Shown: positions 1-64,000 of the stretch, piece by piece
Layout: each line of letters opens with the position of its first letter
Numbering within the stretch: position 1 is the stretch's first letter
Assembly: GCF_036321535.1 (NCBI RefSeq)
Contig: NC_087436.1
Span: 47,494,001-47,558,000, forward strand
Reading direction: 5' to 3'
DNA from: Camelus dromedarius
Taxonomy: Eukaryota
Length of the DNA stretch: 64,000 nucleotides
Program-made: the position numbers and the translations under genes
The notes under the pieces: generated by a model
What the model was told of the DNA's origin: nothing
What the model saw: the letters and a program-made list of their open reading frames with translations, nothing else
Databases searched by the model: none

Positions 1-520
1 TTTCATTTCTCTCCTGGTTTCCTGGTTCCCTTTCCTGGCTTTCATCCTCCTTCCTTTTCTCATTCTTGGCACTTATTTTCTTCTGCCACACACTTGCTAA
101 GACCTCCCTTTTCCTTAAAAACAAAAGCAAAAACAAAAACAACACATCTTTTCTCCACTCTGTATCTCTGCCATTTTACCACTCCTTCTCTTTCCTTCAT
201 CATCCACTAAAGCTCCTTGATTAAAGAAAATTTAAATTCTGATTTGTATATCCAAGTTTTTCTTTGTTTTTGTTTTTTCCCTCGTGGTCGTCTTTTAAGC
301 CTCTGTGGCCTTAACGTTTTACTCTTTCCATGGCCTGCATGTAATCATCGTGGTTTTCTTCCTACTCCCTTGACAGATGCTTTTACTCTTGGTGAGTCTT
401 CTTTCTTTGGAGAGCTCATCCACTTTCTCAAACTCAATTTTTAAAACTACGTTTCTAACCCTAACCTTTCCAGAATTTTTTTAGAAATCTCTTCTCAGAG
501 TCTTGCTTTTTTCCTAGGCC
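1..520. mobile_element. Degenerate L2 LINE-like fragment
   Basis: Pyrimidine-rich sequence with L2-like motifs (ttcttcctactccc...ctcatccactttctca); boundaries approximate. Confidence 0.35.
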
Positions 521-1678
521 TGTCTGACATGCAGTCAATTTCTTTGTCTTCCTTCAAGTTGTAGCCACTTACATGGGAGAAAGATGATAGCTTACGTCAT
601 TTGTCACCTCTGGTAACCCGCCCATCTGCCTGGGCCAGTTTATTATAGTGGGTCTGACTTTTCTTGCACTTTGAACAGATGATAGAAGTGGGAGAGACTC
701 CCTAGACTTAAACTACTTGAATGCGTCTTGCTTTGAAGCAATATCTGTTAACCTTTCCTTTTCATCAATCATCTTTGAAAATGTGTACAGACATTTAAAA
801 GATGTTTTACCTAAGAAGATGAGAGCTATTGAAATACTGAAATGAATGTATTTCTTCCTGTCTTTCTGGTGGTGCAGGGACTAGAAGAGCAGACAGGTGA
901 CTAGGGGAAGATGTCACATGCCTGAGTTGAAGAAGCAATGCCTTCTGCTTAATAGTAAGAGATGAGATTATAAAGCATTAACATTGATTTGCCTGTGGCT
1001 GATTAAATGAGTTACACTATTTTATATTCATATGTTGTGTGTATAGCATTGCAGGGTAGAACTCTTAGACATGTTTCAAAGGGGAGTAGGACATCCATTA
1101 AAGTCTGGGTACCTCACTGGGGAGTTGGAAAGGCCAGAATCAGGGCCAGCAGCAAATGTAAGAGGGAGAACTACTAGATCCAGGACCAAGAGTCACATTG
1201 ATCTTCGAAAGTAACAGTAGCGGGCAGGCATATGGACAGGCCAGATGCAAGAGGTGCGTGGAGATGGATGGTAATACAACCAAGCCCAAGGTTCAGAAGC
1301 CCAGTGAGCAGTCAGGTCATTGATCACACAGACAGTGAAAATTAGAAAAGGGGGAGAGGCCAGAAGCTGGTGTAAACTCTTGATCATTAAGGAAATCACA
1401 GTACTTCTTTCTTGGTCAGGAGCTCAGTCCTATTGAGTGGATGACCCGAGAGCTCATCGATAGACTGAGTGAACCAAGCTAGGAACAAGTTAGGTGTGTG
1501 GGTTCCCTGGCTGAAGTGGAGGTGAGCGAGGTCAGAAAGAAACCAGATCTGAAGATGACTGTTGAAGAGATCACCAATGGTGGGTAAAAATCTCCAGTGG
1601 GAACAATCCAGATTTAGAGAAGAAGGGACATACAGGGAGCTCAGATTAACCACAGCAGTCAGAAGCCCTATCTCCTCC

Positions 1679-1701
1679 TTTTTTTTTTTTTTTTTTTTTT
1701 T
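1679..1701. repeat. Poly(T) tract
   Basis: ~23 consecutive T. Confidence 0.9.
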
Positions 1702-3054
1702 GCCAGAGGATGAAGTGTGGTGACTTATTTAAGACTCTGAGTGGTCCTGTATTAAACTGATAGAATTTTTCTGTGTGTATGCCTTTCTGTGCTTTCATAT
1801 TTCACCAAATACTTGTTGAGTTCCTAGTTAGAAATCTAATCAAGTACCTGATCAGTGGTCAGTATTTATTGAATGTGTGTTGTGTCCCCAGCACTGTTGA
1901 GGTATACTTGTGCTGCTGGGGTCTGTCATTTAGGGGTGAATTAGTGGCCATTGTAACTCCCGTGGAGCCGGAATAGAGAAAGTCATGCTCTGTCCACATC
2001 CTGTTTACCTGCTCTCATCAGGGCAGTGTTCCAAATGATTGAAGTTTCAGATTAATTAAAGGTCATATTATTTAAAATTACTTAAAATCACCGTGGATAG
2101 AGATTTTAAAAGTAAGCTTTTATTGATAATAATTTGATATTTTAAATTTGATTTTGATATTGATCATTTAAATCATTGCAGAAAGCATCATGGACAAAAT
2201 TAAAAGCACCTGTGATACCACTGCTTAGGAATAACCACCGTTAACATTTGGGTGCATTTCTTTATGGCCTTTTCCTCCACCCACCCCCTCATTTTAACAG
2301 AACTGCAATAGTATTCTATATACAGTTTGGGGCCCTGATTATTTCACTTCATTATGACATAATGAACATTTTATCCTATGCTGTAATTTATTTAGACCTT
2401 CGACTTTTAGATCATTTACATTTTACTGTCGAAAAACAACTTTCAGATAGCTGACTTTATGTATAGTATTTCCCTGCATCTCTCATTATTTCCTTTACAC
2501 AGATTCCTAGAAAAGTGATTGTTAGTTAAAACATACCTGGCATACCTCTAGAAGCGAGGGCCACTTGGCAGTTTATGGTTTCACTTGATTCCCAGGTTAA
2601 CTCTACAAATGTTGAAGTGGGAAAGGAACATATAGCCACTAACCAGGAATAAACAGGGCTTGTGATCTGGTGACCTGAGTGACCCAGAACTCTTACGGGT
2701 CCTGGTCTGCTATCTGGTTGGTTTCCTTGTTTGAGGGAAGGGGTTGAAATTACTAGTAGACAGTATGTGTCATAGCCACCAGTGCTCGGTGCTTAGTGGT
2801 CGAAGGGCCTGAGGGCTTCTGTGTGTTTTGTAGGTATGAGGATGAACAGAACACTACCTTTGTGTAATATCAGTGGAATAATATTAATTATTGCTACTTA
2901 CTTGCTGCTATTGCTATTTTTAAAATTTCAGTTTTTGTTTTACTGTTCCAGCATGCATTTAGCCTCTCATATTCAAACTTCCTAAAAAGTTTCAATCTCT
3001 ACTAGCTATATTAAATTTTTTGTTTTTTCAGGAAAAAAAAAATCCTATTCCTAA

Positions 3055-3438
3055 ATGATTAGTTGCCAGGGGCTGAGAGGAGGGGGGTAGGGTGGGAAAT
3101 GGGTATGGACATAAAAGGGCAACTCTGCGATCATTGTGGTTTTGGAACTATTCTGATTCTTGACTGTGGTGGATACATGAACCTACACATGTGATAAAAT
3201 TGTACAGAACTGAGTAAACACACAGAGAAATAAGTATGAGTAAAACTAGGAAATCTGAGTAAGGTTGATGGGTTGTTTCCTGGCTGATATCCTAATAGTA
3301 ATATTATGCTGTAGTTTTGCAAAATGTTACTATTGGGAGACCCTGGGCAAAGGACATATGGGATCTTGCTGCATCATTTCTTACAGTTGTGTTTGAATTT
3401 GAATCTACAATGGTCTCAGTAAAAATTTCAGTTAAAAA
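3055..3438 (+). mobile_element. Old L1 (L1MC/L1MD-like) 3' end
   Basis: gattagttgccaggggctg...cttgactgtggtgg...acacatgtgataaaattgtacagaact...aaatgttactattggg...tttcttacagttg, typical of L1MC-type 3' UTR. Confidence 0.75.
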
Positions 3439-3658
3439 GTATTTTTCCCACTTCTAAAAATAAGTAATTTTTGATAGCGTAGTGTTTTGCTCAATGACAA
3501 ACTTGAAATCAGGTTGATATTCCTAAGTACCACGTTTCATCCAGATTTTTTTTCTTATTAAGCTTGTCTACCATGAACAGAGGAACAAATATTTTAAAAA
3601 ATTTCACTATAACTGAGTTTTTTAAAATGTGAAATTCTCTTTTTTCTCTCCCTCTCAG

Positions 3659-3797
3659 CCATGAAGACTTTGAATTTATTTCAGGAACACGAATGCGCAA
3701 ACTTGCCCGAGAAGGCCAGAAACCTCCTGAAGGCTTCATGGCTCCCAAGGCCTGGACCGTACTGGTGGAATACTACAAATCCCTGGAGAAAGCTTAA
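3659..3797 (+). CDS. PAPSS1: Terminal coding exon of 3'-phosphoadenosine 5'-phosphosulfate synthase 1 (C-terminus of the ATP-sulfurylase domain)
   Basis: Polypyrimidine tract and AG acceptor (ttctcttttttctctccctctcag, AG at 3657-3658). After one split-codon base, 3660-3797 reads [45 protein letters not shown] (TAA 3795-3797), which I recognise as the mammalian PAPSS1 C-terminus. Confidence 0.96.
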
Positions 3798-4175
3798 GCT
3801 GTCACCCCAGTCACTTCACTTCTGACATCTCGCTAAGTAACAAGAAGGGACCACGTACTTACTGTTGGTATTTCTTTGTGGTGGTGTCTGGACATGCTTC
3901 CTAAAAACAGGCCCTTTTCCTTAACTAGCATCAGTTTTGGTCTGCCTTATGAGTTCTGTTCTGAACCAGTGTAACACACTCCTGGTTTTAATGTATCTTT
4001 TCCACTTATTATAGTTAATATTCCTGCAATACAATTTTAAAACCTAGTCTTTTTGTATTCTATTTATGCTTCTGTCTGATGATTTTTTCAAGCTGTTATA
4101 TTAGTTTGTAACCAGTAGTATACCCATCGAATCTCACTTTTGATTTCTTGCAAAAAGAAAAAAAAATCACTGAAC

Positions 4176-4181
4176 AATAAA
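4176..4181 (+). terminator. Possible proximal polyadenylation signal
   Basis: AATAAA followed by ttgttttggg ~15 nt downstream. Confidence 0.4.
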
Positions 4182-4352
4182 CTTGGCTAGACCTTGTTTT
4201 GGGAATTTTACAAGACATCTGTAGCAATTAGATTTTTTTTCTACATTGAAAGTATAAACTGCTTTCTTTCTTCTTCCTATTAGCTATTGATCTCTCAGCT
4301 GTTACAAAGTATATTAATATCTGTGTAAACCATGAATGAACTTTCTTTATTC

Positions 4353-4364
4353 AATAAAATTAAA
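4353..4364 (+). terminator. Main polyadenylation signal (AATAAA directly followed by ATTAAA)
   Basis: AATAAA 4353-4358, ATTAAA 4359-4364, upstream TGTA at 4324, T/GT-rich downstream sequence. Confidence 0.8.
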
Positions 4365-5199
4365 CTTTTGGCTTCTTATGTATGTGAATTTTTAAAATTG
4401 TTTTGCTTACATGTACCTTATCCTTCTTGTGAAAAAGTTTCTGAGAGGAGGGAAAATACAGGCATCTTCCCTTACTGTAATCAAATATTCAGTTCTGAGC
4501 ACTGTTTCATAGTGATATTTTAAGTGGGAAAATAATCATGCAGTCTCAATCCATCCGAAAATTCAACCCATTTCCTCAAATTTCTGTAACATTTAAAAAT
4601 ACCTAAGATAGTGGTACCAGTGATAGAGACATGATAGAGGGAGGTATGGGAATCCCAATTAGTTCATTTGCTGGGGTGGGGGGGGGAGTGGAAGCAACCT
4701 ATCAAGTTTGCTTTTGCAGAATATCCTTAAGTAGAATATTCAAGTGGAGATGCTTATTTAGGATCTGGATATACAATTTTGGTTGAGATGCGCGCATTTT
4801 TTATTTGCAATTATAATTCCTATGATGAAATAATTTTGTATGATCTGGCCTTGAAAATCCAGCATTATGAAGAGATAGCAGATTATGCATGGAGATAGTG
4901 GATAGTCACTATACACTAAGGCAAATGGTAATAAAATAGAATTAGGAGAAGAAATAGAAGGAAAAAAGATTTTTAAATAAAAACAGGTCATTGAGGGACT
5001 CCATTAGTGAGAAAGTTGATAGGTAGAAAAAGATGGAGAATATGTAGATATTTTCTAGTGGATTGATTTATTCACTAGTGGATACTGAATGGAAATACTC
5101 ATGAGTAGGTTACGTAAAAAGTATATGGATGGATATGTTGATGGGAAAAATTAGAGCTGATGGTTGATACTACTTTTTTAGTTCCATATTAGCTAGACC

Positions 5200-5667
5200 T
5201 TTTTTGGGGAGAACTCCTTTATGTAAATCCACAAAGGTTGAAGGGCACCATAGATTATCCCTCTCCAGCCACAAACAGCTAAGGTGTGACTCAGCAACTA
5301 ATTCAGGAACTCCCACCTCAAGTGCTGAAAATGTAGGAAGTGATGTAAAGATGTAGGGACAGAATGAATCTTGGTTTCACGGTGGCAGTGACAGAGTTGA
5401 GATTCTGGGGGCAGTGAGTATCCAGTGGAGGTGGCGCCTATGGCACCGGGGTCTCCTGTGCAGAAGTAGTATCTTATCTCGAATATTCCAGTGGTGTGGC
5501 CTTGGCTGAGGCCTCTGCAACCTCCTTTTGTTCCTGACCGTTTTCTAAGCCTCACCCTTGCATTTTCCATCAGTGCTGTAACATACCCAACAGCTTTCCC
5601 ATATATTCCTTTGCTGCCTAAATTATCTGAAGTTTGAATTGTTTGCCAAGAACCCTGATCATAACAG
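5200..5667 (+). mobile_element. Probable old ERVL-class LTR remnant
   Basis: Ends in an LTR-like 3' terminus (ttcctttgctgcctaaatta...tttgccaagaaccctgatcataaca); family and 5' end uncertain. Confidence 0.35.
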
Positions 5668-8479
5668 GTGGCGTGTGAAAAAAAATGTCTACTTCACATT
5701 AAAATCTTAATACTGCTAAATTCAAGGTGATTTTTACTATTAGCTTATTTTAAAAGTTAAAAGTAGAGAAAATTTTTTTTTAATACTTGACACTCAGAAG
5801 ACTTACTCTTTTAAAGTTACAAAAATTTACTCATAAAATCGAGATGAGAACATGAAGAGCAGAAATCAAGGTTAACATCATTAGGGTGAAATGTGGTCTG
5901 AAAAGTAACTGTGTTCTATCATGTGGTTATCCTTTCTAAGTCGCACCGTGCCCCCTCACCTCCAACCCACCGGAGAGGGACATGATTCCAGGCCGCTGTA
6001 CTCTTGGAATTGGCCACCCTCTCTGTGTTCCAGAGTGATGGAAAAGAAAAGCACCTAATGATTTCTTCCAGTCCATGGGTTAGTATGTGTGTCTTTAATC
6101 TACAAATATGATATATGCAGGAATTTTATATTTTTCCTCTCCAGTTCATAAAAATGAGCTCAAGCCAATATTTAAAACCTTCAACCCTTACACCAAACCT
6201 CTCCTGCCAAGTGGTCTTGGAAATCTCAATGCCATTTTTATCTATCCATCAGCTGGAAAGGTGAATGGAAAAATAATTTTCTTTAAAGGAAGGAGGGAAA
6301 AAAAGTGCAATCATCTTGGCAGAAATATAATGTTTTAAATCTGTCAATTCTCTTTTCCACTCTGATAATCAAGACCACATATTTGAATTTCACTTCCATC
6401 CAAGAGGGGAACAATTATGTCATCTCTTGAAAGTTTACATTTAAATACTTTATCAGGAAAAATTCGGAAGTCATGCTTCCCACATATGGTATATTTTTAT
6501 TAGCACATATGTATCCAGGGGTGAGTTGGCTCACGATGTGAGGAAGCATTTGCCCACTGGGCTGCTTTTACGTGTGGGCTACATTTCTTGCAGGGCCCAT
6601 AAGCCTCTTTGTATTTCTGCGGATTTCACGTCCTCCACGCAGTCTTGTCCTGAATGTAATTATATGTCAAGTTGTGCAAAACACATTCTGCCCACTTAAC
6701 TCCCAGTCAGTCTTTTCAGGACTGAGGTAAAAGCTGGCCTCCCTCAAGATTGTATACTTGAGAACTATGATTGAGCAGAGGGGGGTGTTAAGATTGAACC
6801 CTCTTTTTCCTGACCCCCTGTTTCACCAGATTCCTGAGGAAAATGGAACCAGAGTTTAGGGCCTAGATTTGAGGAACTGACATTGGAAACATGGAAAATT
6901 CCATCATGGACCTTTATCACCCTGACCTGTACCAGCTCTGAATATCTAAAATGATCTGCCTTTGTTAAGAATAGGAAAACATCACCACTGAAATGGATTA
7001 GGAGACCGACTCCCTCTCTGCTTGCCTTCTAGCAGCTCTGGCTTGTCTTTGAGAAATGTTCGTCCTCTCCAAGAGCATAACCACTTCTGTTGCCCAAAAG
7101 AAAGTAAGTGTCTGCTAAAAGCAAACATTCTGGGATGTTGCCACATGATCAGGCCTCTAAGAAAAAACAGCCAAGTCGAAGGGGATACTGACATGTGCCT
7201 GGTTCACCGCCTGGCTTCCTGGAGCCTGCACTAAATGACTTTGAACTTCAGTGTGTGTCTCATGCTATTTTGTGTGGCCTAGAGGCACATATTTATGTTC
7301 TACATGGGTGCAGGTATAGCAATTTGACTTTTGGTATGTTGTGGGCAATTCCAGTGGGCTGGCTATTCACTGGCATCTGTTAGAGAATTTTGAGTAAAAA
7401 ATAAGTTAAAGGTTTAGTTACCCAGGAGATGTTTTGACTTAAGCAGAGGCACAAGCTTAAAAGAGAGTATAGTTTTGTGGTTAAGCATTCAGGCTCTGAA
7501 GGCAAACTGGACCAGATCTTTGCTGGTTGTGTGCAAAAGTGAACGTTCTCATGGGATCCCTAGCTTCTGTGCCCTGACCACATGCACGACATTCTGTCAG
7601 CACTACACATTTGGTGTTCCTGCTGATAAACCGGACCTTTCCATCACCAACCATTGTGAATCTGTAATTGCCTGAGCAGTCATTTCTTCCAGTAATGGGA
7701 ACTAAACATTTGTAAATACAAATAATTAGATATGCAGAGAATAAACATATAGATTTTTAATAAGCAATAATTCCAATAGTGGTTCTTTCACTTTTACACT
7801 TACAGTGACTGTCCAGGCAATTACAGATTCATCAGATTCCGTGAGAACATTCACTTTTGCATTTCCTGACTTTACGTTTTAATTTGTATCCTGTACATTA
7901 TAGTAACATTTTTCTTTGCATTTAGTTTCCTTTTAAAAAATGAGAATAAAGGAAAAAATTTAATGTCCTAATCTCTCAGGGAAACCACTACATAGCCCAT
8001 AATAGCTGCATTGGGGGTTCTTAAGTTTTTATATTTTTAAATCTTTGGAGCAATAGGAAAGGGATTTGGTTTGTTTTATTCACATCTCAAAGTTTGCATA
8101 AAATATTTTCTTTTACTGCCAGAAATAAACAAAAGAGAACAAAGAACCTCAAGAAAAAAATATAGCTTAGAGACAAACTTGAAAACTCAGTTTTGAGTTA
8201 TTAAAATATATTAAATGGAAACGTTTAAAAGGCAGTCTTTTTAGAAAAGGGTCTGGAGTGATGACGTCGTTTATGGTGATGACTCTGAAAGAGGGCACAG
8301 GTGATGTGGTAAAAAGTCAAGAGCTCTGTTTACAGGAGAGTTTGGGGTATTATGTTAAATGAGATTTTTTTAAAATGTGGAAGTACCTGTTCCCAGGACT
8401 TTCTATATAGCAGGTATTCAACGTATGTTTGTTTCCTCCCCTTGGAGGTACGCTCTAGGTGCTGTCTAGTCTTCCTTCC

Positions 8480-8780
8480 ATTTCCTTAGACAGGATCCTG
8501 ATTGTGTTGATGTAGGCAGTGTGCCCAGCTCTAAGGGGATGGGTGATGCGGTGCTGGACATCCTGTTCCCAGCCTTCCCAGCCTCCCTCGTAGCTGTCAT
8601 TGGCCATGGGACCAACTTGGGCCAAGGAGACCTAAGAGGAATTCTCTTGGGGTGGGGACTTGGCTTTTCTTACAAAAGAGAGAGGATACAGCTAGCCATA
8701 TGACATTTCCTTTTTCTCTGTCTGGTAGGCAGACTTAAAAATGCTTCCTTGGCAAGCTCTGTACCAAGATGTGATGCATG
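8480..8780. mobile_element. Old MaLR LTR fragment (MLT1K/L-like)
   Basis: tgtgcccagctc...ttcccagcctccctcgtagct...ggccatgggaccaacttgggccaaggagac motifs. Confidence 0.5.
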
Positions 8781-10294
8781 GTATTTAGCAATTTCTGTTG
8801 CATTTGAAAAAAGTTTAAAGAAATGTTTTTCAAGTTGTGGCCTTGACCCAATTGTTAAAGTCACCTGGGTTGCTATCTCTGGTTTGAAGCCAGGATGTTC
8901 TTTGTGTCACACATCCTAAAGTTTGGTATCTGGTAGTGTAAAGTCTGAGGTAGATAGTTCTTTTGAATTGGTTTGTTTAAAAAGTTGTAATGTGTTTTGA
9001 TTTGGATATGCATTCCAATTAAAGACTTTAATAAGCTTTGGACTTGCCTATCAGCTCAGAAAGGGAGGTTTATGGAGAAGTTATTGTTTAGACCCACTTA
9101 GTAAAGCTCTGCTCCTTTGAACATTTCAAGAAATACTCAGGTTGAGAATTTGCAGCTAGAGACAGAGGTGGAACAGGATGGTCCTCTCTTGGACTAGGGC
9201 TTTGATAAGTCTTTCCTCCTTTGCTAAGAGGTTAAAACTTATTTGCTCTCCCATAAACTATTGCCAGGGATTCCTGAAATACGAAGGGCCCCATATAATC
9301 TCTTTTAGAAACAGAACAAGACCACTGCTAACAATAACAATTATTTTTAAATATTTTTCCCCCTAGAGCCTCGGTTACCTCTTCAGGTGTTTGCAATTTG
9401 CTTTGTTCGAGACTCCATCCAGGAAATGACAAAACAGTCCCTAGATAGCCCAGTCTCCTTAGTTGAAAGTCTTATAATCAATCACACGGTATTTTAACTT
9501 CTAAGAAGGAAAAGTTTACAGGCATTATGAGGTTTCTGTAGACATCTCCATGTCCCCCTGAGTTGATCCTGCCTTAGGAGACCCTCCAACACCAGGCAGC
9601 TGGGCCGATGTGGCCCCCTGCAGTGTGAGGCTTCCTGCTGCCCTTTCTCCTGAGGTTTTGGGGACTTGACACAGGCATTTTTCCCTTTGTGGCCAAGCCA
9701 GTTTCCCATTGTCTCAGTACCTCCTCCTCTTTTTCTCCAAGGCCATCCTACCACACTGGAAAGGTTTCGAACAAGAGAAGAAAGAACACTTTTGTCTCAG
9801 AAAAATGCTTAGCACCAAAGGCCTCTAGGCAAGCTTTTCAATGTTTACAGTTTTGGTTTTTTTTTTTTTTCAAGTGTTCTTAATACTCTGAGGAATGCGA
9901 AGCAACCTTCTCACACCTCATGCAGTCTGGGAATCTTCTTCCCAGGAGAGACATCTCCCTGCCACTTCAGCTGCCAAGAACCCCTTGTGGCAGATCCCCA
10001 CTGCCCAGTCCTGCAGTGAGCCGCAGGGTGTGGCTGTGGGGGCGCTTGATCATGGGATGCGACTACAGGAGATTCCCAGAATCATCCAGGCAAGTCCACT
10101 TTTTATGATAACCAGGGCTTCTGGCCCTGGGAAATTACTTAAAAATGAAACAAATTGAAAAGTCTTAGACAAAATCTTGTCACAAAAAATAAACATAGCC
10201 AGCAGAAAAATACAAAAATGAGAAAATGTTCAGCTAAGCTAGATTTTTAAAAAATTTCTTCCTGAAGATTTTAGTATTTTTTTCTTTTAAAGAT

Positions 10295-10858
10295 TTTTTT
10301 CCTTATAGTTTTATTGAGCTATAATTGACATACAGAACTGTATAAGTTTAAGGTGTACAACATAATGATTTACTTATCTGCATCATGAAATGATGACCAC
10401 AATAAATTTAGTGAATATCCATCATCTCATATAGACACAAAATTAAAGAAATAAAATTTTTTTTTCCTTGTGATAAGAACTGTTAGGATTTACTCTTAAC
10501 AACTTTCATATATAACATACAGCAGTGTTAATTATATTTAGCATGTTGTACATTACATCCCTAGTACTTATTTATCTTAAAACTAGAGTTTTGTGCCTTT
10601 TGACCACTTTTATCCAATTCTCACTCCCTCCTCTCCCTGCCTCTGGTAACCACAAGTCTGATCTCTTTCTATGAATTTGTTTCTTAAGTATAATTGCCCT
10701 ATGACGCTATGTCAGTTCCTGATACAAAATATAGTGATTCTCTATTTCTATACATGACCAAAAGTTTGCCTCAGTCAGTCTAGTTTCTATATGCCACCCT
10801 AGAGACATTACATAATTGTTGATTATATTCTCACACTGTACATTTCATACCCATGACT
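10295..10858 (-). mobile_element. L1 3' end (L1MA9/10-like or laurasiatherian L1)
   Basis: T-rich tail then ttttattgagctataattgacatacag...aagtttaaggtgtacaacat...ctctggtaaccacaagtctgatctc. Confidence 0.8.
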
Positions 10859-11114
10859 AGATTTCTTATTAATGCAAATTAAAAAAACCTGAAGTGTCTT
10901 GTTTTATTCTGGCTAGGAGGCTTTGAAATTAGCTGTAAAGTGTGAGGGCCCAGGGGAATTTTGCTGACTCCAAACCGTGTCACCAGTCCCCTGAATGTTC
11001 TGGAGAGTGTCACCCTGACCCACTCTCTGCAGCTGGGGATTACTGATATTCTTAATGAGGAGAATATCCTGCATGTGGAGGGGTGAAGCCAACTGTAGTA
11101 AGAATGAAGCATTT

Positions 11115-11265
11115 GTTTATTTACATTTTTTTTCTAATGTTTTTTGGGGGGTGGCAGGGGAGGTAATTAGGTTTATTTACTTATTTTAATGGAGGTACTA
11201 GGTATCGAATCCAGGACCTCGTGCATGCTAAGCACACGCTCTACCACCGAGCTAACCCCTCCCCC
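11115..11265 (-). mobile_element. tRNA-derived SINE, camelid Vic-1-like (long form)
   Basis: Minus strand reads gggggaggggttagctcggtggtagagcgtgtgcttagcatgcacgaggtcctggattcgatacctagtacctcc...aaacctaattacctcccc with A/B-box-like motifs and A-rich tail; TSD aatgaa(g/a)cattt at 11103-11114 and 11266-11277. Confidence 0.88.
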
Positions 11266-11879
11266 AATGAAACATTTACATTAGACCCAATAGGACCAGC
11301 GACTGTAGGTTTTCACCCAGGATTGTGACATGAGGCAAGCAGGGGACTTAGGTAAGTAACTCTGGCCACAAAGTGCTGAGTAGGGAGTAGGAACCGCACA
11401 AGGATCAGTACAAAGTGTTGTGCTTATTCAGACAGAGGGCTGGAAGGGGTTGGCTTAGGTGTTGAAAGAAGCAATGGAGAAGAGAGGATGGCTTTATCAT
11501 CTTTGCAAGTAACTCCTGGGCCTCATAGCTCTGTCTGGCCTCTCTTGGTGGCCACATAAGCTTTGACATCATTTGTTCACTCATAGGTGAACTTTTGACA
11601 ATATGTGTTCAAGTTTATTCCTGTTGTGGCAGCTCCAAATACCAGATGTGTCTGTGCCTTGGGAAAACCTCTGGGGGCCCCTCTTCTTCCACATCCCTGG
11701 GAGCCCTCTTTCTAATCATTCCATCAGTGTTGTCAGGTTATGGGATACCCACTGTATATACAAAGAACACCTGTGATGCCACCTAACCATTGTGCTTCTA
11801 GATTGTTTCTTGGAAAACCACAGATGTTTCTTCCTAATTGGAATTTCAGGACGCATGAAGAAGAGCCCTGAGGAAATAA

Positions 11880-12430
11880 TGCTAATAGGTAATGTTTGCT
11901 GTGGGTTACAATGCACCAGGCATTGGGTAAAAGACTTTACATACATTAACTTTTCTAGTCTTCACAACCCCATGGTATAAGGTGACACTTCTGTCCCTGT
12001 TTCACAGTTGCAAAAACTGAGACTTAGGTTAAGTCTCAAGGTCATATGTTATTAAGGGTTGGAGGTGGGGACAGGAACCAAAGTATGACTGATGTCAGAG
12101 CCTGACTTTGTGTGAGACAGGGTATTCACTGAGGGATTTAGAGGTGTCCAGAAATGCAAATTAGCTCTTTGGGAGGAGGAGGTACTTAAAGATAACAATA
12201 TAACAATGAGTCAAGAATAATAAATAGTTGAACATCTATTGTGCACCACGTTCTGTGTTGAGTGCTTTATACGACTTATCTCATTTAATTTTTGCAGTAG
12301 ACTAAAGACGTAGGTAAAATTCCTATTTTACAGACAGGCAAACTGAAGCTCAGAGAGGATAGGGGAATTACTCAAGATCACAAATCTAGTAAAATGCAAA
12401 GTCAGGCTTAGACTCAAACTCAGGAATTCT
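11880..12430 (-). mobile_element. Two adjacent MIR SINEs
   Basis: MIR core motifs (tttcacagttgcaaaaactgagacttag; cctattttacagacaggcaaactgaagctcagagagg...ctcaagatcaca). Confidence 0.7.
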
Positions 12431-12544
12431 GCAAAGGTGGCACACATTTTAGACTATGAGTGAACACTCGTTCACACGTATTTTCTGATTCTTACAATAT
12501 GCCTAGAGTTGAGGATGCTCTGTAATCAAGACAGGTTTATCTAA

Positions 12545-12672
12545 AGTGTTTTCTGAAGACTTCCTGAGTCAGAATTGCTTCTGATGCTTGATAAAAATGT
12601 AGATCTCTGGACCCAATGAATCAGAATCTCAGGGGAAAAGGGCTCAGAGACCTGTATTTCTAAGAAGCCCCT
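12545..12672. mobile_element. MER5-type hAT-Charlie MITE fragment
   Basis: aaaaatgtagatctctggaccc...aatcagaatctc...gggctcagagacctgtatttctaagaagcccc. Confidence 0.6.
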
Positions 12673-12679
12673 GCTTGAT

Positions 12680-12935
12680 TACTGGGTGACTGAGTTCCAA
12701 GAGCAAAAAGTGGAAGCATGTGATGTTTAGAGGCCCAGACTTGAAACTTGTACCCTGGTGTCCTGCCACATTCCATTGGCCAAAACAAGTGGCAAGGCTG
12801 CCCAGATTCAAGGGGAGAGGAAATAGTCTATCATTTGATGGAAGAAGCTCCAAAGTCAAATTGGAAGGTCACATTGCAAAGCATAGGAGGAGAAAGACAG
12901 TATCTTGTGGCCGTTTTTGTATTTTATTACCAGTG
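12680..12935. mobile_element. MaLR LTR fragment (MLT1-type)
   Basis: cacattccattggccaaaacaagt...cccagattcaaggggagaggaaatag...tttgatggaagaagctccaaagtca. Confidence 0.7.
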
Positions 12936-12944
12936 GGAATTCCA

Positions 12945-13784
12945 CCAAGCAGTGGGCTGGACAACACGCCTCACTCTTTTACTTACTATAATCCTATCCT
13001 GAATATTGCCTTTTCCATGATACAGAGGGTGCTGATGCACTTAGTTTTACAGAAACAAAATAAAATAATGGATTTTGTAATGAGATGGAAAGAGACTGTG
13101 GAATCTTTTGTACTGTAACAGTTTCACCACATATCTCATGGAGAAGTACTAAAGAGTTGTTTAACTTAAAAATGTATTTTGCATTTTTAAACAAAAAGGC
13201 AAGTGTTCCAAATTTGCTATCCTCTTCTGTGATGACAAGTGGCTGTCAGTAGTATGCTACCCAGCAGATATTTTTTGGAAAATATAAACACAATCTATCC
13301 CATAAGTTTAAAGTGATGTTTTAATAGTAAAAGAGAAAGTAATTGCTTTTCAAAAGAAACTCCTGCTGTGAACAAAGCATTTTGAAGTTGGATGTTTTGA
13401 AGTATTTCCATTGTTATTTTATCATCAAAAACAACATAAATGTGTCATGTACAAATTTTGTCATATCTAAACTGTTAGAAAATTGGAAACTAAATTTTCT
13501 GTTCAAAAACATCCTTCAAATAGAGAGCTTTAGTGAATTCTGAAATTATTTGTTAATAATACAAATGTAATACTTTCCGATTCACTTATGAGGAAACAGA
13601 CTTAGCAGAAAAAAGAAAATTTACTAGTGGTATTTTAACATAAAAATATTGAGAAACGGTAGAAGAAATAGAAAAGTAAACTCCGGTATTGACAACCAGG
13701 GATAGTTTTTCCATGTGGCTCTAGGTATCTGCGCAAGGGACTTTTTGCTGTTGACAGCCGTTAAAACTCAGTGACATCACAAAA
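12945..13784 (+). mobile_element. Charlie1-like hAT DNA transposon remnant (decayed transposase)
   Basis: ttttgtaatgagatgg...aatcttttgtac...aagtactaaagagttgtttaacttaaa and gatgacaagtggctgtcagtagtatgctac resemble Charlie1 transposase sequence; frames are broken. Confidence 0.6.
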
Positions 13785-14341
13785 TGTTGAATTAAGGTTT
13801 TAAAACCCACCCTCCTGAGACGGTCCCCAACAAGGATCCTCCTACTTGGTGTCATTTGAGCCAATAGAATGAGACTGAGTTTGGTTCAGGAGCAAAGGAA
13901 GCCTTTATTCTTTGATCAGAGAATTGGAGAAGCGTGAGCTTTTGCGCTTTACAGTAGGCTGGCCAGGCTGTGAGCGGGGCGGCTTTATCGGTCCTCCGTG
14001 AGTGGGGGAGTTCTCGCGATGAGGAGCGGCTGTGTCGCTCACGCGGGAGTGCCAGGCGCAGCGTCTCTGCACACAGCCCCGCCATCTTGAATCGCAGTGG
14101 TGTGCTGCAGTGCTTCTGTGGCCGCAAAGCTGAGGCGTTTGGTGCAGCCGTTTCTCGGGAATAACTCCCTTCTGAAGTGCTCATTGCACAGCCTTTGTAC
14201 TCAGCATCCAAGAGCAAGTGAAACCAGACTAAGCCAAAGGAAAAAAAGGTTAGACTTTATTTTATTACCCAGCTTCTTTTTTTCCCTCAGGATTTGTTCG
14301 TGGACTTTGCCAGTGACGGTATAATCACTTTGTGCTCATCA
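13785..14341 (-). mobile_element. CpG-rich solo ERV LTR (probably ERV1, lineage-specific); ends tentative
   Basis: Minus strand TGATGA...TCAACA termini; in LTR order: YY1-like CAAGATGGCGG (14079-14089), TATA-like GATAAA (13984-13989), AATAAA (13904-13909). Abrupt CpG enrichment. Flanks aaaa/aaat give only an imperfect TSD. Confidence 0.7.
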
Positions 14342-14534
14342 AAATCATGAATGTTAGTGTTAAAGTTTTAGTATAAGCACAAGGTTCTGAGGAAAATTAA
14401 TTAAAAAAATTTAAATTTATTTAAAAATATAGATTGTATTATCTGTCTTTTTAAAATATGATTTTCCATTTTTACCTTCCATAAGTAACAAAGAATAGTA
14501 GTGCAGTAGACAGACATATAAAAGGAAATATCAC

Positions 14535-14775
14535 ATAAGTTAAGTTGGCTACTATCATAAAAACAGAAAATGTAAAGTGTTGGTGAGGATGTAGAGAAAT
14601 TGCGGCCCCGGTGCACTCTTGGCTGGAATGCAGCGTGCTGCAACAGCTGTGGAAAGTGGTGTGGTGGTTCCTCAGAAAGTTAAACATAGAATTACCATAT
14701 AATCCAGCACTCAGTTTCTAGGTGCACCCTGAAAAGAACTGAAAACAAGGACTCAGATACTTGTGCACCAGTGTT
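14535..14775 (+). mobile_element. L1 (L1MA/L1MB-like) ORF2-end fragment
   Basis: aagtgttggtgaggatgtagagaaattg...gttcctcagaaagttaaacatagaattaccatataatccagca. Confidence 0.8.
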
Positions 14776-14921
14776 GGGAATTCCTGCCAGAACAGAAAAC
14801 ATGACTTTGCGCTTAATAACTTGTCCGTTTGTATAATTTGCTAAAGATTCGAAAATAATTTTTTTCTACCTTTTGTTTCCCAGTCTTAAAAGGTAGAATA
14901 ATGTGAATTTTCTTACTACAT

Positions 14922-15293
14922 AATCAAGATAAGCAATGCTAACTGCTATAAAAATAATCTCCAAATCTTGTTGGCTTAATACAAAAACAGTTCATTTCCT
15001 GCACTTATCACAGTCTGTAGGTAGATGTAGATCACTCCATTTTTTGATTTCATTACTTGTAATCTGTGGATTCCTTGATCACTGTGGAAGAGCAGAGAGA
15101 GTGGGGATGACCGTGCAAGGGTGTTAGGGCCAGACCTTGAACGTGGCCTTTTTCTCGTGCTATCTTCATTCCCCTGACCAGGACTGGTTACATGATTCCA
15201 AACTAACTGCATGGAATGCCAGGAAATGTAGTTTCCCTGGATTCTCAGGAAGAGTTAATGGGATTATTGAGCATTTAGCTAGTTTCTGTCACA
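14922..15293. mobile_element. MaLR LTR (MLT1J-like)
   Basis: ctaactgctataaaaataatctccaaatcttgttggcttaatacaaaaacagttcatttc...aactgcatggaatgccaggaaatgtagttt. Confidence 0.65.
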
Positions 15294-15914
15294 ATGTTAA
15301 AAATTTTTTCTTGATTTTTTTTTTCGAAAAGATTTAAGCTATGTTACAGAATTCAAATGAGAAAACATGGTAAAATAATAATTGAATGAGGAAGTTAGGA
15401 CAATGAGAAAAAGAAAGTGACAGATTATTTTGTACTAAGCATTTATGTTTTATGAGCTTGAAACCCTTTTCTTATTTATCATACCACTGTAGTTGCTATT
15501 TCTTTCTTCTTTGTGCCAGCTCAGAATTCATACTCTAAAACAATTTTCCTATGTCAGAGTCAAACAAGACATCAAGATGAAAATTCTGTTTAATTAGCCT
15601 TACCTACATAACTTAGTTTTGCTCTTGATATAAGCCTAAAAAGTAGGAAAGAGTCTGATACTGCCTTCCTCATTTTATATAAAACAAAGGCATAGAAACC
15701 TCAGCTTAGACTGTCATGCAAGCAATTGTCATAATGCTTAAGTTTCTAAGACAGATGGAGGATGGGTCTGGGAGGGATCCACCTGGCAAAGCTTTGTTGA
15801 GGGATCCTGAGTTTAAGCTTGTAAACTGAGGGTCCTTGATTGTGTGTCATGGTTGAGTGTGGTTAGAAAGCTTACATCAGAACAACTCTGAGCCAAATGC
15901 TCTATTTCTCTGAT

Positions 15915-16085
15915 GAGAGCCGAGGCCATTGTATCCTTGGGAAAGTCATTTGACTTCTCTGAGCCTCTAGGTGACTTCTCTTGCCTATAAAACAAGGGTC
16001 TCACAGGGATTTGGGATTTGGTAAGATAAAAGATTTGAAAGCAGTTAACTCAGAGTTCCTGGCACTTAGGGATTCATAAATGTTC
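15915..16085 (+). mobile_element. MIR SINE
   Basis: ccttgggaaagtcatttgacttctctgagcctc...ctataaaacaaggg...cctggcacttag. Confidence 0.6.
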
Positions 16086-16426
16086 CTTCTGGGTTTTACT
16101 GTACTCGTTCCATATTGTCTAGTCAGAGCTTGCATCCCCATCTGATGTGGCACTGGGGCAGGCAAGGAGGAGATAGATTATGGCTGCAGAGGGAACAGAC
16201 ATCAGTTTAAGCACTGCAGCCTGGTCCTCCAACTCTGCCGCAGCACATGGAAGTCAGCTTGTTCTGTAACGTGTGAGAGTCCAGATATTTATATTTATAA
16301 CTTAAGCATTACCAAGTTTTGAGTGAATTTTCCAGTATTGTGGAGTTGAGAGGGGGAGGAATGGCGGGATGGGGGGGGCGGGTAACATAAATAGGCTTAT
16401 AGTCATAATCCAATGAGTATGTTTTG

Positions 16427-16476
16427 GAATATGGAGCTAGGATGAGGGAATATGGAGCTAGGATGAGAGAATATGG
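16427..16476. repeat. 21-bp tandem repeat, ~2.4 copies
   Basis: gaatatggagctaggatgagg / gaatatggagctaggatgaga / gaatatgg. Confidence 0.9.
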
Positions 16477-17359
16477 CCAAACGTGTGTGAATGATGACCT
16501 GGCGCAGTGTGATGGGCTGGGAGCTTCCTGGCACGCACGGCATGGAGCATGTCAGGGCCCTGAGGGTCTCTTTTGTTCTCTCCTTCAAGTATCTCAGATC
16601 CACTTGCCAGGGAAGATCTGAGCAAGATAGGTTGGTCTCATGCCTGGAGCTGTCTCATTAGCTTTGTATTACTATATTTCCATTTTCACCCATCTGGGTC
16701 CAGGACTCTGTTCAGGGAAGAAATAATTGCAAGTCTTGAGCCTCCCTTTTATACAATATACAGGGGCAATAGGGATTTATCCACTGGCCTTGAGTTCTTT
16801 GTAAGACTTCTGCTTTTCTGGGTGTGGGAAGGAAAGGTTATCTGCCATCCTTGAAAACTTCACAGTGGACAACGAGTGGTGCTAATTCTACTGTCTTTGT
16901 TCTTTGTTGTGGATTTTATTGAAGCTTGAGGAGAAAAAAAAGCTTGTCCTAAACACTTCTTTCTACTTAATTAACCTCTGTTTTTCCCAGCCATTTTTGA
17001 TACTTAGTTCTAGTTCATTGCTCTCTTGAAATCATATTCATGTAGGTGGGGGTTAAAAGCAGGCTTCATAGATTTTTATGAATTAAATGGGAGAAAGACC
17101 CTGCATATGTATGTATGTGTGCTTTTTGGGGGTGGGTGTGGTGGTGGTGGTGCTTTTAGCAGATCCTTGCAGGCATCTGTATCTCCACCCACCCCAAACT
17201 TTGAGAATCACTGGTTAACATGATATCTGCCTGGTAATCTGGATCTCACTATTGGACATTGCTACTATATTTTTTAGGGAGAATTAGTTACTGTTATTCT
17301 TATTTATAGATAATCATACTTTTGTAACCCTACCTATATGTATGGTATAATTTAATACA

Positions 17360-17530
17360 TTTCAGAATTTTGAATTAAGAAGAATGGGTTCAAATTCTGG
17401 CTCTCCTTCTTTATGTGGCTTAGGTCAAGTTATTCAAGCTCCATGTGCCTCTATTTCTGCAGTTGACCAAGGAATGATAATCCTTTACAAGGTTCCTAGG
17501 AGGCTCTGAAAAATTAAGATGTTTCAAACT
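17360..17530 (+). mobile_element. MIR SINE
   Basis: tgggttcaaattctggctct...tgtggcttaggtcaagttattcaagctccatgtgcctc. Confidence 0.55.
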
Positions 17531-20268
17531 CCAACATATTGCACAGAGAAATATAAGTAAGTCAAGTCATGATTGTATAAAAGTTTCCCCCAAACTGGAA
17601 AGAAGTTTATTTAAAAAACTTTTAAATTAATAAGTGCTAATTAGAGGAAGATAGAGAAATCAGATAAAACATGAAGAAAAAGTCAGCTATAATCCCACTA
17701 CTCAAACTAACTTTTAACATTTTATTGTGTCTTTTAAGTCTTGTTTCCATAGATAGAACTTTTTAAAAACACAGTCATAATTATACCACATGTATTATTA
17801 GATCAAATCGTTTATAAGCATAATTTAAGCCATTTTCTTTATTTCTGGATTTTAGTAGTAATTTTCCAAAGTAGTGATAATTTTTCAGTGAATATCATCA
17901 GGAATAAGACATTTTAAAGAGATTATCTCTATAAATTAGATTTCCAAATGTGAAATTCAAGCACCAGAAGTACTAGCCTTTTCTTAAAGGCTCTTAAAAT
18001 ATAATTGGATTCACAAATTATGTTTTTTCCAACGAAACACATTTATAGAAGAGTACACACACTCACAAGCACAGTTCATTTCTCATCTATTCATTGCAAA
18101 GCAAACACCAGTTTTCTTTTACTGCCATTGGCCCAGAAATATCCTCCATGCCCTGTCTCAGTCATTATTTCCTACTTTCTCCACAAAGGAAACCACAGTC
18201 TTTTTTGGGAAGTCATTTCCTTACTTTCATTTATAGTTTTATCATTGAAGCATTTATCCCTAAATATCAGAGGTTGGTTTTGCCTGCTTTTAAAACTTGG
18301 TATGTGTGTCATCATACACTATGTATTCTTTTGTCTGGGTTCTAATATTTGGTTTTATGTTTGTGAGATTCACTCTTATTACATGTAGCTAGTAAACTGT
18401 TCATTTTCTTTGCCATAATGTCTCCCTATCTGTGTAACAGTTATGAATTGTGGTCTACCCTCATTACATTACAATACCTGAAGGGATTTTATATTTTTAT
18501 ATTTCTTTATAAAGAAAGGAAAGAAACAAACACTGGAGTATCTAGTTTAGACACCACAAATCTGAATGTTTGTGGAAGAAGAAGTTGAGTGTGCTACATG
18601 TGTGCGCTCCAGTTTTTATATGTGGAATTTTCAATAAGGGAAATAACTTATATGGAAAAAAAAATTTATGTTCTAAATCTTTGCTCCTTGGCTTACAACA
18701 CAAGATCATACTGATATATGGGGGTTGTGTGTGTATGTGTTTGCTTTTATAACTACGAAAACCTCTTTTTTCCCAAGGAAAGAAAAAATATATTTCTTTC
18801 AGAGAGTAGATTGTCAGCCCCTTTTTAAAGTGTGATGAATGTTTCTATATTTAGATACCTTAATGTATTGACAGGACAGGTAGGAATTTACTTTGCGTTG
18901 TTACAAATTTAGACCAACAATTGTAATCTCTCCTCCTCATGAACAGATTATAGATGATAAAATTTTTGATAAAATCTGTTGCATTGTATATATTGATTTA
19001 AAAAGAAACACACAACTCTCACATTTATAAAGTACAGAGATTCTGAAGCAGATGCCTTCCTTATCCTCTACATGTCTTAAGCAGATTCATCTTTATGTAC
19101 TGATTCATTTAAAAATAAACCTTTCTCTAGCTCACACTTTTGCAAATGGAGACATGACGGATTGTAAGCAATAGCAGCACTTCCACCATCATTCTCTCTT
19201 TATCTGTGAAGGATGATCATTTTCACATCTTTGACAGCATCAAGGTCTAAATTAGAAGTGTCATCAAACAAGGTCCCAGCAACTTTGATTACATTTCTGT
19301 GCTCAGAGTTCACAAAAGTGAACTTATTTATCCTCAAAGTGGTGACTGTACAAAGAAGGTTTCACAGACTCTGCATCAGGCACTTTGCTCACTTCTGAAA
19401 AGCTGTCCTGGTTTCTGTGTCCACTTTTGACTCCTGGAAAAGGGGAATCAGTACTTTAAGTTTATTACCTGTATTTAAACAATCAGGACAGTCCCAGTAC
19501 CTAGAGATCACTAAGTAAATATTCAGAAGTTGTTACTCTAGGTTGCTGAATCCTGGCAGCCAGCATCTGTGCTGACGACATTTGCTGCAGCCTCCATAAC
19601 CTTCCACAAGAGTTTGGCAACATCACAAAGGCCTTCCTGCCACCACAGTGTTCGCTGACACGAAGAGAAAAACCAATCAGTCTTCTGACTTTGTTAATTC
19701 TTTGATGCTCATGATTCCAATGGAATCAAGTCCCAAGATGAGGTAGCAATTAAAGTGTCCTGATTTCCAGAGAATAAGAAAGGAAATGATGGATATTTTG
19801 TGTTCTTCTGAGACAGGGTGATCAGTGCATCTTCGCTGCCACCTGAGTTATTGAAATACAATTACACATAACCTTCTTAATATCAGAAATTCTTTTGTGA
19901 AACTCAGATGTTCTGTGCAACAAAAAGCTGACTTTCGGCTTGTTCCCTATTTAAAATAGAAAAAGTAAGTATGCTACACCATTCCCTCCCCACCAATTTC
20001 CTTTAATGGAGCCAATACAGTAATTATGTATATTACTTACATACGTAAGTAATAATTGTAATATGCTTGCAATATTGCTTCTTAATCCCCAAACAGTAAA
20101 AATAGTGGTTATAAATAGTTGTTTTGCATGCAGTAACACATTGCACTTCCCCTCTGTTAGCACTCTTCAGCTTTTAAAAAAGTCTGCATAGAGTCTGACA
20201 TTTCAGCAATTGCATTTGGAATCACAGAATTTTCCTATACGTCATTTGGTTTAATATGTGGTAATGAG

Positions 20269-20825
20269 TGTGATGGTTAATTTTGTCTGTCAACTTGACT
20301 GGGTTAAGGGATGCCCAAATGGCTGGTAAAACATATGATTTTTGGGTGTGTCTGTGAGCATGTTTCTGGAAGACGGTAGAATTTTGAATTGTTAACCCTA
20401 GTAAAGATGATCACTTCAGCAATGCAAGAGGTCATCATCTAATCTCTTGAGGCCCTGAATAGAACAAAACAGCAGAGGAAAGGTATATTTGCTCTGTTTG
20501 AGCTGAAACATCCATATTCTTGTGCCCTCTGACATCAGCTATACTGGTTCTCTGGCCTTTGGACTTGGACCAGAGCTTATGTCATCAGCTCCCTGATTCT
20601 CAAGACTTTGGACCTGGACTTACACCATCGTCTTCCCTGGTTATCAGGCCTTCATTCTCAGACTGAACACCACCAGCTTTCCTGGGTCTCCAGGGTGCAG
20701 ACAGCAGATCATGAGAGTTCTTGTTTCCCATAATCACATGAGCTAATTCCTGTAATAAATCTCCTCTTATATATATCTGTATATATCCTTTTAATTCTGT
20801 TTCTCTGGAGAATCCTATTAATACA
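20269..20825 (+). mobile_element. Solo ERVL LTR (MLT2B-like)
   Basis: TGtgatggttaattttg...tcaacttgactgggttaaggg start, tttctctggagaatcctattaataCA end, perfect 5-bp TSD ATGAG at 20264-20268 and 20826-20830. Confidence 0.9.
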
Positions 20826-21370
20826 ATGAGTCTTAGGGATTTAATTATAAATCCTTTCAATGTAAACATCAGCCAAAATAAGTTGTGCTGAAAGATACCT
20901 ATGTTCCATGAAGGTTGGGTATTGAAAACCAAAAAATGTCCTGCCATAAAACATTAGCTAAGGAGATATTCTGTGGGGTGTGACTGTACAAGACTGCATT
21001 AAGTGCACAGTCATTAATGGATTTAATTCTGATACCTGGGTGTTCACAATCATTGAGTGGTCTATTGGGACAGCCCCTCCATACTGCAGAGAGGCAGGTT
21101 CCGTTTTGTCATGAAGGTAGTTCCTTTTCTATTCCTGTTCTCTCTAATCTCCTGAGTCCTCTGGCCTATCCACAAAATAGGAGTAGTGCATCTTGAGATT
21201 TTGTTACTTTTACCTACATATAAGTAAATGGTGAGAGTTGAGCACATAACTATAAGGAGGAAGGATGGGACCAGGAATTGGCATTGATAATGTTTCTCAC
21301 AGGTTTTCAGAAACAAACCTCTATTTGACTGATATTAGCAGAACACACATCAACATTTCCTAGTGTACAG

Positions 21371-22420
21371 CATTTCTGGTGTACAGCACCATGTCCCAGT
21401 CATGCATATACATACATATACTTGTTTTCACATTCTTTCTCATTAGAGGTTATTACAAGATATTGAATATAGTTCCCTGTGCTATACAGAAGAAACTTGT
21501 TTGTTTTTAACTCTATTTTTATATATGATGGCTAACATTTGCAAGTCTCAAACTCCCAGACTTATCCCTTCCCACCCACTTTTCCTGGTAACCATAGTAT
21601 TGTTTACTGTGCCTGTGAGCCTGTTTTGTAGATGAGTTCATAGTGTCCTTTTTTCCTCTTTTTTTAGATTCCACGTATAAGTGATATCATATGGTATTTT
21701 TCTTTCTCTTTTTGGCTTACTTCACTTAGAACAACAATCTCTAAGTCCATCCAAGTTGCTACAAATGGCATGCTTTTGTTATTTTTATGGCTGAATAGTA
21801 TTCCATTGTACAAATATACCACAACTTCTTTATCCAGTCATCAGTTGTTGTGACATTTAGGTTGTTTCCATGTCTTGGCTATTGTATATATTGCTTCTGT
21901 GAACATTGAGGTGCATATATCTTTTTGCATTAGAGTTCCCTCCAGATATATGCCCAGGAGTGGGATTGCTGGATCATATGGTAAGTCTATTTTTAGTTTT
22001 TTGAGGAATCTTAGTACTGTTTTCCATAATGGCTGCACCAAACCCATTCTTACCAGCAGTGTAGGAGAGTTCCCTTTTCTCCACACCCTTTCCAGCATTT
22101 ACCATTTGTGGACTTTTTAATGATGGCCATTCTGACTGGTATAAGGTGATACTTCATTGTAGTTTTATTTTGCACTTCTCTGATAATTAGTAGTATTGAG
22201 CATTTTTTCATGTGCCTATTGGCCATTTGTATGTCTTCATTGGAGAAATGCTTGTTTAGGTCTTCTGCCCATTTTTGGATTGGGTTGTTTTTTTTTTGTT
22301 ATTACATTATATGAGCTGTTTATATATTCTGGAAACTAAACCTTTGTCAGTTTCATCATTTGAAAATATTTTCTCCCATTCCGTAGGTGGTTGTTTTGTT
22401 TTGCTTATGGTTTCCTTTAC
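21371..22420 (-). mobile_element. 5'-truncated L1 (ORF2 C-terminus and 3' UTR) lacking a poly(A) tail
   Basis: ORF 21841-22098 ([20 protein letters not shown]...[11 protein letters not shown]) is the L1 ORF2 C-terminus; 3' UTR follows, but no T tract at the left end. Confidence 0.9.
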
Positions 22421-22605
22421 TAAAAAGCACTATTTCTGAAGCCAAACAGATTTGTTTTCAAATCTCAGTTCCCCCACTTACCTATGTGACCTTCAGCAAG
22501 TTACTGAATCTCTAAGATTCATTTTCTTCATCTATTAAATGCTTACTTCAGAGGGTTATGATGATGATTGAATGACACAGTGAAATTCTTAAAAATCTGT
22601 AAAAA
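22421..22605 (+). mobile_element. MIR SINE (5' end interrupted by the adjacent L1)
   Basis: taaaaagcactatttctgaagccaaacag...tgtgaccttcagcaagttactgaatctctaagattcattttcttcatctattaaatg. Confidence 0.7.
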
Positions 22606-22622
22606 CTCATCCCATAATAAAC

Positions 22623-22978
22623 TGTGATGGTTCATTTTATGTGTCAACTTGGAGAGTGTTTTGATGAGATCAACACTGAAATCAGAGAATTTAGAATAAG
22701 CAGATTGTCCTCCATAATGTGAGTGGGACTCATTCAATCAGCCAAAGGCCTGAATAAAACAGAAGACCAGCCTCCCCAAGCAAGAGGGAATATTCCAGAA
22801 GACTGTCTTTGGGCTTCATCTGCATCATCCATTCTGCTGGGCCTCTAGCCTGCTGGCCCAAACTGCAGATTTAGGCTTTCCAGTCTCCATAATTGCATGA
22901 ACCAGTTCTTATAATAAATCTCTTTCTTCATATATTCATCCCATGAGTTCTATTTTCTGGAGAACTCTGACTAATACA
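22623..22978 (+). mobile_element. Solo ERVL LTR (MLT2D-like)
   Basis: TGtgatggttcattttatgtgtcaacttgg...tctggagaactctgactaataCA; TSD taaac/tagac (4 of 5). Confidence 0.88.
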
Positions 22979-23671
22979 TAGACCCATAATAAACTAAGAG
23001 GTCAAACATGGTAGTTATCCAAGGTTATGTTCTACATGTCTGTGCCATTAAGTCACCAACCATTATCAACAAACACTCACTGGTTTGAGAGTACAAGATA
23101 CCATTAAGCAAGAATAAATTCTACAAATTCATAAACCATTAAATTAACACCAAGATGCACTAAAATAGCTTTCCTTCTATTTAATGCAGTTCTTCTTCAG
23201 ATTACAGCAGACAATAATGTTTTCAGTAAGGTTAGAGATCTGAATGACTGGTTTTTAAGAGTAGATACTTTTAATGTAGAAGGATAGCATTTCTTGAAAG
23301 ACTGCTGAACTCATTGGAGCTGAAGAGTGTCATATTATTTTTGTAACTTCATAGGCTGATGACAATGCCTGATGTATAGCATCCATCTCCTAAATCTTTT
23401 AAGAATTAATAAAAGAAGATCTAGAGGAAGTGGAGGTCACCTGGCCAACAATGTGTGATAGAACTTATTTATCTACCTACTGAGTGAAAGCCTGGCTCTT
23501 TAGAGTCAAAAATGTGTTCCCTAGGAATGGGGCTGCTATAGTAAATTGTTGCATATTTAGGAGGAACGGGATGGTGGTGGTGGGCAGGGGGAAATCTGAA
23601 TTGTGAAATCTTAGCATTATAGAATTATATGAGAAATGAATTTTTCTTACATTCAAGAGTAGTTAGGAAGC

Positions 23672-25622
23672 CAATGAAGTACCAGAAAGGAAAGTAAAAA
23701 AAAAAGCAATTTCTTTAAAAATTGCATAAAAATACTTAGGAGTAAATCTGACCAAGGAGGTAAAAGACCTGTGTGCTTAGAACTGTAAAACAATAAAGGA
23801 GACTGAAGATGATTTCAAGAAATGGAAAGATATTCCATGCTCTTGGATTAGAAGAATTAACAATGATGAAGTGACCATTACTACCCAAAGCAATCTATAG
23901 ACTTAATATAATCCCTATCAAATCACCCATGACCCATTTTTCACAGAACTAGAACAAATACTCCTAAAATTGTTAAGGAATCACAAGAGAGCTAGAATTG
24001 CCAAAGCAATCCTGAGGAAAAAGAACAAATCTGGAGGCATAACCCTCCCAGACTTCAGACAATACTACAAGGCTACAGTAATCAAAACAGCATGGTAGTG
24101 GCACAAAAACCAGACATATGGCTCAGTGGAACAGAATGGAGAGCCCAGAAACAGACCTACACACCTACTGTCAATTAATCTTCAACAAAGGAGGCAAGAA
24201 TATACAATGGAGAAAAGACAGTATTCAGCAATGGTGTTGGGGAAGTTGGACAGCTGCCTGTAAATTAATGAAATCAGAACACTCCCTCACACTATACAAA
24301 AAAGTAAACTCAAAATGGCTTATAGACTTAAAAATACGACAGAGCACCATGAAACTCCTAGGAGAGAACACAGGCAAAACTTTCTCCAACATAAATTGTA
24401 GCAGTGTTTTTCTAGGTCAGTCTATCAAGATAATAGAAATAAATACAAAAGTAAACAAATGGGACCTCAAACTTACAAGTTTTTGCACAGCAAAGGAAAC
24501 CATAAACAAGACAAAAAGAAAACCTACAGACTGGGAGAAAATATTTGCAAATGATGGGACTGACAAATGATTGATTTCCAGACTATACAAACAGCTTATA
24601 CAACTCAATAACAAAAAACAAACAATCCAATCCAAAAATGGGCAGAAGACCTAAATACACATTTCTCCAACAAAGATATACAGATGGCCAATAGGCACAT
24701 GAAAATATAACAACAACAACAACAACAACAAGATAATAATCACTAATTATTAGAGAAATGCAAATCAAAACTACAATGGGGTTATCACGTCACACCAGTC
24801 AAAATGACCATCATTAAAAACTCCACAAACAATAAATGCTAGAGAGGGTATTGAGGAAAGGGAACCCTTGTACAGAGTTGGGAATGTTAATTGGAGCATC
24901 CACTATGGAAAACAGTATAGAGGTTCCTTAAGAAACCAAAAACAGAATTACCACATGATCCAGCAATCCCACTCCTGGGCATATATTTGGAAAAGACAAA
25001 AACTCCAATTCAAAAAGATACATGCACCCCAATGTTCAAAGCAGCACTATTCACAATAGCCAAATAAGGAAGCAACCTAAATGTCCGTTGACAGATAGCT
25101 GGATAAAGAAGCTGTGGTATATTTATACAATAGAATACTACTCAGTCATAAAAAAGAACAAAATAATGCCTTTTGCAGCAACCTGGATGAACCTAGAGAT
25201 TATCATACTAAGTGAAGTAATTTGGGGAGAGAAAGACAAATGTTATATGATATCACATATATGTGGAATCTAAAATATGATGCAAATGAACTTAGTTACA
25301 AAACAGAAACAGACTCACAGATGTAGAAAACAAATTTATGCTTACCAAAGGGGAAAGGGGAGGGGGAGGGGTAAATTAAGAGTCTGAGACTAGCAGATAT
25401 GAACTACTATATATAAAATAGATAAACAACAAGGACCTACTGTATAGCACAGGAGCTGCATTCAATATCCTGTAATAACCTATAACAAAAAAGAATATGA
25501 AAAAGAATATACATACATACATAAAACTGGATTACTTTGCTGTACACCTGAAACTAACACAACATTGTAAATCAGCTATATTTCAATAAAAATAGAAGAT
25601 ATATATCTATTTAAAAAAAAAA
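23672..25622 (+). mobile_element. 5'-truncated L1 (cetartiodactyl type): decayed ORF2 3' part, 3' UTR, A tail
   Basis: ORFs 24118-24570 and 25022-25273 are ORF2 fragments (QWNRMESPE..., KQPKCP...[15 protein letters not shown]); A tail ~25613-25622; 7-bp TSD aggaagc at 23665-23671 and 25623-25629; internal (AAC)n near 24708-24730. Confidence 0.93.
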
Positions 25623-26889
25623 AGGAAGCATCCTCCCTGAAGCTTCCTGCTAATAGGTGGTGGTGGGAAGTGGAACTCAGGAGACTCAGTCTGTTTCTAT
25701 GACCCCTTTGGTGCTGCTGATCAACAGGGGAAACTGCCTTGTAATACACCATGGAGGAGCAGTCCCCATTCTTCTCCAATAATCATCCTTAATCTTCATC
25801 AGAGCCTCCCCAGAATAAGGCCATTACCCTCCTTTCCTCCAATACGTTCTGACTTACTAGTCTTCTCCATACCAAATGTGTGATGAACTGTAAGGATGAT
25901 ATAAAAAGTGATTTCACTAAAGGGTCAGCTGTACCTCAGAAGAGGTTCAGTGAAGAGAGAACCAAGGAATTGAGTGTCCCTGTACTACACAAAGCCTTAG
26001 AGATTTAGGCATTCAAAAGAAGACCAACCTTGTGAGCTTTCTCATTCTCCCCACACCTCCCCCCACCTGCCACCCCCAACCTCACTTGCTCTCTCCTCCT
26101 TGCAGTTTCAGCCCTCAAGTCCTGATACGTTTTCTTTGCTCTGGAAACGTCTCCCATTCTTACAAGGTTTTGCAAACTCCAGTGGTTTTGGTTTTGGCTT
26201 TGGTTTTGGCTAAGTGCTCATAGATATTCTCCTCTGGCCAGACTTGGCTGATTTGAAAGAGAAGAGGAAGTTCCTGGAGATGAGAGCAAAAGGATAGCCT
26301 GGGCTAAGCCTCCTGCTTTGGAAGATGCTGTTTATCGCAAATACACACACACGGAACAAATTATTACAGAGTGAATGGACATCTCTGTCCCTCGAATTCT
26401 GGAGCTCACTGCAATTACAGCATGACCCATGGCCAGTGAAATGCTTCTGTACATCTCTTGCCCTCTGTCCTCCAAACAAAAGTGACAGTGTGTGCATGCC
26501 ATATGGGTGGTGCTGCTGATCATGACCAGAGATACAAAGTACTTCACCACACAGGAAGATTTGGATGGTCAAAACACTTAGGTTAGAGAAAAGACAAATC
26601 AGTTAACTCATCAAACTCTTCCTCCTCAAAATCAGTCTTTCAGACAGCGTAAACACAAAGCTTCTTGTGTGACAAAGTATCCATTTCCCAGTAGTGCTGA
26701 CAGTCCATTTTCTTCTCTTCATGCTTCAATCTGTGGACCCAGAGATACTTATAAATTAGCAAGGTGTTTCCAACAGTTTGTACATGGTTTCTTAAGATCA
26801 CTTTTCAACATTTAGAATGCTATCACTTACATTTTATGTATGTAAGTCCAGATGTAATATTGATGAAGAGTAATAGCAATTCTTTACAT

Positions 26890-27630
26890 TGGCAACCAGG
26901 TGGATAGTGAATGCTAGAGTAGCAAACAATTTGATTTTTATAAATATATTTAATAAGATTTACTTATATTTTTAAAATATTAAATAAAATTTTATTTTTT
27001 ATATGATTTTATTTGATACTTTGATATTCCATAATAATTTTTTATTTTGGCTTTTGAGTTCTATAATAATTTTAAAGAATATGTTAGAAGAAATTATATT
27101 ATATTAGAAGAAAATCATTGTTTTTAAAAAAATATACAAATAATTTTAATCAAAACTTTTATATTTCATCTGTTTTTGATGAAGATATATCTAAATTTTA
27201 TATATTTTGAATATCATTACATTTCACTTTAAATTTATTAGATCATTATTATTGGTAAAACACAAATTATGTAGAAATCCTTTGCTCTAATGACATAATG
27301 AGTGATTTTGCTGAAATTCAAGCAAGAAAATTTAATGAAATGACTACATAGCAATTTATGAACCAGAGAGGATCTTTTATTATTCATACAAACATCACTG
27401 GCTCATCAACAGAACATTCAGACATGCAGAATATTTATTAAATTCAGTCTCTTAAAATATTTTGCCAACTTTCAGTCATATAAAAACCATGTTGCTACAT
27501 AGTCTTTTCAGTTTTGTTGGTATGAACGTATTTGTCAAGGAAAGAGGATAAAACATACTTCATTCAACAGTCAGGTTGTTTCTTAACTTCTGAAGACTTA
27601 ATAAATGATGTGTGGGTGCCCCTCTGTCCT
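26890..27630. mobile_element. AT-rich hAT DNA transposon remnant (Zaphod/Tip100-like)
   Basis: atgagtgattttgctgaaattcaagcaagaaaa resembles a hAT dimerisation-domain end (..DFAEIQARK); family uncertain. Confidence 0.45.
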
Positions 27631-27719
27631 GAGAAGGAGGAAAGCTGCCCCAGACATCTGAAAGCTGGTTTCAGGTAGCTAGGCGCTTATCAGTGCTTGC
27701 AGCTAGGCAATGGTGGTCT

Positions 27720-28115
27720 CTGTGGAACTTGGAAAATTTCACAGAAAATTTCACCATCATCAGACAAGGTCAGTCAGTGACCATGATGGGGCAAGATGCA
27801 AACAGGACCACTCTGGAATCATGTTCTGAGTACAAGAACATTTTCCAAACCAAAAATGGCCAGATCTCCCCCTCTCCTGGTTATTGTGAGACTGCTACCT
27901 TATTATGCGTATAACTTAGTTTCCACTCTCTTCTTATTTTTTAGATAAGAATTATTAAGATTCCCAAACATAAAATTAACCTGTTTCCTGACAGGATCTG
28001 ATCCTATGCAAAATCTCACTTCCTTATACTCTTCTCAGAAATCACTTAACATAGTTCAAATCCTGCAAGTACCTTCTAATACCCTCTTAATAAGAAAGCC
28101 CATGTTCCCCACACT
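27720..28115 (+). mobile_element. Old ERV1 LTR fragment (MER89/MER90/MER110-like)
   Basis: gaccatgatgg...aacaggaccactctggaatcatg...agataagaattattaagattccc...aaatcacttaacatagttcaaatcct. Confidence 0.55.
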
Positions 28116-29129
28116 ACAGAGGCCTTCCTGGTGGCCTTTTGCTGGAAGGCTTTCCCAATACTGTTGTTCTAGGTCCTGCAAATGTCAAGTGAGGTTCTGC
28201 CTGGAATGTGGATTCAGATCCCAGTACAGCTTCCCCACTAGCTGGAGTTGTTGCTGCTGCACTAGTGACCAACCACCAAACGTATCTCTAAGGTCATGAT
28301 TAATCCCTCTCTAGGAAGCAGAGGAGAGGAAATTCCTCTTTTAAAGTCACTTAACCTTGTTCCTTGTGAAATGATAAAGCTGATGATACCTAATAATTCA
28401 TGGAAGAAATCAGTAAATATTTATTAAGCACCAGTTATGTGCTAGTCACTGCAAGTTGGTGAGGACATAGCAGTGAATAAATGGACAAAAATCCCTGTGT
28501 TCATGGCACTTATGTACCATGGAGCATTATGACTCCTTGTGTTTGGTTTATATTAACAGAGTGTCTACATTGGATGCAAATGGCTCTTTCTTTGTTATTC
28601 TGGATGGGTTACATCAACTAAATGAGAAACTTTTTGATGACCAGTCTTAACTCTTGTCTACCCCATCCCCCTCCCCTCTGTTTCCCAACTCCCTTATTGA
28701 AGATGGGGGGAAGAGGATTTTATTTTCAAAACACATAAAATTGAGGGCTAAATTCTCTCAGTGTTAGTCTGTTTTGATAGCTTAGTTATTTGTTATCAGC
28801 AACATGCATTTGTACACAAATACTTTATTAAATTAAAAAAATTTGATTTCCAATTAAATATGCCCATTCTCATCTTTAGCATCATGCTGGCATCACTTAA
28901 GGCAATCAGAGCTTTTTTTTCTGTAGTTAGAAAAGATAACCTTAATTCTAGTGCTGGTGAGGTTATCACAAAATCTGAAATAATGAGGTCCAGTTTAATT
29001 TAATGCCACAAATTTCTGTTGACTACCTTCTATGGGAAAGGGTCTTTCTTTTATATCTTTCTTTTATGAAGGTTAAAATTCTTTGCAAATGATGGTGGAC
29101 ATTTTCAAGATAAGGCCTAGATCTGATCT

Positions 29130-29149
29130 GATATATATATATATATATA
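29130..29149. repeat. (AT)n microsatellite
   Basis: atatatatatatatatata. Confidence 0.85.
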
Positions 29150-30905
29150 CTTACTACATATATAAAGCAACATTTTTGGTAATGACTCATATAATAGTGT
29201 CTGCAATGTGGTTTCCATTATAACTCTAGTCCTCATCTTCTAGTAACTTTCTCCACATTTAATCTTTTGGGTTGAAATTTTCCATGCCTGGTTTAAGCTC
29301 AAAGGTATTTAAAAAAAATATTTTTTAAAGTTGTAGGGCAATTCCTTTGGCTATCATATATACCTCTTCTAATTTTCAATGAAGGCAAGAGGAAAAAATA
29401 AAAAGGAGAGATTTGAGTATATGGGTATTTGTGTGTTCTGCTAGAACCATAAAGAGGCCTTTATAGCCCAGACCTAAGATCATTTCACTCAGCTCACTTC
29501 CTGAAGTAACTGGAGCAGGCTTGCTGTTACCTGGTATGCCTTTGTCACTGCAGGACTATTCCTCTCATGGAAACAGTGGCTAAAAGGATCCTTACAGATT
29601 AGATTCCCATGGTATTTAAATATGTATGTTAAGTTGTTTATTGTGATGAATTGCACACAATTCCTTGTCTCTAAGGCTCCTGGGATGGGAGTTCAGGCCT
29701 CCATCATGTCTTTTACCCCCATTCCCTGTTCCATGTAACAAAGATGTTATTTAGTAAATCAAAAGTGGCTTCTCATCAGAAAATATGGATGATTATAATC
29801 TTTTTAGGTGTTTATAGTGAAAAGATGTCTCTTTGGTTTTAATTCTGATAGCCACATTGCCAAACTTGGAACTGTTCTGCAGACATTATTTTTGTTCTAG
29901 GATATCTATGAATGTAGCTATAAGTACACCCTCCCCACTCATCCAAAAATAAAGAATAAGCATTCAGCCCTCAAAGGGTCTTTGGTGTTCCAGGCTTATA
30001 GGTGCATGAGGATAAACAGCATTCTTGAGGACAGAAAAAATGAGTGGAGGCACAGGCAGGAATTCCTTTTGGGCCTGAGAAAAAATGAAATACCCTGTAT
30101 CGTACATTCTCATGTGTCTTAAATCTTCACCTTATGCTTGATTTAAACTTTATTCTCATCTTAAATGTTATTAGAGAGTCATCACTTTTGAAATTGTGTA
30201 ACTTGATCTTTACCTAAAAAAATCCAATTGCCCCAAAGGCATTTAAAAAGATGACATGTTAAGTATCCTCTTTCTAAAGACATACCCGTCTGTGTGTGTG
30301 TATATATTTGCATAACTGATTTGTGTGCCTAACTGTCTATTCTCTCTCTTTAGCTCTCCCATGTAGACGTATACATATACATCCATGTAGATTCAGAATT
30401 TTCCACAAGGAACAAAGGGAATCTCATAATGAAAAACAACATTTTTTATGGATCCATGCCAAGGTACCGGATCCTTGTTCTTTTCCAGTTGATTTATCTT
30501 AATGACTCTGTCAGGCAAAAAGCCTTTATGAATTCTGCATAATGTCCTATTCAATTACAGCAGCATGCTTGCCTCAGCTTTGCAAGGCTAAGCTTGAGAT
30601 GATTTTTTCCTCTAAGAATCTCCCCATATTCAGGAACAAAATGAGACCAGTTACAGCTAGAGAAACATGATTAACAAAAAGGTTTTCTGTTTTTTAAGAC
30701 TTATACTTACAAAAATTAAACCTGGACAAGTTTTACCAATCTTGCTTTATATTTGAATTTAGTTTTTCATTTCTTTCCTCAGTTCAGTTAGAACTATGCT
30801 TTGAATTGGTTTTAAGTATAACTAGATTGAATGTGTTGTCAAAATGTTCCCTCTCAGCCTCATCCTTCTTTAGGGAGGCATGGACAGAGCTCTGGGTTAC
30901 TCTAA

Positions 30906-31112
30906 TAGTGCTGTCTGATAGAACTTTCTGTGAAAATAGAAGTGTTCTATAATCTGCTCTATACTTTAATATGGGAACCATTGGCCACTTGTGGCTGTTG
31001 AGCATTGGAAGTGCCTAGTGTGATAGAGAAATTGAATTTTAAATGTTATTTAAATTTAATTAATTCAAATTTAAATAGCTTCCTATGGCTAGGGGCTACT
31101 CTCACAACACAG
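30906..31112. mobile_element. MER3 hAT-Charlie MITE
   Basis: tgctgtctgatagaactttctgtg...ggccacttgtggctgttgagcattggaa...gaattttaaatgttatttaaatttaattaattcaaatttaaatagc. Confidence 0.85.
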
Positions 31113-31151
31113 ATCCATATAATTTAAGTATTGAAAATTGCACCAAGATTT

Positions 31152-31682
31152 TGTCAAAATGCTATTCCTGTAACAAATCGTCCCAAACTTAATGCCTTAA
31201 AACAACCATTTATTATTATCTCTTATGACTCAGTGGGTTGACTACTCAGCTGGATAGTTCTCACTTGGGGTTTCTCATGTGGTAATGGTAAGTGTCTTAT
31301 GGGGTTGGAGTCATTTGAAGGTTCAACTGGACTAGTGTCCAGTATGGCTTCCCATTCCTTGCTTGGAGTGGTCTGGAACAGCTGGGAACTGACCATGGAG
31401 CTGCTCCCAGTGGTGAGCCTTGGTTTTCTCACAGCATGGTAGTCTCAGGAACTTTTTGCAGTGTCTGGCTTCCTCTAGAGTGAGTGTTTGAAGAGACTTA
31501 AAGTGTTTAAAGAGAGTTAAAGAAGTAGGTGCTTCCATGTTCTTCCAGCATGGGCACTGGCCCAACATTGCTTCTTCTGTGACCTATTGGTCAAAGCAAT
31601 CACAGAGCCTTCCCACACCACAGACACTACCTTTGGATGGGAAGGAGGTAAAAAAACCTGTGCCTATGTTTAGTTCTTCACA
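31152..31682 (-). mobile_element. MaLR LTR (MLT1G/H-like)
   Basis: tgtaacaaatcgtcccaaacttaatgccttaaaacaaccatttattattatctc...tctcacagcatggtagtctcagg...ctattggtcaaagcaatcacag. Confidence 0.8.
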
Positions 31683-33299
31683 GCTGTTCTGTGAAGTGAC
31701 ACGGTCTCCTAAGTTGGAACAGCAGAGAATGTGAAGGCAAACGCATGTACTTTCCTTCTCTGCCTGACCAGTAATGTAATTTCAACTGCCTGTTTCAAGG
31801 CCAAGAAATGACAAGAGCAAAGAATTTTGTGCTTTTGATGGAGGCTTTTGATGATGTCTAAACTGAACTGGGGACCTCAGATGAGAGGAGAGTGATTTTA
31901 TTCTAACTTAGGACTCAACTTCCTGAGAAGAGCAAGCACCATTGGCTGAGGTAATTTTCACAGTTTTAAAATGATTGCAAACACCAAATTCTAGCTAAAA
32001 GTCCTTTCCACACTGCCTGCATGTAAGTGCCGTTTTTATCTGTGAATATGTAATGATTATATTAAATTTTTTTTGTTGTTACTGCAGCTTTAGTGGTTGA
32101 GGTTGTCTATTTATTAATATTTTTTTTTGCCACATTCAGCATCAAGTTGATCTTTTCTTATGAAAGTTTAATAATCTGATAGTAACAAACTGATCAGTTT
32201 CTCTAAGTGCATAAGCTTGGTGTATCTCTGGATTTCTCATGTTACTCTGCAGACATGGTTGTTCATTTGATTTGTGCTTCATTGTGCATTCAAAGCATTT
32301 CTTCAGTTTAACATCAACTTTCTTCAACTTTAAAACATGTGCATGGATACCCTTTTGTCAGTCAGCTTCCACCCGTCTTGTCCAAGAATATTATGTTCAG
32401 GTGAATGTTGCTTCTCTCCTTAAAAGCTGACTGCATTCCAGGGCTGCCGTCAATAATTTCATCTTGCAGGTCAGCATTAATCAATGATGTTCACATGACA
32501 CCATGTGATGACCTGGGTCTAGGTCTCTGTGTCATATGGAGGATCAGTAATTCCATCAAATGTAAGGCCTTTGGTTTGTTTTGGGAGTGCTCCCATATCC
32601 AGCGACTACATTGTCAAATGGTCTTCTGGAGGACCTTCTTGTGCTTTTATTTCGTTTTCTGCTCTTTGTTTCTTAGATCTTTATAACAGAAAGTGTTTCT
32701 TAGATAATCAATTCAGCAAGGCTTTAAGATCTCTCTTACAGTAGGTAATCTGGCTGTGTAGGGCTTCCTTGATGCACACCACACGGATCAAAGGAGTGCT
32801 CTTCTCATCACTCTCTGGGGCCAGATTAAGGCATGACTGGTGATTCTTTGTTCCATCCATTCCTTGCCTCTCCTCTGCTGTCATCTCCATTCTGATCCCA
32901 TAATAAGTCACATAACCCTATTCCTTTAGGCCTTGCATTAGTCTGTTTCAGTTTCATTTGCTCTGGCAGTTACAGCTAAAGTTATGGTCCTTTTTATTAT
33001 CAACAGCCATGGCTTCTGGTACCTGGCAGCACCTTCTTAGCAAGGAAAGAAAGGGATGAATAATGAGTATAGTTCTGGGGCTGGAGATACTTGGCAGAGT
33101 GGGGAAACCAGTGCCTGGGAACTGAAATGCCACCTGTCACTCCCATACCCCAGGGGATTTCAGCTTCTCTCCATCCTCACAACTACCATCTCTTACAGGC
33201 CACCAGCAACTCACCCACTCTTCCCCCCTCCCTCTTCTCCCCATCTACTGCCTGAACCACCGTCTGAAAATATGTATCTGGTTGAGTCACTCTCATCCT

Positions 33300-33800
33300 C
33301 CCATTATTTCCCGTTGCCTTTAGCATAAAGTCAAATACCCTTACCATGATCAGAACACTGCCCACTTGTCCAGACTCCTCTCTCACCATCTCTCTCACAC
33401 AAACTCAGCCCCAGCCACACTGAAAACTTGGAAACGACTTGAACTCACATTCTGTTTCTACTCAGGGCTTTTTTTCCATGGACACGGTCCTTCTTCCAGT
33501 GAAATGCTTCTCGCCACTCTTCTAGCCTACTCCCACATTTCTGTCCCTGGTAAGTCTTAGTTTAAATACCACTTTCTTCAAGATATCATCTTTTCTGGCT
33601 CCGTGGACTAGATTAGGCCCAACTCTTATACACCTTTTTCTTTATCATGCTCAGTGCACTCAACACCATTGATTCTGTTTTTGTTTTTTCCTAGAGTGTA
33701 AGTTTTGTGCAGGTAAGGACCATGTCTAATTTATCCACTGTCACGTCCTCAGAACATAATGTAGTGCCTGGACCAGAATAATGAAAAGTTGAATAATTAT
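33300..33800. mobile_element. L2 LINE 3' fragment
   Basis: cataaagtcaaatacccttaccatg...cagccccagccacactg...ctagagtgtaagttttgtgcaggtaaggaccatgtc...tagtgcctgg. Confidence 0.7.
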
Positions 33801-33837
33801 GCATGATAGAAACATCTCTGATAAAAACTTACTGTTA

Positions 33838-34000
33838 ATACTTACCTGGCAGGGTAGATGCCTGATCACGAAGGTGGTTATCCCAGGGTGAGGCTCATCC
33901 ATTGCACTCTGGATGTGCTAACCCCTGCTATTTCCTCAAATGTGGGGAACTCTACTGCATGATTTGTGGTAGTGCGGGACTGTGTTTGAGCTTTCCCCTG
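33838..34000 (+). pseudogene. RNU1: Full-length retroposed U1 snRNA pseudogene
   Basis: 163 nt from ATACTTACCTGGCAG to CTTTCCCCTG, ~90% identical by eye to canonical U1; followed by gA8; TSD aaaaa(t)cttactgtt at 33823-33836 and ~34005-34019; no recognisable PSE or 3' box. Confidence 0.95.
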
Positions 34001-35934
34001 GAAAAAAAATCTTACTGTTGAGCATTACTCTCAAATAAGAAACTATAATGCAAGTAACTGTCAACCTGACACTCTTTGTAAGAGATTTCATTTTTATCAA
34101 CAATAAAAAAAATGTAAAAAATAAAAAAATAAAACTTTTCCAAAAAAAGAGTTAATCATATTCCCTGCCTTCAGGTTCAATGCTTGCAATAAAGAGTAAT
34201 CTTTGAAATACAGTTTATAAATTCACAGTAGTGACACTGCCTGAGATATTTTTAGATAATCGTAGTAACCCAGGTACAGAGAAGGTCATAAGTCAAAAGT
34301 GACAAAGAAAAAAGAACTCTTCTTTTGTAGGAAGCCTTGATCCTCATTTTGCTTTGCTGGACTTTGCTATGTACGCATTGCGCCTGGCCAACCCCAGCTT
34401 TACATGAAAGGGCTTCATCAGCTTTTAAAAAACCATATGGTAAAAACATTTACACACATTTCTTCTGATACCTTCAGGCACTGCTGAGCAGCTGGTATTA
34501 ATGAATAAGAATGGCCAGTGAAATCATGGTATGTTGTTGCTAGGAAGGAACAGTTTATAGCCAGGAGAATTATAGATTACTAGGCAAGAACACACAGGAA
34601 TAGAAGGGATGTGTGATTTCTGCATTTCATCTATTTTTGGCCACCTGTACTGCTTAAGGCAATACAATGCTGGGCTGATTAGCGAGTATTAATTCTGTTC
34701 CTACTGATGGTGGTCCTGGGAGATGGGACCAATATCTTCAATACTTACTGAAAGTATTTCAGAGCCAATCAGAGCCAATGTCCCAAACTGAAGCCACTGA
34801 GGGAGCTATGAAAAGAGACCCCTGATTAAACAACATTTTATACTGTTGTTTCTTTAGATTTTCCGTCTTTCCTTGCAGAAAACATATTTATTTCCTCCCA
34901 TTTATATATATTAAAATTTTTTATTACATTGAGACACAATTCCTCCTATAATCTTTTAAGAGACTCAGTTCCTACCATAACCCAGATGTAGGAATTTCCC
35001 CCTGTCTGCATGGGATCCTTTCCAGCTTCATACAGACTTTGATGCAAAACTCAGTCCTTTCACCAGGTTCCACAAAAAAAAAAAATCCAAGCATACTTTT
35101 GGGTAGTTTTGGTAGTTTTCATATTATTCTGCATTTCCCTTTGCAACCACCTGATTAATATAGTCCAAGTGTTTCCTTCAGAGCCCTGGCCTCCAGCTCC
35201 ATCTCCCTTATCCTTTGCCTGGGCAGTGCTTAGTCCCTCCAACTCCTCTTTTTCTCCTCTGTATTATTCACAGCAGCGTCCATTTGAAGAAGGAAACCTG
35301 GCTGAATTTGACCCATAGGCTTTTAAAAAAGAGTTTTTACAGCAGATGTTGTTGATCAACAATAGATATGATAAAATTTTCACTAATCTGTATACTAGAC
35401 TATGTTGGAGTTGGTGTCTTCTCTTCCATGTGCTACTTTGTCTCTTTTTTCCCTATCTCCTACTTGCTGACAATTTGATTTAAAAACAAACAATTTGGCT
35501 TGGATGATTTGATTCAGGTTTCAGAAATAATAAAAAATTCCCTAAAGGGAATTTGAGTGTGAAGCTTTTCCTTCTTAATACTGTTCTTTTTGTATGGTTG
35601 GCAAAAATTATAGTATAAAGCAATTAAAGTACTTAAGCTGGTTCTATACACACATGGCTGTGGGAGTGTTCCCCTGGTCCTTCCATCCAGCTGTCTGTCA
35701 AGAGTTTTTCCTTCTTCTTTGGAACTTAGGCTGTTCTAGAATATTGCAAAAAGATTATCGAAAATGGACAGAAACGACAGGAACCAAACACATTCTTAGA
35801 ATTTGGACAGATAGAAATTTCACTGGGCAATTTTCAACCTAAGTTCCGCATGTTGCTGCAGGGAATTTTTTAATCAGATATGGATGGAAAGGATAGTTAT
35901 CTTGGCTTTTGATAGAGGCTATAAAATGTGCTAT

Positions 35935-36052
35935 ACACGTTTTAGATTTTATTATTACTGTTATTATAAAACGCAATAAAAGAATTTTTGAACACACGTT
36001 TTAGATTTTATTATTACTGTTATTATAAAACGCAATAAAAGAATTTTTGAAC
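35935..36052. repeat. Perfect 59-bp tandem duplication
   Basis: acacgttttagattttattattactgttattataaaacgcaataaaagaatttttgaac at 35935-35993 and 35994-36052. Confidence 0.95.
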
Positions 36053-36341
36053 AAACAACCAAGCCAGAACCCAAAAGAGGTTCCAGAAAGTGAGGTTTGT
36101 GGAAACTGAAATCAACTTGGATGATGGCATTATGGAAAGTAGATATAGATTTCAATGGCTAACACTTAGGATTTTGATGTCTGCTGAGAAAGAGAAGGCT
36201 ATGTTGAAGGCCCTATGGGAATGAGAGTTAGAGTTGAGTATATTAAATATATAATAACAATCGTCAACATTTATTGAGTACCTACTAGGTACCAGGAAAA
36301 TTTTGAAACAGTATTACTGTTTGAAACTCCTAATATTTAAA

Positions 36342-38926
36342 AAATTATTTATTTATTAATTTATTATTTTATTTATTAAACTATAGTTAACTTACAATAT
36401 TGTGTTGGTTTCAGGTGTACAGCTTCAGATTCTTTTCCATTATAGAGTATTACAAGATAGTGAATATAATTCCCTGTGCTATACAGTAAATCCTTATTGC
36501 TTATCTATTTTATGTATAGTAGCTTGTATCTGACTCATATACCTATTTTTGTGCCATTGCCATGCTATTTTGATTACTGTGGCTCTGTACTTTTGTTTGA
36601 AGTCTGGGAGGCTTATGCCTCCAGCTTGTTCTTTTTTGTTTTTTTAAATATATTTTTATTGGAGTATAGTCAGTTTACAATGTTGTGTCAATTTCTGGGA
36701 TAGCACAATACATCAGTCATATAAGAACATACATATATTCTTTCTCATATTCTTTTTCACCATAAGTTACTACAAGATATTGAATATAGTTCCCTCTGCT
36801 ATAACCTCTGGCTTTGTTCTTTTTCCTCATTGTTGCTTTGGCAGTTATGGGTCTTTTATGGTTCCATATAAATTTTAGGATTATTTGTTTTAGTTCTGTG
36901 AAAAATGTTACGGGCATTTTGATAGGGACTGCATTAGATCTATAGATTGCTTTGGGTAGTATGCCCATTTTATCAATGCTAATTCTTCCACTCCAAGAGC
37001 ATGGGATATCTGTCCATTTCTTTGAATTATCGTCAGTTTCCTTTATCACTGTTTTATAGTTCTCAGCATATAAATCTTTCACCCCTTTGGTCAGGTTTAC
37101 TCCTAAGTATTTTATTTTTTTTTTGATGCAATTTTAAATAGGATTTTTAAAAAAATTTCCCTTTCTGAAAGTTAATTATTCATTTATAGAAAAGCAACAG
37201 ATTTCTGTGTATTACTCTTATATCCTGCAACTTTGCGAAATTTATTTATTAGTTCTACTAGTTTTTGTTTGGATACTTTAGGGTTCTGTATAAAATATCA
37301 TGTCATCTGCATATAGTGACAATTCTACTTCTTCCCTTCCAATTCGGATGCCCACCCCCCCCTTTTTTTTGTCAACTGCTGTGCTTAGGACTTCGAACAC
37401 AATGTTAAATAGAAGTGATGAGAATGGACATCCATGTCTTGCTCCTAAATTAGAGGATAGGCTTTCAGCTTTTCAGTGTTGAGTATGATGTTAGCTGTGG
37501 GTTTGTCATGAATGGTCTTTATTATGTTGAGATGTTTCTTCTATAACCTACTTTGGTTAGTGTTTTTATCATGAATGGATGTTGAATTTTGTTAAATGCT
37601 TTTTCTGTGTCTATTGAGGTGATCATGTGGTATTTTGATTTTGTTAATGTGGTATATCACATTGCAAATACTAAACCATTCTTGGGTCCCTGGAATAAAC
37701 CCAACTTGATCATAGTGCATGATCCTTTTTATATATTGTTCAATTCAGATTGCTAATATTTGTTGAGGATTTTTGTATCTATACTTATCAAAGATATTGG
37801 TGTGTAATTTTCTTTTTTTTTTGTGTAGTGTCTTTGGTTTTGGTATCAGGGTAATGATGGCCTCAGAGAATGAATTTGGGAGTGTTCTATCCTCTTCAAT
37901 ATTTTGGCATAGTTTGGGAAGGACAGGTGTTAGTTCTTCTGTACAGGTTTGGTAGAATTCCCCTTTGAAGCTGTCCAGTCCTGTACATTTGTTTGCTGAG
38001 AGTTTTTTCATTACTAATTCAGTTTCACTACTAGTGATTAATCTGTTCAAACTATTTGTTTCTTCTTGATATAGTCTTGGCATGTTGTATGTTTCAAAAA
38101 TTTGTCCATTTCTTCTTGGTGGCATATAACTATTCATAATATTATCTTATTTTTTTTATATCTTTGTGGTATCAGTTATTTTCTCTCCTCTTTCTTTTCT
38201 TTGTTTGGGTCCTTTCTCATTTCTTCTCAATTAGCCTGACTAAACGTTAACCGATTTTGTTTAGCTTTACAAAAAAACCAACTCTTGGTTTCATAGATCT
38301 TTTCTGTTGTTTTTTTAATCTCTCTTTATTTTTCTCTCTGGCATATATTATTTTCTTCCTTCTGCTGATTTTGGGCTTTGTTTGTTCTTCTTTTTCTAAT
38401 TTTTTTAGGTGATAAGTTAGGGTGTTTGAGATTTTTCTTATTTTTTGAAAAAGGCTTGTATTGCTATGAACTTCTCTCTAAGGACTGCTTTTGCTGCATC
38501 TCAGATTTTATATGGTTGTGTTTTCATTGTCATTTGTCTCAAAGCATTTTTTAATTTTTTGATTTCATCATTGACCCACTGGTTTTTAAGCAGCATGTTT
38601 TTTAATGTCCATGTAATTGTTTTTTTCTCATTTCTTTTTCTTGTGATTGAGTTCTAGTTTCATGCCGTTGTGGTCAGAAAAGATATTTGAAATAATTTCT
38701 GTCCTCTTAACTTTGTTGAGGCTTGTTTTGTGTCCTAGTGTGTGATCTGTCCTAGAGAATGTTCGATGTGCTCTTGAAAAAAATGTGTATTCTGTTTTTT
38801 TTTTTTTTTGATGTACTGTCTGAAAATATTAATTAAGTCTAAATATTCTATTGTGTCATTTAGATCTCTGTTGTCTTATTGATTTTTCTGTCTGGAGATC
38901 TGTCCACTGATGTCAATGGGTATTCA
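36342..38926 (-). mobile_element. L1 on minus strand: ~190-nt 3' end joined directly to ~2.2 kb of ORF2 (late endonuclease through RT region)
   Basis: Degenerate T-rich tail and 3' UTR at 36345-36532; ORF2 from ~36540 (ORFs [11 protein letters not shown]...IPCSW, LNRLITSSETE...GEFYQT); 5' end at 38926 in the endonuclease region. Confidence 0.9.
36637..36804 (-). mobile_element. Short L1 3'-end insertion nested in L1 ORF2
   Basis: T tail then ttttattggagtatagtcagtttacaatgttgtgtc...gatattgaatatagttccctctgctata; duplicated host sequence cctccagcttgttcttttt (36618-36636) and cctctggctttgttcttttt (36805-36824). Confidence 0.85.
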
Positions 38927-39195
38927 TCCATGTCTCTTTAATTTTTCATTTGTATTTGCATAAGTGTTATATCATTTAAAAATGTTTATTTTCTATCTCT
39001 TTTTTCTCTGTGTAATATTCTCAGATAAATCTTGCAATTCATTCATTCTACTTTCAATTGTATTTAGTCTAATATTTAGCTCTCTCATGGAGATTTCTTT
39101 CCCAAATTATTCTTTCATAACTCCTGGATTTCTAAGATAATAACAATATGTACTTCATACTTCATAGGTATGTACTTTAAAGTATTTAGAGTTTT
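38927..39195 (-). mobile_element. Ancient L1M ORF1-like host segment, inverted relative to its continuation at 40716
   Basis: Reverse complement (gagctaaatattagactaaatacaattgaaag...gaattgcaagatttatctgagaatattacacag...ttaaagagacatgga) resembles old L1 ORF1 and joins 40716 agagacatggaaggtagagcccaatatatg. Confidence 0.6.
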
Positions 39196-40715
39196 ACAGA
39201 CATATAGATCAATAGAACAGAATAGAGAGACCAGAAATAAACCCACACACCTGCAGTAAATTAATCTTCAAAAAAGGAGGCAGGAATATACAATGGAGAA
39301 AAGACAGTCTTCAGCAATGGTGTTGGGAAAGTTGAACAGCCGCATGTAAATCAATGATGTTAGAACACTCCCTCACTCTATATAAAATGTAAACTCAAAA
39401 TGGCTTATAGACTTAAAAATAAGACAAGTCACCATGAAACTCCTAGGAGAGAATATAGGCAAAACATTCTCTGACATAAGTTGTATTAATGTCTTCCTAG
39501 GTCACTCTTCCAAGACAATAGAAATAAAAACAAAAATAAACAAATGGGACCTAATCAAACTTATAAGTTTTTGCATAGCAAAGGAAACCATAAACAAAAC
39601 AAAAAGACAACTTACAGACTGGGAGAAAATATTTGGAAATGATGGGACTGACAAGGGATTAATTTCCAGAATATACAAACAGCTCATACAACTCAATATC
39701 AAAAAAAAAAAAAACCCCAAACCAAAAACAAACAACTCAATCAAGAAAAGGGAAGAAGACCTAAATAGACATTTTTCCGATGAAGACTTATAGGTGCCCA
39801 TCAGGCACATGAAAAGATGCTCAACATTGCTAATTATTAGAGAAATGGAAATCAAAACTGCTATGAGATATCACCTCACACCAGTCAGAATGGCCATCAT
39901 TAGAAAGGCTACAAATAGCAAATGCTGGAGAGAGTGTGGAGAAAAGGGAACCCTCTTAACACTTGGTAAGAATGTAAATTGGTGCAGTAAATTGGTGCAG
40001 TTGTTCCAACCCAACACCAATGGAAAATAGTATGGAGATTACTTAAAAAACTAAAAATACAGTTACCATATGATCCAGCACTCCCACTTCTGGGCATATA
40101 TCCAGAAAAGATGAAACCTCTAGTTCAAAAAGATAAATACACCCCAGTGTCCATAGCAGCACTATTAGCAATAGCCAAGAATGGAAGCAACCTAAATGTC
40201 CATCAATAGGTGACTGGATAAAGATGTTGTATGTATACATATACATGCAATGAAATATTACTTAACCATCAAAAAGAATGAAATGTTGCTGTTTGTAGCA
40301 ACATGGATGGACATAGAGATTATAATACTAAGTGAAGTAAGTCAGAAAGATAAAGACAAATATCATATGATTCACTTACATATGGGATCTAAAAATGATA
40401 TAAATGAACTTATTTATAAAACAGAAACAGACTCACAGACATAGAAAGCAAACTTATGGTTACTAAAGGGGAAGGAGGAGGGATAAATTAAGAGTTTGGG
40501 ACTAGCAAATACAAACTACTATATGTAAAATAGATAAACAGTAATATCTTACTGTATAGTGCAAGGAACCATATTCAGTATCCTTCAATAAACCATAATG
40601 GAAAAGAAGATGAAAAAGAATATGTAGTATGTATAGTTGAATCCCTTTGCTGTACACCAGAAACTAACACAATATTGTAAATCAACTATACTTCAATTAA
40701 ATATTAAAAAGAGAG
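39196..40715 (+). mobile_element. L1 ORF2 3' part, 3' UTR and A-rich tail
   Basis: ORFs 39434-39793 ([14 protein letters not shown]), 39794-40030 ([14 protein letters not shown]...[12 protein letters not shown]) and 40250-40444; 3' UTR ends tgtaaatcaactatacttcaattaaatattaaaaa. Confidence 0.93.
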
Positions 40716-41479
40716 AGAGACATGGAAGGTAGAGCCCAATATATGTATAATATGGGTTCTGAAAGGAGGGAAGAGAGAAATAAAAGGGAGGAAATATTTA
40801 AAGGGATAAGAGAGAGTTTTGGTTGGCTCTCAGATGATGATGACCACCAAAATCCAGACCTGTCCACAAACTGTCCCCTAAAACTGTAAAATAAAAATGG
40901 AACACAATGGAACCATAAATGACCCATGCCACTAGTATTTCTGGGAGACAGAGAGTATCACAAACTTCAAAATACCTTATAAGTAGAGTAATAACTACCA
41001 ATTCAAGGAGAGCTACCACTGCCTTGGCTAGTCTGTAGGTACCCAGGGTGGGACACAGGACACAGGAGTGTGGTGGCCATAGATGTAGTATAGGTTAAAA
41101 AAAATTTCCATCAATGAGTCTGATAATGAGGGTTACAATGTTGAACTAAGTTCTAAGACTCAGTTTATAGCAGCAGACGTAAAGAGGGGGCTTGAATGTG
41201 AATGAAACTGGAGGTAACAGCCTTATAGAAACATTGCTTTTGGATAAAAAGAGGTAAATAGAGAAAATGTGGCTTCCCCTGAAGGGATAGCAGAGAAAGA
41301 AAAGGAAGTAAGAGGGAAGAATTAAGAATCACACAGAAATTAAAAGAAAAAGAAAATACACCAACTCCTTTCTTTCAGCCTAGCAGTCTTGTTATACACT
41401 GAAGTAACTGCACTTCATTCTACTGAAAGAGGAAGGTGATCTTGAACAGGTTAATCATAATGCCTAACACAGAAAAAAT

Positions 41480-44400
41480 CAGGCTAACTCCATAGTCAAG
41501 TATTGTAAGAAGAAAATATAAGTGAAAATCAAAATATTTCAACTGATTGAAAATTTCCCCAAAGAATCAATCAGTAAATAAGAGAAAACTATAATATAAT
41601 ACTCCACACAGAATTTAATATCAAGCAAGCATTTGGAGCAATTAAAAACCAAGTTACAACAAAAATTTATGTAATAAGAACAGAAATGATGAAAAATGTA
41701 AGAAATATAATGAGGGTTGATTGAAACTGGGAAAGAAAAAAAGGAAAAAAAAAAAGATTAAATTACAAGGCCCAATGGAGAATAGGCTTAAATGACAATT
41801 TAATAAGAGACGTTTTTAACAGGTGGGAAAACAGCCAAGAGAAACAATATAAAGAAAAAAGTAAAAGGATCAACAAAAGTGATTAAATTAAAAGACAATG
41901 AAAATCCAAATCAAGTATAATTGGAGTTACTGGAAAAATAAAATAAAACATAGCAATTAAACAAAACTAGAATTTTAAATTTTAATCCAAGAAAACTCTA
42001 TGAAAATTAGGGAAATCCTAAATTTAATATTGAAAGGGCCCAGGGTGAATCTGTGAAAGTGACTTGAAACAATGAACTCTGTGACTTTAGTAAAATTGCT
42101 AGACTATAAAGACAAATTAAAAATCATTAAGTACAAATTATTTATAAATATAGGAAAGTTAAATTGACATTAGATTTATTAAAACTTATTAAGGTATAGT
42201 TGAGCAGCATTTTCAAGAAACTCAGGAAAAGAAAATGAGAGACAAGTATTTTTCTATCCAGTTGAGTTATATCTTAAGTACTATACTATTTTCTTATGGA
42301 TGCTTTAACAAATTACTGAAAACTTGGTGGTTGAAAATAACAGAAATTTATTCTCTTAGAGTTCTAGAGGTCAGCAGTCTGAAAATTAATGTTTTGGGTC
42401 GACCATGATGTCTGTGTAGTCTTGAGAGAAGGATCCTTCCTGCCACTCCTAGTTTCTGGTGGCACTTGGCATTCCTTGGATTGTAGCTGCATCATTTCAA
42501 TCTCTGCCTCTGTTTTCACCTGGCCTTTTTTCCCTGTGTCTCTCCGTATTTCTGTGTCCAAATGTACTTTTCTTTTCTCTTACAAAGACACGAGTTACTA
42601 GATTTAGAGCCTACTCTAAATCCAGGATTATTTCATTTGGAGATCTTTGACTAATTATATCTGCAAAGACCCTGTTTACAAACTGGGTCATATCCATAGG
42701 AACACAGTGCCAGGACTTGAGCGTCTCTTGTTGGGGACCACAACTCAATCCACTACAAGTGCTAAGGCAAAAAAATAATAAGACATTTCAATATACCACT
42801 CAGAATACAAGATTGATCAAATGTACAAAAAAGGGTAAGAATGTAAAGAGTTAAAGAACGTAATCAATGAGGCAGATCTTTTGGGTATACATCAAACATT
42901 ACATGCTGGTAATAGAGAGTAAGTAAATTTATCGAAATTAATCCCAAGAGAAAAAGAAAGTTTATATTTATAGGAGAAATAGAGAAAGTTATCATGGAAC
43001 TAATGTATGTATAAGAAAACACCAGGCCCAAAACTTTGTTCAAAGGGAAAATGCATTAAACCTTAAGGTCCCCATGATACTCAAATTGTTTTAGAGTATA
43101 GAAGATAAAGAAAATAAGGAAAATATTCAAATTCTTTCTGTGAATTTGGTATAACATTGATACCTAAGTTTGATAAAGATAGTGTTACTGTATCAACCAT
43201 GAACATTGATGCAAAAATCCTTAATAAATCATTAGCAAATACTCCATCACTACATTAAAGAAACAGCAAGCCATGACCAAATGTGATTTATATCAGTAAT
43301 TGAAAGATGATTCAGTATTAGAAAATCTTTTAATATGATTCTCTGTATAATAGGTCTCAGGAGAAAAAAAATATATGGATAGTCCTATAGATGCTAAAAA
43401 AAGGACTTTAACACAATTCCATCTTAATAAAAACACTTGAGAAAATAGGAATAAATGGGCACTTCCTTAATAAGATAAAAAAATCTACACTTAAATTCTA
43501 AAATTGGCATTCCCACAGAGGCCAGCAACATGACTGGTAAGCCCACCACCTCCAGTATTATTTGACACTGTGTTAGATGTATAAACTGATATAATTGGAC
43601 AAAGAAAAACAGTCAGGGATATAAGAATTGGAAAAGAGGAAACAACTATTTGCAGATGGTATATTTAAAAAACTTAGGGAATCAGCAATAAACTAACTTA
43701 AGCATTAAAAGAATTTAACCAGGTAACAAGATATGAAATTAACAGGCTAAAAGAAATAGCTTTTGTATACACAAATAACATTATTTTGGAATTATAATGG
43801 AAGAGAAAACCCATTTATATTAGCACCCCCTCCAAAAAAAAGATAAAATGCTTAGTTAGGAATAGCTTAAGAAATGTGCAAAACTTATATGGAAATTATA
43901 GAGTACTTCTAAATAATATAAATGGAACATCTTTGGTTTTGGATAAAACATCTCAGTATCATTTTCCTGAAGTTAACTTATACATTGGTGATTCCAACAA
44001 ACTTGGGATCCCACCAAGCTGTTTAGCTGGAGGTAATCAAGTTGATCCTAAAATATATTTGAAAAAAGAGACATAATCATAGCCAATAAACATTGTAGAG
44101 GAAGTGCTATGGCTTAAGGATGGGAGGGACTACAAATGATTCTGTATAAAAAATGTTTTTAATAATTAAGATAATAATTAAAAAAGTAAGGTACAGGTGC
44201 ATAAAAATTCAGATCAGTGAAATATAATAGAAATTTCAAAATAGATCCAAGTACACATAGAAATTTATCGTAGGATAAAGAGTATCTAAAATCACTGGGG
44301 CAGGGATGAAGTTTTAAATAAATGTTACTGAGACAACTGGTTAGTCATTTGGAAAAAAATTTGTTTGATCTATTACCTAAAGCATACAAAAGACTCAAAT

Positions 44401-45935
44401 GGATCAGAGATATAAATGTAAAAAATGAAACCAGAAGAAAACGGTGAATTCCTCTATAACCCATACATAGGGGGGAATTTCCTAAATATGTCTTAAAATC
44501 CTTATGCAATTAAATTGATTAATTTTACAAAATTATAAGAAACATTTTTCATGGAATGAAAGCACCATTAATAAAATCAAACGATAAGTGACAACTTGTG
44601 AAAAAAAAATCTGCAATATCTATCACAGATAAACTGTTGCCACCACTAATACATTTAAAAATAACAGTTGAGGGAAAAAGACAAGATATTCAATTGAAAA
44701 ATGAGCAAGAGACATGACCTGACAATGCACAAAAATGGTATAAGATGGCTCTTAAACATATGAAACTATATTCAACTTTGCTCATAATAAGAGAAATGCA
44801 AATCAAAAGTGTGCTCAGATAAATTTCTCACCGAGTAGGTTGACAAAAATTTAAAAGCTTAACAACATACTCTGTTAGCCAGACTGTGAAGATAACAGCC
44901 ACTTTCATTTATTGCAGATGAGAATGCAAAAACAGTACATTTTTTATGGAGAAGAATTTGCCAATATATAACAAAACTGCATATGCATTTCCTCTTCGAC
45001 TAGCAACCCCACTTCTAGGAATTTATCTTAAAGATATACCTCCCAAAATTGAAAATCTATTATGCATTAAAGCATAATTTTGCCCATACATTAGAGACTG
45101 GATGAATAAATTTGGTATATTTATACAATAGAGTACATATAGCTATAAGAAAAGATAAAGAGCAAACCTGTTAACTCATATAGTATACTTTTTAGGATAT
45201 ATTGTTAAATGAAAAAAATCAAAGCACAAAAAGCATGTGTGTATATATATATGTATATATACATACATATATATAAAATCTTTTGTGTAAGAGAAAAGGG
45301 AAATAAGAAAAAAATACATGCTTGTGTACGCAAAAAGAAATACAGAAGAGATAAGGCAGAAACTAATAAATTGCTTGCATATTGAGTGTGAGGAGTGTCA
45401 TAAATAATAGACCAACAAGGCAAAATTTAACAGGTATTTAGAAAATTTTAATGATGTACTTAAGTTGATTTAGATATGACTGAGCTTAAAGATTAGATAA
45501 CACATACTTTTTTCCAAGAATGACTTAGAACATTAATAACAATTGCCCAATTCGTAAAGATCATATTCCCTGTCCAAAATACCCATAGATTAAAAATCAA
45601 CAATAAAAAAATTTAAAAACTATTCTTATGTATTTGGAACTTAGGAAATGTAATTCTAAGTAAACTAAGCATTAAAAAGAAAAAGTAAATTGTAATTTTG
45701 AAATATATGACAATAAAACTAATGCATATGAAAATTACTGAGATGCAGCTATAGCAGGACTCAGAGGAAGATTTATAGCCTAATATGTCTTTCCTAAAAA
45801 TTAGCATAAAATATTAAGATTTAACACATAAAGCTAGGAAAATAACATGGAAGAAATACAAAAATAATAGAAGAAAGGAAATAACAAATATGACATTAAA
45901 AGCAAGCAAACAAACAAAAACCAACAGAGATGATT
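41480..45935 (+). mobile_element. Long, highly decayed old L1 (L1MC/L1ME-like) fragments
   Basis: A-rich with ORF2 landmarks (attgatgcaaaaatccttaataaatcattagcaaat; ataagagaaatgcaaatcaaaa; ctagcaaccccacttctaggaatttatc); interrupted by an MLT1 LTR. Confidence 0.8.
42282..42757 (-). mobile_element. MaLR solo LTR (MLT1B/C/D-like) nested in old L1
   Basis: taacaaattactgaaaacttggtggttgaaaataacagaaatttattctct...tatatctgcaaagaccctgttt...caactcaatccactaCA; TSD agtac/agtgc (42277-42281, 42758-42762). Confidence 0.85.
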
Positions 45936-45939
45936 ATCA

Positions 45940-46121
45940 AAACAGGATTATACTCTATAGCACAGGGAAATATATACAAGATCTTGTGGTAGCTCACAGT
46001 GAAAAAGAATGTGACAATGAATATATGTATGTTCATGTATAACTGAAAAATTGTGCTCTATGCTGGAAATTGACACAACATTGTAAACTGTCTATAACTC
46101 AATAAAAAAAATGTAAAAAAA
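45940..46121 (+). mobile_element. Short young camelid-type L1 3' end
   Basis: tatactctatagcacagggaaatatatacaagatcttgtggtagctcacagtgaaaaagaatgtgacaatg...gacacaacattgtaaactgtctataactcaataaaaaaaatgtaaaaaa. Confidence 0.85.
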
Positions 46122-47502
46122 CCTCTGAAATCTGACTGTTTGAAGGCTTTAATAACATAATAACTTTCGTAACACAGACAGGTTCCTGGAAAGACTGACC
46201 ATGAAAAATAAGCAGAAGGAATAAATCAGTAGTATAAGAACACCACCCCAAGAGGGCTCCAACTGCCATGCGGGAAGGAATGATGATGTGGTTATGGAGC
46301 AGAGGTCATGTTTAGTATTCACTCAAATGCAGCCCAGATGCTGACTCTGCTTTCATAGTGGGTCCTGCATTTCTGTCTCTGGGTCTTTTAGGTCCAGCCT
46401 CTTAGTCTGATCACTCTCCTCACTATTTACATATCTTCCATTTCCTTACTCAGAGCTGTAGAAACCCACAGATTCAAACTCCAACCCTCAACCCATTTTT
46501 CTTTTCTCTGGATTCTCCTGCATTCATTGTTTTTGAAACACAAAGCCAAGTAGATCCTCCGTTTGAATCCCTTCTACTCTGTTTTTTCCCTTTCCTCTGC
46601 AACAAACACAGGAAAGCATTGTTCTAAAATGTGCTTTGGGAGGGAAAAAAGTAAATCTCTAAGAAAAATATTAGTTAAGATCTAAAAATATTATTTACCA
46701 CATATGTTTTGTACATGTGGATAACTGACTAATGATAATGCAATAGTTACCTTAGGTGCTGAAGCTCAGCCGGGGGCAGAAGGCAAATATTATTTATCTT
46801 ATTAATTATTTATCTGAAACTCCTATTTCAGAATAATTTTTTTTAATAATTACGCATTTGGGTTGTTAGCTTAAGCTGGAATACAGTAAGGGATTATATT
46901 AGGCCCCTGGCAGAAATGATAAGTGCAGATACCTAAAGGTGATGTTCACATTCTTAACATGTAGATATTAACATATAGGTAAGTTAGCAAGCCAGCTAGA
47001 GTAAAGTTAGCTTGTTTTTCTCTATCTGGTGACTTTTTCTTTCCAATATTTCAACTTGGTAAACTTTCAATGTGTCTCATTAGACACTTTTGCCTGTAGT
47101 TCTTTAAAACCATGTGTGACTTAATCCATATGCTTTTCATTCATTTACAATCAAGTCATCAAAATACAGCCTTTAAAGAGCTATTTGATTTCAAAGAACA
47201 TTTTTAATAAGCATTTAAAGCCCTTTGAGAATAAAAGCGGGATGCCACATTTTTCCAAGAGTAAACACAGCACAACCAAAAACATACTCAAGCCACAGAA
47301 ATCCAAGCTTCTGAATTTTAATTCATTTCCATTCTTGACTAAATGAGTCATCTCCTATCTCCCTTTAACTCCTGGTGAAGCATGAAGTGTTTTGAGATGA
47401 GGAGGTAGTATTTTTCAAATTACTATTTTAAAACTATTTAGCTACTATTTGTGCAGATTCTGTTAAGAACTTCTGCTTCAGTTTGCCTCAGTTGTTCTAG
47501 AG

Positions 47503-47684
47503 CAGCAGTTTTGAAAGGGTAGTTTTGAGGCCAGCAACATTAGCAACATCATGGAACTTTCTGGAAATGTAAATTCTTTAGCTTCATAGTCGATGTACTG
47601 AATCAGTAATGGGGGCAGAGCCCAGCAGTCTGTTTAACAAGTTCTTCAGGTAATTCTGATAGACACTCAAGTTTGAGAACCCTG
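47503..47684. mobile_element. MER5A hAT-Charlie MITE
   Basis: cagcagtt...aaatgtaaattctt...tactgaatcag...tttaacaagttcttcaggtaattctgat...aagtttgagaaccctg; 8-bp TSD ttctagag/ttctaagg. Confidence 0.85.
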
Positions 47685-47937
47685 TTCTAAGGTCCTGTTT
47701 TATTTTTCCATCTCAAGGACATGTTTTCAGGAAAGTTACAAGCTCTGTCATTCACATCTTAGTTTGAATGATTATATATATCATTTAAATGATTATATAT
47801 ATGTGTGTATATATATATATATAAAACTTGTTTTGTAGCTATATTAAAGAATTAAAGGATTAAAGATATTTTAGTTATCATGAGGAGAAAGTTTTTGTTG
47901 TTAGTTTTCCTCTTTCCTTCCTTTCTTCTGGGATACA

Positions 47938-48401
47938 TGTATGGTCAGACCTCTGAAGGTGGCTGTTCTCTTGCTCTCTGTACATAGTCTGCTTGACCAG
48001 TGCCTACTTCACCTACACCTACTCATATGACTGACCTTCCTACATACTTGCCCCAGCTAATGATTTTTCCAGCCTTAGATAAGAACATCTCCACTATGAT
48101 AGCATATCAAAGGGGCTTTGAGGGGCATGCCACTCTGCTGATTTCCCTGGTAACCAACAGAAGAACCAGGCTAATGTCAAGCTCCCCTATAATTGGTAAC
48201 TTCCCTTTGCCCCCACTGGGAGTGAAGCCTGCCACCATGTCTTTCCTGTGTGTCTACTGTACATGGTAGGGTGCTGCTCCAGGACCTTGCTTCAGACATG
48301 TAAGACCCCTCTGTGCATTAAACCATTGATGTCTCTGTTGCCGACTCTATACTCTTCGATCTTGAAGCTAGCTTTGCAGGCTTGGGTGGTGTAGCCCAAC
48401 A
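47938..48401 (+). mobile_element. Solo ERVL-class LTR (MER54/MER73/MER74-like)
   Basis: TG...CA termini (tgtatggtcag...gtagcccaaca), TATA-like near 48188, ATTAAA 48317-48322, TSD ataca/atata. Confidence 0.7.
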
Positions 48402-48724
48402 ATATAGATAATCTTTCCACTGCCTTTGAAACTCAGCCCCTTGGAACGATATCTCTTTCCTTAAAACCAGAAACATCCTTCAAGATTTTTTGGTCAAGAA
48501 GTCAGTAACTACAAGCTTCTGTGTCAAATTAGGACCCTAAGCTCATGGTTTCTGAATGCTAATTTGTGTTGCTGTATTCTGAGCACTTTAAACAATGCCA
48601 CTTTCTGGCTAACACATTTTCCCCCCCATGATAGAATGTTAAAATGAGAAGAAACTATAAAAAATGAAGGTACAATGTTGTAAGGTTTTACTAGATATTC
48701 ATTCCTTATATTAGACCTAAATGT

Positions 48725-48945
48725 GGTTAGAGGCAGCTTTGGAACCAGTAATACCTGGATGTAAATCTCACCGTTGCAATTTGTGCAAACTTGGATGAGT
48801 TACTTAAGCTCTTTAAAACTCAGTTTCCATGTCCTTCATTTATGAAAAGAAGGGGAAATTTTTTTTTCTGAGGAGTGCTATGAGATTTTAAATGAGACAA
48901 TACAGTGTTTAGCCTGCTGCTCAATATATAATAGTGATTATTATT
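48725..48945 (+). mobile_element. MIR SINE
   Basis: ttgtgcaaacttggatgagttacttaagctctttaaaactcagtttcc...gagattttaaatgagacaat. Confidence 0.6.
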
Positions 48946-51529
48946 TGGTAGAATAGGAGAGCTGATGACTTGAGAAAATGTATAGCTGAGGGGAATGGGG
49001 CTGATTGTTCAGTACTTTAAAAAGAGAAACAAGATTTTGTTCAGAAAGGAACTTGCCAGTAAGCCATTTTGCTCATAATCACCAGCTGCCTTTAGGCCAC
49101 TGTTACCTGCTCCTGTTTCCTCAGTGATGCTGGGTACAGCTTATGAGATAAATTCTTATTTCTTGTACTATATTTCCTTACCCTTCAAGAAACTGTGTCA
49201 GTGAGACTGGCAGGTCAGCTGATTGACTTAGTGTATGTTTATAAAGTGAGCTGCCTGGAAACCTGATTCCTTACAAGGTTACAAAAGAAATCCTTTCCCC
49301 TAGTTTCCTTACAGATGCCCATGAAAGGCTTCTTGGCCCTTTGGGCTCCAGCTGGATGGAGGTAACTTTTTAACTCTTCTGTGATTATTATTATATAATT
49401 AATAATAGTAGTGAATGGCTTAATTGTCAACCATTTGGTTGAATTAGTGGTTAAATTTAGTCACTGTAATTAAGCTGGAAGTTGAGAGAGTTTATTGGAG
49501 TTACAATGAAAAAAAGTGATGCACCTTCAATACGTGTTTCCAGTTTGCCTGGGTGTCTTCCAGATTAAGCTTTTTGTTGCCTTTTAGTTCATTTTTTGGC
49601 TCCTGAGTCTCCTTGAAAAGAGACCCCTAAATTGGGCTCATCTGTCCACCTCTTCCTGAAGGTCTGCCTGTGGGAAACCGCCCTGTCATTAGTTGTCTCA
49701 AGTTCCAAGCTTGCCTTCAGAATACTGTGGAGTCCCACGCTGTAATGGATTTGATGGAAGGAAAATTCTTCAAACATGAAAGGCGAGAGTAAAGCAACAG
49801 AGTTGCGATTCTGGGACTATTTTGGCAAGGAACCGGCAGACTGGGCACCCTGGTTATAGGCTTCACATTTTAGCTTATTTTGTCTTTCAACTTATTTCAA
49901 GAGGTAGTGCCAATTTTTTTTTAAATAGTTAAAAAAATTCTGTTGTTCATAATGACCTTTCAAAAACTTGGAATCTTCTCTTTGTACTAGTTTTGGCCTT
50001 TTCAATTTAGCAAAGAGGTCTTTCTGTGTTTCTAATGGAAATTTTAATTATAATTTTTAAAAAGACTATATTGACAATCTCAATAGTAATGGAGACCTAG
50101 CTTTTAGTTCAATGTTTATCATGTTATTTGCCGAGGACATGCCAATCTACTTTGCTAGTCCTTAAGTGACAATTATGTCTAATGGGGGGACTTAGTGGAA
50201 GGTTTGTGGTATGATCAGAAAGCATGGTCTATTAAAGTATTGCTAAAAATGAGGGCTCTGGGGTTGTGTGTAAGCTTGAGGCCAACCCTCAAATCTGAAT
50301 CTGTGAATAATTTTGAGAGGGAATGTCTTAAAGAAATTTTAAGTAACTGTTAGGGGTGTGCAGAAAGAAAGAGATTGTGAAGGTCTTTGAGGTCATATGA
50401 TCAAGGATTAGTTCTTACATTATACAGATGTTTAAAAGTTTATTGACACTGAGAACTTCATTGAACTCCCAGTCCTTTGAGCCTGCTATAATTTGTGCCT
50501 TGGAATTTTCACATACTTCTGATGTCAAGTTCAAATAGAAAGTCCCATTAAGTATAGATGAGAAGTGAAAACCATTGTATTGGAGGAGAGGAGAGATTGT
50601 ATCAAGACTAGCTGATACAACTGGGACGTATTAACATAGAAATTTAATTTAAGGACTATAAGTCACACTAGGATGTGGTATAAGGTCTTATGAAAGACAT
50701 TGGGAGCTGAGTTCTTAATCTAGTTCATGTTGAATTAATAAAAAACAATATCAGGCTTGGGGTTTTGAGTGGAAGTATCTTTAGCAATAAGATAAATCTA
50801 GTCAATGAGCTATAGAAGAAGGGTTCTGCCCTGTTTCTGGATACTTGTGTCCTGGGAACAAGGTGAGTGCTTACTTGGGGTTCAGACAAGTTGGGTACAT
50901 GTACAGGCACAGGTAAAAGACTTAACTCTGCCTATACCACTCTGAGTTGGCTTGGTAAGAGGGCATTTTCCATTTGTTAATCATATTATGAAGAGATAAG
51001 TCTTACATAAATTAATAGGTTAATATTTAGGAAAGATGTGAAGACTTGACTAGGTTAGCTCCATCTTGAGAAAAATTTGGCAGAAGAAACTCAGATTTTT
51101 TATGTAGCAGAAGAAGATGAGGAATGATAGTGGATAGACCTGGATTGTGTGTTCAAGGATTGATGGGGTCTGTGTGCTCAAGTACTTCTGGATACTCTGC
51201 CTGTTTCTTGTTTCACCCACTGCCAAGTTGCAACCCATAAAATAAATCAAGCGTTTGCAAGTCTGTGTTGCCTTTCATGGTCTAGCTGTCTTCATTGTTC
51301 CCTGGAAGGGGCGTCACACGGGAAAACAGAGTTCATTCTCCTGGTGGCCTGTGATTGGTATGTGATTGGAGCCATTAGAGCTGCCTGCTGCCTAGACTGT
51401 GTTGCCTTTTCCTTGCAATTTCCCAGAAGGGTTGAACCTAATAGGATAATGGGAGGAGAAGCAAGTATCTGTCTGAAAGAACTGATATCTATAAGATGTG
51501 CATTAGAGAGATAAATCTGATTAGAGCCC

Positions 51530-51950
51530 TAGTTCTGCTTTTCAGCATCTGTGACCTTGGGCAAATTAATTTATCAAATCCAATTCCTCATCTATAAAAT
51601 AATATCTGATACTTACGTACTCTTACTCTGTTCTAGGCATTATGTTAAGCACTTGCCAACTATTATTATGTAAAGTAAGGATTATTGTTATTCCCTTTTA
51701 TAGGTGATGAAGAAAATAGTGGATGAGTTAAATAACTTGTCCTAGGTCATGCTGCAATAGCTATTAGAGCCCAGAGTCTAGATTTGAACACATGTGCTTG
51801 AACTCTGATATGGATTCTCTTGACCACTATAATATACTTCATGGGATTGTTGTTTACAAGTTTATGTCTTAAAATGTACAGATACACAAACAGGGTAAAC
51901 CCAATTTATAGTGCGCAGTAAACATGTAGTAAATATTAGGCATTACTATT
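51530..51950. mobile_element. Nested MIR SINEs
   Basis: Plus-strand MIR core (tgtgaccttgggcaaatt...cctcatctataaaat) interrupted by a minus-strand MIR (ccctttttataggtgatgaa...taacttgtcctaggtcat). Confidence 0.55.
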
Positions 51951-53759
51951 GTTACATATCAAGCACTGCATATATTCTAATGCACACAGCCTGGACTGTA
52001 GACTTTATCAGATAAGGAAGCTGGGGATCAATTAGGACAAGTTCATGTAGATATTAAGAGGCAGACCTGTGATTTAAACCACTTTTTTCTGACTCTAGAG
52101 ACTGTGTCCTTTCTCCTCTATCAGGAGTTGTAACATACAGGGAGAAGATTTCTGGAGGGCCCAGAGCTAGTGAAGGCTCTACAAATCCGTGGCTGTGCTA
52201 GGCTTGTCTGTAAATTAAATGTATGATATATTTCATACACAAATGTACTGTTTTCAGACATACGCTGTGATTTTAACACATACAAACCTACTCTAGTAAT
52301 TAAGAAAGCATAGATACAATAATAAGACCTTATAATCCACAGTGTCTTCTTGCCATTATGTGTTTTCTTAATGTTCAAATACCAAAAGTGCAATGACTCT
52401 TAAGTGGAAATTCATGGATATTTTTTAAGTTAAAAGGGCTTTCACATTTTAAAAGTTTTGGACATAACAAATCATATGCGTTCACAATTAGTAGGACTAT
52501 GCCTAATATACATGAGTGTACTAGGACACGTTTCTTGTACCAAGTAGATTATTAGAGTGAAGAACCTATAATGTTGTGGACAGACACAGCTGGAGGAGGA
52601 AAGGGAGCTGTATGCAGTATCTTGTTCATGGATATGCATCATAAATAACTTACAACAGTTTTAATGGAGGAAGGTAGAACACAGAAGAAATTAAAAGCAA
52701 CAGCTTTGGCTGTGGAAATGTGAATATCTAAATTGCTAAAGACTTCTGTAGGGTTTGAGAAGTGTGATTTCCATTAAGACGATAGGAATCACATGGCCCT
52801 CACCATGAGACAGTGTGTGAGAATTTCTTCCTCAAGGGTCAAATGACTTATGAGCATTTGAAAAGAAGAAGTTAAAAGTTAATTTTCCAACTCACCATTG
52901 TACTTGGGACTCTTGAAAAGGAGAAAATCCTATTACTGTATGGGACAGTGTACAAGGAGTAAAATGAAGCAAGTTCTCACTTGCATTGTCAATGATGTGT
53001 TGTGTCATGAATAAACAATTTGAAATATCTGTCAACTCTCAATGCTGCTCAATTAATTTTAAGCCCCACTTCTAACTTGGATTTTGCATTATATTTTTAA
53101 TTTAATTTTCTGTCTGGTGTTAGTGATTATTTAAATTAAATTTGGTGGCTCGTAGAATGATAGTGAAAAGGACTTGAATAAGTGAGTAGTGAGAGAATCA
53201 CTGTTGCCTCTAACTCTTCATTTAGGACAAGGATTTCAAATTTTCTTTTAGCTTAAGAGCATTTCTTCAAATGAAATCTAATGTAGAGTCCAGTGTATAC
53301 ACAGATGAAGGTGGATCTGCTCTGATCCAAGCAGAGTGAATCCCCATCCATCACCGAACATCATTTCTCCAGTCCTGCCCCCCCTCCCCCCTTGTGGCCT
53401 TTGAGACACCTTGGTTCTCAAAGGTCTGGGAATCAGCTTAAAAACTACCATTTGAGAGCCTTTCAGGCCTTTTAAAGGATAAATACCCTACACACTTCCC
53501 AAACAGATTTTCATTCTAATTTCAGCTTAATGTGCATATTATTTTTCTGCCTTTTTGAAGGAATAATTAGTTTTCACTCAAGAGATAATAGCTTTCTTAT
53601 GATCTCTCAGCTCCAACTGATTATAGGCAACTAGTTCCTAAAGGTTGAGTACCTTGTATCATTGTACTTCTATGCAATGAAAGAATATTGAGGGAGAGTA
53701 GAAAAACTGTAGTAATATAAATCAAAACATACCTAACTGAGTTGCTATTAAAGATCAAT

Positions 53760-53912
53760 GCTATCATATATTGAGCACATTGTCTGTATGCCAGGTACTC
53801 TGTCTACATTTTTTGATGATTTATTTTTTTTATAGTATTGCTGTAAGCTGAATATAATTATCTCCACTTTACAAATGAGGGAACTGAGGCTCTGAGAGCC
53901 AAAGGTAACATA
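53760..53912 (-). mobile_element. MIR SINE
   Basis: tattgagcacattgtctgtatgccaggtactc...tctccactttacaaatgagggaactgaggctctgagag. Confidence 0.7.
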
Positions 53913-54128
53913 CTCGTACTCTTTCCACAAATCCAGTTATCCTTATCTATGTGCTGATTTATGTAGTTTGCCAATGTTCTTCAAAACCTATTTGTATATA
54001 TTTAGAGGAGACACATTAGCTCCTCCAAAGTAGTGCTCAGAGAGTTATATCAACATTGATTATACTCTGATAGAATCTCAAATTGTAAAGTGAATAATAA
54101 AATACAATTTATAACTGAAATTATAATT

Positions 54129-54797
54129 ACAAAATTTTTAAATTGAAGTATAGTTGATTTACAATGTTTCAGGTGTTCAGCAAAGTGATTCAGTTATACA
54201 TATATTTATATATCTGTTCTTTTTTCAGAATCTTTCCTTTATAGGCTATTACAAGATATTTACAGTAGGCCCCTGTTGTTTGTCTATTTTATATATAGTA
54301 GTTTATATATTGTTAATCTCAAATGTTTAATATATCCCTCCCACTTCCCCCTACTAACCATAAGTTCTCTGTGTCTATGAGGCTGTTTCTGTTTTGTAAA
54401 TAAGCTCATTTGTGCCATGTTTTTAGATTCCACTTACAAGTGATATCATATGATATTTGTCTTTGACTTACTTCACTTCGTATGATAATCTCTAGGTCCA
54501 TCCACGTTGCTGCAAATAGCATTATTTCATTCTTTTTTTTAGCTGAGTAATATTCCAGTGTGTGTGTGTGTGTGTGTGTGTGTATACCACATCTTCTTTA
54601 TCCAGTCATCTGTTCATGGACATTTAGGTTTCTTCCATGTCTTGTCTATTGTGAATAGTGCTGTTACGAGCATTGGGTGCATGTATCTTTTTGAATTGGA
54701 GTTTTCATCTTTTCTGGATATATACGCAGAAGTGGGATTGCTGGATCATAAGGTAACTCTATTTTTAGTTTTTTTAAGGAAACACCATACTGCTTTC
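54129..54797 (-). mobile_element. 5'-truncated L1 3' end with internal (TG)n at 54558-54582
   Basis: aattgaagtatagttgatttacaatgtttcaggtg...ttttagattccac...gggattgctggatcata; possible TSD tataatt (54122-54128, 54798-54804). Confidence 0.88.
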
Positions 54798-55129
54798 TAT
54801 AATTTTTACCTTACTTTGTTGTGTTCCTCATGATAGCATTTTTGAAGATTTTTATAATACTTTGTATTGTTCATGCATTTAATATCCCGGGGAAGCAAAT
54901 TAACTTTATAGGTTAGGGTATAGGGTAAAGGCAAATATTGATAGAAAGTTGAAGATCTGACTTAGCATTGCTAAACAAGTCAGTGTTTGGGAATTTGAAT
55001 ATGTGCATGTGTGTATATGATATTTGCACATTAATACATGGCAATAAACAGTGCAAGATTTATCTTTGTTATTGTTGCCAAACTTGCATTGCCCATTTAC
55101 TACATTTTTAATATCTTTCATCTTAGAAA

Positions 55130-55805
55130 AACACTTCTCTTGATCCCATGTTTCCCTGCAGCCAATACTCCATTTCTCTGCTGGAAAAACTCTTGGAAAG
55201 GATCTCTACTCCTCCACTGAAACAGCTCCAGCTTGCCCAAAACTCATAGTTAATTCTCAGTCCTCATTTTACTAGGTCTCTCAGTATCATTTGACACAGT
55301 TTATTGGTTCTTCCTTCTGGAAACTGATTCTTTTTTTGACTATTTCATGATGCCACACTCTCCTACCTTCCTGACCCCTCCTCCTCTTCTTTCTGAGAGG
55401 ACACCATCCATTCTGATTCTCCTCTCATCACTTTCCTCCAACTCATCAACTGGCCTTGATGAGTCTTGAACACACCATGCTTTTCCTTCCTTAAATCCTC
55501 TGTATTTGCTTTTGCCTCCACCTGGTACACTTTCCTCTCATACATCTGCATGGTTAACTCTTTACATTCATGTCTCTGCTCAAAGATCATTACTTTCTTT
55601 CCCACCCCAGAGTTATTTTGAATTCTCCCACTCTGCTTTAAATTATCATGATCTGAAATTATATAATTTCTTGTTTACCCATGTCATCTGTCTACCCTGC
55701 TTGGACTATTAGCTTCTTGAAAGCAGGGACTTGGTCCATCTTGTGTGCATCACTGTATCCCTAATGACCAGAACAGTGACTGGCATTTAAGAAGAGCTCA
55801 AAAAT
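55130..55805. mobile_element. L2 LINE fragment
   Basis: ccactgaaacagctc...ttctcagtcctcattttactagg...catttgacacagtt; ttggactattagcttcttgaaagcagggacttgg...gaacagtgactggcatttaagaagagctcaaaa. Confidence 0.75.
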
Positions 55806-57835
55806 ATAAAGTAACACATTTATGTGCTAAGCAGCTCCATGTGAAATGACTATGCTTTGTATTACTTTTATGTAGATTCACCATTCCCTTGATTTTCTAA
55901 TTTTCATATTGTTTTTTTTTAGTGGCTACTTTAGACCTAATACATGGGATTTATAATCTAAAATCTGATTTTATAACTTTGTACCTTATCTCACCAGGTT
56001 TCAATTTCCTCCAATTTCTGTGTGTATGTACTTTAACATAACAATTTTACTTTGAAATAATATAGATGTATATTCATACATATGTGAATCCTCAGTGATA
56101 TGTTTGGTTTAGTTGTGTATGTGTTTTACCCAGGTACAAGCACATATACACACCACTGGGGAATGAAGCCCAAGGAGAAATTGAAACCAGATGATACACA
56201 AAGAGCTCCCTAAAGGTAAAGCACCAAATTTTTCATTCAGAAGAAATAGTTTTCACACTGAACAATGGATATACTTATTGGATTCCACAGTAGCTCAAAG
56301 ATAGATTTTATTGTAGGAACCCACACCCACACTAACAGTGTTTTTGATTAGGCAGTTAACCAAATTAGGACTATCTCCTTAATAAGTAATACTGAATATG
56401 TAGTCCTAACTTAATAAGTAGTTCCTTTTGTAATGCAATGGGCAACTTGTATGTATATATTTCTCTGTGGTAGGATAGCTAATCAGTCATCATCAGAGCT
56501 TTTCTTGGAGTAGTGTCTTAATTTATTATTTTATGCAATTGCTTCAGTAAAGCAATTGAATAAAAAATGCAAAAGGGGATATAAGAGAGAATGTCTTCAC
56601 TATTTTAGAGAAGAGGATTTGGGTGTGACCGTACATAGGCATTTTTCCAAATCAGACATGCTGATGCAGCCTCTCCAAAATATGGGATATCAAATCATCC
56701 CTTGGATTGATCCACTTTGACATGGTGGTAGTAACCTTTCTCTTTTAAAAGGTTAGATCACTTGTTTCAGTGTAATGGATGCAGCAGATACTCCCTACCA
56801 TCCCTGATACCTTACCTATTTTCTTTTTATCTAATCCTGGAAATTTTTCATGCATTACTTGTGTTAATAGAAAAACATGAGATTTGAGAGAATTGCTAGA
56901 AAACAGGTTACATTTCCTGTGTCAGAATCATATCGTGGTTCAAATATCCTCCCCTGTTTCAGCGTGCTAATATGTCCAATTAAATCAAGTTTACATAGTT
57001 AGGAAACCTCCATACTCAGGGGTATCCACAGGTAAGTTCTCTAGATGGTCAAATTTAAAACAGATGAAGTAGCATATTTTACATAGACAGTTCTGTTTAT
57101 TCATGAATGTAAAAGAGTATGCCCATTGTAAATTTAGCAGACTGTTTAAAATATAAATGGATTCTTAGAGAATAAGCAAGCACTTTGCTGAGAATGATGA
57201 ATGGATGGCCCTCTCTGAGATGAGTAAGTATGGTAAACGTATAACTTCTGGTCACATATAGTTCGTCTGCTGAACGATGCCTAACCTCACCCCATCCCTC
57301 ATCCTCAACCCATCTCTGACCCCACCTTATTCCAGACCCCAACTTAATCCCTGCTTGTTGCCCTAGGAGTGGGTGTCTACAACAGGGTGAGGTTCGAGGC
57401 TGTGGAGAGATTTTAGAATGGGAAGAATATTCCTGTTTCACACATTACTTGTTAATAGAAACAGCTGAAAGTTTAATTGTTTATTTGGGGGCTGTGTTTA
57501 AAAACCCCCTGCCTGAAAACAGCTGCATCAGTGCACAGCTGTGTCAAAACTGCCTTGTCAGAAATGTCATGCATGCATATATTTTTTCTAAACTGTTTTG
57601 GACAAATCATACTTCTCAATGTATTTCTTTTCTCCATAGGCATGTAGCGATGTATGTTTTATAGCATATGCCTGGTAAACAAGTTTATAAAATATAAAGA
57701 TAAAAATCTGATGCATGCTTGATATATTACTGTTCAAATTAAATCATATTATCACTTTTCTGGGACTCCTTCCACTTGGGATATCCAAGTGTGTTTCTGG
57801 TTTATAGCTTTAATATTTAGAATGTAATATGCAAA

Positions 57836-57953
57836 AAAATTTTATTTATTATTTTTTAACTTATTTATCTTTTAATGGAGTTAGTGGGTATTGTGTCCAG
57901 GACCTTGTGCATGCTAAGCATGTGCTCTACCACTGAGCTATTACCCTCCACCC
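57836..57953 (-). mobile_element. tRNA-derived SINE, Vic-1-like (short form)
   Basis: Minus strand reads gggtggagggtaatagctcagtggtagagcacatgcttagcatgcacaaggtcctggacacaatacccactaactcc plus A-rich tail; perfect 13-bp TSD tgtaatatgcaaa (57823-57835, 57954-57966). Confidence 0.88.
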
Positions 57954-58379
57954 TGTAATATGCAAATTTTAAAAGAATTAGCTTTACCTTAAAAGAGAAT
58001 CCCTTTGATGTGTTTAGGAGATCAGAGAGTAACTGCATATGCCACAGCAAGAAAAAAAAATTAAGTTTTATTTTGGACATAACCGTAGATTCAGTAATCA
58101 ATAACCACCTTTTCCCTACCATTTGTAATATTACAAATTTCTAAATTCCTATTGCTTTTCTTTAATATCTTACATTATAAAATGGAAATGAGTACATTGC
58201 ATTTTTAATCTTTCTTATATTTTAAAGTTGAAGTAACTGAAAAAGTCAGGTGAAACAATGTACATACCGAATTTTTTGAAGATTGGCCTTGGCCATGATT
58301 TAGATACTTACGATAAAATTTGTAAGTCACATTTAAGTTAATTCTAAATTTTTGAATGTACGTAAAGCTGCATGAACGC

Positions 58380-58532
58380 TTACTGATTGAGTGACCTTGG
58401 ATGAGTCACTTAACCTTTCTGAGGGTCAATCTCCTCATCTTCAAAATGAAAATAATACTTGCCACCCAGCATTGTGGGGAGGATTAAACTAGGTATGCAT
58501 GTAAAGCACTTAGTCCAGGGTAAATACTCAAC
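58380..58532 (+). mobile_element. MIR SINE
   Basis: gtgaccttggatgagtcacttaacctttctgag...ctcatcttcaaaatg...aggattaaa...atgtaaagcacttag. Confidence 0.75.
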
Positions 58533-59475
58533 CCTAGATGCTACCTAACTCACCAGCCTGGAAGGTCCCTGAGACCCTGCCTCTCTCACTTATGGCCTGA
58601 GTTGAGACTTCCTGTATTCCTTTTTCAGTGTTTAGTAGCTCTCACTATTTATCCCTGATTTGTCTTGGAGTGATCTGATTGCCAAAGGGGAATGTTCTTG
58701 GGTAGATTAAAAGAGAGGCCCATGGTCTTCCATGTTCTTTGTCCTCAGCTGGTACAGGACCACTGGGGAGCAGCCAGCTGCAGCCAGCCCTTCTTAATTC
58801 TGGAAAAGCTCAGACCATTACTTCAGCTCTCACTTCTTCAGGCGTTTCAACACCTCCCCTAGAAAGATCTGACTTGAGAGGCACGAACTGAGTCCCACTC
58901 TCACAATCCCGTATAAATTTTGATGCCAAACTCATATTCCATTTGCAGGTATGCTGGGAGGAAGTGTATAGTTGCCCAAAAATAAGAGCTTAAATGTAGT
59001 TTAGGTAACACATTGATGTGAATGAGATACAGAGTGAGAACAAAATTCAAATTCTGCCTGGTCCTTTACTGAAGATCATCTTAGGGAATGGGGCTAGGGC
59101 AGAGTGGGGTGGGAAGGTAGCATCTGAACTGATTTAGAGAAAGCCAAGAAAGACCGGACGTCCTTTATATATTCTATAACTTTACCATGATCAGTGCTAT
59201 TTGTCTTTAACTGAAATATAGCCCTTGAAAGGGAGTTATTTCATATCATGCACAGGAAAATGAAATATTTGCTTGCTTTCCCTTTACACTTGGAGATCTT
59301 AATAGCACTTTTATTTCAAACTAAATATTCTGAAAATTTTGGCTGGTACCTAACTCAGTGAAAGGCCTATTGGAAGATTAATAGCTATTTTGTTTTACAT
59401 ATAAAATTGATGAATGCACTTCAGTTGAATAAATTCTCTCATTTTTGATGGTTTGTAGATCAGATGAGACTATGT

Positions 59476-59639
59476 CAGTGTTCTCCACTTTGACTACCCA
59501 TTGGGGAGCTTTAAAAAAAACACTGATACCTGGCTCTTAACCAGTGGAGATTCAAATTTAATTGGTCCGAGTCATGGCTTCAGGAGAGTTTTAAAGCTCC
59601 CAGGTGATTCTAATATTTAGGTGAGGTTTAGAACCACTG
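59476..59639. mobile_element. MER5A1/MER5B hAT-Charlie MITE
   Basis: Terminal inverted repeats cagtgttctc...agaaccactg; tttaaagctcccaggtgattctaat. Confidence 0.85.
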
Positions 59640-60014
59640 GTCTAGATTAAGGATTAAGGTGCTTGGGCTAAGCCTGTAATTTATATAACCTGGCAGAACT
59701 CTCTCTTCCACTTAACTCAGTGAAGAATTACTGAAAAGCCACTTTCTTCAAGGCCCTTTTCTTTTAACTCCAAGTTTGCTATTTTATGAACAAGTATCAT
59801 TGGAAAGAAAATAGAATTTTACAACTTTATTGTTTGAACTGTAGTTATAAGCAATCTAATCCAAATCTATTATTCTATAGGGAAGTCTCAATTGCTGAAA
59901 AAATTAAAAAATGCTGGTGCAAAACTACCTTTACAACTGAAAGAGGGAGGGAGAGAGAAACAGAAAACTTGGGAACTTTCCTCAGTAGATCATAGACAAC
60001 ATTTTAAAAAAAGT

Positions 60015-60344
60015 GGCAAAAAACACACAGCATAAATTTATCATGTTAACAGTTTTTAAGTGTATAGATAGTAGTGTTAACTATATGCACATTGCTATAC
60101 AACATATCTCTAGAACTTTTCTTCTTGTATGACTGAAACTCTATACCCATTAAACAACAGATTCCCATTTTTTCCTCTTCCGCAGTCCTTGGTAACCACA
60201 ATTTTACTTTCTGTTTCTATGAGTTTGATTACTTTAGGTGCCACATATAAGTCCAGTCATACAGTACTTGTCCTTTTGTAATTGGCTTAATTTATTTAAA
60301 AAGTCCATTTGTGTTGTTGCATATGACAGAATTTCTTCCTTTTT
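60015..60344 (-). mobile_element. Older L1 (L1MA/L1MB-like) 3' end, left part; resumes at 62726-62835
   Basis: aaatttatcatgttaacagtttttaagtgta...gaaactctatacccattaaacaac...cttggtaaccac; continuation tataccacattttctttattcatt...atgggtgtgcaaatatctctttgagac. Confidence 0.8.
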
Positions 60345-60764
60345 ACAATATTATTAGTTTCAGGCTTATGACATAGTGATTCAATATTTTTATAGACTAT
60401 ACTCCATTTAAAGTTATTATGAAATATTGGCTATATTCCCTGTGCTATACAATTGTAGCTTATTTATTTTATACATAGTAGTTTGTACCTCTTAATCCCC
60501 TATCCCTCTCTTTTACCTACCCACTTCCATCTCCCCACCGGTAACCACTAGTTTGTTTTCTATATCTATGAGTCTGTTTTTATTTTGTTAAATTCATTCA
60601 TTCATTTTATTTTTTAGATTCCACATCTAAGTGAAAACATATGGTATTTAATATCTTCCTCTGTCTGTCTTATTTCATAATACCCTCCAGGTCCATTGTG
60701 TTGTTGCAAATGGCAAAGTTTTATTCTTTTTTTTAATGGGCGAGTCCATTGTGTATGTGTATGT

Positions 60765-60796
<32 letters not shown>

Positions 60797-62725
60797 ATCT
60801 GTGTATGTGTGTATGTGTATATTAAACCTTCTTTATTCATCATCTATTGATGGGCACTTGGATTGCTTCCATATCCTGCTATTGCAGATAATGCTGTACT
60901 GAACATTGGAGTGCAGGTATCTTTTCAAATTAGTGGGTTTTTTTTCTTTAGATATACACGCTGGAGTGGAATTGCTGGATCATAAGGTAGTTCTGCTTTT
61001 GTTTTTTTGAGGAACTTCCATACTGTTTTCCATAGTGGCTGCACCAATTTACATTCCTACTAATAGTGTACCAGTGTTCACTTTTTTCCACATCCTTGCC
61101 AACATTTGTTATTTATGTCTTTTTTGATGATAGCCATTCTGACAGATGTGAGTTGATATCTCACTGCAGTTTTGATTTGCGTTTATTTCTCTGATTAATG
61201 ATGTTGAGCATCTTTTCATATGCCTGTTGGCTATCTTTGGAAAAATGTCCAGTTAGATCTTCTGCCCATTTTTTAATCAGGTTGTTTGTTTTTGATATTG
61301 AGTTGTATGAATTGTTTATATTTATGGGTATTAATCCTTTATCAGTAATATTATTTAAACTTTTTCTCCCATTCAGTAGGTTGTCTTTTCATTTTGTCAA
61401 TGGTTTCTTTTGCTGTGCAAAAGCTTTTAAGTTTAATTAGGTCCCAGTTGTTTATTTTTGCTTTTGTTTTCTTTGCCTTGGGAGACAGATACAAAAAATA
61501 TTGCTATGATTTATGTCAGAGTGTTCTGCATATATTATCTTCTAGGAGTTTTATGTTTTCCAGTCTTACACTTGGGTCTTAGACCATTTTGAATTTATTT
61601 TTGTGTATGATGTGAGAAAATGTTCTAATTTTGTTCTTTTACATGTAGCTGTCCAGTTTTTCAGTACCGTTTACAAAAGAGATTATATTTATTTCATTGT
61701 GTATTCATGCCTCTTTTGTTATGGGTTAGTTGACCATAAGTGCATAGGTTTATTTCTGGGCTCTCTATTCTGTTCCATTGATCTATGTGTCTGTTTTTGT
61801 GCCAGTATCATGATGCTATTTTGATTACTACAGTTTTGTAGTCTGAAGTATGATGATGCATGGTACCTCCAGTTTTTTTTTTTCCCCTCAAGATTACTTT
61901 GGCTATTCAGGGTCTTTGGTGGTTCATATAAATTTTAGGATTATTTGTTCTATTTCTGTGAAAAATCTCATGGGTATTTTGGTAGGGATTGCATTAAATC
62001 TGTAGATTGCTTTGGGTAGTACGGGCACTTTAACAATATTAATTTTTCCAGTCCATGAACATGGACTATCTTTGCATTTCTTTGTATCATCTTCTATTAC
62101 CTTCATCAGTGTTTTATAGTTAGGTCTTTTACCTCCTTGGTTAAATTTATTCCTAAGTGTTTTATTCTTTTTGATGCAATTTTAAATGGGATTGTTTCCT
62201 GATAGTTCATTATTAGTTTATAGAAAAGTAACAGATTTCTGTATATTAATCTTGAATCCTGCTACTTAACTGAATTATTAGTTCTAATAGTTTTTTTTTT
62301 TTTTTTTTGGCGGCTATAAGGTTTTCTATATATAGTATCCTGCCATCTGCAAATAGTGAGAAGTTTACTTCTTCTCTTCCAATTGGATGCTTTTTATTTA
62401 TTTTTCTTCTCTGATTACTGTAGCTAGGACTTTAAATACTATGTTAAAGAGAAGTAATGAGAATGGGCATCCTTACCTTTTCTTGAATTTAGAGAAAAGG
62501 CTTTCAGCTTTTCATGGTTGAATATGATGTTAACTGTGAGTTTGTCATAAGTAGCCTTTTCTTACGTTGAGATATGTTCCCTCTCTACACTCTATATCCA
62601 CTTTGATGAGAGTTTTTATCATGAATGAATATTCTGCTAAGTTCTTTTTTTCTGCATCTGTTGAGAGGATCATGTGATTTTTATCCTTTCTTTTGTTAAT
62701 GTGATGTATCACATTGATTGATTTG
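60345..62725 (-). mobile_element. Younger 5'-truncated L1 (3' UTR plus ORF2 to the RT region) nested in the older L1; TG-rich microsatellite ~60750-60818
   Basis: ORFs 61924-62106 ([24 protein letters not shown]) and 62545-62748 (SINVIHHINKRKDKNHMILS.DAEK) are ORF2 RT-region motifs. Confidence 0.92.
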
Positions 62726-63089
62726 TATACCACATTTTCTTTATTCATTTGTCAATAAACATTAGGTTGCTTCCAGTTTGGCTTTTGTAAATAATGCTAT
62801 AGTGAACATGGGTGTGCAAATATCTCTTTGAGACTAGATAGCATTTTATACTTACTAAACAGTGAGCCATCTAAGCACATAACTGACAAATCTCCCCTAA
62901 GCTGGACTCAAAATAATTTGAATTCAAATTGACATGCAAATGAAAATCAATATGGTGCCATTTGTCAATTTAGAAGACATATGAGGAAGTTCATTCAGAA
63001 TTTGTTTTTTTTCCTCCATTTTTCCCTAAGATCTGCTTGTGAATTTTCTTTTTCTTTCTGTAAATTGTTATGTTTCATTCATTCAGAAA

Positions 63090-63560
63090 TTTTTTTTTTT
63101 TTGCACAAATCCACAAAATTAGAAATAAGAGGGAGAATACTGTAGAGGAAATTAAAATAATTTTAAGAGAATAACTTATTTGAAACCTCTTCAAATATAT
63201 TTGTAAATGTGAAAGAAATGAATGTTTCCAGGAAAATAAAAATTACCAATCTTGTTCAGAAAGAGATAGAACAGTTAAATAGACCATTATCAAGGAATAT
63301 ATTGATAAAATTTCAAAAATCAACTTCCCCTAGTGCAGATGGTTTCATAGGTTCATGTTAACATACTCTCAAAGAAATTACAATTGCAAGTCTATTGAGA
63401 TTACTGTGAGTCCAGAGACAGTAGGTATGTTTCTAATTTTTTTTAAGAAATCTATTATAACAGTGCTACCAAAATTATACAAAGATATCACATAAAAGGA
63501 AACCATAGATTAGTCTCCATTATGAATATCTATAACAGTTTATTAGATAAAATATTAGTG
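63090..63560 (+). mobile_element. Decayed old L1M ORF2 fragment
   Basis: gaacagttaaatagaccatt...cagatggtttcatagg...aaaggaaaccatagattagtctccattatgaatat. Confidence 0.65.
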
Positions 63561-64000
63561 TGACTGGAGACTTTTAAAAATAATTGAATTTATTTAATTT
63601 TTAAAATTTTAATTTATGTTTTTATTCCTCATTTTTTCCTTTGTAATAGAGCAGGTGGCCAGCTCTGGACTTGTTTGCCTCAGGGAAAGTTTGTGGCAGT
63701 ATGGAAAACTAGCATTGCGTATAAGATACTTCCTTTTCAGATCTGGTTTCTAAAAGGCAGGGCCTAAAGAGAAGATATGTTACGGGACTTGGAGTGAGAG
63801 ATGGAAAGGAGGGCATCTGAGAGGAACTCAGAGATGGGGAGGGATTCTCCCCAGACTATCATTAAAAGAATGCAGGGGTCTGGGAAGGGGGAATGGAACT
63901 ACGCGGGTTACATGAACAACAGAGGTCTGCCTCTGTTCCTGGCTCTGGGGAGCACCTGGGTACTGTCTGGGCTTGCCATTGTTCTACACATTAAACATGG

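Follow-up and report, generated by a model that had tools for sequence, protein, structure and literature searches.

The locus described here raises the question of how L1 sequences on opposite strands came to be bounded by target-site duplications that are not paired in cis but crossed between them, with older host DNA enclosed. It lies within a 64-kb stretch of DNA, the whole of which was analysed (hereafter the window), about 32 kb beyond the last ATP-sulfurylase-coding exon (3633–3794), and a functional effect is not evident. A sequence-only reading had proposed that two L1 cDNAs swapped their 5′ junctions during concurrent insertion and flipped the 270 bp between them. The tie between an inversion and L1 target sites is supported, whereas the swap of 5′ junctions and the 270-bp flip are not; the locus is better described as a real, old rearrangement in which a 2.5-kb inversion, associated with a second L1, divided one L1 in two.

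Organization of the locus

Site B, the first of the two crossed duplications, follows the tail of the right-hand L1 as AGAGACATGGA (40716–40726, + strand), while its reverse complement (38927–38937, − strand) is joined to the 5′ end of the left-hand L1 sequence in a TT/AAAG context. The claimed pair is confirmed as an exact 11-mer, with one occurrence per strand in the 64-kb window; the chance of such a match is about 8 × 10⁻⁵, allowing for 20 × 20 = 400 register pairs.

The left-hand L1 had been taken for a single continuous element. Instead, at approximately 36524–36541 its sequence jumps from the 3′ UTR to ORF2 residue ~900 (human ORF2p numbering), such that two pieces make it up, one a 3′ end of ~190 bp and the other 2.2 kb of ORF2. 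The 3′ end comprises a decayed tail (36342–36371, − strand) and a piece of 3′ UTR (U; 36372–36530, − strand) which, compared with the right-hand L1, has lost 34 bp at 36423/36424. The ORF2 piece (B; 36530–38926, − strand) extends from the endonuclease region to ORF2 residue ~900, apparently as the 5′ half of a longer L1, and measures 2,227 bp once a nested L1 3′ end (36637–36806, − strand), which has an imperfect flanking duplication of its own, is removed. The left inversion junction, from U to B (36524–36541, no strand assigned), is non-homologous and its position is ambiguous over ~17 nt.

The corresponding 3′ half appears to be the right-hand L1 (C; 39196–40715, + strand), which runs from ORF2 residue ~897 to the end and through the 3′ UTR to the tail (~1,510 bp, plus the AG-rich tail end). 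On the ORF2 protein P0005, B covers residues 1–666 and C residues 662–1041; when both are placed on another L1 copy of the window, the third, the end of B falls at 24126 and the start of C at 24111. Joined by script, B and C aligned through the split to this third copy with 240 matches in 282 columns, and their overlap is 0–19 nt, according to where the ambiguous junction is placed. Flipping 36530–39195 yields an ordinary 3.7-kb L1 (2,227 + 1,510 bp) flanked on both sides by site B in direct orientation, and the same flip yields a short L1 on the minus strand that is flanked in the same way by site A, the second crossed duplication. From these coordinates, B and C are read as two halves of one L1, the 5′ end of which adjoins its own duplication in cis. 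Because one L1 is restored when 36530–39195 is flipped, the inverted unit is not confined to 270 bp, as had been supposed, but amounts to 2.67 kb (~2.5 kb without the nested insert) and severs the long L1.

If taken as a 16-nt duplication, the U/B junction matches C at 10 of 16 positions and sides with the 24-kb copy at two C-discordant sites, which hints weakly that the copy that gave rise to B may not be the one behind the start of C. An endonuclease-like motif is present at the split point, yet one is expected within 6 nt 8–10% of the time, and it was therefore given no weight.

That this layout is an assembly artefact is barely credible: the junctions lie outside any long identical repeat, site A has diverged between its two copies, and 0.74–0.80 of the words of the stretch occur in 20 of the 24 listed sequencing runs (from 10 studies, under two organism labels), a proportion that shows presence and not junction order.

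The short L1 and the two copies of site A

The 34 bp that U lacks are present in the 3′ UTR of C. In an alignment of 3′ UTRs (11 rows, one of which ends short of the deletion site, so that 10 are informative), the deletion occurs in two of the 10 3′ ends, U and that of another locus, L002, and is absent from C, so that the two tails derive from different source lineages. One RNA primed twice is rejected, since an indel that U shares with L002 sets the two 3′ ends apart. Exact patterns for the 34-bp-deletion type gave 0 matches in metagenomes, 0 in viral contigs, 0 in genome contigs and 0 in papers; a looser pattern gave eight loci, among them L002, L003, L004 and L007, and of these L004 is without L1 context. 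A search for ORF2 found none in viral contigs and one L1 piece (L009) in genome contigs.

L002, which is one and the same locus as L003 and L007 and belongs to a host that is presumably pig-like, was considered as an orthologue and rejected, none of its flank aligning to the window. It nevertheless repeats the post-tail sequence of the short L1, namely site A, with a score that none of the 42,559 windows used as controls equals. Site A has its left copy at 36317–36341 (core 36324–36338, no strand assigned) and its second copy, which is inverted and forms the right inversion junction, at 39176–39199 (− strand). Between 36324–36341 and the reverse complement of 39176–39195, 16 of 19 columns match, a score reached by 57 of 42,482 control 30-mers and by 49 of 10,428 AT-rich ones; the second copy has a TTT/AAAG endonuclease-like context, and a tailed L1 cDNA (tail 36342–36371) stands at one breakpoint. 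The crossed pairing claimed for site A thus holds as a match, with the caveat that its left copy is also found at the non-orthologous L002. Since the same sequence occurs there, the left copy may have been carried by the element rather than being pure host target DNA. Both the 34-bp deletion and the site A sequence are thus common to the short L1 and an unrelated locus.

The second copy resembles both the left copy and L002 (a summed score as high occurs in 15 of 63,724 control windows) and runs on into window-specific flank; the two copies of site A are probably true relatives. Directly beyond the left copy stand 6 nt that are identical to the L1 where it is split; four of them (ACAG, 39196–39199), common to the second copy of site A and C, are kept at the right inversion junction. 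The microhomology at the inversion junction is accordingly 4 nt as observed, and 6 nt when reconstructed from the left copy and the reference copies.

These matches bear on the proposal that an unrelated later inversion, with a deletion, broke inside both L1s, in which case site A would be the 3′ extension of the short L1 itself and its second copy either a chance resemblance or a templated insert. The same deletion and the same post-tail sequence at L002, unequalled among the control windows, speak for such an origin of site A; on the other hand, the second copy matches the left copy and L002 at a level that few control windows reach, and it continues into window-specific flank, which makes the proposal improbable.

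The enclosed host segment

Older host DNA (H; 38938–39175, − strand) lies inside the inversion. The claim that the enclosed segment is inverted relative to its continuation past the right-hand L1 agrees with opposite AT skews, as an inversion predicts: the segment is T-rich on the + strand (A 66, T 112), with A predominating instead in the flank beyond 40726 (skew +0.29). The flip logic agrees, in that H is inverted because the flip of 36530–39195 restores an ordinary L1, for which no ORF1 label is required.

H had been labelled ORF1-like from its translated motif. Examined as ORF1, it gave only weak coiled-coil-type matches below the cut-off in Pfam, nothing in the PDB or the ESM Atlas and 0 hits in a phmmer search of 1.84 billion proteins, and its alignment score with another old L1 piece in the window was equalled by 164 of 500 shuffles. 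With all of these comparisons negative, the identification of the segment as old ORF1 was not confirmed.

Relative ages of the pieces

The K2P distances to the reference copy are 0.16–0.22 for B, 0.13–0.27 for C and 0.20 for U, and those among all pieces are 0.13–0.30, values that do not separate the order of insertion. Decay has gone further at site A than at site B. Private changes in C rise from 16/459 to 35/583 sites and those in the reference copy rise equally (18 and 34); by these counts, a test of low power, no lineage switch was detected along C.

Origin of the inversion

The locus displays a split L1, a breakpoint shared by its two pieces, inverted duplications, microhomology and two different types of 3′ UTR. 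The weights given below to the competing models are the author's judgement and were not computed.

As originally put, the sequence-only reading would make U and B one left-hand L1 with a later internal deletion and C a separate right-hand L1, their 5′ junctions having been swapped. Such a swap accounts for the crossed duplications, but it requires an extra 1.3-kb internal loss in the left-hand L1 and leaves the breakpoint shared by B and C, within 0–19 nt, to chance (~1% or less by the author's estimate); it is very improbable. Nor do crossed duplications prove that the insertions were concurrent, as had been argued, because recombination between inverted L1s after integration yields them too (PMC2603318).

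Recombination of this kind is itself a candidate. The two L1s would have inserted sequentially, after which the inverted pair would have recombined (RRMI) and one arm would have been lost: a left L1 of 1.5 kb would have had its 5′ end at the shared point, a crossover in C would have flipped H and B, and 1.3 kb of the left copy would have been lost up to the edge of homology. Crossed target-site duplications are the defining signature of RRMI, deletions are also reported at 12 of 49 RRMI loci (PMC2603318), neighbouring L1s are common in the window, and B and C differ at two sites in their overlap. However, the deletion must stop within 0–19 nt of the homology edge, and the low-power count of private changes gave no sign of the lineage switch along C; we consider this sequence of events unlikely.

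Concurrent insertion with a split element would have both sites cut together, the RNA or cDNA of the long L1 shared by both junctions and the 270-bp piece flipped, either because the end of the short cDNA served as primer on the long RNA immediately beyond C or because second-strand synthesis began within the long cDNA from the end at site A. The ages of the pieces, being indistinguishable, suit this possibility. Against it, two ribonucleoproteins of different source lineages are needed within 270 bp at one time, the cases published by Zumalave et al. (10.1101/2024.08.27.596794) are interchromosomal or megabases apart, and the internal end of B abuts the short L1 and not a target site. Concurrent insertion is thus a doubtful option, and the same holds for its fuller form, a germ-line fossil of synchronous retrotransposition in which L1 RNAs of two lineages were primed 270 bp apart at the same time and the short cDNA end jumped onto the long RNA at a point beyond the first cDNA. 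That geometry, a cDNA jump together with a flipped host piece, was not found in the accessible text of the tumour studies (10.1101/2024.08.27.596794; 10.1101/2024.12.14.628481). The ends of B, of which the internal one joins the short L1 and the 5′ one joins site B, also differ from the geometry of twin priming, and its standard form is ruled out on that ground.

We tentatively favour, at somewhat less than even confidence, a different order, in which the long L1 came first and the inversion was made when the short L1 arrived, a free target end folding back into the long L1. A 5′-truncated L1 of ~3.7 kb (B and C) would have integrated at site B in the usual way, on the + strand. At site A, 270 bp from there, a later L1 of another source lineage would then have been primed on the other strand, and no more than ~190 nt of it would have been copied. 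The second target end would have undergone resection, and its 3′ tip, bearing the copy of site A, may have folded back into the long L1 and annealed at ORF2 residue ~897 through a microhomology of 4–6 nt, whereupon the loop would have been cut at the annealing point and joined to the short cDNA. The outcome would be that H and B (~2.5 kb) flip, the long L1 splits and both duplications cross.

We infer this order of events and the fold-back step from the way in which they would account for a breakpoint exactly at the 5′ junction of the short L1, for the clean cut in the long L1 and for the microhomology. With the breakpoint at that junction built in, further coincidence is not needed; moreover, an inversion of 2.67 kb, or ~2.5 kb without the nested insert, falls within the resection range of published cases, and two source lineages are indicated by the 34-bp deletion in U and L002 but not in C. 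Several observations sit less easily with the fold-back route: K2P does not separate the ages of the pieces; site B, which it makes the older, is better preserved than site A; the 16-nt reading of the U/B junction hints weakly at different copies for B and the start of C; and the match of L002 to site A is not explained by plain host duplication.

Comparison with known L1-linked inversions

Local inversions during L1 insertion have been described from cell clones and tumours by Mendez-Dorantes et al. (10.1101/2024.12.14.628481), who report a reciprocal-end inversion of 917 bp in a cell clone and four tumour cases, with TSD-like overlaps of 4–15 bp and homology at the inversion junction; the published inversion sizes are 917 bp and 3,275 bp. 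There, the target end of a single insertion is resected and a microhomology fold-back inverts the neighbouring DNA (see also the earlier version, PMC11702581). L1 intermediates also join distant breaks (PMC13526784), and synchronous insertions leave crossed duplications too (10.1101/2024.08.27.596794). No fixed, ancient germ-line example was found in the literature covered, which mostly excluded subscription papers, and Fig. S9 / Supplementary Fig. 9 of the two preprints may hold a closer match. If the present reading is true, the locus would be a fixed, ancient germ-line case of an insertion-linked inversion, datable by orthologues. It also carries a caution, in that crossed duplications alone cannot separate concurrent insertion from later rearrangement, whereas the L1 coordinates of the pieces can.

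As in twin or dual priming (PMC2837659), an inverted 5′ piece abuts a non-inverted piece in L1 coordinates and a T tract stands at the left end; unlike it, the present locus has host DNA between the halves, two target sites and two types of 3′ end. The RRMI loci of Lee et al. (2008; PMC2603318) likewise have an inverted L1 pair at both breakpoints and duplications unmatched in cis. Here, in contrast, the left junction is out of homologous register, the elements are not both complete chimeras, and rescue of that route needs an added arm deletion ending at the homology edge.

The synchronous reciprocal inversions and translocations with target-site heteroduplication described by Zumalave et al. 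(10.1101/2024.08.27.596794) share with this locus two tails, crossed duplications and an L1 whose halves lie on separate bridges. The feature of a tail of its own and a crossed duplication for each bridge is present here, with the left copy of site A occurring also at L002. The locus differs from these events in that its sites are 270 bp apart and its split piece is joined to the cDNA end of the other L1, not primed from a target end.

The class of Mendez-Dorantes et al. (10.1101/2024.12.14.628481) shares with the locus a polyadenylated L1 piece at one breakpoint, a local inversion on the kilobase scale and microhomology at the far junction. It may also share a TSD-like copy moved to the other strand, although the left copy of site A is found at the non-orthologous L002 as well. 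The locus departs from that class in being old and fixed in the germ line, in having no clear deletion at the far junction and in its far breakpoint, which falls in a neighbouring L1, with the result that a second duplication is crossed. By analogy, the locus appears to work like a known class of insertion-associated inversion, three features of which are present: a tailed L1 cDNA at an endonuclease-like site, microhomology at the inversion junction and an inversion length within resection range.

Sequence shared with a second locus

A locus that lies outside the window (L002:3529-3708; L003 and L007 are the same locus), the host of which we take to be pig-like, is non-orthologous to the window; when it is compared with the short L1 (window 36313-36509), the 34 bp 3' UTR deletion proves to be common to both, as are about 25 nt past the tail. 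Together, these shared features point to an old L1 lineage that would have carried a fixed 3' extension or, alternatively, to the window site having acted as the donor.

Repeats and genes around the split L1

Within B, the 5' half of the long L1 split by the inversion, a different L1 3' end (36637-36806) is nested some 100 bp away from the left inversion junction; it is flanked by an imperfect duplication of 18-19 nt and resembles window 45858-46122. The 3' half, C, contains a perfect 13 bp tandem duplication (39974-40001), and a perfect 12 bp palindrome (39173-39184) extends into the second copy of site A, the sequence flanking the short L1. A perfect 59 bp tandem duplication at 35935-36053 represents either a recent event or an assembly slip.

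The full-length U1 snRNA match at 33838-34000 (117 bits), after which comes an A run, is likely to be a retrocopy. An exon at 3633-3794 matches the closing part of the ATP-sulfurylase domain, which would fit the final exon of a plus-strand PAPSS gene. A further L1 (61909-63557) comprises oppositely oriented ORF2 pieces (62730-61909, minus; 63194-63557, plus), possibly owing to an ordinary 5' inversion.

Comparison with a database contig

Mammalian L1 ORF2 and 3' UTR also occupy L009:1-1389, a 1.4 kb contig filed under a bacterial genome record, which is contamination; its ORF2 gave 74% against the ORF2 comparison protein P0005.
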